Origin: Podarcis muralis
Taxonomy: Eukaryota
Assembly (NCBI RefSeq): GCF_964188315.1
Contig: NC_135657.1
Coordinates: 99,448,001-99,512,000 of the forward strand
DNA: 64,000 nucleotides
Direction of reading: 5' to 3'
Under the pieces are notes generated by a model. The model made no database searches. It saw only the letters and a list, made by a program, of their open reading frames with translations, and was not told where the DNA came from. Below, in pieces: positions 1-64,000 of this stretch; the first letter of the stretch is position 1; each line of letters starts with the position of its first letter. The position numbers were made by a program, and so were the translations under genes.

Positions 1-350
1 AAGGTCTTCAAGTGCCTGAAGTTCAGCAGGCTGCAAGGTATATCTGATCTCAGCTGAGAAGGAGTTTCTCAGAGTTGGGCCCGCACTGCTGTGACTCCTG
101 GTGGCTGCAAGGAATATGTCGGAGACATGGATGACCACAAACAGTGACTTCCTTGAAGACCTCAGTGATCTGGCAGGGATATAAGAAATCAGATGGTTTT
201 TAAGGTATCCTGGACCCAAGTTGTTAATGGCCTTGTCAATTAATACCTTAAACTTAGCCCAGTAATATATTGGCAGCCAGTGCGAGCTTTTAAGGAAGGG
301 AGTTAAGGGCTGCTGGTAGTTTGTGCCCACCAACAGTCTACCCTGAGTAA
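1..350 (-). mobile_element. Old L2-like LINE 3' region
   Basis: Degenerate resemblance to the reverse complement of L2 ORF2 ends (GAAGACCTCAGTGATCTGGCAGG, GGCAGCCAGTG). Boundaries approximate. Confidence 0.5.
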
Positions 351-735
351 AAATTAGTTGAATACAACCAAGTCTTGAGGTTACCAATGCATGAATCATC
401 ATGGCCTGGCAATCCCTGTCCTGGAAAAGCCAAAGTTGGCATATCAGCCATAGCTGAAAAAAGGCAGCCCTACCCATTGAGACTGCTGTAGCACAAGTAA
501 CAGAGATGGGTACAGGAACACCTCCAAACAATGAACCTTTTGTTTCAGAGGCAACTGGCCAATCTCCAGGGTATGAAGGGGGGGAAATACTGAAAGCAGA
601 ATGCTAGTAGCATCGGTGTGGGTGTCAAAAAATGCAGTATGTAGTTGCATATTTGAATAAAATGGTTGCAAACAACAACTGCTGGCGACAATTATGCAAG
701 ATCCAAGGCTGAGCCTCTCAAAGGAGACACGCTTT

Positions 736-912
736 GGGGAGAGCTCAGAAGTAGTACATGTGTGTCGCTTGCAGAAGGTCCTGAATTCAATCCTTAGCAT
801 TGCCAGTTAACAGCATCTTGGATACCACAGCTGGGGAAGACCTTGGAGAGCTGCTACCAATCAGAGTAGTAGACAATACTGGGCTAGATAGCCGAATCGT
901 CCCGTGACAGAA
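736..912 (+). mobile_element. tRNA-derived squamate SINE (Squam3-like), degenerate
   Basis: AGCTCAG..GCAGAAGGTCCTGAATTCAATCC head and GGAGAGCTGCTACCAATCAGAGTAG..ACAATACTGGGCTAGAT body. Confidence 0.6.
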
Positions 913-3870
913 GTATATATGTAGGTATCAAGTATTTTTTCTTAAACAAAATGTTTAAGAAGATAAATGGTACAGTAAAATTCAATGTAAACTACAAGGG
1001 TGTGTGTGCGCGTGCATAAAATAAGGATTTCATTTTTGTAAACTTTAGAGAGATAAGCCTGACATGGGCACAGGATATGTCAAAAGGATGGGGGGGGGGG
1101 GAGTAAAGTATAATGATTTCTTATTTGGTGTTCTGAAAACAAGTGTATTCAGTTTACCCAATTCTTAAGTGGGTTATCTTGCTCTTTATCTGTGCAGGCT
1201 GTTGGTTTTGATAGCTGATCTTGCTTCAATTATTTTTATGTTTCAAAATTTATGTGTGATAGCCAAAGCTTTGTTGGCTGTGACATTAATGAAGAATTCT
1301 TCATTAATGCTTCAGGTGTATTGAGTTTTGGGAAAAGAACAAGAAAAAACAAGGAATGTCAAAATTAGCTGTCTGTAGTATTTGCTTAGATCAGCTGTGT
1401 ATTAAAATTTAATTTTGTGGCGCACCAATGCAATCTGTCAAATGTTTTCATGACTGTATACATTTTCAACTTCATTAGTAAAATAAAGCAGATGTCTGGG
1501 GTATATTTATAATATGTATGCTTTACAACTGTAAGATCACTAGGTGTCACTAGAAGTGCATTGTTCAGCTACTTAATTTTTTTTTTTTTTTTTTGCTGTT
1601 ATCTCATAGTTTTGTAATCTGACTTTTATATCAAGAGATTGCAAATCAGGGATTTTCAAACTTCCTACCTGAAGGGGAACACTTTTCTGTGTTAACTTCT
1701 TTGTTGTGGAACACCCCTGTTGCAGAGTGTTCTGCGGCGTAGTTGAAGATGTGCTCTCAGTTCTCCCAGGGCAGTGGATGAGCTTGTTTATTTATAAAGT
1801 TTATTGATTACCTAATCAACAAAAGTTTTCTGGGAAGTTCATAACAGGTTCTGACATAATTGAAACATGAAAATATTAGAACGTTAATTGAAACACTGTT
1901 GCCTTGGAGAACTGATATTATTTGAGAACAACCCAGCAGTAACCTGCAGTTTAGATCCCTCCAGGATCAGCCCTCCCAGTAGCCCCTTCCATTTCTGTTT
2001 TGCTGAGGCAATACAAATACTGCGTGGGATTAAACTAATAAGCCCTGTCGGCAGAAGTCCTATGCAAGAACTTCGAGTTTCATAATGGGGCTTTTCCCTC
2101 TCCTCCCTCCAAAATTGGCTTGGGTGGGGGTTCAGGAGAACTCCCAGCACAGTGTGCAAGGGGAGGAGGAGGAGTATCTTTTCCCCTGGCAAGCCTAAAT
2201 GCTTGCTGTGATGGAATGATAGCCTTAGTGCAATGCTGAATTCTTGTGGATGCTTAATGTTTAACAATAATAAACTAACAGTTTAGTATTGCTAAACTCT
2301 AAACATTACGGTATTTGCTTCTGTGGTAAAGCAGCACAGGCATTCTGCAAGGCCATTTCACTATAGAAAGACCCTACAACAGATGGTATTGGAAAGCCAC
2401 AACAGCGAAATCAGGAAGAGGTTGATGCCCTAGGGGTGGCAGTGATAGCTGCTGGTCTGTCTTAGGAGGCAGGATGTTTTGCCTTGAACCTGGAAGAGCC
2501 CACAACAAAACATTACAGTTGTGAAGTGCTCGTATTCAGAGATCCAGCCAGGATCTTCCCCAAAAGAAGTTATTCAACATGTTCTGTCTTCATTGAGCTA
2601 CTTTGAGATCTCTCCCACTAAAATATTCCTTGTATGTCTACAAAGCTTAGAATTTTTCCAAGCATCTTGACACCACCCCCATTAGTGCAGTTTCACCTAT
2701 AGTGTCTAAAGAAGGATAGACATTCGGAAAATGAGTTTGTTGGTAACATGATCATATGATGAGTAAAGTTTGTCAATGCAGGACAGTTCTTTCTTATAAA
2801 TAGGCTTTAGAAAAACCCTAGAATTTCTTGGAGTGCAGATTGGACAATAGTGCTACAGTGTAACACAGTAACAGTTTAAGCCCATTATTAGAAAACTGGC
2901 GATTCAAATGCTCTGTGAAGTGTTCACATCATTCATCACACAAAATTCAGGTCACAAACTCTTATCATAAGATTTACTCCTGCTGTATATAGATACTGAA
3001 AATGTATACATGCTTTGGGTGAGAAATATTGACCCTGTGTGTTCTTAGAAAATACTTGTCAAGACCATTTGATCCATAATGAAATGCTTACACTGAAAAC
3101 ACTTTCATGTGAAAATTAGCTTTTTGCACTTGCACAGATCATAGCTTGTAATTTATATATAAAAAGTCCATAATCTCTGAAGCTTCTGTAACAGATCTAT
3201 GGATTCCTAGGAAAGGCTGTAAATAAAGGCATAGTGGCTGGGAAGAAACGTATCTGTTAGACCACATTGCAAATATTTTGTTTTGCTTTCTCTTACTGCC
3301 TGCTGTGTGTGGATTTTCAAATTTGTCTTGGTTGGTTTGACTAGATTAGGCATGACATGAAGGATTGAAACTTTTTGGCATGCTCACAGATAGGGAAGCT
3401 ACAGCCATGCATGTTAGCAAGAGGTTAGCTGGGTAATTTTATGTTCCTGAGCTTTCAGGACTGAAGAAATGACTGATAAAAGTGTAAGTATTAGAAATAG
3501 TGTATGTTCTCTCATTGAAATTCCAGTGCTTGTGGTTTCAAAAGAGTAGGAGATACCAAGGATGCTCACTTTGACCATAAAACAGAGTGACTGACATTTA
3601 AGCCTTGCCAGAAGGGCTTTGTCTTGAACTCTGGGTGCCAGCAAAACGAAGGAATGTGACCCCTGTCCTTCCTTTCCAGTGCCTAAATTACTAGTTTATT
3701 TACAGATTTGTGCTCTATCTTCATTCTAATGAATATAAATAGAAATTGTAGCATATTAAACATCCCTTTTACAAGCAGGCGAGTGGTTCATATGGTGATC
3801 TGAGCTTTCTAGAAAAAAATATAACTCTAAGGGATTTTAGATATGATGGAAGGAACAGATGAGAAGTAAA

Positions 3871-4025
3871 CTATAGAATTGTAGAGTTGGAAGAGATCCA
3901 AAGGGTCATCTAGTTCAATGCAGGAGTCACAGCTAAATAATCCCTGGCAGATGGGCATCTTAACCTCTGTTTAAAAAACTCCAGTAAAGGAGAATCCACC
4001 ACCTTCCGAGGTTCGAGCCCTATCC
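3871..4025 (-). mobile_element. CR1-like 3' end fragment
   Basis: ATAGAATTGTAGAGTTGGAAG...GGTCATCTAGTTCAA...AAAAACTCCAGTAAAGGAGAATCCACCACCTTCCGAGG is typical of reptile CR1 3' ends. Confidence 0.7.
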
Positions 4026-4049
4026 TTTTGAGCAAGATACCCTCTAGGG

Positions 4050-4185
4050 CAGGCAGATGCAAACTCCGGCCCTTCAGATGTTTGGGACTACAAGTCCCAT
4101 CATCCCTGACCACTGGTCCTGTTAGCTAGGCATGATGGGAATTGTAGTCCCAAACATCTGGAGGGCCGGAGTTTGCCTATACCTG
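4050..4185. mobile_element. 136-bp hAT MITE
   Basis: CAGGCA..GCAAACT termini; 8-bp TSD CTCTAGGG; palindromic interior. Confidence 0.85.
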
Positions 4186-4272
4186 CTCTAGGGGTTGTGG
4201 CCAGCTGTGGCTTTGCAACCAAATTTTACACTAAAGATATATATGAATTCATTTTTGTTTTGTTTTGCTCAG

Positions 4273-4357
4273 ATGCCGAGAAGCTGGAGCACACGTTGAT
4301 GAGTCACTGTATCCTGCAATAAATACTAATGAAGGGTTACCTCAATTTTTTAAAAAG
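4273..4357 (+). CDS. MCPH1: Microcephalin exon 4 (end of N-terminal BRCT region)
   Basis: ctcAG|A TGC CGA ... AAA AAG|GTgtgt. Translates [28 protein letters not shown], matching recalled human [22 protein letters not shown]; phase fits the next exon. Confidence 0.93.
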
Positions 4358-5064
4358 GTGTGTATATAGCTTCCTAATGGTTTTGAATGTAAGCTTTAAT
4401 TTTTATTTCAAATTGATCCTAATTAATCTTTGGTCGTCTGAAAGTTATCAGTGGGTTGAATGCTTAAAATTTAGCACAGGTGTTCCAAAGTCCAACTTAC
4501 CTATAAGGGACCTGTGGTTCAGGTAGTAGTGTTTACTAACATTCTAGCCTTGCACCCTGAGAAAATTATCTGGTAATGTTTGTTATTAACATTGCAGTTA
4601 TCAGCTGCCCCCCTCAACCGTCCTTTTGCCTCCATAAATTTATGGTGGGTCACTCAACTTCTCATATGAAGCCAAAATGTCTGTAGCCTGTTTTTTTTAA
4701 TTATTATAGGTCAGTATGGGATGTGCAAAACCCACCCTTTGGAGTGTTTCAGTTTATCTTACTCAGCAGGCTTTATGTAGATTTCCAAGAGAGTATCTCC
4801 TTAAAATAAAATAAAAAAGCTGCTCATGCAGCGTTCCTGCAGTTTTGAAATTGCGTACTTATAGGAGGAAACCAGTGCACACATGCTGACAAGACTGCTA
4901 GATATGGGTAGGAATGTTTTGGCAGCTGTGCTGTGGCTTGGTGGAAATATATTATACCTTATATACAGTATTTCTATCTTCCCATGTCCTGTGAGAAATG
5001 TGAAAGAAGTATTATTTCTTAGATTTATGAATGCTTTAAATATTTTGTTGTTGTTGTTTCGTAG

Positions 5065-5179
5065 CACAAATGCATGCAGCCCAAAGACGTTGTTAGAAAA
5101 GCTCCAGAAAATGACAGGAGACTGCAAAAAAGGATCGATGTTCTGACTAAAGAGTTAGCTATGCAAAAAGCAGCAACAG
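5065..5179 (+). CDS. MCPH1: Microcephalin exon 5 (115 bp, GC donor)
   Basis: cgtAG|CAC AAA TGC ATG CAG CCC ... ACA G|GCAAGT. HKCMQPKDVVRKAPENDRRLQKRIDVLTKELAMQKAAT vs human [23 protein letters not shown]. Confidence 0.92.
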
Positions 5180-5635
5180 GCAAGTATAAAACCTGTTCTA
5201 ATGCACTGAAAAGAAATACTGGGATTTTCAAAAACTTGAGGATGGTCTTAAGGAATGGTTTTTCAATTGTAATTGAAACTAATATCAAGAAGTGGAGGCC
5301 CCTGTGAAATTTGTAGGGTCAGATAAACCATGAGAAGGGAGAAGGCAAATGTCTTCCTTCACTATTTTGTTCCTCTTTCTTGTCTTTCCCTACTAATTGA
5401 TCATTTGTGGAGGAAAGAGGAACAGGAGCAACTAAATTTTCCACAAACTTGTTTCTCTATAACTTTCTCAAATCCTCCCCAATGGCCAGTTTGGGGTCAA
5501 TGTGCTCTGAATCCTTTGATTTCCCACTCTGCAGTCTCTGGTTAGAAAGGAGAAACTCAGGCGTGCTCAGCTGTCATACATAGTTCTAGTCTCTGCTCTG
5601 GGCCAGCCTCCTCTGCACTCCTCTCTTTGGCTGGA

Positions 5636-6280
5636 TATATTTCTGTGTCCAGGGCAGCTGTCTACCAGCTCCATCTGGTACACAGGCTGAGACCCTACCT
5701 GCCCACAGACTGTCTCGCCAGAGTGGTGCATGCTCTTGTTATCTTCTGCTTGGACTACTGCAATGCGCTCTACGTGGGGCTACCTTTGAAGGTGATCCAG
5801 AAACTACAACTAATCCAGAATGTGGCAGGTAGACTGATGACTGGGAGAACATTTAACACCGGTCCTGAAAGACGTACATTAACTCCCAGTACGTTTCCGA
5901 GCACAATTCAAAGTCTCGGTGCTGACCTTTAAAGCCCTAAACGGCCTCAGCCCAGTATAACTGAAGGAGCGTCTCCAACCCCGTTGTTTAGCCCAGACAC
6001 TGAAGTCCATATCTGAAGGCCTTCTGGTGGTTCTCTCCCTGCGAGAAGTGAGGTTACAGGGAAGAAGGCAGAGGGCCTTTTTAGTAGTGGTGCCTGCCCT
6101 GTGGAACGTCCTCCCATCAGATGTCAAGGAAATAAACAGCTATCTGACTATCTGACTTAGATAGGGAAGTTTTTATGTTTGATGTTTTATTGTGTTTTTA
6201 ATATTCTGTTGGGAGCCTCCCAGAGTGGCTGGGGAAACCTAACCAGATGGGAGGGGTGGAAATAAATTATTACTATTATT
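5636..6280 (+). mobile_element. L2-clade LINE 3' fragment
   Basis: ARVVHALVIFCLDYCNALYVGLPLKVIQKLQLIQN is the L2 ORF2 C-terminal motif; 3' UTR CCCAGAGTGGCTGGGGAAAC and (TAT)n tail. Confidence 0.85.
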
Positions 6281-6773
6281 TCCTGGAATCAGTAAGCTAC
6301 AATAAAGTATATGTGCTTCACCCACATTCAGAACCAACTCTGAGCAAGAAAGGGAGCAGTTTTTGACAGACACTCCAAAGTTTTTCTACAAGGGTAATGA
6401 GACCCAGATATCCAACCTTCCTCACCGTTACCCATGTTAGACACTCAGCCTTTCCATACTGTGGAATTCTATAGGATATTATAAATCAGATAACTTACGT
6501 TCGGAATAATATTTTCCGTTAAGGTTTCTCCAGAATTAGTGCCTTTTTAAAAAGTCTGGTGTAGGCCTTCATCTAGCAGCAGCAATCTATATATAGAAAT
6601 AGTTTTCCTTGCATGGATTAGCTGCAGCACAAATGCCAAAGTTAGCTACACATAATAGGGAAATCTGCATCCAGCATCTAGTTTCCATGTGCATTTCTCC
6701 CTCTCCCCCCCCCCCCCGGTGATTGATCAGTAAGTTTTAAGTAAAATATTTATTAGCAGATAAAATTCCCATA

Positions 6774-6999
6774 CAGCGGTACCTCTGGTTACATATGCTT
6801 CAGGTTACAGACTCCGCTAACCCAGAAATAGTGCTTCAGGTTAAGAACTTTGCTTCAGGATGAGAACAGAAATCGTGCTCCAGCAGCGCAGCAGCAGCAG
6901 GAGGCCCCATTAGCTAAAGTGGTGCTTCAGGTTAAGAACAGTTTCAGGTTAAGTACAGACCTCCGGAACGAATTAAGTACTTAACCCAAGGTACCACTG
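6774..6999. mobile_element. Tigger-like MITE
   Basis: TA|CAGCGGTACCTC ... GGTACCACTG|TA; internal GCTTCAGGTTAAGAAC repeats. Confidence 0.85.
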
Positions 7000-7140
7000 T
7001 AGTTTCTTTAGCAGTGACAAAAGTATTGGCAGAAGTAGATAGGACCAGGAAATAGCTGGTGAAATACCAGCCTGATCTTAATTTCCATTGTTGAGTTAGC
7101 ATGTGTTGCTTATCCCACCTCATATCCCTATATTGTAGTG

Positions 7141-7276
7141 CAGGCTTCCTCAAACTCAGCGCCCCAGGTGTTTTTGGCCTCCAACTCCCGTCATCCCTAG
7201 CTAGCAGGACCAGTGGTCAGGGATGATGGGAATTGTAGTCTGAAAACATCTGGAGGGCCAAGTTTGAGGAAGCCTG
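7141..7276. mobile_element. 136-bp hAT MITE
   Basis: TIR CAGGCTTCCTCAAACT / AGTTTGAGGAAGCCTG; TSD TTGTAGTG / TTGTAATG. Confidence 0.85.
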
Positions 7277-7763
7277 TTGTAATGCAGTAGTAGCTAATGT
7301 GAACACCTCCCTACGTTCTTGGACTCCATCAGTTTCAGCCAGCATGGCCAATAGTGAGGGATTGTAGGAATCGGAGTCCAATAACTTGTAGACAACACCA
7401 CATTGACTGCCTCTGTTGTATTGCATGTGTTTGGTTCTTTTATCGACTGACTGAATCTGTCATGTTTCAAGTTTAATCTCTTGGCCACAATAAACTGAAT
7501 TAAATATTGAATTGGATGAATGTTGTGTCCTATGGGAGGCTATAGCTGATTGGCTAGAACCATGAACCAGAGTGATACTGTGAGGAGGTGAAGATACACT
7601 GCAGCATTCTAGTTGTGTTTTCCACTTGTTTAGATACATTTGGAAAGTTTTTGGAAACTTGCTCAAAACCTGTAGCAATAAAATTGTATAAAATTAGCTT
7701 TTCAAAATGTTACGTTGAATATTGCCATTGAATATTGAATCCGCCTTATAATTTGCCTTTTAG

Positions 7764-7904
7764 AAACAGAAGCACCGGTTTTGTTATTTAAAGATGATGG
7801 TTCATTAGTCTACAGCCCAGCAAGTAAAATAAAGTATCAGTGCAGAGCAATGGAGAAAAGAATAAAAGAAATGAAGGAGAAAAGAGAAAATCTTTCCCCT
7901 ACTG
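7764..7904 (+). CDS. MCPH1: Microcephalin exon 6
   Basis: tttAG|AA ACA ... CCT ACT G|GTatga. TEAPVLLFKDDGSLVYSPASKIKYQCRAMEKRIKEMKEKRENLSPT vs human VPILLFESNGSLIY...AMEKRLQEMKEKRENLSPT. Confidence 0.95.
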
Positions 7905-8385
7905 GTATGATTCTATGTTTCTTGTGATTTGTGAAAGGGCAAAAAATATTTTACTTTTTTACTGCTGATGTTTTCTGGGCATTGTCACCATTTTGCCAGT
8001 ATTTTGCCCCTGAACCAGACTATAGTGCTGGAAACATACTGATATATGATGTCTTAAGTTTTGCAGCTTATTCATGTGTATGTTCTCTAAACCCATACAT
8101 ATTGAAGCCTTGTTTACTTTGCTCTTAATATAAATAAGTATGAGAAAAATTGCATTAAGCTTTACAGTAAGTGTTGTGATGGGATGTGAAAGTTTTCCTA
8201 GACCCAAGAACATGTTACTTTTTTGTTCTAAACTAGCACATTTATATTTATTTTAATCATAAATAGACTTTTTTCTTTTCATGTTTTCTCCTTCTCTGCA
8301 ATATCAAAAAGCAGAAACCAGTAGAAGTGTGGGGAATATTCTGCCTGTCAGATCTAGATTTAAGAACTCCTCTAAGCTGTTAACA

Positions 8386-8749
8386 GGGACGCGGGTGGCG
8401 CTGTGGGTAAAAGCCTCAGCGCCTAGGGCTTGCCGATCAAAAGGTCGGCGGTTCGAATCCCCGCAGCGGGGTGCGCTCCCGCTGCTCGGTCCCAGCGCCT
8501 GCCAACCTAGCAGTTCGAAAGCACCCCCGGGTGCAAGTAGATAAATAGGGACCGCTTACTAGCGGGAAGGTAAACGGCGTTCCGTGTGCTGCGCTGGCTC
8601 GCCAGATGCAGCTTGTCACGCTGGCCACGTGACCCGGAAGTGTCTCCGGACAGCGCTGGCCCCCGGCCTCTTGAGTGAGATGGGCGCACAACCCTAGAGT
8701 CTGGCAAGACTGGCCCGTACGGGCAGGGGTACCTTTACCTTTACCTTTA
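8386..8749 (+). mobile_element. Sauria SINE, young subfamily, full length
   Basis: GGGACGCGGGTGGCGCTGTGG head, B box GGTTCGAATCCC, (ACCTTT)n tail; 14-bp TSD CTAAGCTGTTAACA. Confidence 0.93.
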
Positions 8750-9012
8750 CTAAGCTGTTAACAATCCCTCATTGAAGACAGACAAGTCTCTCAGTAGCTT
8801 TATGACTATTAAATACTGAACACTTAACACATCTAAAATATTTAAAACTAATTTGAATTTCTAAAAGGCTTGTAAATATAGTACTATATAGTAGTATGGT
8901 GTTTGTATTAACACATTAGTATTTAATAAATCTATTTGTTCTGTACCTTAACATGTATTGAAATACAAAAATTGAATCTATGAATGATTTAGCTAATTAT
9001 TTGCACTTTCAG

Positions 9013-9108
9013 CTTCACAGATGTCTCAGGGATCTGACTCTAGTTCTAATCCAGCAATGCATGAATCAATTCTTGTTTCTACCAGTTCAGCTTGCGCATT
9101 GTCATCAG
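9013..9108 (+). CDS. MCPH1: Microcephalin exon 7 (96 bp, phase 1-1)
   Basis: ttcAG|CT TCA CAG ATG ... TCA G|GTaaaa. ASQMSQGSDSSSNPAMHES vs human SSQMIQQSHDNPSN; open frame and compatible phases. Confidence 0.85.
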
Positions 9109-9232
9109 GTAAAAGGAGGGAGGGACTTCTAGTATTCATGTGTAAAAATTAAAACATAAATATAAAATATTGTCTCATGTTAGATAGTATATTGTAAATA
9201 AGATGTTTTAACGATGCATATGAGATTAAATT

Positions 9233-9593
9233 GGGACGCGGGTGGCGCTGTGGGTAAAAGCCTCAGCGCCTAGGGCTTGCCGATCGAAAGGTCGGCGGTT
9301 CGAATCCCCGCGGCGGGGTGCGCTCCCGTTGTTCGGTCCCAGCGCCTGCCAACCTAGCAGTTCGAAAGCACCCCAGGTGCAAGTAGATAAATAGGGACCA
9401 CTTACTAGCGGGAAGGTAAACGGCGTTCCGTGTGCGGCTCTGGCTTGCCAGAGCAGCGATGTCACGCTGGCCACGTGACCCGGAAGTGTCTCCGGACAGC
9501 GCTGGCCCCCGGCCTCTTGAGTGAGATGGGCGCACAACCCTAGAGTCTGTCAAGACTGGCCCGTACGGGCAGGGGTACCTTTACCTTTACCTT
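9233..9593 (+). mobile_element. Sauria SINE, young subfamily, full length
   Basis: Same structure; TSD TATGAGATTAAATT (9219-9232 / 9594-9607). Confidence 0.93.
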
Positions 9594-10081
9594 TATGAGA
9601 TTAAATTGGCTATGTGGCCTCTTTCCAGGCTTGCATCAGTGGACATGGTGTGTATGATGCTGTAGTCATACAAAGGTTAAGGACTGCATGTGATGTTTTA
9701 CTGAAGAGAGCTGTTGAAATAGACTTTTCTCAGTTATGAGGGGGAAATGCTAAGTTTCTTGATTCTCTAGTATTTCTAATTGTAAGCATAAAAGTATGAC
9801 TTTTTAAGTCTCTTGCCTTGTTCAAAGCTTCAAAGTAATTTGTGATACAAAGTAATCACAGGAATTAACCAGACACAAGTTACTTGTTGCCAGAGGGTGC
9901 AATTTTGCTCGCAAGGCCATATTCACCAAACCTTGTCCACCCAACCATCAGCTGAAATCAGTGGGGATTAAAGCCTCTTTCAAAAATAACTGAATAGTGT
10001 TGTGCCGATTTCTTTGAATTGTCTTTAAGAGGCTGGTTGTTTTCTGCTTTTAATGCAATGTTAATTGCTTTCTGCTTGTAG

Positions 10082-10432
10082 GAGAGAGCAGTGACCATTT
10101 AAACTCAAGTTTCACTAACTTGTTGGGAAATTCTAAAAGCAAGAACCTGAAAAAGGAATCTAGCAAATGTGTGCCTGAAGTTGAAGGAGCCAGAGAAGTG
10201 CTAGGCAGTTCTCCAGTTTACGCAGGTGACTCCAAACACACAACTCTGAAAGAATCTAGTGGCAAACATTTAAGAAATACATTTTGCTTGGAAGATGGCT
10301 TGCTTCCCACAATGGCGAAAGCTGAAATGTCCTCTGCAGAGAAACACAGTGAAATGAAGGATTGCTTTACAGCTAAGACTGGAAGTCACCTTTTCCAGAC
10401 AAACAATGACTACAGACTGTCTTCAGAAAAAC
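10082..10432 (+). CDS. MCPH1: Microcephalin exon 8, 5' part (remainder lost in the assembly gap)
   Basis: tgtAG|GA GAG AGC ... open frame GESSDHLNSSFTNLLGNSKS...DYRLSSEK up to the N run; in frame with ORF 10120; resembles human GGLHSSFDDLCGNS and YRLSP. Confidence 0.85.
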
Positions 10433-10632
10433 NNNNNNNNNNNNNNNNNNNNNNNNNNNNNNNNNNNNNNNNNNNNNNNNNNNNNNNNNNNNNNNNNNNN
10501 NNNNNNNNNNNNNNNNNNNNNNNNNNNNNNNNNNNNNNNNNNNNNNNNNNNNNNNNNNNNNNNNNNNNNNNNNNNNNNNNNNNNNNNNNNNNNNNNNNNN
10601 NNNNNNNNNNNNNNNNNNNNNNNNNNNNNNNN
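10433..10632. other. Assembly gap (exactly 200 N, probably a placeholder size)
   Basis: Run of 200 N seen directly. Confidence 0.99.
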
Positions 10633-13600
10633 GTGAGCATAAGAGGCTTTTTGATAGTACTCCATAAATGTTTTTGTAACCTCCTTGTTACAAAATCCAC
10701 TCCACCAGCCCGGCAGTCCAGCTCTGGCACAGAAATAGGGCCTGATCCTGTGGACCCTCCAACAAAATAGGGGGTGGGATTTGGATGCATCAATATTGTG
10801 CCCCTGGAGCTTTCTGCAGGTTCCGTGAGGTTTTGCTGTCTACATGAAGTTAATGTGTTTTTCAAAGTGGAATCAATTTCTTATAAAATCTAATGCCACC
10901 AAGAGTTCTTGAATGGTAGAAATCCGAATTACTGTACCAAATTTGGCAGTTACCATTTTTTAAAAGATATATACATCATGGGGAATCTTCAGCATTTGAC
11001 TTCCTAAGTATATTATTTACTGTATGTTATATTATTGTAAGAATCACATTCTTTGAATTACTGAGATTTTAAGGCCTTGATGCTTGGGTGAGTGGAAGTT
11101 GTTTTGTGGTCATGTGTTTTATGTTAAATAGGATTTAATGTTTAGGGCTTGCATACTTCAATAATTTCAAGCAAAATACAATGTATAGTCCATATACACT
11201 CTTGTGTATGGGAAGTCTTGTTTAGTCAAGTGAAAGTGGGGGTAAACTGGTGAAAATGAATCATATGCAGTTACATGTGTTTTGTGAATTGAATTTTTAA
11301 AAAGAACCCCTGAAAAGAATTATTACGGATTAAAAATGTATGTATATGATTATTAAAAATGTGGCATATGTAATGAATACAATTTCAGATTTTCAGCAAA
11401 AATTACTTGATTCTCAAAGCAGGTTTATCTATTGCTTTTGTCTCTCAGTTTCTGTGATGTAGATAGTGATTTAAGAATGTACTAAATGTAAAATAATTCA
11501 TTTATTCTAGTAAAGAACAAGCTTTTTTTAAAAAAAGTCAGCGTCTTCTATTTATTACAAGTGTTGTTCAGTTCAGTGGGTCTTGCTCCCAAGTATGTTT
11601 ATATGGGATTGCCAGTTTAAGAAGTATACTTCACTGGCGCTAGTGGAATTTACTTCTGAGAAAACTTGCTCAGGCTATAATGAGAGATTGCTTTACATGT
11701 ATTCTAAGCAAACCTCATTGTGTTGATTTCTGAAGTCAACGATCAGCCAGAATTCAAATCTCACATTTGGAGTGAATAATTTGATCATTGCATGGAGAAA
11801 ATAACAACCCTGCCTTCCTCTTAATGTCTAAACTGAATGCAAATTTTTCAGCAGTGATGTGAGGTAGAACAATGAATGGATGCCAATTGCAGATATAATA
11901 CAGATCAGCTTTCAAAGTTACAGCTTTATTTGCTAAATTCAAGTTAAATAAACATGCTAAATAAACATTTGATCATTTGACCATACAATGAAACGCATCC
12001 AGTATTTCTTAGAGTTGGTTCACAAATGTATGTACAGGCCTTTCCTAATGATAATCTATTAGCATTGGAGCTACGGTGCAGCATTTTCATCCCATACTAC
12101 TTAAGTAAAACCACAAGCTCCAGATTGTATGGGAGGGGTTTGTTCCACAGCCCCTCCTCATGGGTATTTAAGTGAGGCATGCATAGCTTAATAAGCCAGA
12201 GCCCTCTGCATATAACCAGACACTTTCATGGATTCACCATGGCTCCATCACTTTGCTGCAGCATTTTACACTAAATCAGATATCACTTATATGCAGAAGG
12301 GGAGTTTCTTAGCTTTTTCAGGCAGCTCAGGGAACTGTAGAAAGGTTGTTAATCATATATGCATCTGCAGCTATTTGGATCTCTGTCTGATGGTTCTCTT
12401 TGGGGTTACCATTGTCTTTGGCACCTTGAAGATGAGGAAATATAATATGGCATAAGCTTTTGCAGGCTGAGTCCCCTTAAACATATGCAAGTATAGGGTA
12501 GAAATCTTTCAGTCTTGTGAAAATATAGAAATGTCACTCAGATGTAAAAATAGTCTCGAGCGCACAAAAGCATGTGCCATAATTTGCTCAGTTTTAAGAT
12601 GCAACAAGACTGTTGTTATGTAGCAGCAAACTAAGATATCTACCCCTTTGGATATTGTTCAAAAATAAATAATAAATCCATACCAAGTGCCATACTACTG
12701 CTATCAAATGCTGTTGATAAGTACTACTATTTCCACTATCCAGTGAACCCTACCCTGCCTCATATTACAGCATCATTTATGTCCTAGAACTTCTAAATTG
12801 TGAATCTTCAACCATTTCAGACTCAGGATCCACCTTTAACCTAAACATGCATTTGGGGACCTATTTCTTAATAGTTTACCATATATTTGAATGGTGATAG
12901 TGCTTCTGCTGTGACCCACCTTGGATCAGGCCTGAAGACCAATATTCGAGATGATCTAAGTCTCTCGTATTTAGGGTTAACCTCCCATTCTGTCCTTGTT
13001 TCAAACTCACAAGGTGAGCAGTAATAAAAACGTTCATGGGGGTTGCACATGGAAGTTGCTATTTCAAGAATGAAGTGCAAAGTGAGTTTCTATTAGTAAA
13101 ACTTGGCTTTCTCTCTTCCTGCTCTACAAAGCCGCCCAAAAGCCTTGGTTCCTGAACATTTTTTAGGGGAGAAGCAACTGGAAATGGGTGCTTCTAGCAA
13201 TCCTCTTCATGCAACCCAGGACTTGACCAGGTTCTGCATAAGACCCAGCCTCATTCCATTTTGAAAGAGATATTTTCTACCACCCTGTTTTACAAGACTC
13301 TTTTAAAAACTTAATACTTCTCTAGTAAAGTATGCTAACTAGAAACGTTCTCTGCTGGGTGTTCAAGTTAAGTTTACAGTAGGCCCCGGTGATGTATTTG
13401 TAGACTCCTGAAAATGCATTAATGTATGTTCAGGGAGTTTCTATAACCGCTGATCACAAAGTCGTAAACATTTCACCTCAAATGATACAGTTTCCTGAAT
13501 GAGTGGGCAACTGAATGCATGTACATTCATAATCGGCAAGGCTAAAAGTTAAACTTGATATCTAGGCAATAAATACTATGGCTAGAATCCAAAGAATACA

Positions 13601-14019
13601 GGAGGAACACAGTATATGGATCTGGAGCTTACTCTATAAGGGTCTTGCCTCTTAGGAAGCATGAATGTGTATGGTAAAAAAAAATCTAGCAAAATAAGGT
13701 TTTGTACCCACAATCTGGCTCAAAAAAATTTGACAAAGTAACTTTGTTTAGGGACTAGAACATCTTGAAGGAGACTTCAGTGGCATTAGTCTGTACTTTA
13801 TCCTAATTGATGCAAACACAGATTTAATATCAGTAGCTCTGAAACTTAACTTTTTTGCCAAGAGAAAAATGCATACAGTCGAAGTTCATATTTCATTTTT
13901 ATCTAGTATCATCGCTGGTATTAAAAGATGACAGGCGTCTTGAATATCAGCTTTTCTTAAATTTACCATTTGCATTGTGGAACACTTGAATTGTGGGTGA
14001 ATATACAGGAAAATATATA

Positions 14020-14360
14020 GGGACGAGGGTGGCGCTGTGGGTTAAACCACAGAGCCTAGGACTTGGCGATCAGAAGGCTGGTGGTTCGAATCCCCGCGAT
14101 GGGGTGAGCTCCTGTTGCTTGGTCCCTGCTCCTGCCAACCTAGCAGTTCAACAACACGTCAAAGTGCAAGTAGAGTCTGGCGGGAAGGTAAACAGCGTTT
14201 CCATGCGTTGCTCTCGTTCACCAGAAGCAGCTTAGTCTTGCTGGCCACATGACCCGGAAGCTGTATGCTGGCTCCCTCGGCCAATAAAGCGAGATGAGCG
14301 CCGCAACCCCAGAGTCGGCCACGACTGGACCTAATGGTCAGGGGTCCCTTTACCTTTACC
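14020..14360 (+). mobile_element. Sauria SINE, second (more diverged) subfamily
   Basis: Head GGGACGAGGGTGGCGCTGTGGGTTAAACCACAGAG, tail TTTACCTTTACC; imperfect TSD TATACAGGAAAA. Confidence 0.9.
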
Positions 14361-15080
14361 TATACAGGAAAAAATAATATGGAAAAATTCGCAATTGCTT
14401 TATGAAAGTGTGTTTGTACTAAATGAATACTGTATATACCAAATATGGTATATATAATGTCTATATAGCAAAGTAAAAGACAACATTAAGGCTGCAGTCC
14501 TGTGCACACTCACCTGGGAGTAAGTCCATATGAACTCAAAGGGGCTTACTTCTGAGGAGACAGAAATAGGATTGTACTGTAAACAATCTAAATTATATTG
14601 AAATATAATTTTCATTAATGACATTATTAACTTGCCACATTTTAACCAACAGCAATGGGTTCACCTATTTGTTTCAAATATTTTGTGCTGAAAATAGTAG
14701 ACTGTAAGATGAAAATAATTTACATAATATTGGGAAACCCCATATGTTTGGAGGGAGGTCCAGGGTGGGATTCACCTAAGGAGCCCTGTCAATGGAAGCT
14801 CTTCCCTCCTCTGTGCACCCCTTCACCCCTTGAAATTGACTTGGGGGTGGGAGAACCCCCAGAACAGCATGGGAGAGGGGGGTCTTTGAAAGGCTGGTGC
14901 AAACGGAAAGTTTGTAATAGCATGGCATTTAATTCTACACAGCTTGAAAGAGTCGCATCAGTCACATTTTGAAAAATGTCCATTCTACAAAAATGGTGGT
15001 TTTTTATGTACAGTGCTGCATCTAATCTTATTCCTTTTTCCAGATTATTTACTGCTGTTTTGAATGACCTTGGTTTCTAG

Positions 15081-15190
15081 GTGGTGACAATTTGTCCATG
15101 GATGAAGTCAAAGATGGTTCATGTGAATTTTTGTGTGACCAAGTGAATGAGCCTAGTAAGAAATTAATGAGTACCGGGAGACTCAGAAAG
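15081..15190 (+). CDS. MCPH1: Microcephalin exon 9 (110 bp)
   Basis: tctAG|GT GGT GAC ... AGA AAG|GTgagt. Open frame; length equals recalled human exon 9; ends in phase 0 before exon 10. Confidence 0.85.
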
Positions 15191-15794
15191 GTGAGTGTGC
15201 CTGGTCAGAATATCAAGGAACACATACAGTATGCATGGAAATAGGCATATAGGAAGTGCATTATAGGGACACAGCTCTGGAGAAAGACTTCCTTCCATGT
15301 GTAGCATTCTTAAATCACCCATCCATCTGATATTTGCCTTCCTGGGGGGGGGGGGGGGCAGGGAAGAGAGGTGCCAGTATTGTTCCTGTCTTCCCTGCCC
15401 TCTCCACAGTGAGTTTTAGCATGAGGGGCAAGGGGTACTGAATCAGGGAATCAACAGCAAGGCTTTTTATGATTAAGCCTGATCAGTGGGGCATGCAGCA
15501 AAATGTTTCCGTGTATTCCTATGGAAGTGTTCCTGTTCAGAGCATGGCCCAGCACTCAACCTTTCTTCCCAACAGAGGCTATGTGAACAGAAACAAAACA
15601 AAATCTTGCTTTTACTGGATACTTCTGGCATAACCTCCATATATGGTACTATATAACCAGTAAGGGGAAACTTTAATCTTCATATGATTTACATCTTTAT
15701 GTCTTCAGTGGAAGGTTGATAACTACAACTCTGGGTGGAAATGTCTCGTACTTGTTTGACATGCTCTTCCTTCTTTCCTTCCTTAACCCTGTAG

Positions 15795-15832
15795 CCATCA
15801 AGAACATTGGTCATGACAAGCATGCCTTCTGA
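15795..15832 (+). CDS. MCPH1: Microcephalin exon 10 (38 bp)
   Basis: tgtAG|CCA TCA AGA ACA TTG GTC ATG ACA AGC ATG CCT TCT GA|GTaagt = PSRTLVMTSMPSE vs human PTRTLVMTSMPSE. Confidence 0.96.
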
Positions 15833-16270
15833 GTAAGTACTAGATATTTTGATGATATTCCTGCCTGCTTATATCTTGGTTTGTAGACCCAGGCAGGTGT
15901 TACAAGCCAGTGAAGTGTAAACCTGTGAGGCGGGTCAGTGGAATGCTAGTTCCTCTTACCTTCCATCATTGTCCTGTCACACTCAACTTATGGATGATGA
16001 TTTTGTGAAGAGGGGAGCTTCTGGTATCTGTGGAAGCTCCACACCTCTTTTGGAACGCTGAAAGAAATGAGGGTTCCCAAATGGGGGGAAGAACGTTTTC
16101 AACCCTTTGCAAATACAGGAAGCTCCCCTCTTCAGACAGCCATCCTCTATAGGTTGAAGGTGACTGGGACGGTGATGGAAGGGGGCAGAGCTAGTGCACT
16201 TGTCCTTGCTGTCCTTTGCATAGTTACTCTTCATCGGATCATAATGGCAGCATTATAGAACTAGTATTAC

Positions 16271-16751
16271 AGAGACATCACCTTGCCAACAAAGGTCCAT
16301 ATAGTTAAAGCCATGGTTTTCCCAGTAGTGATGTATGGAAGTGAGATCTGGACCATAAAGAAGGCTGATCGCTGAAGAATTGGTGCTTTTGAATTATGGA
16401 GCTGGAGGAGACTCTTGAGAGTCCCATGGACTGCAAGCAGATCAAACCTATCCATTCTGAAGGAAATCAGCCCTGAGTGCTCACTGGAAGGACAGATCCT
16501 GAAGCTGAGGTTCCAATACTTTGGCCACCTCATGAGAAGAGAAGACTCCCTGGGAAAGACCCTGATGCTGGGAAAGATTGAGGGCACAAGGAGAAGGGGA
16601 CGACAGAGGACGAGATGGTTGGACAGTGTTCTTGAAACTCCGAACATGAGTTTGACCAAGCTGTGGGAGGTTGTGGAAGACAGGAGTGCCTGGCGTGCTC
16701 TGGTCCATGGGGTCAGGAAGAGTCGGACACGATTAAACGACTAAACAACAA
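16271..16751 (+). mobile_element. RTE-BovB LINE, 5'-truncated 3' end
   Basis: ...LRVPWTASRSNLSILKEISPECSLEGQILKLRFQYFGHLMRREDSLGKTLMLGKIEGTRRRGRQRTRWLD; tail CGACTAAACAACAA. Confidence 0.93.
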
Positions 16752-17661
16752 ATTACAGGGCTATGTAACTTAAATGGCAAGGTTTGGTTGACTACGGTAG
16801 GAATAGCAGGGCAGCATTCAACTAAACAGTTTTGCTAGCAGAAGCACCAGAGAACTACTTCTTCCCTGGATCCTCCGGAACAGATTCTCAAGGCGTCTGG
16901 GGAAGGGGTGGAGTTGCGTTATGCAACCAGAAATGCTTCTGCTAGTGGAATTGTTTAGCTGGATACCATGTATAGAGTTGAGCACACCAAGCTATAACTA
17001 GCAAAGCTACCGCTAGAAAATATAACATGTGATTAGAAAGTTGAAATTTAAGTATACACAGAGTCTAACTTTTGGTCTTTGGGCTCTGAAGTTTGCTGTA
17101 GTTTTCTAATTTTTAAAAAAACACACCATAACAAATCTATTTTAGTTACTTTTGTGCAACAGGTACTATAGAACACATGCTATTTTCTAAGGGATGCTAC
17201 AAATAAGCCAGATGTTGAGGGCAGCTCCCATAATATGTGGATGCGCAGCAAGACTTCTCCACGTACTTAGCAAAGAGCATCTGACAAACTTGCACTTTCC
17301 ATTCTGTCTAGTGGTGGTTTCTGAAATACTTTGCTTCTTAGGGATATATCTGTGAGTTTGTGTATGTAAACCCTAAAAATCATTACCTGTATGGAGAAAC
17401 ATATGTCAGTGGAGAAGCATGACTGGCGGTGCAACCTTCTGTATGTTTATGCAGGAGCCCCCAAATCTTACTTGTCCTTAGACTTGCAGCCTAAGTCAAG
17501 ACCAGCATATTTGTGCTGATGTTTTTTCAGTGCTTATGGATATGTGCTTATGGATATGTAATGATATGCATTTAGCAATTTTAAAAAATCCACAATTTCA
17601 AAAATATTCTATGTAGCCATATTAACTTGCATTAAGGACTTCTCTCCATCTCTCTTTGAAG

Positions 17662-17824
17662 GAAGCAGAATGTGGTTGTTCAGGTGGTGAAGAAGTTGGG
17701 AGGCTTTCTGTTTTCAAATGAAGTGCGTGACAATACAAGCCATGTGATTGCAGGGAGCTCCCGTCGTACTTTAAACATATTGATGGGAATTGCTCGCGGC
17801 TGTTGGATTCTATGTTACGAATGG
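17662..17824 (+). CDS. MCPH1: Microcephalin exon 11 (BRCT2)
   Basis: gaAG|G AAG CAG AAT ... GAA TGG|GTaagt, 163 bp. KQNVVVQVVKKLGGF...RRTLNILMGIARGCWILCYEW. Confidence 0.97.
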
Positions 17825-18002
17825 GTAAGTAATATGGCTGGCCATCCATTCATTGCTTCTTCTCTTTCCTTAACTATTTGATATTTTTAGCTACTTCTAA
17901 ATGAACACATAATCCTCCATTACGTGAAATGTTTCAGGTGTGCTGATGATCAGGATAGCTTCAGGTTTTGCAACAGTCATACATAAGGCAATCAATACAA
18001 AC

Positions 18003-18359
18003 GGGACGCGGGTGGCGCTGTGGGTAAAAGCCTCAGCGCCTAGGGCTTGCCGATTGAAAGGTCGCGGTTCGAATCCCCGCAGCGGGGTGCGCTCCCGTTG
18101 TTCGGTCCCAGCGCCTGCCAACCTAGCAGTTCGAAAGCACCCCCGGGTGCAAGTAGATAAATAGGGACCGCTTTATAGCGGGAAGGTAAACGGCGTTTCC
18201 GTGTGCGGCTCTGGCTCGCCAGAGCAACGATGTCACGCTGGCCACATGACCCGGAAGTGTCTCCGGACAGCGCTGGCCCCCGGCCTCTTGAGTGAGATGG
18301 GCGCACAACCCTAGAGTCTGTCAAGACTGGCCCGTACGGGCAGGGGTACCTTTACCTTT
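18003..18359 (+). mobile_element. Sauria SINE, young subfamily
   Basis: Full length; short TSD TACAAAC. Confidence 0.92.
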
Positions 18360-18950
18360 TACAAACTTCTGAACTTAAGCACTGTTATTTCCACATTTCT
18401 TTGGCATTCTGTCAATGTACAATGTTCCCATTGAGAGTTTCTTTTCCCACAAAGCAAACCCAAACTGCAGGCATGGAGTTGGGGGTGGGTGAGTATTGGG
18501 AACACAGCAGAGACTGAAGGATTCAGGCCATTCTGCACCCCAAACCAAAGGGAAATTAATTTTAGGATGGATGTTTGTTTTCTGTTGTTAGGAAGTAATC
18601 AGGAAACAGAACTAAAGCAATAACTGATTCCACCCATATGGTGATTGATGACTGTTGCTAGATTATTACATTGGGGAGGAGCCCCTTGTGTGAGTAAAAG
18701 GGGCGAGGCCTCTAATTTCCACATACACACATAGCTGCAGCTCTCTGTCGCATATCCCATATCATGCATCATATCATATCATCCCCCCAACCCTCAGGAC
18801 TGACTTTACAAGGGGGAAAGGGAGGTGAGAAAGCTCCATTGTACAAACAGATTTCTGCTTGCCATTTTCTGGATGCTATCCAGTACTACAACTTTTGCTG
18901 AACATCTGCAGATGGTTTGGTGAACATTGAACTGAACATACATATTAAAC

Positions 18951-19086
18951 CAGACTTCCTCAACCTCGGCCCTACAGATGTTTTTGGCCTACAACTCCCA
19001 TGATCCCTAGCTAGCAGGACCAGTGGTCAGGGATGGTGGAAATTGTAGTCTCAAAACATCTGGAGGGCTGCGTTTGAGGAAGCCTG
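18951..19086. mobile_element. 136-bp hAT MITE
   Basis: CAGACTTCCTCAAC ... GTTTGAGGAAGCCTG; TSD TATTAAAC. Confidence 0.85.
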
Positions 19087-19122
19087 TATTAAACCACGAA
19101 TATATGCTTTATTCATCTAGAG

Positions 19123-19590
19123 TGGGGTGGGGAAATTTGACCCAGCACATGTGATGTCAGGTGCGGAGCAGGCTGGATCAGCTATGCAGTTAACTTCTCT
19201 ATGGGGAACTCGACCATGCAGCTGGTCTTTCCAGAAAGCAGGAATGAAGTTGACATTAAAGCCTGAGGAGTCAACTTGCATGGCCAAGTTCCCCTTGGGG
19301 AACTCGATTGTGCAGCTGATCCCTGCAGAAATCAGCTTTGCTAGCCCTATGCTTGGCACAGGAAGACATAAGGCTGGCAAAGGCTCTTGGGAACTGCAGT
19401 ACTACTGACTGTTGGGCACTTGGAAAGTGCTGCACAAGGGATTTTGTCAGATGGATGGGCGTCAATCCTCTGGCATCACAATGGCATGAGGTAATTGACA
19501 GGTGGGTCATCCTGCTCACTCGTCAAAGTTGGCCCACAAGGTTGGGACAGATAGGGATCTGGCCTGCTAGGCCAAAAGATCCCCACCTCA
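19123..19590. mobile_element. Old hAT-Charlie-like non-autonomous element
   Basis: Degenerate TIR TGGGGTGGGGAA / ATCCCCACCTCA; TSD ATCTAGAG / ATCTAGAT. Confidence 0.6.
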
Positions 19591-22330
19591 ATCTAGATTT
19601 ACAATTCACTGTATAGGAGTTGCTTTCAGCATTAAATCAGCCTAAAAATAAACTCCAGAAATAACAGCGAGGGGTTTACAAATATTTTCTACATTATTTT
19701 AAAATCTAATGGGATGAAACACAGACATTCAAAGGAATGGTAAACTAGTATTCAAACTCTACATACTACTATGTAGTTATTTTAAGAAAAATAGATTATA
19801 AGCAAAAGGCAACTGAAGCCCCACTGTCCCAGGATTGGGAAGGAATCAAATACAGCTGCAGAAACAGGAAGTCATTTAATGCCAGGGGATTTCTGTGCCA
19901 GATGGATCATATTTTCTGAAGCCATGTTGAAATAAATGATATCTGGCTAGATGTTTCTGAATCAGGCCTGTAAATAAAACCAATATAGGTATGGCATTGC
20001 CTGCAATTGTACATTAATAAGTACTTTTAAACTAAAACTTTTACACAACTTGTTTTTTGAAGATTTGAACTGCATTGTCTAATGTTTGCTTTCTGTTTTC
20101 CCCTATTTGGTGTTACGTTAGCCATACTGGAATCTCTTGAAATGTTATATTTCACAAGTATCTTCTTTTCTCAGTGATGGTCTTTCCATTAGCAACATTC
20201 AAAGTGACCTGGATAACTTGTGTGTCATGTGTACTGTGCATTGCAAACTTCTCAGATAAAATAATCTGGTATTTGAGTAGGACAAACTGGAAGAGCCCTT
20301 GAGTTCCAGGAACAGGGGAAAAAGAAAAGAAGGGGGGGTGAGCCTGGGAAAAGCTCCAAGAATTTGGTGATGGAGCCAGTATTTAATTTCACTTTCTCCT
20401 TATTTCTGCTTGTTGTGTGTGAACCGGGGATTGTAGTTTATCACAAATGCCGGCTTAATTAAACAAGCCTGCTTCATAACCCATGGTTTAAAGTTAGCAT
20501 ATTTTGAAATGGACAAGAGATTGAGACTAACTCAAGGTCTTTGGTTTATATGCAGAGAAAGTCACTTTGAATGTTAGCAAAGTCACCCTATCCACTCACG
20601 AAAACAAGATGGGTCTGCAGAAAACAGAAGATTCACTCAGGCATTTTGCCTAGCACTAAACCATGGTTTATTGCTTTGTTTGAAACGGTCCATTATTACT
20701 CCAAGAGCTTTCAGAGACAATTGAGAGGCCTTCATTCAACCATTAATGCTTCTGAGTCGCTACCCCTTTGTTGATTTAAGAAGGATTACCATGAGTTGGC
20801 AAAGATTTGGCAAGTCACCGGATGCTGTTAGCAATGTTCTTCCCTCACTTACCAGACAATAATTGCATTAAATCTTTTATTGGTGAAAATTTGTGACAGA
20901 ACACATCCCAGTCTTTTTCTTAAATAGAAGCCAGTGGCGGAAGTGACACACATAACAGAGGATGTCATATTGTTCCTGTGGAAAAAGTCATTGAACCGTT
21001 TTCAACTGCACTTGTTTTGATCTTTTGTTCAGCTCTCTTTGTAATGGCCCTTCCGGGTATGGGCATGTTAAATCATTGTTATGAACACCCCAGCTGCTGA
21101 CCACTGATCTAACAATGAATGGCTTTGATTTTTGCTGTCTGTTTTATTGTTTCACACATTATCTAATTTTGCATAGCACCGAGAGACAGAAATTGCCAGT
21201 GGAGTTAGCTACTGTAATTACAGTCAGGTTACAGCTGAGGAAGGACGGCCAGTTGGTGCAAGGAAGCCTAAACTATTTGTTCATATCCTTGCACGTGTGT
21301 CCTATGTAGTGTGGGAGCCGAGAATACATATTTTGAAAAAACTTAAGTTTTATTAAATTTTCATAACTTGAGACAGTTTTGAATTGCTCCAGATTGCCGA
21401 AATAAATCAACAACTGTGCTTTGCATCCGAAACCTTTTTCTAACCAGATTGCCAAATAAGAGAAACAATAAACTTGGTAAATATAGACGTGTATCCAAAG
21501 ATCACCAGCTACAAGTGAGTGACTTTTTAGGGCCAAAAAAGCCATACACAAAGGAGGTTTTCTGACTTCCACTAGGTCTTTTCCACAGTTATAGGCTGCT
21601 GAACCACAAACATGCTATCCAGGGGAGCCACTCACGCATCTAAGGAACACAAATTTGGTAGATGCTTGGGTCTGTAGCAAGAAAGTAGATTTTTACTCGC
21701 AGTTAATGCCTCACAGATAAAAGTCACTGTTCCTCTCTACTTCTCTGTCTCATGGGACTAGTGGCATAGTTGCAATGTATGCCACTATGTAGTGGCATAG
21801 TTGCAAGCCGATATAAGACATATTTGAATTTTTCATCAGATCTGTTCAAAACAGCCAAGCAAGCTTGGTTCCTATGCTACATCGTTTTCCAGCTCAATCC
21901 TACATCAACCACGTTACAGCCCAATCGTAATCATGTCTACTGTGAAGTAAATCCTACTGATTTCAGTGGGGCTTACTCCCAAGTAAGTGGGTTTAGCACT
22001 GCAGGCTTAGTCAGCAGCAAAAGCAACAAGGGGTTGTGTGGCACCTTTAGCTTTCATGATCATCCAGTACCATAATAAGACAGCATCTTATCACTGTAGT
22101 GCATGAAAAGCTATGCTGTGCTTCCTTTGTTGCCCTCTAAGGGCCACAAGACTCGTTTTTTAACATCAACTTTGGTATTCTCTTGCAGCGGTCCTCTTTG
22201 CTGAGGCACCTCACTCGCTGAAGTACAATTGGCACCAATCTTGTTTACCTCAAGCCTTTGCCTTAGTTTGATGGAGTTCAATTCCACAGTTGTAGCTTAG
22301 TTTTAAGAAAGTTTGGAGTTGCCTATGACT

Positions 22331-22693
22331 ACGGGTGACACTGTGGTGTAAATCACTGAGCCTTGGGCTTGCCAATTGGAAGGTCGGCGGTTCAAATCCC
22401 CGCGATGGAGTGAGCTCCCGTTGCTCGGTCCCTGCTCCTGCCAACCTAGCAGTTCGAAAACACACCAGCACAAGTAGATAAATAGGTACCGCTCTGGTGG
22501 GAAGGTAAATGCCGTTTCCGTTCACTGCTCTGGTTTCACCAGAAGCGGCTTAGTCATGCTGGCCACATGACCCAGAAAACCTGTCTGCGGACAAACGTCA
22601 GCTCCCTCGGCCAGTAAAGCGAGATGAGCGCTGCAACCCCAGAGTCGTTTGTGACTGGACTTAACTGTCAGGGGTCCTTTACCTTTACCTTTT
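22331..22693 (+). mobile_element. Sauria SINE, second subfamily, diverged head
   Basis: Body matches the 14020 copy; ACCTTT tail; TSD TATGACT. Confidence 0.88.
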
Positions 22694-23379
22694 TATGACT
22701 GCTTTAAGTGTTGTGTTTTATCTGTTTCATAGTGAAGGTATTGTTTTAACCCCTTATGCTGTAGCCCACCCTGAGATCATGAATGAACAGTGTGCTAGAA
22801 AAGAAATAAGTAGAGCTTGGGCTCAATGGCCGGGATCCGAAGACATGAGCAGTTGCTTTCCATTTTCAAAAGAGCATTGAGGTTGTGCTTCTTGAACAGC
22901 TGTTTGCCTTGTAATGCAGCAAATTTGCTTCTCAGACTGAGGGCACCTCAAAAGGAGTCTGTGATGCAGCATGGACGTCTGTTTAAAGAGGGAGGAAAGA
23001 AAAGAAAAAAATGCCCCAAATCCCAAACACCTGAAATAACACTGTGGGTCCGACCCATATCTACAGACTTGGAAACCCTTAACCTTCATTGAGCTTTTCC
23101 TTAGTGTTTTTCCTTGACTTTTAAGTTTTCATCTTGTCTTACTGCACAGTAGTATATCACTTCTGAGAAACAGTTTAAGTAGACTAAAATTTATAGTGCC
23201 ATGTTTTCTTCGCCATGATACGTCTATATGTCTAACTGATAGCTTTCCAGAATCTGACATGGGGAATAGAGCCCCAATATAGTGCGCCTGCTCAACTTCT
23301 GATTTATTTTATTTATGCATTCATAGAGACTACTATTCAGTTTCTGAATACAACTAATTATAGTATGATCTTTTTGTAG

Positions 23380-23457
23380 GTGTTGTGGTCTCTTGAATAT
23401 GGCCACTGGATGCCTGAAGAACCCTATGAACTCTCTGTGGATTTCCCTGCAGCCCCA
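23380..23457 (+). CDS. MCPH1: Microcephalin exon 12 (78 bp)
   Basis: tgtAG|GTG TTG TGG ... GCC CCA|GTaagt. [26 protein letters not shown] vs human [26 protein letters not shown]. Confidence 0.97.
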
Positions 23458-24419
23458 GTAAGTAATACATGATTTACTTTTTAACTTATTCAGAAATAAG
23501 TCAATTTTTTATCTTGGAATATGGATCAACAACAGAAGTGTGCTCACAATATATCCAATCAAATGGTGACAAAAAAAATTCTTCCCCTTTACCTTCTCTT
23601 GACAAAGGCCTGTTAGTACGGGAATATTCAAACTTTCAAGCCATGTAAAATTTCTAATGAAACCGCCCCATTCACCAGACATGGGGCTGACAACATCCCT
23701 TATGGTGTGATTCCTAAGTGGAAATGTGAAAAGGCTTTTGACAGGCAACCCTCCTGTCAATCATCTGTTATCAGAATGTCAACTTTCACCCGGGAAGCTG
23801 GTCCCGATACTCCTGCTCTAATCCGTACTTAATTCTCAGAGAAAGCAGAAACAGTTTGCTGTTGTTTAAATGCATCCAAAATACCGAGAAATGTCCCAAC
23901 TACTGGGTGTTATTTAAACATAAAGGAACTAGGAAAGAAGAAAAGTGCAATTTTCCTACAAAATATATTTAACCACACAATATGTGTTGCAGGGCTATTC
24001 TGACTTTTAAAATACGGATGGAAATATCTGATATATTAAAAGGGGGAAATAGTTGTCTATTATTATATACTTGGTACTGGATGTAAAGCATAGAAATATT
24101 TTTTACAAATCCTTATTAAATATACTAGTATGGGCTTCCAAATATCCCCAAATATGTGATTACAAATGGTAGGAATCAGACTACAGGAAGTAATTACAAA
24201 ACAATGTGCTTATGTACATAATTACAACCATGGCATGAGATAGGAATAGGAATACAATAAAGATGACCAAATAAGTGTCCCTTGTTTTAAGGTAGTCATT
24301 AAAGTTCAGTAAAAGGGCATAAAGAATCACTTCGAAAGCTTAAGTAATTTCTGTTTATGATCTAGAAGTATTTCACAGTTCCAGTTATGCACAAACACCT
24401 TAAGCTGGTTGGGAGTCCT

Positions 24420-24425
24420 TTTATT
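24420..24425 (-). terminator. Candidate proximal poly(A) signal of ANGPT2 (AATAAA)
   Basis: tttatt on +, about 230 nt past the stop, followed on the - strand by a GT-rich GGTGTTTGTG tract. Usage is not demonstrated. Confidence 0.4.
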
Positions 24426-24653
24426 GTTCTCTTTTGCCAAATCATTATTGCATCAGATACCTCTTCTTGCTTGACATTTAATTGCGATGAAATTCAGTGG
24501 CTGTTGAAAACAAGCTGATTCCCGAAGGATATATGTGCATGTTATCCAGGCGGGGGAAAACCAGTTAAGCTGCATCTGTGGTCTTAAAATATTTGTCAAA
24601 TATAGTATTTTGAAGTTATTTCAATAGGCACTTCATACAAAGAGCAAATGTTT

Positions 24654-24814
24654 TTAGAAATCTGCTGGTCGGATCATCATAGTTGTGGCCTTGAGAGAGT
24701 AGCCTGCGCCTTTCCAGTAGTACCATTTAATTCCTTTAAATTTGTTTGTGTTCTGTCGCAATGGATAGTACAGGCCATTCAGATTGGAAGGACCGCATGC
24801 ATCAAACCACCATC
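24654..24814 (-). CDS. ANGPT2: Angiopoietin-2 last coding exon (exon 9), including TAA stop
   Basis: acAG|GA TGG TGG TTT. WWFDACGPSNLNGLYYPLRQNTNKFKGIKWYYWKGAGYSLKATTMMIRPADF*, the fibrinogen-like receptor-binding C-terminus. Confidence 0.98.
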
Positions 24815-24962
24815 CTGTTTCAAAAAATATAAATGAAAGGGAGTGTGAAAAAATAATAATAGATGCATTGCTTTCAAGTTGTTTATACAGATTCTCAGAT
24901 TTTTTTATAAATCTTAAAATAATCACACGTACACAACATACTAGAATATATGTATATGTGTA

Positions 24963-25562
24963 TTGCCCACTCTGGAAGAATGGCAGATGCAACTGATAGA
25001 CTATATGGAATTGGCAGAAATGACTGGCAGAATCCGAGACCTGGGAGAAGAGCTGGTGGAAGAGGACTGGAAGAAATTTAAAGACTACTTGCAAAAGCAT
25101 TGCAAATTGTATGAATGTTAGAATGATGCGGGATATAAAGATAATATGGTATTAGTGATATAGTTGAAAGGTGTATGTAAAAATGGTCAACAGAACAAAG
25201 GTGAAGTCAGAACAATATTATGTCAAACTTAAACAAAATGAAAAAATGGGGAAAAACTGGAGACATAATAGTGGAAATGTATAATATGAAATAAGATTTG
25301 AAAGAAGGTGAGGTATTGCTGAATAAGATTCTGTAAAAGGGAACACAGAAAAGGGAGATGCGAGGGAGTCTGGAAAGAGGATTATGAGAATAATATCTAA
25401 GAAATTGGTTTTTTTCTTTTTTATGTCTTTTCATGTATTTTTTCTTTGTTTTGTTTTTTATGGGCTTTTCACTGTGTTTTTTTCTGATTTTTGAGTGGTG
25501 TTTTTTTTCTTTTTTCTTACTTTGTATTGTGAAGTTTGTTTTATTGCTTGAAACTTTAATAA

Positions 25563-25614
<52 letters not shown>
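24963..25614 (+). mobile_element. L1-clade LINE 3' end ending in AATAAA and (TA)n
   Basis: PTLEEWQMQLIDYMELAEMTGRIRD..EEDWKKFKDYL* then 3' UTR; AATAAA at 25558-25563; (TA)n about 25570-25614. TSD not resolved. Confidence 0.75.
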
Positions 25615-25619
<5 letters not shown>

Positions 25620-26419
25620 GTATACACCTGACACCTGCTGTTCTAGCTACTCTCATTCTAAGTAAGCTGAACAGGAACTGCTTTATATCAAAGACATATA
25701 TCTTAGTGCACAAGTTCAACATGATGTAGCCCTCTTGGCACTCCTCCTGAGATCCTTGTGCTGGATCAAGTGCTTCAACACACTGGATCAAATTTGATTG
25801 CCCCCTTTTAATTCTCTGCTCAGTCAACTTTTTAAAAGACCCACAAACACAAAAATCCCTGGACCTATTAGCAGGTTTCTTCTCTAGGGGCACCTTTCTT
25901 ATAAACACTGTTGTTATACAAATTGATCCCAAACCATAGGGAATTATTTCAGGCACCCCAGAACCTGAAGCTTGCTTTTGCAAGAAAACCACAGCAGCTA
26001 TCCTTTTCTTATGTGGAAAGTATTCATCCCTTCAGAGGAGGATGCCGTTCCTGCAAATTTTATCCGCTTCTGGGCAACAGAATCCCCTCTGTTGCCATTC
26101 TCTAGGTTTTATAGTTCCTAGATATATCTAAAAATGGTGAGTTTAAAAAATGAGCTGTCCTAGTGGCGCTAGTTACTTTTGCTGGGCCTGCACAGTTATT
26201 TCTAATTGTTATTACTATGCGTAATAGGAGTTGCTGCAGTGTTTACAGAGTGAAGTTCCTGTGGTAGGAACATAAGAACAGCTCTGCTGGATCAGACCAA
26301 AGGCCTATCCAGCTCAATATCCTGTTTCCCACAGTGGCCAACCACTTGCCTATGGGAATCCCACAAGCAGGATATGAGCTTTCCTACTGTTATGCCCCAG
26401 CAAATGGCATTCAGAAGTA

Positions 26420-27134
26420 CCGTATTTTTCACTCTATAGGACGCACTTTTTCCCCTCCAAAAATGAAGGGGAAATGTGTGTGCATCCTATGGAGCGAATG
26501 CAGGGGGAAGGCAGGCAGGAAAAGCCCCCAAAAGCCGCACACAAGCTCGGCGCGGCTCTTGTGGGCTTTTCCTCAGGAGGGACAAGGGACTGACGCGGCC
26601 AGTCAGTCCCTTCTCCCTCCTCATAGAAAAGCCCACAGGAGCTGCGTGCTCCTTAAAGGGTATGCAGCTCCTGTGGGCTTTTGCGGGAGGTGGGGGTATT
26701 GCCATAGCCCCGCGACCCTCTCCCGGCTGGAGAGGTGGCGCGCGGCTATGGCAGCAGCCTCTCCGCTGCGCTTTCCGCTACTCCCCAACCTGCTCTTTGG
26801 GTCTGGAGGTGGGCTTCCCCCCAGCAGCCCCAAAGAGCAGGTCGAAAGGAACCTGAAGCCTGGAGAGCGAGAGGGATCGGTGCGCACCGACCCCCTCTCG
26901 CTCTCCAGGCTTCCAAGGTAGCCGCCTGAAGGTGACTGAATGCACCTTGAACGGCACCTTGTTTTAGAGGGGGGAAACAAGGGGGGGAATTCTCCCCCTC
27001 TCTGCGCAGCACCTCCTGCCACTTCGCTGAAGGGGCGCTGGGCAGAGAGGGGAAGAATTTTTTTTCTTGTTCTCCCCCCTATAAAACAAGGTGTGTCCTT
27101 TTGTCCGGTGCGTCCTATAGAGCGAAAAATACGG
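26420..27134. mobile_element. Non-autonomous Tc1/mariner-superfamily (Tc2/pogo-like) element, 715 bp, GC-rich interior
   Basis: 27-bp TIR CCGTATTTTTC(A/G)CTCTATAGGACGCAC with 1 mismatch; TA TSD (26418-26419 / 27135-27136); inserted into an older CR1-like 3' fragment (about 26267-27160). Confidence 0.88.
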
Positions 27135-28198
27135 TATTTGTCTCTGATCCTGGAGGTATCGGGAGGAATCCAGGAGTTCAAAAACGCTTAGAGCCCAGTA
27201 TGTGCCTGCATAGAGTTAACTGCAGCTGCACCAAGCACGCTGGAACGAAACGCTAAACTATAGAGTTAGGAGAACTAGCCTAGCCTCCTCTGAGCTCATG
27301 CACTCTGCTCTCTTCCCCGTAGCCACAAGGAAGAGGTTTTTTTATTAGTAGTATTAACTGCAGCCGGTCCACATCGGGCAAGACTGCACAAACTGTGGGC
27401 AGTATTAACTATGGTTAGTGGAAACAAGCCAAGCCATAGTTTATTAGGCTGTCTGGTTTTTGCTAACTGTAGTTAAGATTAACCACAATTTAGTGTTCAA
27501 ATGACACCTAAAATGGAAACTGTACCTTTTTTTGAATCTCCTCCTTGCAGAAAGAGAAGATAGGAAGGGGAGCATGTGAGCCCGGTGAGACTAGGTGTAG
27601 TCTTGTAATGATAAACCATGGTTGAGCATTTAGTCCAAATGCAGCCATTATCTAATTCTATGTTGCATCCCAAGGTCCAATTTAGCTATAGGTCACAGTA
27701 CTTTGTACTCAGGTTTCGTCAGTTAACACTGTCATACTAGTATTGTGACATTACACCGGTTCAAAAGGAAGGAAGGAAGTTGATAATTTGACTGTTCGCC
27801 ATTCCCATATTTTCTTCACTTCCTCTGTCTGTCTGCATATCTGACTTGGACAAGCTACATTGCAGATTGCACCCTTGCAGTCATAAAGTCCTAGTGGTTG
27901 TATCGCAGTGTCCCAGGTATTTTGCTGCTGCGATGCAAAACCAGAACTTACTGCTGTTCTGTTGAGCACAGCCCTGGCAACTGAATGTGTCCACTTTTTG
28001 GTTAATCGGTTATGTGCTATTTATTCAAAAGTGAGCATCAAAATGGAAAAATGTGGAAGCCATCAAATTGCAACATTTCGGACTTTTCATGGTTTTGCCC
28101 AGATACCATGGCAAAATCTACTTTTATGGCTCGATTCAGCGCCAGCAGAAATAGGAAGAGTCTGAAAATAGGAAGTGAGCAGAAAATGCTACTCTTAC

Positions 28199-28329
28199 CT
28201 CCTGTTAGCATTTGTGAGCATTTGCAGATGCATTTGTCATTGTCTGCATCCTTTGTGCTAAAACCATTTCCTGGTTGGCTTATGCTGCTTATTTTCCCTG
28301 CCGTCCCCGTAACTCCTTTAAGGTGGATC
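28199..28329 (-). CDS. ANGPT2: Angiopoietin-2 exon 8 (131 bp)
   Basis: tacAG|G ATC CAC ... GGA G|GTaaga. IHLKGVTGTAGKISSISQPGNGFSTKDADNDKCICKCSQMLTG. Confidence 0.98.
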
Positions 28330-30154
28330 CTGTAGAAAAGCAAAATGGGAAACAAACGAATACATGCTGAAGCAATTGTGGTGGTGAAGTCTGTGCTGGA
28401 AAGGAAGCGTTTTCCAAGAAGTATCCTGTTCTGTTCTCCAGTTAATGATCTACTATGTGTCTTTTGCACACAGTATGCCAGGAACTTCTTGTCAACAAAA
28501 TGTGTTGTTCTGGAAGAGAAATAGCCTTGTTTGCTCCTGAACTGTTGTACTAGATTAGCAAAAACAACAAAGAGGTTTGAATAGATATTAACTGTGACTG
28601 AATTACAGTCCAGAGCCTTCTGGAAGGACCACAGGTTCTCTGCTCGCGATCTAAAGCCAAAGAAAGTGTTTTTCCCTCTTCAAAATATAATTTTTGTATG
28701 CAAATTCACATTGATGGAATTGCTTGACCTGTTGAAACATACAGTTCTTCAGCTGGGATATAACACTAGTGCTCTGGTGTTTTGGCACAGAAAGTATTCT
28801 TCCTTGCAGGTCCAAGTTGGAATTAGAAAGCTTACAATTTATATTCCTGCAAGAAGTGGTCTTATTTTTCAAAAGTTCTCAGCCCCCCACTGCTTCTCTT
28901 AAGATTCTGAGAGAAAGAGACTGTTCAAGCCAATTGCTATATAACAGAGTCTATTTTTTATGCTAGCATTTATAAACATTTAAGACGTTATTCAGAAAGG
29001 AGTCTGATCTCTCTCAGGAGCAATACAGAGAACCTGAAGGGGATGTATCCAAAGTTTGATAATTCAGTCTCATTGCCCTGATGAAGTGAAGGCCTTTGAC
29101 ATTTTCCTACTTGTCATTTGAAAATGTCTGTGAGTGCAAGCCAGCAAATGGCTACAGATATATAACGTGGGAACATCGCCTCAGATTCAGCACTGAGCAT
29201 TCAGATGACATACATCTGAAGCCATTTTCTGGCAACCATTCCACCTGTGTGTTTGAAAACATTTAATGTCTGACAAAGCCAGATCTACCAAATGCTTCCT
29301 GTATCATCATGGCTTATAGGTACAATACACCGAGCTTTAGAATATCTATGCACAACATATAATGACTGATGCTTGAACAACAGCAGTCAGTGAGGTCCGG
29401 ATCAAGTCTCTCCATCTCCCAGTCAAGATTTACATATTTTCTTTTGGGGAAAGTGTACACAGCTGAAATCACTAGACATGTAACTCTTGGTGGTACATGC
29501 AGCCTTTTTCAGGCTATATGGATCATGTTCAGTGGATGGCTAGGGGAGACTGTCATTGCTAGTTTATGTTGGATTCCCTCAGCAGCTGCCATTTTATTTA
29601 ATCTATATCAGTGTTTATTTTGGCTTTTTCTCAGCTGCTTTGCATTTCAAAGTTTTCAAAATGATAAGCAGAAACTGCTTTCAAGTAGTGTTGCTATATA
29701 GCTTCACCGTCAGGTTGACTATCAAAATAATCTATGTTTCGTAAGTGAAACATGTTTTCAAACACTACGTTTTGTGGCTCAAAAACTTGGTTGCATTTCA
29801 AAAGGACCTATATTTGCAGACAGCTATCTTGTTCTGTAGAAATTGCTTTTTAATAATGTAAATGGACAAGGGCAATGACCCATTTTGCAAAAGTTACCTT
29901 TATAAAGATTATATTGCCTTGATTTTAAAAAAAAAAATCCCTGCTGTAGAGCCTAACTATTTTCAGATGAGGAAATATTTACGTTGGCGAGTCAGAATGA
30001 TATTTTGCTTCCTTATGAAGAAGAAACAAAAGCTTTCTTTAGGATATTGCTGTGACCCACAGAATGCTTAAGTGGGCTGTAGCTAAGTAAAAACTAATGT
30101 CCTTGCTAGTAAATCTTTCTTTGTACTTCGTTTTTTAATATAAGCAGAGCCCTG

Positions 30155-31015
30155 CAGACTCTAGTCTGTCCAGCCCAGCACCCTGTTCTCAGTGTGCCCA
30201 GTCAGATGCCCTTGGGAAGCCTACATGCAAAGACATGAGCACAACGGCACTCTTCACAATTGTGCTGCCCAGCAACTGGCATTCAGAGGACATAGACCTC
30301 ATATCTAGTAGCCACTCATAGTCTTACACCACAAATTTGTTGCTGGAACAGCTCTTGGGTTGGGGCAACTGGATAATATGTTTTAAACGGTTCTAATTTT
30401 GCTTCCTCTGTTTTGTTTTTGTTGGGTTGGTGTTGGTTAAATGTTTAGTTGGGGTTGGCAGTGACTTTAATTTGGGCATAACTGTAAACTGTTTATTGTT
30501 ATTGTTGTTTTTAGTTTCTTTTGATTTATTGGTTTGTTTGTTGCTCATATAGGATATTTTGTTTTTTAATGTTTTATGTTTTGTTGTGTTTTTATATGTG
30601 TTGTAAGCTGCCCAGAGTGGCTGGGGAAACCCAGTCAGATGGGAGGGATATAAATTAAATTATTATTATTATTATTATTCATTTTTAAAGCCATCCATGT
30701 TGGTGGCCATCACTACATATGATGGATGCAAACTCCATCGTTTAACTCTGCTTTCTTTTATCTGTCCTGGCTCTTCCACTATTCAGCTCCATTGAATGAC
30801 CTCAGGTTCTAGTTTTATAAGAGGGAAAACCTCTTGCTATCCAATTTCTCTACACTTAATCTATCGTGTCCTTTTCTTCTTTTTTTCTTAAAACAAAATG
30901 GCCCAAATGTTGTAGCCTTTCCTCATAGAGGAGTCTCCCTAGCACCTTAATCATGTTGGTTCCCCTTTCTTGATCCTTTTCCAACTCTAAAACATCCCTT
31001 TTGAGGTGCAACGAA
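30155..31015 (-). mobile_element. Old CR1-like LINE remnant (interrupted)
   Basis: Degenerate CR1-type motifs (TTTTAAAGCCATCCATGTTGGTGGCCATCACTAC, GCCTTTCCTCATAG, CCTTTTCCAACTCT). Boundaries approximate. Confidence 0.6.
30565..30679 (+). mobile_element. L2 extreme 3' end, lying inside a CR1 remnant
   Basis: CCCAGAGTGGCTGGGGAAACCCAGTCAGATGGG plus (TTA)n. Confidence 0.75.
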
Positions 31016-31536
31016 TATTATAGAATGGTACATACTGTATGTACAATAAATTACCATGAATTCTTCATTGACTGTCAGAGCTAGTAAGGCAAAGGAAAAG
31101 ATCCTATGGTGATCTGTACTCAGTGACTGATGCCCAAACAAGGTGTATCTTTTTCCCAAACTGGGAAGGCTTTGAGTTTCAGTGGAGGAATTGCTTGACG
31201 CTTCCTCCTGCCCATTTCTCCACTCAAAATGCCCCCTCGGCAGGTGATTTTCCACCCACAGGGGAAAAGGCATCCTTCTATCTTCAAAACAATAAAAAGG
31301 AGCTTAGGGTTGCAATCCTATACATGCATACTGGGGAGTAATTTCTGTTGAAAACAGGGCTTACATCAGAAAGGCCATGTGTATAGGATTCTGCTGCATA
31401 TTGCATTTCACCATTTCCCATTATCTTTCAAGTCAATATATTGGTTCCTTGTCAAATGGTTATAACATTAAAAAAACAAAGTAGCAATTAAGTTTATAGA
31501 CGAGCAATGGTCTAGCTCTTTTCAGCGTTGACTTAC

Positions 31537-31703
31537 CTGTATTTTAGTTCTTCGTTTGCAAGATAGAAATGTTCATATAAGGAATATGCCTCATTTGCTT
31601 CCCAGTCCTTCAACTGTATTCTAAGAACATACTGCTTCTGATTGGTTAGTTGGGAAACTAACTCATTGCCCAGCCAGTACTCCCCAGAAGGATTCCCAAA
31701 TCC
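31537..31703 (-). CDS. ANGPT2: Angiopoietin-2 exon 7 (167 bp)
   Basis: tacAG|GGA TTT GGG ... TAC AG|GTaagt. GFGNPSGEYWLGNELVSQLTNQKQYVLRIQLKDWEANEAYSLYEHFYLANEELKY. Confidence 0.98.
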
Positions 31704-32343
31704 CTGTAATCCAAATTGGACATTTTAACTGTATTAGTTTTGTTTGACTCTGAAGTCAGCAGGTCACGCCATCCCAAAAAATAAAATGTTACGGTTGTCA
31801 ATCTGTCATCACATAAAACACTTCGCAATGCCAAAATTTCTGGGTCTTTCTATTTTTTTGAAAAGTAGATTTCAACAAACATAAACTTAGGAGTCTGGAA
31901 ACAAAATGGAACTTTGTTCTTGCTAACTGTGGGGCAAAATGCCAGTGGAAATATCCATTAATTTTTTTAAAAAAACCCCACCATAAATTAAACATCACCG
32001 TGTTAATAGCCAATGTGTGGGCTAAAAAATCCTTTTTAAAACACAGATGCCTCTCATGCAGTAACATAAGGCAGGTAAGATTGCTCTAGTTTCACCCGAA
32101 GAAAAGGCCTTATTACATAGATCTAAGTTTTATAATTCATGTTAAACATCCAGAGCTTAGCTACTGGGCCTATGGTTTGCCTGTAGAAGACCCTAGTCTC
32201 ATCCTCCTGCCTTCTCTGGCTAAAAGGAACTTAGGTCCAGAGCTATGAAAGATCTTATAACCTCCAATTGTGTGGGTGACCTCAGTTATAATCAAAGCTA
32301 TTCAGAAGTTAAATTGTTCAAGATTATGGCAGTTCTGCCTTAC

Positions 32344-32445
32344 CGCTTTGTACTCCGCCCACGTCCGGTCAAAGTCAACTTTGCCGTCTGAGCGTCGCTG
32401 AATAATCGTCCAACCTCCTCCGCTGGTCTCCATATCACAGTATGT
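32344..32445 (-). CDS. ANGPT2: Angiopoietin-2 exon 6 (102 bp)
   Basis: gacAG|ACA TAC TGT ... AAA GCG|GTaagg. [34 protein letters not shown]. Confidence 0.97.
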
Positions 32446-32978
32446 CTGTCAGTACATACAAACATTGAAATTACTCACATTTCATTTGATTCATTCTATC
32501 TGATAGAAATTCTGGCAAAAAAAGCATTACTGTAAATGGGAGGAGGGAATAGGAAGACACTTACTCGCTCATTTCCATAGCATTTTTGTTGTTGTTGTAT
32601 TAATAGCTTTTACTCCAACTTTTATTCCAAAGAGCTCAAGGTGGCGCATACATGGTTCTTCCCCCTCATCCTTTAATCCTCACAACCACCCTGTGAGGTA
32701 GGCTAGGCTGAGAGTCCCCGGTGAACTTCTATAACTAAAATGAGCTGCTTGCTATGCAAACGTTTTTACCTTAATCCAGCAAGATAGATAACAAGTATGA
32801 ACTCAAGGATGCTGTGGAGGGAGAAAAACTGCCCTGAGCATGCAGGGGACAAGTCCAAAGTGCTCCTGCACTAGTTGTACACAAATAAACGGTCCCTGTC
32901 GTATCAATCGTTCATTTGAAAGTTGAAGGGGAAGTGTTGCTTTCTACTTGCCGCCATTACTGGCAAGTAGAAAGCAAG

Positions 32979-33417
32979 CAGTAGTGATGTATGGAAGTGA
33001 GAGCTGGACCATAAAGAAAGCTGATCGCCGAAGAATTGATGCTTTTGAATTATGGTGCTGGAGGAGACTCTTGAGAGTCCCATGGACTGCAAGAAGATCA
33101 AACCTCTCCATTCTGAAGGAAATCAGCCCTGAGTGCTCACTGGAAGGACAGATCCTGAAGCTAAGGCTGCAATACTTTGGCCACCTCATGAGAAGAGACA
33201 ACTCCCTGGAAAAGACCCTGATGTTGGGAAAGATTGAGGGCACAAGGAGAAGGGGATGACAGAGGACGAGATGGTTGGACAGTGTTCTTGAAGCTACCAG
33301 CATGAGTTTGACCAAACTGCGGGAGGCAGTGGAAGACAGGAGTGCCTGGCGTGCTCTGGTCTATGGGTCACGAAGAGTCGGACATGACTAAACGACTAAA
33401 CAACAACAACAACAACA
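32979..33417 (+). mobile_element. RTE-BovB LINE, 5'-truncated 3' end
   Basis: Same family as 16271; (CAA)n tail; 14-bp TSD ACTTGCCGCCATTA (32946-32959 / 33418-33431). Confidence 0.93.
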
Positions 33418-33488
33418 ACTTGCCGCCATTATTTTCCTTATTGGTCTCCATTATTGCCCTTAAAACTGCCTATGCTAACCATCTAGTC

Positions 33489-33624
33489 CAGGCATAGGCA
33501 AACTTGGCTCTCCAGATGTTTTGGGACTACAATTCCCATCATCCCAGACCGCTGGTCCTGTTAGCTAGGGGTGATGGGAGTTGCAGTCCCAAAACATCTG
33601 GAGGGCCGAGTTTGCCTATGCCTG
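33489..33624. mobile_element. 136-bp hAT MITE
   Basis: TIR CAGGCATAGGCAAACT / AGTTTGCCTATGCCTG; TSD ATCTAGTC. Confidence 0.88.
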
Positions 33625-34699
33625 ATCTAGTCTGATGCAGAGGTTTCATGAAACTTAGAGATTCATGAATTCACAGAGGCCTCTCCAACAGATAGGCAAA
33701 GGAAACTTGTTGCTGCACTACAATTCCTATCCTACCTGTCCATTAGCTTTGTTGGCTGAGGCTGATGGGAGTTGGCATCTGTAGGGCTGCAGATTGTGTT
33801 GCAATGAAACCATATTCCTGAAATGGTTAAAATGTTAGCTAAAGTCTCCTTCCATCAGATCCTGTATTTTGCTGCCAATTTTGGTTTCCAAAACACTTCT
33901 GTTTTCGTTTTGTTTTTGAAGGCCTTTCTTTGTTGCTCTGGGGGAGACCTACATAAAGCTGAAAACTAAGGAGCATTATTAATGGACAGAAGCCCATATA
34001 ATTAAGGATTGGATTAGGTAGATCGTGGTAGATGGAATGCATCCCCTTCAAAAATGCATGACTAATTCTAGTTCAGGAGGTTATTTACTATGGCCCTTCA
34101 GTTTCCTCAACAGAATTGGTTTGAACGTTTCGGCTACTAAAAGGCGTAATTTAGTATTTAAAAGGGCAAGGGTTTTCCAAATGGGTGTTGCACTGAAAGA
34201 GTAAACAACCATAGGATTCACAAAATCATTGAAGTGCACAGAGAACATTTTGGCAACAGAATGTATAGAATTTCCATGAAACGGGAGGCCAAAGTTAGAA
34301 TCTAAAGAACCACGTGCTCAATGGGATTTTGGCTATGTGCTTTTCAAACAGTAGCCCTCCCTGGCACCAAGCAAAGAGTTTTTGAAACTTCTGCTGTTTG
34401 TGGTGTGGCATGATGGTGTGATATTTCTTTGGGGTCCCACTAACCTGCCTCAAGCTATTTTTCAGTTGCATGTAGTAGGTAAATATAATATGGCCCTCTT
34501 AAATGATTATTGTTTCTTAAGATAGGGGAGAAATGAGATCACTTCTAACAACAGTACAGTGGTTTTTTGCCTTGTCAGTTTTTAGCATGTCAGTTTTACA
34601 CTGTGCTTTCCAATGAAAGCTTGCAGGGGGGAAAACAAGCCCAGTAAAATACATTGTGCAGCAGTGTTTATAAGTCTCTTGAGAATTTAGAGTCAGCAT

Positions 34700-34753
34700 C
34701 GAGAGGAAAAAGATCAAAACAGAATAAACGCCGAGAGGAAAAAGATCAAAACA
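34700..34753. repeat. 22-bp direct repeat with period 32
   Basis: CGAGAGGAAAAAGATCAAAACA at 34700 and 34732. Confidence 0.9.
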
Positions 34754-35479
34754 CAAACAGCCAGAGTCTAACAAATGAAAGGCAATTCTGTGTCACCGCT
34801 CACAAAGTAAGTAAAATAACATCAATAACCTCTGAAATAAATGGCAGTTTGAGATAATAATTTGGACATCTATCCCAGCCTACAAAAATGTCACCCATAT
34901 TTTCTCTATTGATGTAATGGTAGCAATTCTGCAGCTTCCATATGCAGTGATACCCACCAGGACTGCTTCTGCAAAACTTCAATTTCCAAGGGGTGCTATA
35001 GGTGGCTCCATGTAAACTGCACTGAAATGAATGAAGGCAGTGCAATAATAGTGTTTGATGGATTGCACTCCTAAGGCTGTGATAATCCATTAAACTACTT
35101 CTGCAAATAAGAGTCAGTATGATGAAGTCTAAACACTATAATCATTGTATTCTATGTAGCAGGTCTGGGAATAAAAATAGCATCATCAATCATACTGCCT
35201 AATTACTGGCCTAACAATGACCCTGATTTTGGGTGGGTGTTTTGTTTTGCTTTTTTAAAAAAGAGCTCTTTACAGAAACATAGTAAAACAGTGGTATGCA
35301 GAAACCTGACGATTACTTGAAATATGTAGAGCTGACATGTTCCACCACAAGCCTGTTGACTGACGTGTAAGATACTGAGAAGGCTATTGAAGTCACTTAC
35401 AAAACTGAGCAGATATCCAAGTGCAGAATATTGAAACTGCAGTGCTAAAAGTGGTTTATGTTTGACGCAGTGAGAGCCA

Positions 35480-35762
35480 ATGTGGACCAGATGTTTCTAG
35501 TGTACTGTCCACCCAACTGCTCTACAATCTCCCTGACCAAGCTGGCAGAGGTAGGTTCAGCGTTGGGGTTGGAGAACCCTTTCACAGTGTTGTTGAGGGT
35601 GGGGGAGGCATCTATATCCATACCAAAACTGCCTCAAATGGGTCATCTCAGGACTTCATGGCCTCCACGATAGCTATGCGGCTTTTTCAATACATCAGTG
35701 GTCCAATACATGTAACTGGTCATACCCTCAACCTCGTCTTTGCCACAGAGCAGAATGGAAAT
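35480..35762 (+). mobile_element. L2-like endonuclease-domain fragment (degenerate)
   Basis: Pieces LVYCPP..SLTKLAEV..LGLE and QDFMAS...ISGPIHVTGHTLNLVF resemble the APE endonuclease of L2. Confidence 0.65.
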
Positions 35763-35801
35763 ACTCTGTTGATTCTGTGTGTGTTCACTATGAATCCATT
35801 G

Positions 35802-36070
35802 TCATCATCATCATCATTTTATTATTTGTACTCTGCCCATCTGACTCAGTTGCCCCAGCCACGCTAAGCAGCTTCCAACAGATATAAAAAAAATCAAACG
35901 TTATGTTTGATGCCTTTGCATGTCTTCTAAAAGTTGTATAGTTATCTCCTTGAAATCTGATGGGAAGGTGTTCCACAGGGCGGGCACCACTACCGAGAAG
36001 GCCCTCTGCCTGGTTCCCTGTGGCTTCACTTCTTGCAGTGAGGGTACTGCCAGAAGGCCCTCAGACAGAC
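35802..36070 (-). mobile_element. L2 3' end
   Basis: Reverse complement of the 5636 family 3' end (QGTRQRAFSVVVPALWN). Confidence 0.8.
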
Positions 36071-36653
36071 CACTCTCTGGTATGGTTTGGGCTAAATCTT
36101 CAAGTATGTGGGACCCAGTCTGCTTTTGAAGACTGCTGGTATCTGACAGATTCCTGAATGCTCTGGGGGATTTTCCGGCTGACATGTCTGGCACTCCTGT
36201 CAAGACTCTTGTTTCACTATGAAATGGTGAGGTGCATAAAGCTATTGAGGGAGTATTTCCCCTTCCCATGTTTTCTTAATTTGTTTGTTCCTCAGCTTCT
36301 TGGCCTCCTTCAGTGTATGAATGTGGTTGTGTTGAGAATTTGCAGAAGGCGTGGGGCCATTAATCTAGCTACTGAAGAACAATTAGATGGGGACAACTAT
36401 ACATCATAATGGTCAACAAAGTTTGCAACTGGACAGTCTCCAGACTGTTGATCTACATAAGGATGGACACGGAAAGCATTCTTAGCACTCTTTCATAAGA
36501 CTGTACTGCTGTTGTTGCATTTTCCTTTTCTAAGTTGGAAAGCGGAGTTTCATGTCGAGCTTAAAAGTACTTAAAACTGACACAATGATATTTTTAAAAA
36601 TATATTGAAGCAGGATCTGATCCTGCCTAAATTTAATCAAGAGAATGTTTTAC

Positions 36654-36784
36654 CTTTTTCGCATCTCCTGTGTTTGGCACTGTTAATGTGTAGACGCCAC
36701 TGGTTGTCAGTCCTGCTTTGAATGCATCAGCACAGTCCTTGAAAGTGATGTGTTCTCCTCCAGTCTCCAGAGCATTATTGGATG
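36654..36784 (-). CDS. ANGPT2: Angiopoietin-2 exon 5 (131 bp)
   Basis: tccAG|CA TCC AAT ... AAA AAG|GTaaaa. SNNALETGGEHITFKDCADAFKAGLTTSGVYTLTVPNTGDAKK. Confidence 0.95.
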
Positions 36785-36821
36785 CTGGAAAGCAAGTACA
36801 CGTATTAAGCATATAACATAA

Positions 36822-37168
36822 AGGGTAAAGGTACCCCTGACCATTAGGTCCAGTCGTGGCCGACTCTGGGGTTGCGGCGCTCATCTCGCTTTATTGGCCG
36901 AGGGAACCGGCATACAGCTTCCGGGTCATGTGGCCAGCATGACTAAGCCGCTTCTGGCAAACCAGAGCAGCACACGGAAATGCCGTTTACCTTCCCGCTG
37001 GAGCGGTACCTATTTATCTACTTGCACTTTGACGTGCTTTCGAACTGCTAGGTAGGTAGGAGCAGGGACTGAGCAACAGGAGCTCACCCCATCGGGATTC
37101 GAACCACCGACCTTCTGATCGGCAAGTCCTAGGTTCTGTGGTTTAACCCACAGCACCACCCGCATCCC
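36822..37168 (-). mobile_element. Sauria SINE, second subfamily
   Basis: Reverse complement of the 14020-type copy; flanked by AGCATATAACATAA / AGCATATAATATAA. Confidence 0.92.
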
Positions 37169-37184
37169 ATAGCATATAATATAA

Positions 37185-37544
37185 GGTAAAGGTAAAGGTA
37201 CCCCTGCCCGTACGGGCCAGTCTTGACAGACTCTAGGGTTGTGCGCTCATCTCACTCTATAGGCCGGGAGCCAGCGCTGTCCGCAGACACTTCCGGGTCA
37301 CGTGGCCAGCGTGACAAGCTGCATCTGGCGAGCCAGCGCAGCACACGGAACGCCGTTTACCTTCCCGCTGGTAAGCGGTCCCTATTTATCTACTTGCACC
37401 CGGGGGTGCTTTCGAACTGCTAGGTTGGCAGGTGCTGGGACCGAACGACGGGAGCGCACCCCGCCGCGGGGATTCGAACCGCTGACCTTTCGATCGGCAA
37501 GTCCTAGGTGCTGAGGCTTTTACCCACAGCGCCACCCGCGTCCC
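37185..37544 (-). mobile_element. Sauria SINE, young subfamily, tandem with the previous copy
   Basis: Reverse complement of the 8386-type copy; TSD TAGCATATAATATAA (37170-37184 / 37545-37559). Confidence 0.93.
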
Positions 37545-38301
37545 TAGCATATAATATAAATGCATTCAAATGGCCATTGTATTTGAAAAACCTCTAAGAA
37601 AACTTCTGCAGAGCTGACTTTAGCCATGTCCTATTCTCTCCTCTGCCTCATTTGTTCGAAGCCTTTCAGATTGTTTACCTTTTAGATCTGGTTCATAAAT
37701 TTGGTTTCCTTAAAATACAAGGTTGCTTCCAGCTTTTTAATTGTTTTTCCACACTCCTCTGATAGTTGACACTTTTAGAAGCGCTCCCCCCCCCCCCGAC
37801 ACTGGCACGTGTTCAGGATTTTATTTTTCCCCCCACATCGGTGCTGAGGCAAACACAGCTTGTTTACTTGTTTGTGCACTAACTTAGGAGATAACATCAG
37901 CAGAAGCACGCAGAGTTTTGGAAATATGCTTAACAGGCTATCTTTAGGCCTTTGAGGACTGTATTGTCCTGTATAGGGCATGGTGGTTTTGCTTAAAGAA
38001 GAAGAAGAAAACATTCTGAATTGATTCTGTGTTTATTATGTTTGCATAACTATATTTATAATTATTTGTAAATACAAATGGACCTGCAATAAAATATGTG
38101 CAGTGAAGAGTGCAGCAGTTCAGCTAGCCATGCCTTATTTCAGTCGTTCCCCCCACCCCCGTTTTCTTTCTTCTTCCAACAACCAGTCAGTATGCTCAGT
38201 CCCCATTGGGCTGCTGGGATTCCCTTTTTCTTCTTCTTTTTGTGCTTCTGAAAAATATGCATGCCAATACTGTCTTCGTGTGTGTGGATGGTACTGTTTT
38301 A

Positions 38302-38663
38302 AGGTAAAGGTAAAGGTACCCCTGCCCGTACGGGCCAGTCTTGACAGACTCTAGGGTTGTGCGCCCATCTCACTCAAGAGGCCAGGGGCCAGCGCTGTCC
38401 GGAGACACTTCCAGGTCACGTGGCCAGCGTGACATCGCTGCTCTGGCGAGCCAGAGCCGCACACGGAAACGCCGTTTACCTTCCCGCTAGTAAGCGGTCC
38501 CTATTTACCTAGTTGCACCCGGGAGTGCTTTCGGACTGCTAGGTTGGCAAGCGCTGGGACCGAACGACAGGAGCTCACCCCACCGCGGGGATTCGAACCG
38601 CCGACCTTTCGATCGGCAAGCCCTAGGCGCTGAGGCTTTTACCCACAGCGCCACCCGCGTCCC
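38302..38663 (-). mobile_element. Sauria SINE, young subfamily
   Basis: Full length on -; TSD TG(G/C)TACTGTTTTA. Confidence 0.92.
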
Positions 38664-39538
38664 TTGCTACTGTTTTAGCTACATTAAATAAACTCCACAC
38701 TTGGGGAATGAGTTTGCTTGCTGCTTTTTTTCAGCTGGAACTCAGTTCTGGCACCTCTCAGGTGGGCGCCATTGCCGTTCTGAGAGAACAAGGATGAGTT
38801 CCGGCACCTCTTTTTCTAGAAAAATAGCACTGAGTATATAGAATCATGGCAATTAATGATGGAGTAAAAGTTTGTTCATATCTTCTCAAGTTCTGAGGCC
38901 GTTAGCGATTAACAGCAAGTAGCATCCCTGTCACATTTTAAGCGTGTTACTTTCAATTCTGTGCATACAGCTTGGGAGATTTTGTGTAAAGTGTGGGAGC
39001 TAAACCTAATCAACCTCAGAGAAACCCCCTGGAATCGCAAAATCGGGGACTGTGAAGTGCTTTAGTTGGCGTTAGCTGGGTCCTCTTCATTGCTGGTGTC
39101 ACACAAGCTGGAAAAGACAGCCTCTGGCGCCTCAAAGGGTTAATTTAATTCAGATACTAGAGAGCAACCAAAATTGTCTTTGGCAAAAGTGAGTCCTCTG
39201 TGGTCACACTGTCATGGTGCCAGAGGCTTTGGCCTTGTGGGTGACCCGCAGGCTTGTCATTCTCAGAATTACTATGGTATGAGGTTCGACACACACACAG
39301 GAAAGCAGGCTAACCAAGTCTCACGCTGGTGCCAAGCTCAGAGTATCTTTGGCCCTCATCATTCCTTTCTTTCTTACCCACATGGATAGGCAACAAACTG
39401 GCCTAAGCCTACGCATACCTGTTATAATTATACTTTACACTTGGAAAGAATCTGAGGGTCATTGCGGAGGTGGGGGAAGGCTCACCAAAAAGGAAATTGT
39501 TTCTCACTGCAGCAACTAGCGTCTTCTACTCCACTTAC

Positions 39539-39771
39539 GGTTTGGTGTAGAAATCATAGAGAACAGGCTCTGCACAGTCTCCCTCAGATCGTGTTGCTGT
39601 TTTTGCAGGAACGAGTTGTTGGCTGTGGCCGTGGCCAGCTGTTTTTCTAGTTCTTCTATTGTGGAGTTCTGTCTGGACACGAGTGACTGGAGCTTATCTT
39701 TCTCATCTCTAATCGACTGTAACTGGGACGTATGCTTGTCTTCTATATCAATAACTTTTTTTTCCAGAAAG
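39539..39771 (-). CDS. ANGPT2: Angiopoietin-2 exon 4 (233 bp, coiled coil)
   Basis: tttAG|C TTT CTG GAA ... AAC C|GTaagt. FLEKKVIDIEDKHTSQLQSIRDEKDKLQSLVSRQNSTIEELEKQLATATANNSFLQKQQHDLRETVQSLFSMISTPN. Confidence 0.97.
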
Positions 39772-40244
39772 CTAAAAAAATAAGAGGGGAAGAAAACACT
39801 GTTATTGGTTTAGTACTTTTACGTGGCTAAAGGGGGGTGGGGGGAGAGAAAACTGAGCCAGCTAAGGAACCACAAGTTTCCACTGTAGGTTCTGGTCACA
39901 AGTTACTTGCCATACAAAGTCTGGTGAGACACCCGAGTGCCTCTCCTGTTCCCCAGCTCCTAATAGTGATCAAAAGGCAAAGTCTTTTGCAAGCTTATAC
40001 CGTGGTTATTTGAACGTAGTACCTAATTCCCTGATCTGTTCTTTACAAATAGTAGTGGGTTTTGCGGTGGGAGGAGGCTCACAATGCCGTGTTTCAGAAC
40101 ATGAATGCATGATGCGAATTCAGCACAATATACACAACAGCCTTTTATTTTGGTCAACTCTGCAGCTTTTAATTTTGCTTAATTCTGCAACTTTGCATTA
40201 TTTACTCTGATTCTGACAGCATACTGTAAAAGAGAATCGGGATC

Positions 40245-40435
40245 TGTGAAGGCCACTAAAGCCCTACCCCAATGCAAATCTGATTCAACTGCCCCTCTGG
40301 CAGCTGAGATTCCAGCAGCCGTTGCAAACTTGCTTTCAAATGTGAAGGCCACTAAAGCCCTACCCCTAGCAAATCTGATTCAACTGCCCCTCTGGCAGCT
40401 GAGATTCCAGCAGCCGTTGCAAACTTGCTTTCAAA
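40245..40435. repeat. Tandem duplication, 96 + 95 bp
   Basis: TGTGAAGGCCACTAAAGCC...TTGCTTTCAAA occurs twice, differing only at CCCCAATGC vs CCCCTAGC. Confidence 0.95.
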
Positions 40436-42620
40436 TGCATCTTCAGAACGTTGACGCTACACGGTTTTAGAACTGGGCAGGGGGAATGAAATTTGAGATT
40501 CTCACGATGCTGAATTCCGCAATCAATGCCATGTTTGGTTTTGCTGTATATGCATAAATCAAGCAGTCCTGCTGTATATGTCCTGCCCTGAAGACACCAT
40601 ATTCAAATAACTGCTGTTCAGCATCGATCGCGTGCATTAGAAGCTGTGTTGGATCAGCAGACCAGATTTCATTTTCCACTTCTCCTATGTACGCTGAGAA
40701 AATCTTTCACAACTCAGGACCCATAGTATACTTGTTCTAGCAAAGGACAAGTGTGTTCAAGTGCTATTCCTGCACTTGCCGCAATAAATCACATTGTAAT
40801 AGTGAACCCATATTTTCTTTGCTCCCCTTGAGTAAAGTATCTTGTTTGCATAAAACAAACCTTGCAGGAGCATGCACAAATATAGCAAGGGAGTGAAGAC
40901 AAATATGAAAACATGCCCTTTCCCTTCAGCACTCATGTTTACCAGAAAGGAAAAGTCCTTTCAGCATAGGACTTCAACTGAATCATACAGCTTGGCTCAT
41001 TTTACATTCAACCCCACATTGTACTGTTACAGGCACAGGATGGCAACCCTATGATTCGAAACATATTTCATCTTCACTTCAGAAAACAATTCCCCTTTCT
41101 CTGTAATATAGCTGTTGACACATCAGCCTCTCCCTGTGAGGACTGTTAAGCCGAACAGATGGGCTGATTATGCATTTACTATTGAAAAATTGTGTCGGTA
41201 GCAGATTACAATCCAGTTTGGAGAACAGTAAGGTTGATTTCTCTTCCATGTGAGACTATAGCCAACTGCAGATCACGCATGAGGCTTATGGAGTAAGCAA
41301 AGTTCACAGTTCCCCCTCTTTTTTCCAGCTAGCCTGGTGATCCCAGCTCAGCAAGAAATGTTAACAGTTCTGTTGGCCAGCTGTCATTCAAAATGTTCTG
41401 GGTAAACAAAAAGAGCCTCAAAGTCCTTTGATGTTGTACGCTGAGTATGGATGCAAGCAGGGATCATGTCTGGCTCTCAATTAATACAAAAGGAAGCCAA
41501 GAGTGGAATCAAATACTTATCTCTTTGGTGGTTTGAAAATCACAGTAACATTTTTGCGGCATCCAGCGCAGCTGGGCAGCCAGATTTTGCCTGGCAATCA
41601 AATAAGCGTTCTCATTAGGAATGAAGGGTGAGTTCCCCCCCTTTTGGTGGGGGAAATGGTAAATAAAGGATATTTCAAATCCACCATCTTGTCACGCCAG
41701 GTAGGTTTAGAATATGGCTCTAGCGAAAGACACACAGACAAGAGATGGATTGTTTTGTCCTCTGATAGGCAGGAACTCATTCCCATTATATTCCTTGGTA
41801 TGATCAAGTGGGTGAGATACAACTTGGCACCTTTTGCTAAATAAATAAAACTGCCTTCTGAGTGGGAAAGTCAATGGGATGCCTTTAATGAGCTCAAGAG
41901 CTGATAGTCATTCCTCAGGTTTAAAGGAATTACACATGTAAGCTAGGTTGGCATCCATTGATTGCTTATTATTCTCTTACAGCTCCCATTACCAACCTGC
42001 CCCCCCCCCCCTGCAAATTTTTTTAGACTGCAACTCCCATCACTTCAGCCAGCACAACAGTGGAAAGCTAGGGGTGATGGGGCTTGTAGTCCAAAATATA
42101 TTGATTGGTGAAGGCCATCTTTACAGTATTGCTGAAGTGACTAATCTGCGGAGCTATTCTCCTTTTCCAAATCGCATATCAGTTTTTGTTATTTGCTTAT
42201 CTATAGGTAGGAGGAAAAGTGGGGTGTCCTAAAGAGGACTATAGTGAAGGTGAAGACTAAAAGCTACAGAGCTTTTGCAAGCAGGAGAAAACTTAGATCT
42301 TATTTTAAATGATGGTTATTTTCATTTCTTCGACAGGACCTATGTGCATGTCATTTTTATTCTATATAGGGCACACATGGTCTTGGGAATGAAGAATGCG
42401 GCCCCATAACTTCTGGCACATTTCAAATTCCATGCATACAGATAATATTTCCTGGTGTTAAGAAAGTCATCTCCATTTCTGTTCATTGAAACAAAAGGCT
42501 TGATGCTCATTTGAAATATCCTGAGGTCATTTCAATTCGTCATCTCATTATAGATTTCCCTGCTGGGAAGAAAGCACATTTGAGAACAATAATACATTAC
42601 CAGATAGGAAGAGTTATTAC

Positions 42621-42742
42621 CTGTTTTTTTCTTGCAGTTTTCCTATCTCGCTGGTCTGATCTGAAATCTGCCTTTCCAGTTTGATAGTTGAAATTGAATG
42701 TGCCTGAAGCTGAAGCTCAAGCCTTGTTGTCTGATTCAGTAC
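42621..42742 (-). CDS. ANGPT2: Angiopoietin-2 exon 3 (122 bp)
   Basis: tgtAG|GTA CTG AAT ... AAC AG|GTaata. VLNQTTRLELQLQAHSISTIKLERQISDQTSEIGKLQEKN. Confidence 0.97.
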
Positions 42743-45679
42743 CTACATTTTGAGAAATGCAATTTTGGATCATGTTTGAGATAATTCAGAATAATTTACA
42801 AATTAATCCCGTCCTAAAATACCTAGACTATCATCACTATTTACCTGAATGAAAGGAAAACAAAAACCTCTTGAAGGTTTGATAAAATGTAAGTGACATT
42901 TACTTATGTCTATGTTTGCAGAAGACAAGTTGCAATATATGTGGGCTGTATCAGTCTTGTGTGTCATGACCGAACTGTTCCCAGTTTTATGAATGACCAA
43001 AGGCATCCACAGTTGTAGCCTCCTGGATGTGACAGCCACTTTGTGGATGTGGTGGTGATTTTCTAAGTTGCCACACTGACTGGAGTCACTTCTAGGTCAC
43101 TGTGGGTGTACCTGCAGATAGGTTTGTTTTTCTTTCTTGATTAATCATTCCATGGTTCCAGGTCAGTATGATATCTGCTGCTTATTCTTGAAGTCTCAAG
43201 AACAACATCTGTTTTTAAGAATGAGGCAGCAAAATTGTCACATGGACAGTTGCTTAGCATTCCATTCTGCTGCATGCTCCTCATTGTGTTTTAAAATAAC
43301 TCTTTTAATTCATCAGAATTTGGCTTCAGTTGGCAGGAGGAATTTATTACTCACATCCTTCATGTTGAATGGTCATTGAGGACATGTTTTCACACTTAAG
43401 GGTATTTCCAAATTGTTGCAGAGGAATTCATTCATTAATTAGAAGATATTACACACCCACCCACCCACACACACACACACACACTGCCCTTTATCATATC
43501 AAGTTCCGAGGTAACAGACAACACAAAATATTAAGAAAAGAGAAGATGTAACTTCAAAACGTTCCAAAACTTGCACAATTAATTCACTAAAGTCTATTAA
43601 AATGCCTCAGAAAATCAAAATGATTTTGCCTGGTACCTAAATTAAAGCCATGTTGGTGCCAGTGATCTTCTTGAGGGGACATTCTATCACTGAGGATACA
43701 CTGCCAAGGAAACCCTCTTCCTTAGTAATAATATTTGTCCCTCTGGTGAAAGAGGAACATAGGAAGGGCTTCTGTAGACTATCTTAAAGAGCAGCAACAG
43801 GTTGAAATGAAACACACACACACACTCCTGAAATTTGGGCCCCATACCATTTTGAATTTTAAAGTAGGAACCAACACCTTCAATTGGGCCCAAAAATAAA
43901 CTGACAGCCAGTTCTGTTAAAACTGCTGTGATATGGGTAAATTAGGCCGCACTAGTCAATATTCCGGCAATCTATTCTTACTGAGGCTCCTGAAGCTTCT
44001 GAGAACTGTCTCCAAGAGCAACTCCACAAATCACACATTGTAGTAAACCATTTGGGAGATAACCAGAGCGTGGATCACTGTGGCCAGAACTAGCGTCTTT
44101 GAAAGAGTAGTTATTTACTTAATCCTCTTACGTTGTTAATTAAACCCAGTACAAACCCAGTCACCAGCACAAATATTCAGCTTCTGAGCTAATGCTGACT
44201 ATAAAAGCATCCTTCAGACATGTAAGTTTGCAGTAGTATGACATTGCACATGGTTTGAAACTGATTCACATGACTTTTCGGAAGCAGTCAAACAAATGTT
44301 TCATTGACTCTGCTACTCACACTTTTGACCTTGGACCACTTTGGACATGAAAAATGGAATAAATCGGGGATGATTTAGTATTGTTCTGAAGTAGAAATTT
44401 AAGTGTTTCCGTCTTTATAGGAAGCAACATTACAGTGCAAATATAGTAGTGATCTGAGAGTCATTGTGTAGCAGAACCCTTTCCCTGGTGTACGTAGTTT
44501 ACCACATATGGTGAACTACTGCATTGGAAGATCTTTTGAAAATATAACCCCACACCGTGAATCTGAAGTGGTGCATTCCAGAATTTTGACACCTAGTTTT
44601 TGGACCTGTATAGAATACTTTTGGTTTTTATACTAACCAATCGTTATGTGCTAACGCTAGGTTTTCTTCCCCAACCACCCTTCACTTCAGTTTAAAAGTC
44701 TGGAAAATAACTGTAACTATACACAAGCTCCTCTCGAAAGCTTACTTAGCTTATTCTAAGAATTTAAGGAGTTCTGAAATGAATTTATTATTTCAAAACA
44801 TCTATATTGTTTTTTCTGTGAATATAATAGTTTGCGGTTACTCCATAATAACCATATTTTTGGATGAGATCTGACTTGAAATCTAAAATGAAGAGCAATT
44901 TTTGTTGTTGTTCCAATCTGAGTATGGGAATGTCTCTGTTCCCCACAATTGATTTGGGACTTCAACAACAACTTGAAAAAAATGTGACAATTTATTTTTC
45001 TTTGTAGCTTCCTGTTACTCCCTAACCTTTCTCCCACTCAGTTCAATCTTTTGATTTATCCTGCAACTAAATTATAACCATTGAAATGCTCAGGCTTATC
45101 CAAGTTCCATTGCAGACTATGCCTTGCATAAGGGGTGCATAACTTAGGTCACTCCAAGTTTTTGCAGCCTGAGTGCTGCAAATTGGACCCAGCTCTGAAT
45201 TTTGATGCTAGTTCGGATCAGAACTTCTCGGTTTCAAACATTAGTTTGACCACTGTGCTGGTGAATAGGAATAACAGTAACTTTCTTGAAACACTTTGCA
45301 AATTAGAGTGCTATGTAAACAGCAAGCCTCCATCAGCAGTATACTTTTAAAGCAGTATCATACCATGTTAAACAGTCATAGCTTCCCTCAAAGAATTCTA
45401 GGTGCTGGGAGTTGCAAGGAGACCAGTTTCCCCTCACAGAGCCATAGATCATTATGGATTCTCATAATTTTTATAAGAGATCCCCTCAACAATTCACAGG
45501 TCTCCCCTGTGTCCAGAAATGTGTTCTATGATTGGTTGGTTGCTTTGTTATTATGTGAAAAACACAAAGATCCACGAAGATTTGTGATTAAGATCAGGAT
45601 TTTTGTGGTGCTGTCAAGCGTTGGAGCTATGATTTATACTGTGCAGTCTACCAGTGTAAGTTTTAATTGACTGATTAGT

Positions 45680-45906
45680 AGGGATGGGTGATAATATTGT
45701 CCAAAAGTGGTTTGAAATGTATATCGTGATATCGGTTTCATAATTTTTGACCTGGCAATATATCGTGAATCATGATGTTTGTTTGCCTTGCAAAAATCAT
45801 AATGTTAGGAAAAAATCTGAAGCCAGCCAATGTCTTTACATACTTCTATCCTTAGTTCAGACATTGTGATACATCACAATGTTGGAAACCAAATATTGCC
45901 CAGTCT
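45680..45906. mobile_element. Degenerate DNA-transposon remnant (hAT-like)
   Basis: AGGGATGGGTGATAATATT ... AATATTGCCCAGTCT imperfect TIRs and internal ATATCGTG motifs. Confidence 0.45.
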
Positions 45907-45977
45907 GACTTAAAGCATACAATATAGGGCACACGAGTCCTTTGAGTTCAGCTTCAGCTTGAACGACAGGTACTTAC

Positions 45978-46133
45978 ATGTGCTTCAACATCTGTTAATT
46001 TGCGGGTCTGTTCAGCGGTTTGATTTAGCAGATTCGTGCCTATTTCAATCATGACCGCCGTCTGGTTCTGCACTGCATTCTGCTGGATCTCCACCATTTC
46101 TTTTTTCATGTTATCCTGAATGTAGCTTTCGAG
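45978..46133 (-). CDS. ANGPT2: Angiopoietin-2 exon 2 (156 bp, phase 0-0)
   Basis: tgcAG|CTC GAA AGC ... GCA CAT|GTaagt. LESYIQDNMKKEMVEIQQNAVQNQTAVMIEIGTNLLNQTAEQTRKLTDVEAH. Confidence 0.98.
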
Positions 46134-46143
46134 CTGCATGTCG

Positions 46144-46164
46144 GAAGAAGAAGAAGAAGAAGAA
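46144..46164. repeat. (GAA)7 microsatellite, read as (TTC)7 upstream of the ANGPT2 exon 2 acceptor
   Basis: Seen directly, 11-31 nt upstream of the exon start on the - strand. Confidence 0.9.
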
Positions 46165-48632
46165 CGTTTTATGTTCATGTGCTGTTTTGTTTATTTATAA
46201 ACATGATTCTGGAGAGATTGCTAAGCGTTTCTTAAATTACAGATGTTTCCCCTCCGTTTCGTGGGAGTGGGGGCGAGAGAGTTTAACAGGCGAAACAAAA
46301 TGGGGAAGCCTCTTACAAAGAGATCAGCATCTGGAGATGCCTGAGCCAGCTCTGCCATTACGAATGGGGAGCCAGTCCACTCAGGCAGCAGGTGCTGGTG
46401 TGCGCAAGACAACTGCAGGCCCACACTGTTCCCAAGGCCCCCTTGCACACCCACTGACAGCCTGTTGTTTTAGGTGGATGCCGTCTTGTTACCAGTGATG
46501 AGGTCATATGCAGCTACCAGTCCAATTGAGTCCTGTATGTAGACAGTGGGCCACCATTTTGTCTTTGCCTCAAGCAGCAAAATATATTCGACTGTCCCTG
46601 CTAATAGTAACTGCCTGTAGTCAATGTAGAGACAGGGGGGATATGAAAGGAGCATTTCATTTGACCCTGGGACTTGTCAGCAGTTAACTAGCCAGGTATT
46701 CTAATCCACTCCACCTTCACAATAACCATCCAGTGAAAACTAGTCACTACCCACCCAGAGTTGTAAGCAACAAGCTGGTGTCGAGTGAGAAAGGGAGAAT
46801 TTTGTTACACATCCCATCTGTCTCTATGCTCCCGTATCTCTGCCTGGTAAACACCACTGTCACTGTTTTGTCACAACCGCCCCTTATTGAGAAAATGTTG
46901 GACTTTCAATTCGTTGGGGTGCCTTTCTCTTTGATTTTCTTTTTAAAAATGTGCTTATGCCTCAGCCTGAACTAGAGCTTTCCAGAATTCTTTGGTCTCC
47001 AGAAATTCAATATCTCCACGGAAGGGGAAACATCTTTAATCTCGTGTGCATGCCTGTAAGTGCACAGATTATGGATGCAAGACAAGCATCATCAATTTAA
47101 TGAAAGAATAAGTAACCTGTGTTTCAGAAGCTTAGGCTCTTTTACAGTTAATACATGAGGCAGCAGGTGGTAAAGAAGGGTTTGGTCAGGTGCTGGTGCT
47201 CAGTCTGGGGATAGAGTTGCAAATGTACATGTACATATTCACCTGTGTGTTGCTGGAAAGAGTGCATTGCTCACACACTTTGAGAAGTTTAGTAACTGGC
47301 TTTTGATATACGGCTGCTTCCACCCATTGTCACCTCTGGTGGCCCTGTGCTGGTGTTAGCAACAGTGGGAATTTTATTTAGATATCAGAGCAGCTTAGAC
47401 AAAGGCTTAGGAGTTTAGTCACCTTCCTGAACCGAGAGTTCAAATGTTTAAGAGCATCTTACACTTTCATTGTTAGGGATTAGACAAGAAGTCTGGTATG
47501 CTGTAACAATGCTGTTTGCACATTGTTGCTCAACTTTTAGACAAACAAAACATAAAAAGCAAGGGTGAGAAACGACGTCTTCCTCCTAGGGATGCCAAAA
47601 TAACAACTGTTTCGAAAGGCTCTCCGGGCACGTCGGCATAATAACTGTTTAGCAGATCTCACCAACCCCACAGTCCAAGGCTTTAATTAAGCTTTTTATC
47701 AAAAAGGAATAAAAATCCTTTTTTGTATTATGGATTAGCAAGTACAGTGACTTTGCTTAGACCTTAAAGTCTCTGAAAACTGATCCCCACACAAACACCA
47801 TTTTATGATTTCTGAGAGCTGTTTTAAGGTCTCTCCTGCCCCCAGCCAAGTTCTCAGCAGCTAGAAGCACTCTCATCTCTCACCATTCAATTCCCATCTC
47901 AAGCTAGTTATTCAGTAAAGTCTCATTCCTAATGGGAAATATTATGCTTAATTGTATCTCCTGACAATATTTTGTGGGCCATGACCTTTTCTTCTCTCTT
48001 CCTTCCCATGTTGCCATTATCTCCTTTGAGCTCCTCTAAATAGGAAACTGTTCTTTATGTATCATCTTATTCTAATGCCAGGGTATGCGGCAATGATGTA
48101 CAGTAGAAGTTTTTTTGCTATAAATCTCTGAATTGCATGGCTTTTATTTTGATTAAATTGGTTCTTGGGACTTACTCTTAAGCACGCAGTCCATCCTAAT
48201 AAGTCCTTTTTAGTGCTAAATTCATTTCCCTGGATGCCAGAAGATCATATATAATCACTTTTTCTTCTCTGAAACCCAGATATCGTAGTTGATATCTGAG
48301 CTTAATTTAGACAGCTAGTTACAACTTTCCATCTGAAGACCCTGCATTTTGTCATTTACTGTTTCTACAAAGCTTACCAATTGTTCACCACCCCAGTTTT
48401 GCTTAGCGGTAATTTATTGGCCTGTGAAAGTTGCCTTGTGGACTCAAGAAGGATGGGTCTCTTGTACTTTGTTACTTCCAGTTGAACTGCGAGAGGTGAC
48501 AGTGACTGGGGGAGTTCATCCCCAATTCAAAAGATTCGCCAGCTAATTTTCTGGGCGTTGCCTAACCTGAGGGAAATAGATGGCGTGGACTTGTGTCCTT
48601 TTTGGTTGTTCAATCAAAACTGTATGTATTAG

Positions 48633-48832
48633 TCTAAACTGGATGTTTCCTTTTATTTCCTTGCAACTGTAAGCAGTCCAGTCCCCATTCCCCTGAAAGT
48701 GTCGAGATGATGTCTTTAGAGAATTATATGCCACTCACCTTCTCTCAAAAGACATTATCTCGACACTTTGAGGGGAATGGGGACTGGACTGCTTACAGTT
48801 GCAAGGAAATAAAAGGAAACATACAGTTTAGA
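48633..48832. repeat. Long inverted repeat (85-bp arms, 3 mismatches)
   Basis: 48633-48717 is the reverse complement of 48748-48832; the ORF track shows the same peptide on both strands. Confidence 0.95.
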
Positions 48833-49648
48833 TTGAGCACATACCATTCCTTGAACACCAGTTGGAAGTACATTATTAATCATTTTTAAAAATAAGAACG
48901 GATTTGCCAGTTCCTGTCTGAAATGAAGACTCTCCTTGAACCTTCTTGTTTACGTCTGTTTCAAAGAACAAGTCAGGCACCAGACTAACAAATGGGTTGT
49001 GCTTTTCTTGAGACATTTTAGTTGCTCATCCATGTGATTTATAATTCCACATCGATGAGGAATAACTAAAACCTCGCATTTATGAGGACTGAGTTTTCCA
49101 TATATATGCATTTTGTGTTCTTGGCAAGCAATGATTGTTGTATGCGCAACTCTTCATTTTTGCCAACTAAGTGCCACCATTTACAGAAAAGTGAATGCTG
49201 AAGTACACGATGTAGACGGCTGGTGGGAGGCATCTCACTGGAACAGTCATAAAAATTTAAGCCTGAAAATACTGAGTTACTTGGAGATAATTAGGCTGGA
49301 ATTTAGAAGGTCCTGGGAATGTGCATTGGAATTCTTGACTTTTCTTTAAACAGCAGATCCTCATACACTCCTTCATGATGCCCAACGGCTTGAGGGGGAA
49401 AGCTGCAGTTTGAAAGCCCACTCCCTCGTGTGAAACTAGTTGCCCATTTCCTCAGATCCCACTCTGAGAACAAGTATTGTTCTCAGGAACTGCTTTAGGT
49501 ACCCAAGCCTGAGGGTATTTGGTTCCAGGTTGTCTTGGAGGTCAGCCTTTAAAAAGTGGCGGCTTGATTCTGCCTCCTTGATGCACTCTAACATTTCCCT
49601 TCTGTGGATTAACAGCAGAAGAGAATTGTGTGAATGTAAGGTCTAAGA

Positions 49649-49894
49649 TAGGGGTCAGCAAACTTTTTTCAGGCCGATCCACTGTCCCTCAGACCTTGTG
49701 TGGGGCTGGACTATATTTTGGGGGGGAAATATGAACGAATTCCTATGCCCCACAAATAACCCAGAGATGCAGTTTAAATAAAAGGACACATTCTACTCAT
49801 GTAAAAACACGCTGATTCCCCAACCATCCGCAGGCCGCATTTAGAAGGCGTTTGGGCCGGATCCGGCCCCCGGGCCTTAGTTTGCCTACCCATA
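49649..49894. mobile_element. hAT-Charlie-like MITE (246 bp)
   Basis: TAGGGGTCAGCAAACT ... AGTTTGCCTACCCATA; GGGCCGGAT subterminal motifs; TSD GTCTAAGA / GTCTAGGG. Confidence 0.75.
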
Positions 49895-50806
49895 GTCTAG
49901 GGTAAATGACAATGGGATGGATCATAGGCAGAGAGGGTTTCCTTTCCTGGAAATCCTTTTCGTACCATTCCATAGCCTTCTCCCTCCACCTCCAGCTACC
50001 GTGTTAGCTTCCAGACTTTCACAATGAGCAGTCCAAAGTTGCAACAGAGCTTGTATTTGAAACCAGATCTCCTTGGTCCTACTGCAGCTCCCTAATCATT
50101 ACAGTAGAGGTGAGAAGTGCAAGTATTAGCCCCACTGAGGGGTGGGACATGGCAATGGAGAGGAGAAAATGCTGCCAAAAGTCATTTGCTCCCTTCATCC
50201 CTGGATTCTGAGTCTATATCAACTGCTCTTGAAAGTCTAGTAAGTTTTAAAAGCTTCCATTATGCCACACAAGGATGCAGTTTTGGGGGGTGGGAACACA
50301 AGCTCCCTTGGGCATGCAGAAACTTTGAGTAGTTCTTTGGTTCCTAGGCAAAGTTTATTTGATGTATGTGGCTTTTGGTGCTTCTTCCGCTTTTTATCCT
50401 CACGAAACTCTATAGGCAAGTCAGGCTGAGAGATGGTGACAGGCCTAAGGTCACCTGGTGAGCTTCACTGCTGAGGGTTTCCTCAGTCCTTACCCTTCAT
50501 TGCAGTCTAACTGCTGTACCACGCTGTCACTCTGAAGCTGTATTCCAATGAAGGCTTGTTCATGAGAAGTACTTTTTGGTGTTTTCATGGAATCAGCTCC
50601 GGAGTGACCCAACACCAAAAGATGGATCTGAGAGGCTAAGTAAACAAATAAACGGACAAACCTGGAACAAGATTACGAAGTGGAGTAGCTGGGTTCACTT
50701 CCACCTGCAATCTTATCCCAGGTTTACTGAGTTTTAATATCACCAGATGGGTCCAGAAAAGAATAGCTTTGACAAAGTGTATTCCAGAAATTTCAAAGCT
50801 ACAATA

Positions 50807-51048
50807 CAGTGGTACCTCAGTTTAAGTACTTAATTCGTTCCGAAGGTCCGTACTTAACCTGAAACTGTTCTTAACCTGAAGCACCACTTTAGCTAATGGG
50901 GCCTCCTGCTGCTGCCGCGCCACCGGAGCACGATTTCTGCTCTCATCCTGAAGCAAAATTCTTAACCCGAGGTAATATTTCTGGGTTAGCGGAGTCTTTA
51001 ACTTGAAGCGTATGTAAACTGAAGCATATGTAACCCGAGGTACCACTG
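50807..51048. mobile_element. Tigger-like MITE (same family, opposite orientation)
   Basis: TA|CAGTGGTACCTC ... GAGGTACCACTG|TA. Confidence 0.87.
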
Positions 51049-54000
51049 TACCCATGTACTAATCACTCAGTAACCTTATTGTCTAATTTCTGCCTAATTT
51101 CATGGTGCGTGTCTCAAATTCAATCCTGAGAAACCACATACCAGAACAATTTTGCATTATGTGGAAGAACGTACAAGTAGTCTTAGAAAAATCTATGAAT
51201 TTCCTATAGGTTACTATGATGAGTTGTACAGGAACAGCATGCCACAGTAATATGCTTGGTTCAATTAGAGGCTTCCCACCCCACAATTTACAGGTCATAT
51301 AAAACCAGAGCAGACATATTAAATACATGAGACTTGGATAAACAAATAATAGTAAGGGAAGGTAAAACTACATAGGTGAGTTAAGGTCACTTAAGGTTTC
51401 ATTTCTTACTTTTGTAGTCAAAAAAGCACAATTAATATGCCCATAGCATTTAACTACTGGCCTCTGTTTTCTAATGCAAAGCAGAATGTTAAAGATGTAA
51501 AAAGGTTTATTGAAATACAAAAAGCACAGCCCTTCTTTAGGGGCATATCTTTAAAAAAAAAATAACACCCCTATTAAAATTACTATGAGAGACTTAATAG
51601 CATTCACATTTCTTTTTTCTTTTTTAATTGCAATTAGCCAGCAACATTATTTAAAAAAACACACTTTTTAGAAGCCTTCTTTCGTCTAGGAGTCAGGATT
51701 TTTGTACAATAGTAGGCATTATCATAATTGTGTGGGTTTTTTATATGTGCAACTTGTTAGTTTACCATTCTGTAATGTTGTTAGTCCAATATTCTAGGGT
51801 ATTATAAAGTTAATGAGGAGTTCATCATTTTTTTTCCAGATTATTCCCCTGAAAAACTGTGTAGTTCAAACTCCCAATTTTTTATTAGTTGAACCTTCTG
51901 TGAAACATTAATAGGATGCCATCATCCTCTTTCAATGGTTTTCTTTTCTTCATAGCATGTTGATCATGCTGTGGGAGTTAGAAAACAATAAAACTAATCT
52001 GGAGATTTTTCTGAGGGAAAAATAGGATATTTGGCCATTTCAAGTGGTGTTCTAAAATTGCTTACGAAGTGCTGTAAAAAAGAACAGGTGTGTGAATTAT
52101 ATCTTTATATTCCTAACTCAAAAGAGCCCAGAGAACATGGTTCCACTCCTCTCTTTTTTTCTTTGCTACAATGTTATGTGGTAAGGCCTGCTGGGAAAGT
52201 GAAGTCACACCCGCCCCATATATTTATAGCACATGGTTTCCCCTAAGAAAACACGAGAACTGTCATCTACGCCTCACAGAGCTACAATTCCCATTACCCT
52301 TAACAAACCACAGTTCCCAAGATTCTTTTGAGAAAGCCCAAATATATGGTGTGCATGTGACCTAGAAATTTTTCCATGTCTTCACTTTATCAGAAAACAA
52401 AGGATATCTTCTCACCACCAGCCATCTCAAACTTGTTTTCGTCAAGTCTTCAGTCAGAAGGGCCTTGGCAGATTATATTTTCTTGGCAAAGGGCAATGCG
52501 CAGTCACTAATTTGTAATTTATCCTTTCAGATAATCGTTGGTCTTGTCTCGGTGTTGGATTTTTTAAAGTCTTCAAATCCCAGAGAGATACTGTGCAGGA
52601 GATACATGGAATAACTTGATTTTGAGAAGGGGCCATAGAGCAGAGGCAGAGCTCATACTTTTCATGCAGACAGTGGCTTCCCCTATTGCTAAAGTCACCC
52701 AGTTCTAGGAAGCTGGGCAGCGATGGCATGGGATGAATGATACTGTGGACTCCTCCTTCAGAAGCTTCTGACCTTGAAGGTGGTGTAGGAAAGTGCAGGA
52801 TTACTAACATAATGTGAAAAGTGTGCCCAGGATGAGTCCCACTGAAAACCAAAGGGCTTCCTATGTATAGAATCATAGCATGGTGATGTGATTTATTTCA
52901 AAATGAAGCCTTGCATTTATAGCAAAAGTCTAGTTTAAAAGGAGTAGGCTAAGAGGGGCTGCCATTCTCAATGGCCTCGCTTTATGCGTCACTGCAGTGG
53001 GGATTCCAGCATTTGCTCGCTGTTATCATATACATCCAGTCTGACCTACCAGCTGCTTCAACAAGTATATTCTTAAACCTTCTGAATTCTGTTTGAAGTT
53101 CATAGGGTGAAATCATCCTAAACACAGAGGTTCTTGCTTCAGTAGCTTGTTGACTTTGAAAGGGGACACCATGTTTTAGCAACTATCTTTGGCCACGTCC
53201 CCATGCGATGTGGAGGGGGGATTCAGCTGCCATTTATTATTTCACGTGAACAGAAAAATATGGTTCTTAGCTTGCTGCTTAACTGTGTTCTCATTTTATA
53301 TAACGCTTTAAAGTCAATTAATGCCAGTGCTTTATTGACAAGAGTCCCCAGCCCACAAATCGTTTATGATACCCTCTTTAGATACTGGCTTTAGACGGCT
53401 GAGGAAAGGCATGGTTTTCCTAAAAGCACTGGAAGCCAGGCTTATGGATTTCATTAAGGGCTTCCCTTTCCCCCTGAAGCAAATGTCTCCCTCTATCAGC
53501 TTGCCTGTAATCCTTCCAATTCTCTTCTGCAAAGCCTAAAATTAAAAGAATTATACTTTCACAATTCACATTTTTTTCCCGCAAGAGCCTGTTATTTATT
53601 TTCTGTCTCTTGTTTTCTGTCCTCTTAGTGTTAGATAGATACATGGATATATATTGACATAGATAGATAGATTCCCAGTAACAAGAATTTAGTCTTGTGA
53701 AATTTGCAGCCTAACAAGTACATAACTCCAGGCTGGAAGAGAGTCAATTTAAAACTGGTTTGCTGCCCTTTATAGTTCGGGCAGGAAGTCCCTGTAGACC
53801 TCTGTTGTTTGTCAAGAAAAAACAATCCTCTTGAGAATGCAGATGGGAATGCTTGAGAAGCCTACAGTATTAATTTTATATACAGCCTGCTGAGAGCGTC
53901 TCTGTCAGTCCAGACCTCCAGCTAAGCTTGCCTCTCTTATCTCCTTTTCCTGTCAACAAACGAAAAAGGTGAAAGTAACTAAATGAAAACTAGCTAGACA

Positions 54001-55694
54001 GACATTGGGATAGATTGGAAATGCTCAGGGCGACAACCACATGTGTGTGTGTGGCATGTATATAAGCACAGACATATACCTTCCAGAAAGTTTAAGTGAT
54101 AAGTCTTACAACAGTAAACAAAGATGGAAACCAAAACGCTAGAGAGGGGATCGTCTTAATGAAAACCATTTGTGTGCTAAATTGAAAGGAAAGCTACCGT
54201 CTTTGAAGCCATATGTTTGATTGGTTATTTGAAAATTCTTCTTTGCGATGGTATTCTGTGATTCCAAAGGCTAGAAAAATGTAACTTGGACTTGCTATTT
54301 ATTGGTTCTTGAAAGCACCCATTGACCTTAGAATTCGTTTTGGCAGTACGTGTATGCATTATGAAATTGTGGGTGTACCCAAAACGTAAGAACTGGGTCT
54401 TATACATACACTTTCTCTCTGCATAGTAGACATCACTGCTTAGTATGAAAAATTCCTGGGGACGCTTAAGTAGGGAATAATCCCCACTGGACAGAAGAGA
54501 TTTACTTCTGAAGTTGAACAAACATTCATCATCTTCACCAAAGGCCTTTCTCTGGCTACACTCTGTACCTTCAGAGGTCAAACAGGTGGTCTGTGGTTAG
54601 ACCCAGACTGTGGAATCCTCTCTGTCAGCAAGTTTGCTGTGTGTTTTGTCTGCCATCTTTGATGCACCAGTCAAAATCCATCCTATCATGGGTTTATTGT
54701 TGATTTTTGATTTTTGATTTATTTATTGTTATTTTACATTATTTTATCAGTTGTTTTAACTGCTGGCTCTGCAGTTTTGTTCATTTGTTTATTGTTCCAG
54801 GGTTTGTTTTTTTACTTTATTCAGTTATTTCATAAAATTTATCCGCCGCTTGAATATTAAAAACAAAAACCTCAAGACTGTGTACAAAAATATAAAAATA
54901 AAACGATAAAATCATCAATAAGGAGATTTAACAACAATTACTGGAGACTTTCGAGAACATTAGATGCAGAACAGGGTATGGTACAGTATCTGTGTGAAAA
55001 ATCATGACCTTTTAATCATTTCACAGCATTCCAAACATTTACAATATTTCTTTAAGGTTCTGCCTTTGGAACAAAACGTGTGTGAGAATTAGGCAGTTCT
55101 TAACAGGCAATATGCCAGACACAGCATATCACATTTCCGTATGTTGTGCCCACAATGGCTTCTCCAGTTTGCAAACATGCCCACGTGCCCACGAAGTTTA
55201 GCAGTTCCTGTTTTCAAGCATCCATTTCACTGTGGTTACACGAGCTCTTAATGGAATGCCTGGTAAGAAAATCCTGGGAGCTAGCTGAAGTCTGCTAACG
55301 TCTGAATATAGGATGAATTCCTTAGTTTGGATACTAATATGCCATAATCCATAATCATTTTCCTCATATCAAAGAGTAGCTTGGTATATGTTTCACTTTT
55401 TCCTGCTGCTGGAATGAACGCTGTGCTTTTTACAGCATTTGCTTTTTCTTAAATTACTCATATAACTGAACCTGTTTGCGTATTAGCTTTGTGCCAAAAA
55501 AATTTATCCTGCATTTTTTGACATTTCTCCATCAGTTAATGCGGGAGGGAGAACGTATTTGAAAATTAGCAACAGTGAGAGAAAAATGTCAGCGCAATTC
55601 TCCTGGGGGGGATGTAAGTTTTCTGTTGTGCCTGTGTTACTTTTGAGGTGCCTAAGGGATGTTTAAGGCACGTGGGTGGCGCTGTGGTCTAAAC

Positions 55695-56380
55695 CAGTGT
55701 TTCCCAACCTTTTTTGGGCAAAGGCACACTTGTTTGATGAAAAAAATCTTGAGGCACACCACCATTACAGCCCCGTGACGTCAGCGCGCAGCGTCACGCC
55801 GGGAGGGAAGGGCGCCGGGGCGCTGCTGCTGCTGCTGCCGCCGCCGCTCCCGGCAGGCATGGGCCCAGCTGAGGCGGCGGCGGCTGTTGTGGTGGTGGCG
55901 GCGATAGCGGGCGGAGGAGGGGGCGGCGGCGGGGCCGAGGTGGCCGGCGGCGGCGGGGGAGGCAGCGGCGGGTGGAGCAGGAGGGCAGCCGAGGCCGGTG
56001 AGGGAGTAGGGTTGCCCGGGGCTTGAGGAGCCGTCGCCGGGAGTTGCTGCTGCTGTTGTTGCTGCTGCTGCCCGGACATGCCGGCCTCCTCCTCGTCCGC
56101 TGTCTCGCGCTCCTCCCTTTTGCGCGCGCTGCCCCGCCGCCGCCCCATTGGCCGGGTCCTGTCAGCTGATCCTGTGTTATTTCCTGTGTGTGTGTGTGAG
56201 GGGAGAATGGAGAGAGAAACCTCGGCACCACCACCGCGGAGCCGCCCCCGGCTCGACACGGATCCTCGCCGCCGCCACCCCGCCTCTCGCCGCCCGACTC
56301 GCCCGCCTCCCTCCCACGGCACACCAGGCAACGCCTCGCGGCACACTAGTGTGCCGCGGAACACCGGTTGGGAAACACTG
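55695..56380. mobile_element. Non-autonomous hAT (Charlie-like) DNA transposon carrying a captured host gene fragment (Pack-type)
   Basis: Perfect 15-bp TIRs CAGTGTTTCCCAACC / GGTTGGGAAACACTG; 8-bp TSD GTCTAAAC (55687-55694, 56381-56388); subterminal GGCACAC motifs; the SINE it interrupts resumes exactly after the TSD. Confidence 0.93.
55765..56079 (-). pseudogene. RANBP9: Captured RANBP9 N-terminal fragment forming a 104-aa chimeric ORF
   Basis: MSGQQQQQQQQQL...ASAALLLHPPLPPPPPPATSAPPPPPPPP...SSSSSAPAPFPPG shares four ordered anchors with recalled human RANBP9 (MSGQ..QQQQQQQQL..AAAAALLLHPPPPPPPATAAPPPPPPPP..SSAAAPFPHG). It then runs into VTLRADVTGL* near the element end. Confidence 0.8.
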
Positions 56381-57245
56381 GTCTAAACCACAGAGCCTAG
56401 GGCTTGCCGATTGGAAGGTCGGCAGTTTGAATCCCCGCGACGGGGTGAGCGTCCGTTGCTCAGTCCCAGCTCCTGCCCACCTAGCAGTTCGAAAGCACGT
56501 CTAGTTCAAGTAGATAAATAGGTACTGCTCTGGCAGGAAGGTAAATGGTGTTTCCGTGCGCTGCTCTGGTTCGCCAGAAGTGGCTTGGTCATGCTGGCCA
56601 CATGACCTGGAAAAACTGTCTGCGGACAAATGCCAGCTCCCTTGGCCTATAAAGCGAGATGAGCGTACAACCCCAGAGTCGTTCACGACTGGACCTAACA
56701 GTCAGGGGTACCTTTACCTTTACCTTTAAGGGATGTTTAGGAGCATCCTTCTTCTCATTCTCCAAATCACCTCACCAGTGATCTGTACTCTGAGGCTTTC
56801 CCAGGTTCCTGGGCCTCAGTTAAAAGCCCATTATGAGGTAAACTTGTCTCATGGGCCTTTTTCAGATCAGGAAACATGTGGTGCCAAGGGAGGCTGCAGA
56901 GTACTAGAGAAATGTTCAGGGCGAGTGGCGGAGAGACACCACACACCATCCCCAGCCTCTTCAGAACAACTGAAATTCTAATAATACTGAACTTTAAAGA
57001 AAGTGAGGGACAGGACAGCACTGGTATTAAGAAAATGGCGGGCACATAGTACGTGCAACAAGTCAGAAAGCTGTTGAATTTTCAGTTCTCTAATAGACTT
57101 TATCAGCCATCGTCGTGGCTATGTCACTGGTTTATTTTTCCAAGTAAAATTGATTTCATTCAGCTCAGTTTCACCATTAAGAAGCATTGAGAGATTCCAC
57201 CTGGGCAGAGCTTAAGGTTCACTATGCGCAACGTAAAACAGAATA

Positions 57246-57487
57246 CAGTGGTGCCTCGAGTTACATATGCTTCAGGTTACAGATGCTTCAGGTTACAGAC
57301 TCTGTTAACTCAGAAATAGTACCTCGGGTTAAGAACTTTGCTTCAGGAGGAGAACAGAAATCGTGCTCCGGCAGCACGGTGGCAGCAGGAGGCCCCATTA
57401 GCTAAAGTGGTGCTTCAGGTTAAGAACAGTTTCAGGTTAAGAACGGACCTCCGGAACGAATTAAGTACTTAACCCGAGGTACCACTA
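57246..57487. mobile_element. Tigger-like MITE (same family)
   Basis: TA|CAGTGGTGCCTCG ... CGAGGTACCACT; right end slightly damaged. Confidence 0.82.
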
Positions 57488-57529
57488 AGGGGAAACTCAC
57501 ACATAAACTGTAACGTTACTGACCAGGTC

Positions 57530-57701
57530 AGTGGAACAGCTTCCCATCTGATGTCAAGGGGATGAGTAATTCTATCATCTTTAGAAGACATCTGAAGGCA
57601 GCCCTGCATAGGGAAGCTTTTGAATGTGCAATGTTTTATTATGTTTAATATATGTCGGAAGCCAACCAGAGTGGCTGGGGCAACCCAGTCAGACGGGCGA
57701 G

Positions 57702-57743
<42 letters not shown>
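57530..57743 (+). mobile_element. L2 3' end with (TTA)n tail
   Basis: GTGGAACAGCTTCCCATCTGATGTCAAGG...CAGAGTGGCTGGGGCAACCCAGTCAGA followed by (TTA)n from about 57703. Confidence 0.8.
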
Positions 57744-60196
57744 GGAAGCTGTGACCATTTGCTGCTCTCCATCATGTGTAATGTAGAAAGAACAGCAAAA
57801 AGCATTTTCTTATGCACGTGGGATGGTCACATTCCTCAGCTGCAGATCCCCATTTCGCATCACGCTCAACATTAGAGCTTCTGGGGTGGTTTTGTGGGTG
57901 CAAAATTAGGGAGAAGGTTTAGTAAAGAATGTGAGTTGTGCAGAAATCCTTTCTGCTCGTGCACAGGGATCTTTGTATCCAAGCCACAATGCCTAATTGG
58001 CGAGTTGAGCCCCCTTCTATTTATGCATCACAGGATATAAATTGCCTTCAGAGATAATTTTATATGCCTCCAGCCCCTGACTGTGAAACGCCTCACATTC
58101 TGCCGCTGCCTGTTTTTGTGGAAAGCAGCTTAGTTGGTTTGGCTTTTGTGCCTGTTTTTACACAGCAATAAAGGGACTGCTTTGATTTCCCAAGCATGCT
58201 GCTTGTGTTTTAGCTTCCTAAGGGTACCTATTTGCTGGTAGCCAAGCATTAGACCCAACTTAAACAGTATTGCACTTGAAGGAAATTGCTCTCAAAATAA
58301 CACGCTTTGAAAGAATATAAATCTCTTTCTGCCTGCTGCCCCCTGAGCACAGCATTTCAGAAGCTACCAAACTATTCTTCCAAAAGTTCATATTGACCTT
58401 TCTTAAATATTCACAGAGGTTGTTACGCAACAGGTGGACAAACGTTTCTCAAATATCTGCAGTGTTTTCTACTGTGGATGCACATCTGCTGTTGAATAAG
58501 AAACTTTTTTGCTAGAGAAGATTGGAGCAACTTGCAAAGGCAGAGACAGTTCAGTGTGAACCAGTCCTATATGTTCCAAGCTTCTACCCAATAATCAAAT
58601 TTAAGAACAGAACTGATAATAGCTTACTTTAGAATAGTAATATATTCTGTCCAAGCACATAACGTAAGAGTATAAATTTAATATATCATGAGAACCTGCT
58701 TGTTGCATTCAGGTCTTGCGGAAAGTGCACCTCACTTGGAGCTAAAATGATTACTTAGAGGTTGACTTAGACAAGTGATGTTCTACCCCCCACCGTGCTG
58801 TTTCTTTCTTTCTTTTTTCTTGGAAACTTTTCCATCTGGCTAACCTGCTTTAACTTCAAGAAACGGGTCAGTCCAAAATCTACAGTTTCTAGGCAATAAA
58901 TAATTTAAAAAGAAATGGGTCAGCAGTCTGATAGGATTCAATCTAATAATGGAATAAGTGGATCTGGCTGTTGAAAAATATACTTCCTTCCCTAATAAAT
59001 GCAAGCTTCAAAGCCTCCATTTCCAATGGCATCTGAAGCCACACAGGCCAAGCAGAATATATAAAATTAATATATGTTAGATATGTAATACAGGGTAATT
59101 CATAATGAAGTATGCTGTTTCCATTTATAGTAAATGGAAACTGTATACTTCATTATGAATCACCCTGTACAATAAAATCAAACTTTGTACACATTGTCTT
59201 GTCCTATATGATCATATGGAGTTACTGCAACAAAGGACTTAAGGTCATCTTTAACACCATGCATTATCAACTTATTGAAACTCCAAAATAATAATATTGT
59301 CCAGTTTAAAGTTTATTTACAGTTAAGTAGGAAGGTTACTAATTAGTGTAATAATGTTAGGATGCCATAGGAGTAAGATCCCCACCAACAAGTTCCCTCA
59401 GTACGTTCTGATTATCCAAATCTGGGTCATCTTTGATACCACCTCCATGCATTTTCTCTGTCCTATTCTATATGACACATTTGCACTATGTTTGACAGTT
59501 AAGCATTCTTGGCAATGTGGGGGAAATAGCCCAAGTCACGCAGTGGCATAACCTTGGTCCTTCCTCCTAGAGCCTTATTTGCTTTGTAGATGCTTGTTGC
59601 ATTGGACCATTTGCTTCTCAAAATCTCTGCTTGTGTGGCCAATTCAACAGGAACTAGGTAGAGTCAAGAAGCTCTCAAAACAAGGGATATGTGCCAATGA
59701 ACTGAAGTATTTTTTAAGAGAGCAAATGTTTTCCACAGGCTTTCTTATGCATTATGTATCTGTTCTGGAATTTTTTTTACCTCTTCTTTGCTTGGTCAAC
59801 TACTACCAGATTTTGCTAAGTTTTTATACTCCCATACCTTAAGAATTTGTACCTTGCTCTGCAGCTCAGAGACTCATACATTGTGTAATGAATCACCTAG
59901 ATACCCTCTTTGTATAGATAGAGAGAGGTTTCTAAGGTCAAAATCGCCATCCACACCACTTGTGATGGCACAAACAAAAGCTGAGCATTTTCGTGCTATT
60001 GAAAACTATATGTGGTTGGTGGCATTTGGTGGTACTGTCAGCTAGAGACAACAGTACTTTCTTTAACTGTGGGCCAGAGACCAGCTCAAAGGAAGCTTGG
60101 ATAAAAATAATCACTAATGGTTTTGCATCACCATGGAGGATTATTGGTAGACAGGGGAAAGCAGTGTTGCTGACATCTTGCTGTCTGACACAGCAT

Positions 60197-60411
60197 CCAG
60201 ATGACATTTGGGTGTATTGGACTAGGACCTGGGAAACCAGGGTTCAAATCTCCACTGAGTCATGAGGCTCACTGGGTGACTTTGTTCAGTCACCATCACT
60301 CAGCCTAATCTACTTCACAGAGCTCTTTGTGAGGATGAAATGGGAAGCAGGAGAATCATGTATGCCACCTTGAGCTCCTTGACAGAAAGGTGGGATAGAA
60401 ATAATAATAAT
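60197..60411 (+). mobile_element. MIR/CORE-like tRNA SINE with (AAT)n tail
   Basis: GGACTAGGACCTGGGAAACCAGGGTTCAAATC...CTCAGCCTAATCTACTTCACAG...GCCACCTTGAGCTCCTT. A reverse partial copy lies at about 32620-32720. Confidence 0.7.
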
Positions 60412-60427
60412 GGATAGTAATAACTTG

Positions 60428-61094
60428 CTAAGTTAGGCTTGCTAAGATATATAAGACTGAATCAGGTAAGTGGTGGAGATGCAAAGAGGTAGAGGGAACG
60501 TTCTTTCATACGTGGTGGACCTGTAAAAGGGTAAAAGAGTATTGGGAAATAATCCATAATGAATTGAAAAAAATGTTTAAAAGTACTTTCCAAAAAAAGA
60601 ACCAGAATCCTTTCTGTTGGGGATAATTCAGAATGAAATTCCCAGGTGTCAAAAACGATTATTTATGTATGCCACTACTGCAGCCCGTGTTTTGTTAGTC
60701 CAAAAATGGAAAATGAGCAAGGTCCCAACTAAAGAAGAATGGCAACTTGAGCTGACGGAATATGTGCAGCTTTCAGACTTAACATATAGAAACAAGAAGA
60801 ACATACATTTAGAGAAGATTGGAAAATGTTTATTGAATATATGGGGGGGGGGGGAATTGTGTACACTTGAAAATGTTGGCAGCCTTAAGATAAATTCAAC
60901 AGTGTAAATAAATTTTGATGGATGTAATAATGGAATGCTGAATGGTTTAGTTTATGTAAAAGATGCAGGGATTTATAATATGCAAAATGAACCATGGAAA
61001 GGGAGGAAGGGAAGTCATTGATATTTTAAGGATGTTTAAATGAGTACTCTAAATTGTAAAACAGAAATTTTAAGAAAAATTATATATAAAAAAG
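60428..61094 (+). mobile_element. L1-clade LINE, 5'-truncated
   Basis: WRCKEVEGTFFHTWWTC Cys/His motif ... PTKEEWQLELTEY; A-rich tail; 15-bp TSD GATAGTAATAACTTG (60413-60427 / 61095-61109). Confidence 0.88.
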
Positions 61095-62136
61095 ATAGTA
61101 ATAACTTGAAAACAGTACATAAATAGAAATAAATTTTGCTCCCTGAAGGAAGCCTCCACCCACTAGAATAATTCCAAATCTCACCAAATTATTTGTACAC
61201 CAATTCCTGCCTTCATCTATTTCTCCCACCTCTATGGTGCTACTTGAAACAGGTCACTTCTACCTGCTGTTGAATTCTGTTATGCTATCTCTCATTCTTG
61301 TACACCAAACAATGATTTGAAATAAAAACCATTGGAACTATTTTGTCTCATAGCTAATAAATTTTATGGCAGCGTGGAGCTTAACGCACAACGGATTGGC
61401 CTGTGGGGTCTCCTCACATCTCAAAGATCTCAAAATTATGTTAACACTAGAAATTATATTAACAGCTGTACTGTAACAGTGTAATAGCTGTATAGTATGG
61501 TATGTATTTTCTCCATTAGACTATTAAAGGATTTGAAAAGGTCAGTGATTTATTTACATCAGTTTTTTCAAAGCATCTAAAGTTTACCCAGTTAAGTGAG
61601 CCTATTCCACTCAGGAAGCAAACTGGCCAATGGACATTATACAAAGAGCTTAAAGTAAAAAAAAAAAATTAAAAAAAATTATATATATTCCAGGCTAAAA
61701 CTGCTTTTTATAAAAAGGCCCTTCTGCTGTACACATCAGTTGTTTGGAATTTTTGTATGCAGCCGTTTTAACTAGAAGCTCTTGCACAACTTAACTAAAA
61801 TACTTTTTGAAAAAAAGAATGTTTTCCCACAAAGCTGGACAAGGCCAGAGGTCTATTTTGCGATCTAAAATGGGGTGTGTTGAACTTTGGTCCAGTCATT
61901 TTAGGTTTTGTCACAGGAGCTCCTTCGCGGAGCGCAATTGAGTGAGATGTTGCCATTGATCCATCTGTCTGAATGGCAGTTCCATCAATAATTGTAATAA
62001 ATAAGCTCACCTTCCATGTGCAAAGTAACAGCGGAATGAAAAGTTTGCCGGAAGTTGTGCTTGTTCTCAGGTCTGTGCTATGGAACAGAACTGTTCAAAG
62101 TATGGCAGGGAAGCCAGTCAAATGCTGAACACAGAT

Positions 62137-62320
62137 GAACATGCCTGATAACTGAGTCAGAGCAACTGTCTATCTAGCTCACTATGTCTGGTTTTACTAG
62201 CAGTGCCCTCTCCAAGGTCTTTCCCAGCCCTGTGATCTGAGATTCTTTACTGGGAAGTGCCAGTGATTAAATGTGAGACAGTGAAGCATCTACTCTACCA
62301 CTGAACTGAAGTTCCTCCCC
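62137..62320 (-). mobile_element. tRNA-derived squamate SINE (Squam3-like), degenerate
   Basis: Reverse complement resembles the 736 copy (CTCTACCACTGAACT head end). Confidence 0.55.
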
Positions 62321-63361
62321 AATTGGCTGCCTGTTACTCTGAGCATGGGGAAATATTTCCAGATATTCCATGTAGCCAAGAATGAGTGTGCAGCCAGGGG
62401 CATCAGCTCCTGGGGGCTGCGTCCTTTTGGGCTTGTCTATATTTCAGGAGTAGGGGCCCCCCATGCCCCAAAAGTACAGAGCCAACTGCGGCACAGCTCC
62501 AGTGGCCAGCTCCTTGGGTTGAAGCAGTCTCCTGCCAGTGATGGCACCAAGAGGAGGTGGGGGATGAGCCAATGGGTGTTGAAGCTGCGTGGCCACCAGG
62601 TTTGGTTCTGTCCCTAGCTCCTCCCAGCATCCGGACACCATGTGTGTGACATCACCCCCCCTTCCATCACCCTTGCAAGCGGGTGCCTCTGATAGCAGCC
62701 TTGCTTATTACTGCATTTTGATGTCACCTGACAGCAGTAGTACAAGTGTGAGTGAATGAACATCTTCTGGAGATCTGCAGGAGTCATGGGTCATGCTCCC
62801 TGATTTAAGAGTGGGCATTACCAGCCTGGCAGCTTTCTCAAGTGATCTTGTTGCTGTCCATTTTCTCAACTGTTTAGCGAGCATCTCTAAACAGGAACAA
62901 GGCCTTTGGCATTCAGGAACACCAGGAGACGAGCCCGTTAGAGATTCAGCATAGTGGTCCTGGTCTAGACTGCCAGGTAGCTGGGGAATGATGATTGCAG
63001 TTTTGTGTAGGGCACTGCCATACCCTGTGCTTTGCATCCCAAATGCATGCTGTGTGGCTGCACACAGCTTCACCTGTAAGAGAACCAAGGAGATGGGCTG
63101 GGCAGTGTGCATTTGGTGACCTTGCATGCAGTTTGTTGATCTCCCAAAAGTCATGCAGATGAACCAGCCATCTCATTGCAGAACCAGAGCTTCATATGCA
63201 TTACTCAAACAACTGCCTGTCCATCACAACCCAAGCCACCTTTCAGACAGGGGCAAGAGAAAGAGGACAGCAGATCCCATGGTCTCCTCTTTTCTCAACA
63301 ATAATGAATATTGTCCTTAGATTTTTCTTTTCTTAAACTCCCTTTAGGCAGAAGGAACTCT

Positions 63362-64000
63362 AGTCAAGTCAAGTACCTTTATTGGCATCACAATATAAAA
63401 CGTTTCAGATCACTGCGATAATTAAAGGACAGGGGTGAAGCTGTTAAGGGTTATAGTGTCATACTGTGGTCATGTGCACTAGATATTCTGCTACGCCCGG
63501 TCTATTTCCCGAAGGGATGGTTCGTTGGGAACCCTTTCAGGCAAAATTGTGGCTAGAAAGGAAGCTACTAGAGCAGTGGTATCTTTGTCCCGATCTGCCA
63601 GGAGAAACCTCATTTGATTTCTCCTCGGGGTTGTGGGCCAGAGGTTCAACATTTTACTCAGCATCAGTTGGCGAGGTCTGCTACGTAAAAGGCAATCTAA
63701 GAGAATGTGTTCCATTGAATCTGGTACTTCTTGGTTGCCGGCACACAAATGGGCTTGATATGGAGTGTGTGAGAATCTGCCTTTAGTCACTGCAGAAGGG
63801 AAAGCATTTAATCTCGCGAGCATAAAGGCTCTTCGATGGGGAGGTAGTAAATCCTTTAGGTATTTGGCACAGGTTCCGTAGGGTGTTGTAATACCTAAGG
63901 CCTCTGGAGAACAAGATCTCGGAGTGGAAGGAGCTCTATTCGTGCTTAAAGGCACTTTGTCCTAGATGCCAGGATGATTATAAACAAAAGCTGGCACAGG
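63362..64000 (-). mobile_element. Non-LTR retrotransposon 3' end (RTE-X-like, family uncertain), runs off the window
   Basis: RRAFMLARLNAFPSAVTKGRF..LC..MEHILLDC degenerate Zn-knuckle; on - an AATAAA followed by a short TTGAC repeat tail. Confidence 0.6.

Follow-up and report, generated by a model that had tools for sequence, protein, structure and literature searches.

A 686-bp insertion upstream of ANGPT2 exon 2, within the 64,000-nucleotide stretch of Podarcis muralis DNA that was analysed (the window), raises the question of whether a vertebrate hAT transposon has taken up part of a host gene, RANBP9, and whether it did so at this site or arrived already loaded. An earlier note, made from the letters alone, had described the 686-bp element with its perfect terminal inverted repeats (TIRs) and target-site duplication (TSD), GGCACAC motifs and 22-bp palindrome, and each of these was re-read in the sequence. 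The transposon copy occupies 55695-56380 and is bounded by perfect 15-bp TIRs, CAGTGTTTCCCAACC at 55695-55709 on the plus strand and its exact reverse complement at 56366-56380, and by a perfect 8-bp TSD, GTCTAAAC, at 55687-55694 and 56381-56388. Allowing up to two mismatches, the TIR occurs just twice in the 64 kb, where 0.21 occurrences are expected by chance. GGCACAC lies at 55723-29, 55753-59, 56318-24 and 56340-46, with an inverted copy at 56349-55, and the palindrome CGCGGCACACTAGTGTGCCGCG at 56337-56358, near the right end. The transposon ends themselves, taken in the earlier note to be 65-75 bp each, were revised from contig depth and the RANBP9 alignment to about 100 bp on the left and 65-90 bp on the right. 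The 103-bp left end (55695-55797, plus strand), delimited by contig depth and by the stop of RANBP9 homology at 55797, contains the TIR, the first two GGCACAC motifs and a palindrome, TGACGTCA, at 55776-83, and the 65-bp right core end (56316-56380, plus strand) holds the remaining motifs, the 22-bp palindrome and the other TIR. The right core starts at about 56316, and the loose ends and joint seen in contigs at 56312-56317 mark the point where cargo-free relatives start matching.

TIRs of hAT elements are about 10-25 bp long, begin with CAG or TAG and resemble known hAT TIRs; here the TIR is perfect over 15 bp and agrees at 15 of 16 positions with that of Anolis hAT-N3_AC. The TSD has the 8-bp length of hAT elements and is perfect on both sides, and the target GTCTAAAC, whose second letter is T and seventh letter A (nTnnnnAn), fits NYYTARRN and differs by one letter from NTCTAGAN, the two patterns reported for lizard hAT families (Novick et al. 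2010, PMC3014272). The non-autonomous Anolis carolinensis families hAT-N3_AC (TIR CAGTGGTTCCCAACCT) and hAT-HT3N_AC (TIR CAGTGRTTCCCAAA) are a few hundred bp long and present in 10^2-10^3 copies (Novick et al. 2010, PMC3014272). The lizard element studied here resembles both in its TIR (CAGTGTTTCCCAACCT) and in its 8-bp TSD of the NYYTARRN/NTCTAGAN type, but differs in that no host-gene cargo is described for either of them (PMC3014272). No Pfam match was obtained from the nine longest open reading frames (ORFs) of the window or from the element's own ORF, and neither a transposase nor a further Pack-type element turned up in the 64-kb window.

The insertion interrupts a tRNA-derived SINE (55674-56745, plus strand), which alignment to a SINE copy at ~14.0 kb shows to be split into 55674-55694 and 56381-56745. 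Deleting 55695-56388 (a 694-bp insert) joins GGGTGGCGCTGTGGTCTAAAC|CACAGAGCCTAGGGCTTGCCGA and restores a SINE whose sequence is colinear with that of eight further window copies; the insertion into a SINE is real. No tRNA was called by ARAGORN at the SINE head. The other CpG-rich islands in the window are SINE copies. Exons of ANGPT2 were found on the minus strand, in keeping with the ANGPT2 part of the locus named in the earlier note; the element lies upstream of exon 2 with its cargo in the ANGPT2 sense. A motif search of the window did not find exon 1, and a position in intron 1 is likely.

The interior of the element is GC- and CpG-rich within AT-rich flanks, as had been noted (GC 0.70-0.84 vs ~0.39), and the observed/expected CpG ratio is 0.85 in the cargo vs 0.26-0.31 in the flanks. 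By blastn, 55797-56097 aligned to RANBP9 exon 1 and leader of two squamate orthologues, L001 (73% identity, 188 bits, E 2e-51) and that of Gekko kuhli, L003 (78% identity, 187 bits, E 5e-50). The route to RANBP9 ran through P0003/L001, obtained from a search of 5.8 billion clusters, and P0003 in turn matched human RANBP9 in PDB 7nsc_A (E 1e-41), where the human residues given in the earlier note are those printed in the alignment. The captured coding fragment (55798-56079, minus strand, defined by blastn to L001 and L003) starts with the ATG at 56079-56077 and takes in exon 1 as far as codon 94. Homology ends inside the exon, at about codon 94 of ~150, and the splice donor, which in L001 follows the native exon end as HYKG|gtgagg, is absent from the cargo. 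The stop does not coincide with an exon border, so the cargo represents exon 1 over its first two thirds and not as a whole. The claim of a captured "RANBP9 exon 1 and leader" therefore stands for the start of exon 1, but the coding part ends at about codon 94 and the leader is proven for 18 nt only. The 94 RANBP9 codons run on into 10 codons from the left transposon end, giving a chimeric ORF of 104 codons plus stop (55765-56079, minus strand) that reads MSGQQQQQQQQQLPAT...APAPFPPGVTLRADVTGL* from 56079 to 55768. The RANBP9-like reading on the minus strand given previously was right, although one run had been misread and is actually GSGGGSSSSS. This 104-aa ORF has no Pfam domain; it ends before the LNEQEKEL...SPRY region, and the SPRY, LisH, CTLH and CRA domains are absent.

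The RANBP9 5' regions of two other squamates (2.2 kb and 14 kb) contained neither the TIR nor GGCACAC; this parental comparison is cross-species, at 73-78% identity. A processed pseudogene or retrocopy, which would likewise place an incomplete copy of a host gene at a new site, was rejected: poly(A) and an L1-type TSD are both absent, whereas sequence preceding the ATG is present, the homology ends in mid-exon and the borders are TIRs. We also rejected L002 (P0001) as a second copy, as it shares only 175 nt (92%) before continuing into unique DNA and a CpG island other than this one; it may represent a further mosaic or a chimeric assembly.

Upstream of the ATG, 56080-56262 (minus strand) is co-amplified with the coding part at similar contig depth. 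Its first 18 nt (56080-56097) are identical, 18/18, to the Gekko RANBP9 leader, and its promoter-like motifs are a CCAAT box (-72) and two GC boxes (-66 and -168). This segment is probably RANBP9 5'UTR and proximal promoter, with homology proven only for 56080-56097 and with 56098-56262 assigned to RANBP9 only by contiguity, equal depth and these motifs. Beyond it, a GC-rich block (56263-56315) is common to a ~4-5-fold larger subfamily with different sequence to the left. For the 183-240 bp that precede the ATG, a RANBP9 origin is only partly shown, and an alternative arrangement that we rate as falling a little short of an even chance is that the interior combines two or more captures, with RANBP9 supplying 55798-~56262 and an older, unrelated promoter island supplying 56263-56315 and possibly more upstream. 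The break in depth speaks for such a composite: summed contig depth rises 4-5-fold at ~56263, from 1.8e4 at 56258 to 8e4 at 56275, one loose end falls at 56263 in individual X6, and 19 X6 contigs have different GC-rich sequence left of that position. Against it, the 23-mer at 56289-56311 is identical to sequence that in L001 lies 300 bp before the RANBP9 ATG, though inverted relative to the ORF, a match that hints at an origin of the GC-rich block, too, in the RANBP9 region. Under such an arrangement, much of the "leader" would be something other than RANBP9. A composite interior is compatible with the explanation that we favor and would refine it.

That explanation, which we hold to be very likely, is that the element is a copy of a non-autonomous, Charlie-like hAT family of a lacertid whose interior was replaced by host DNA from the start of RANBP9, captured ancestrally and then amplified. 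On this view the host DNA is made up of 94 exon-1 codons and of upstream sequence, of which at least 18 nt are leader and probably ~180 bp are leader with core promoter. In individual X1 the ends had a summed contig depth of ~1-3e5 (left end 1.3-2.9e5), the cargo ~1-2e4 and unique flank 12.4, and X6 showed a similar pattern; summed contig depth is not copy number, and the two individuals differ 2-5-fold, but in both the cargo stands at ~10^2-10^3 times the unique flank. Read in this way, the depth suggests that there appear to be hundreds or more cargo-bearing copies and roughly 10^4 copies of the bare ends. Predicted proteins point the same way: at least eight UniRef clusters of P. muralis proteins contain pieces of RANBP9 exon 1 (the listed members sum to ~19 sequences), some of them fused to the TIR-encoded "WETL" or the block-encoded "GGERRGGGGEDP", and the P. 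muralis paralogues run on into ...FPHGGDPALNEQEKEL... A search with P0003 for P. muralis RANBP9 returned only short fragments. At least seven sites of the element carry another letter in the contigs, in nearly all of the depth at six and in about half or more at 55736, and 5 of these 7 listed sites are CpG transitions; this pattern, with the CpG ratio of the cargo, shows that the copy is young.

The multi-copy depth of both ends and cargo corrects the earlier picture in that the capture is not private to this locus, this copy being one of many, and capture in an ancestral element rather than here is supported. It also bears on the improbable alternative that this is a single-copy, transposition-independent Pack-TIR, in which host DNA was copied between the halves of a hAT relic already resident here through template switching in replication (FoSTeS/MMBIR). 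Precedent favors that route, since 98.6% of animal Pack-TIRs are single-copy and a FoSTeS/MMBIR-type mechanism was argued to be the main one (Tan et al. 2021, PMC8277862). The depth of the cargo in two individuals is at odds with it, however, as are the perfect TIRs and perfect TSD inside a SINE, which are expected of a recent insertion of the whole element.

Still less probable is an assembly artefact, in which repeat copies were collapsed or wrongly joined and an element was set where the chromosome has none. In two individuals the short-read contigs end where the repeat begins, at 55692 and 55695, and among the listed records no contig or read spans either junction completely, contigs breaking at repeat borders. 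Nevertheless, a chimeric join would not create a perfect 8-bp TSD exactly around perfect TIRs with SINE halves that fit, and the contigs of independent individuals do reach the left junction, which supports the junction reported earlier over a misassembly. Words centred on the junction also occur in several runs, candidate source samples among them: three were sampled from a 63-nt query, two of which occurred in many runs, including some with other species labels, and the third in three runs. "Skip" joints at ~55694-56400 were considered as an empty allele and rejected, having only 21-27 nt on the short side; the best reading of them is as further copies of the SINE.

At the protein level, the 104-aa ORF gave only a chance match in PDB (E 2.3), two phmmer matches among 1.84 billion representatives, neither of them RANBP9, and two matches among 5.8 billion clusters with no direct match to RANBP9, because the ORF is of low complexity and is removed by the HMMER bias filter, and because of a length filter. 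Although these results and a BLASTP match to P0003 of just E 0.006 after composition adjustment could be taken to mean that the RANBP9 likeness is poly-Q, poly-P or GC-rich matching, and that the interior is family-specific GC-rich filler or the CpG island of another gene, that idea retains almost no credibility and is refuted for 55797-56097 (it could apply only to 56098-56315), where the DNA alignment is colinear over ~300 nt including the non-repetitive ATG context, PSPASAALLLHPP, SAGPM.AGSG and SSAPAPFP, where 188 bits stand far above the scores of 200 dinucleotide shuffles (25.5 +/- 3, highest 36.5), where the dust filter leaves the top match unchanged, and where the second orthologue, the identical 18-nt leader and the extended P. 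muralis paralogues agree, so that the identity proposed for the cargo is borne out by a significant match outside low-complexity sequence.

Under the favored history of ancestral capture and amplification, template switching would have brought the RANBP9 fragment into an ancestral element in a single event, either during repair of an excision double-strand gap or during replication. The loaded element would then have been mobilized in trans by a hAT transposase recognizing the TIRs together with the subterminal GGCACAC motifs. It could in this way have reached hundreds of sites or more, and internal deletion may have given rise to sister subfamilies in which other portions of exon 1 are kept. 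The copy studied here most likely has no protein function, judging from its sequence, because the ORF encodes the disordered Gln/Pro-rich N-terminus alone, without SPRY, LisH, CTLH or CRA; at most, it may add a CpG-island-like, promoter-like block in the ANGPT2 sense. As an intronic or upstream insertion near ANGPT2 without evident coding function, this copy by itself carries a modest practical message.

The element is a Pack-type hAT. Pack-hAT elements are known in animals, with 208 cases (Tan et al. 2021, Nat Commun 12:4280, PMC8277862), and ours resembles them as a non-autonomous hAT with intact TIRs and TSD around a host-gene fragment. The frog hAT-N8_XT, which carries 291 bp of CAPSL 5'UTR (PMC8277862), is similar in that its cargo is the 5' end of a gene. 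Among 100 animal genomes, only four Pack-TIRs were multicopy (with 3 copies in the example given), and transposition-independence was concluded for most (PMC8277862), unlike the RANBP9-loaded element, which appears to have reached hundreds of copies or more and to have diversified into subfamilies; we found no mention of lizard, Anolis or reptile in that survey. In Anolis, capture of extraneous DNA, mostly of other transposable elements, is reported only for hobo-like elements and Helitrons (PMC3014272). An amplified RANBP9-bearing hAT family is unusual for vertebrate gene-fragment capture. It shares with plant Pack-MULEs, Pack-CACTA and other Pack-type elements capture followed by amplification, chimeric ORFs and mosaic captures. 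It differs from Pack-MULEs, which are Mutator elements of plants with a 9-11-bp TSD and long TIRs, in being a hAT with an 8-bp TSD and a 15-bp TIR in a vertebrate host. Rice Pack-MULEs favor the GC-rich 5' ends of genes.

A broader proposal, which we regard as speculative and rather unlikely, is that hAT elements of the wall lizard form a mobile system for dispersing CpG islands and promoters, in which one hAT family would repeatedly have captured GC-rich promoter and first-exon segments, that of RANBP9 among them, and amplified them to hundreds to thousands of sites. If so, a fraction of copies would keep promoter activity, or would splice into host genes in subfamilies that retain the splice donor, and new transcription start sites and chimeric transcripts would arise genome-wide, as a vertebrate counterpart of the rice Pack-MULEs. 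Capture by DNA transposons has been well studied in plants, whereas the animal survey found almost only single-copy, mostly transposition-independent cases; a young vertebrate hAT family with host promoter and first-exon cargo offers a natural system for how hAT elements acquire host DNA through junction microhomologies, mosaics and inversions. The same family bears on why CpG-island 5' ends are favored and on how dispersed CpG-rich blocks affect methylation, transcription start sites and annotation. The effect on annotation is already visible, in that the P. muralis clusters described above, labelled as "uncharacterised" or "RANBP10" fragments, are pieces of RANBP9-bearing hAT elements.

The element at 55695-56380 is a non-autonomous hAT-type insertion whose interior is host DNA. 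Read from the window sequence, its terminal inverted repeats (TIRs) are CAGTGTTTCCCAACC at 55695-55709 and, exactly reverse-complemented, the same sequence at 56366-56380; no further match occurs in the 64 kb when up to 2 mismatches are allowed (chance expectation 0.21). An 8-bp target-site duplication (TSD), GTCTAAAC, lies on either side (55687-94 and 56381-88). GGCACAC motifs occur at 55723-29, 55753-59, 56318-24 and 56340-46, with an inverted copy at 56349-55; a 22-bp palindrome (56337-58) falls within the element's right end; and the interior has a GC content of 70-84% and a CpG o/e of 0.85, against 39% and 0.26-0.31 in the flanks. The TIRs, TSD, palindrome, GGCACAC motifs and GC/CpG-rich interior are all present as the earlier note had described them. 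Both flanks are parts of one tRNA-derived SINE, and in-silico removal of 55695-56388 yields GGGTGGCGCTGTGGTCTAAAC/CACAGAGCCTAGGG..., colinear with eight other copies of the same SINE in the window. Because the empty site is colinear with these copies, we conclude that the insertion, with its 8-bp duplication, is genuine and no chance pairing of repeats. The TSD fits the hAT target pattern nTnnnnAn/NYYTARRN, and the TIR differs by one base from that of Anolis hAT-N3_AC (PMC3014272). The nine SINE copies in the window (8411, 9258, 14043, 18028, 22346, 36821-37145, 37183-37519, 38298-38638 and 56381) share 78-86% mutual identity and explain every other CpG-rich island in it. Within the SINE head, the hAT target GTCTAAAC occupies a palindromic, stem-like site (CTGTGGTCTAAACCACAG), and hAT elements may insert there repeatedly.

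The minus-strand ORF inside the element (56079->55768, 104 aa) is of too low complexity for direct protein searches to be informative: it gave only a chance-level match against PDB, and RANBP9 was not among its two matches in 1.84 billion representatives. A word-indexed protein search with the ORF led to P0003, a 153-aa ORF from another squamate (Logan contig L001, 2.2 kb). P0003 matches human Ran-binding protein 9 (PDB 7nsc_A, residues 62-193, E 1e-41), and the printed P0003/7nsc_A alignment contains the human RANBP9 string given in the earlier note, AAAAALLLHPPPPPP...PATAAPPPPPP...SSAAAPFPHGDSALNEQEKEL. At the DNA level, 55797-56087 aligns with L001 1818-1537 at 73% identity over 309 columns (188 bits, E 2e-51), compared with 25.5 +/- 3.0 bits (maximum 36.5) when that segment was shuffled 200 times with its dinucleotides preserved, and the top L001 match is the same with the low-complexity filter on. 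The annotated Gekko kuhli RANBP9 locus (L003) aligns with 56097-55797 in two blocks of 78% and 90% identity (E 5e-50), and the 18-nt leader just upstream of the ATG, GACGAGGAGGAGGCCGGC, is identical in the element and in Gekko kuhli. Neither the TIR (up to 2 mismatches) nor GGCACAC was found in L001 or L003, in line with the earlier expectation of a RANBP9 locus free of TIRs, here for the orthologues of two other squamates. Since both alignments lie far above the shuffles and the orthologous loci carry neither TIR nor GGCACAC, sequence comparison establishes the RANBP9 ancestry of 55797-56097, and the proposed capture of RANBP9 is supported.

Both alignments end at window position 55797. The RANBP9 frame of L001 runs on via ...FPHCGDPALNEQEKELKRRL...NNLRVHYK to aaag/gtgagg, and the protein sequences P0003, P0004 and P0006 part ways after HYKG, from which we place the length of RANBP9 exon 1 at ~150 codons. 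The cargo holds the first 94 of these, with its breakpoint within the exon and no splice donor, and the final 10 ORF codons (VTLRADVTGL, then stop) come from the transposon's left end; the earlier description of the cargo as RANBP9 exon 1 holds for the start of the exon and not for its whole length. Numbered from the ATG, the upstream part of the cargo has a CCAAT box (-72) and three GC boxes (-66, -168 and -216), a set as expected for a putative TATA-less CpG-island promoter.

Copy number was gauged from Logan contigs of two individuals (DNA runs X1 and X6) placed on 55100-56900, with word depth summed. For X1 and X6, respectively, summed depth was 12.4 and 38.4 over the unique left flank, 1.3-2.9e5 and about 1e6 over the element ends, and 1-2e4 at specific positions (2.7e3-2.4e4 by bin) and 0.6-3e5 over the cargo; the SINE reached 1-4e6 in X1. 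As an order of magnitude, summed depth not being equal to copy number, the ratios to the unique flank suggest about 10^4 copies of the ends and 10^2-10^3 or more of the RANBP9 cargo. The left transposon boundary by depth (~55797) is the same as the alignment end. On the right, depth steps up at ~56263 (from 1.8e4 at 56258 to 8e4 at 56275), with 19 X6 contigs carrying another GC-rich sequence left of 56263, and rises again from ~56316, where the match to cargo-free relatives starts (loose ends 56312 and 56317; joint 55717->56317). A 23-mer at 56289-56311, GCCGCCCGACTCGCCCGCCTCCC, falls in a block common to a larger subfamily and is identical to L001 1219-1241, which lies ~300 bp before the RANBP9 ATG, but it runs inverted with respect to the ORF; no counterpart is conserved in the Gekko RANBP9 locus. 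The right GC-rich block may also derive from the RANBP9 upstream region, inverted at capture, as the 23-mer identity hints, or it may be an older, unrelated capture, in which case the cargo comprises two host pieces.

Independently of depth, the predicted proteins of Podarcis muralis also point to many copies: at least 8 UniRef clusters (P0007, P0008, P0010, P0012, P0024, P0045, P0139 and P0143; ~19 sequences) of 'uncharacterised' proteins, one of them named RANBP10, are RANBP9 exon 1 pieces such as ...SAGPMPAGSGGGSSAPAPFPHGGDPALNEQEKEL...HYKG; Pack-hAT copies contaminate the gene annotation of this species. Some fragments begin with GGERRGGGGEDP, the translation of window 56292-56257, some finish in G-WETL, an in-frame translation of the TIR, and others are joined to a common tail, RGTEGGRGRGHRHPQ... 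These fragments show that sister subfamilies retain the 3' portion of exon 1, some also sequence beyond it, and the simplest history would be a longer ancestral capture followed by differing internal deletions. At the HYKG/WETL junction, DNA may have been joined directly at an AAAGGT microhomology, or gene prediction may have spliced the exon 1 donor to the TIR. Another Logan contig, L002 (1-1751, ERR14042001), has the RANBP9 leader and first 49 codons at 92% identity to the cargo, running straight into another CpG-island-like 5' gene end (ATGGCGGCG..., GTGAGT donor) and then unique AT-rich DNA; the TIR is absent from 1-1751, and L002 represents either an assembly chimera or one more copy that is mosaic or truncated.

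Animal Pack-TIRs are mostly Pack-hAT (208 of 370 cases in 100 genomes), with only four multicopy, of which the example has three copies, and their authors favor a transposition-independent origin (PMC8277862). Whereas nearly all of those are single-copy, the lizard element appears strongly amplified; the Anolis DNA-transposon survey describes hAT families with near-identical TIRs but without host-gene cargo (PMC3014272), and it is the RANBP9 cargo that sets the lizard element apart from them. The literature searched yielded no account of amplified Pack-hAT elements from lizards. Pack-hAT elements are thus known in animals, and what is new here is the apparent strong amplification, the element at 55695-56380 being an ordinary member of its amplified family. 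Host DNA would have been acquired through a template switch in gap repair or in replication, and the loaded element then mobilised in trans by a hAT transposase and amplified; no hAT transposase was seen among the nine longest window ORFs tested and the element's own ORF, none of which has a Pfam match.

At least 7 element sites, among those listed 55736, 55750, 55964, 55987, 56258, 56277 and 56334, show another letter in nearly all depth, or, at 55736, in roughly half of it or more, a rate of ~1% of the element that is a lower bound. CpG->TpG/CpA changes, which mark germline methylation subsequent to insertion, account for five of these seven sites. Since CpG o/e is still 0.85, this copy is young, with a probable age of a few million years.

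The cargo is covered by RNA contigs and reads. Over the coding part, first mates of the stranded RNA run X23 lie mainly on the + strand (25-48 vs 2-10), which under the usual dUTP design is ORF sense here. X23 reads carry G at 55992 in 26/32, a base absent from the X1 and X6 DNA contigs and from the contigs of RNA run X15. One X15 contig, of 1508 nt, follows 56104->55965 with 2 differences before it diverges. Most likely, the RNA signals come from native RANBP9 mRNA rather than from this copy, and the G at 55992 is likely an allele or population difference between that mRNA and the transposon family.

The ANGPT2 part of the earlier placement was also correct: a fibrinogen-domain gene has minus-strand exons at ~46.19-45.96, 42.74-42.62, 39.8-39.5, 36.7, 32.4, 31.7, 28.2 and 24.7 kb, the last of which (24812-24657) matches Angiopoietin-2 in PDB at E 7e-32 vs 1.5e-22 for Angiopoietin-1. 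Because a motif search did not find ANGPT2 exon 1 within the 64-kb window, the element, upstream of exon 2 and with its RANBP9 ORF in ANGPT2 sense, is placed in intron 1 or the 5' flank. Elsewhere in the window, an assembly gap of 200 N (10433-10632) is flanked on both strands by long GC-rich ORFs without a Pfam match, and a pair of hAT-like MITEs from other families, each 136 bp long (7141-7276 and 33489-33624), have 16-bp TIRs (CAGGCTTCCTC... and CAGGCATAGGC...) and 8-bp TSDs, TTGTAGTG/TTGTAATG and a perfect ATCTAGTC.
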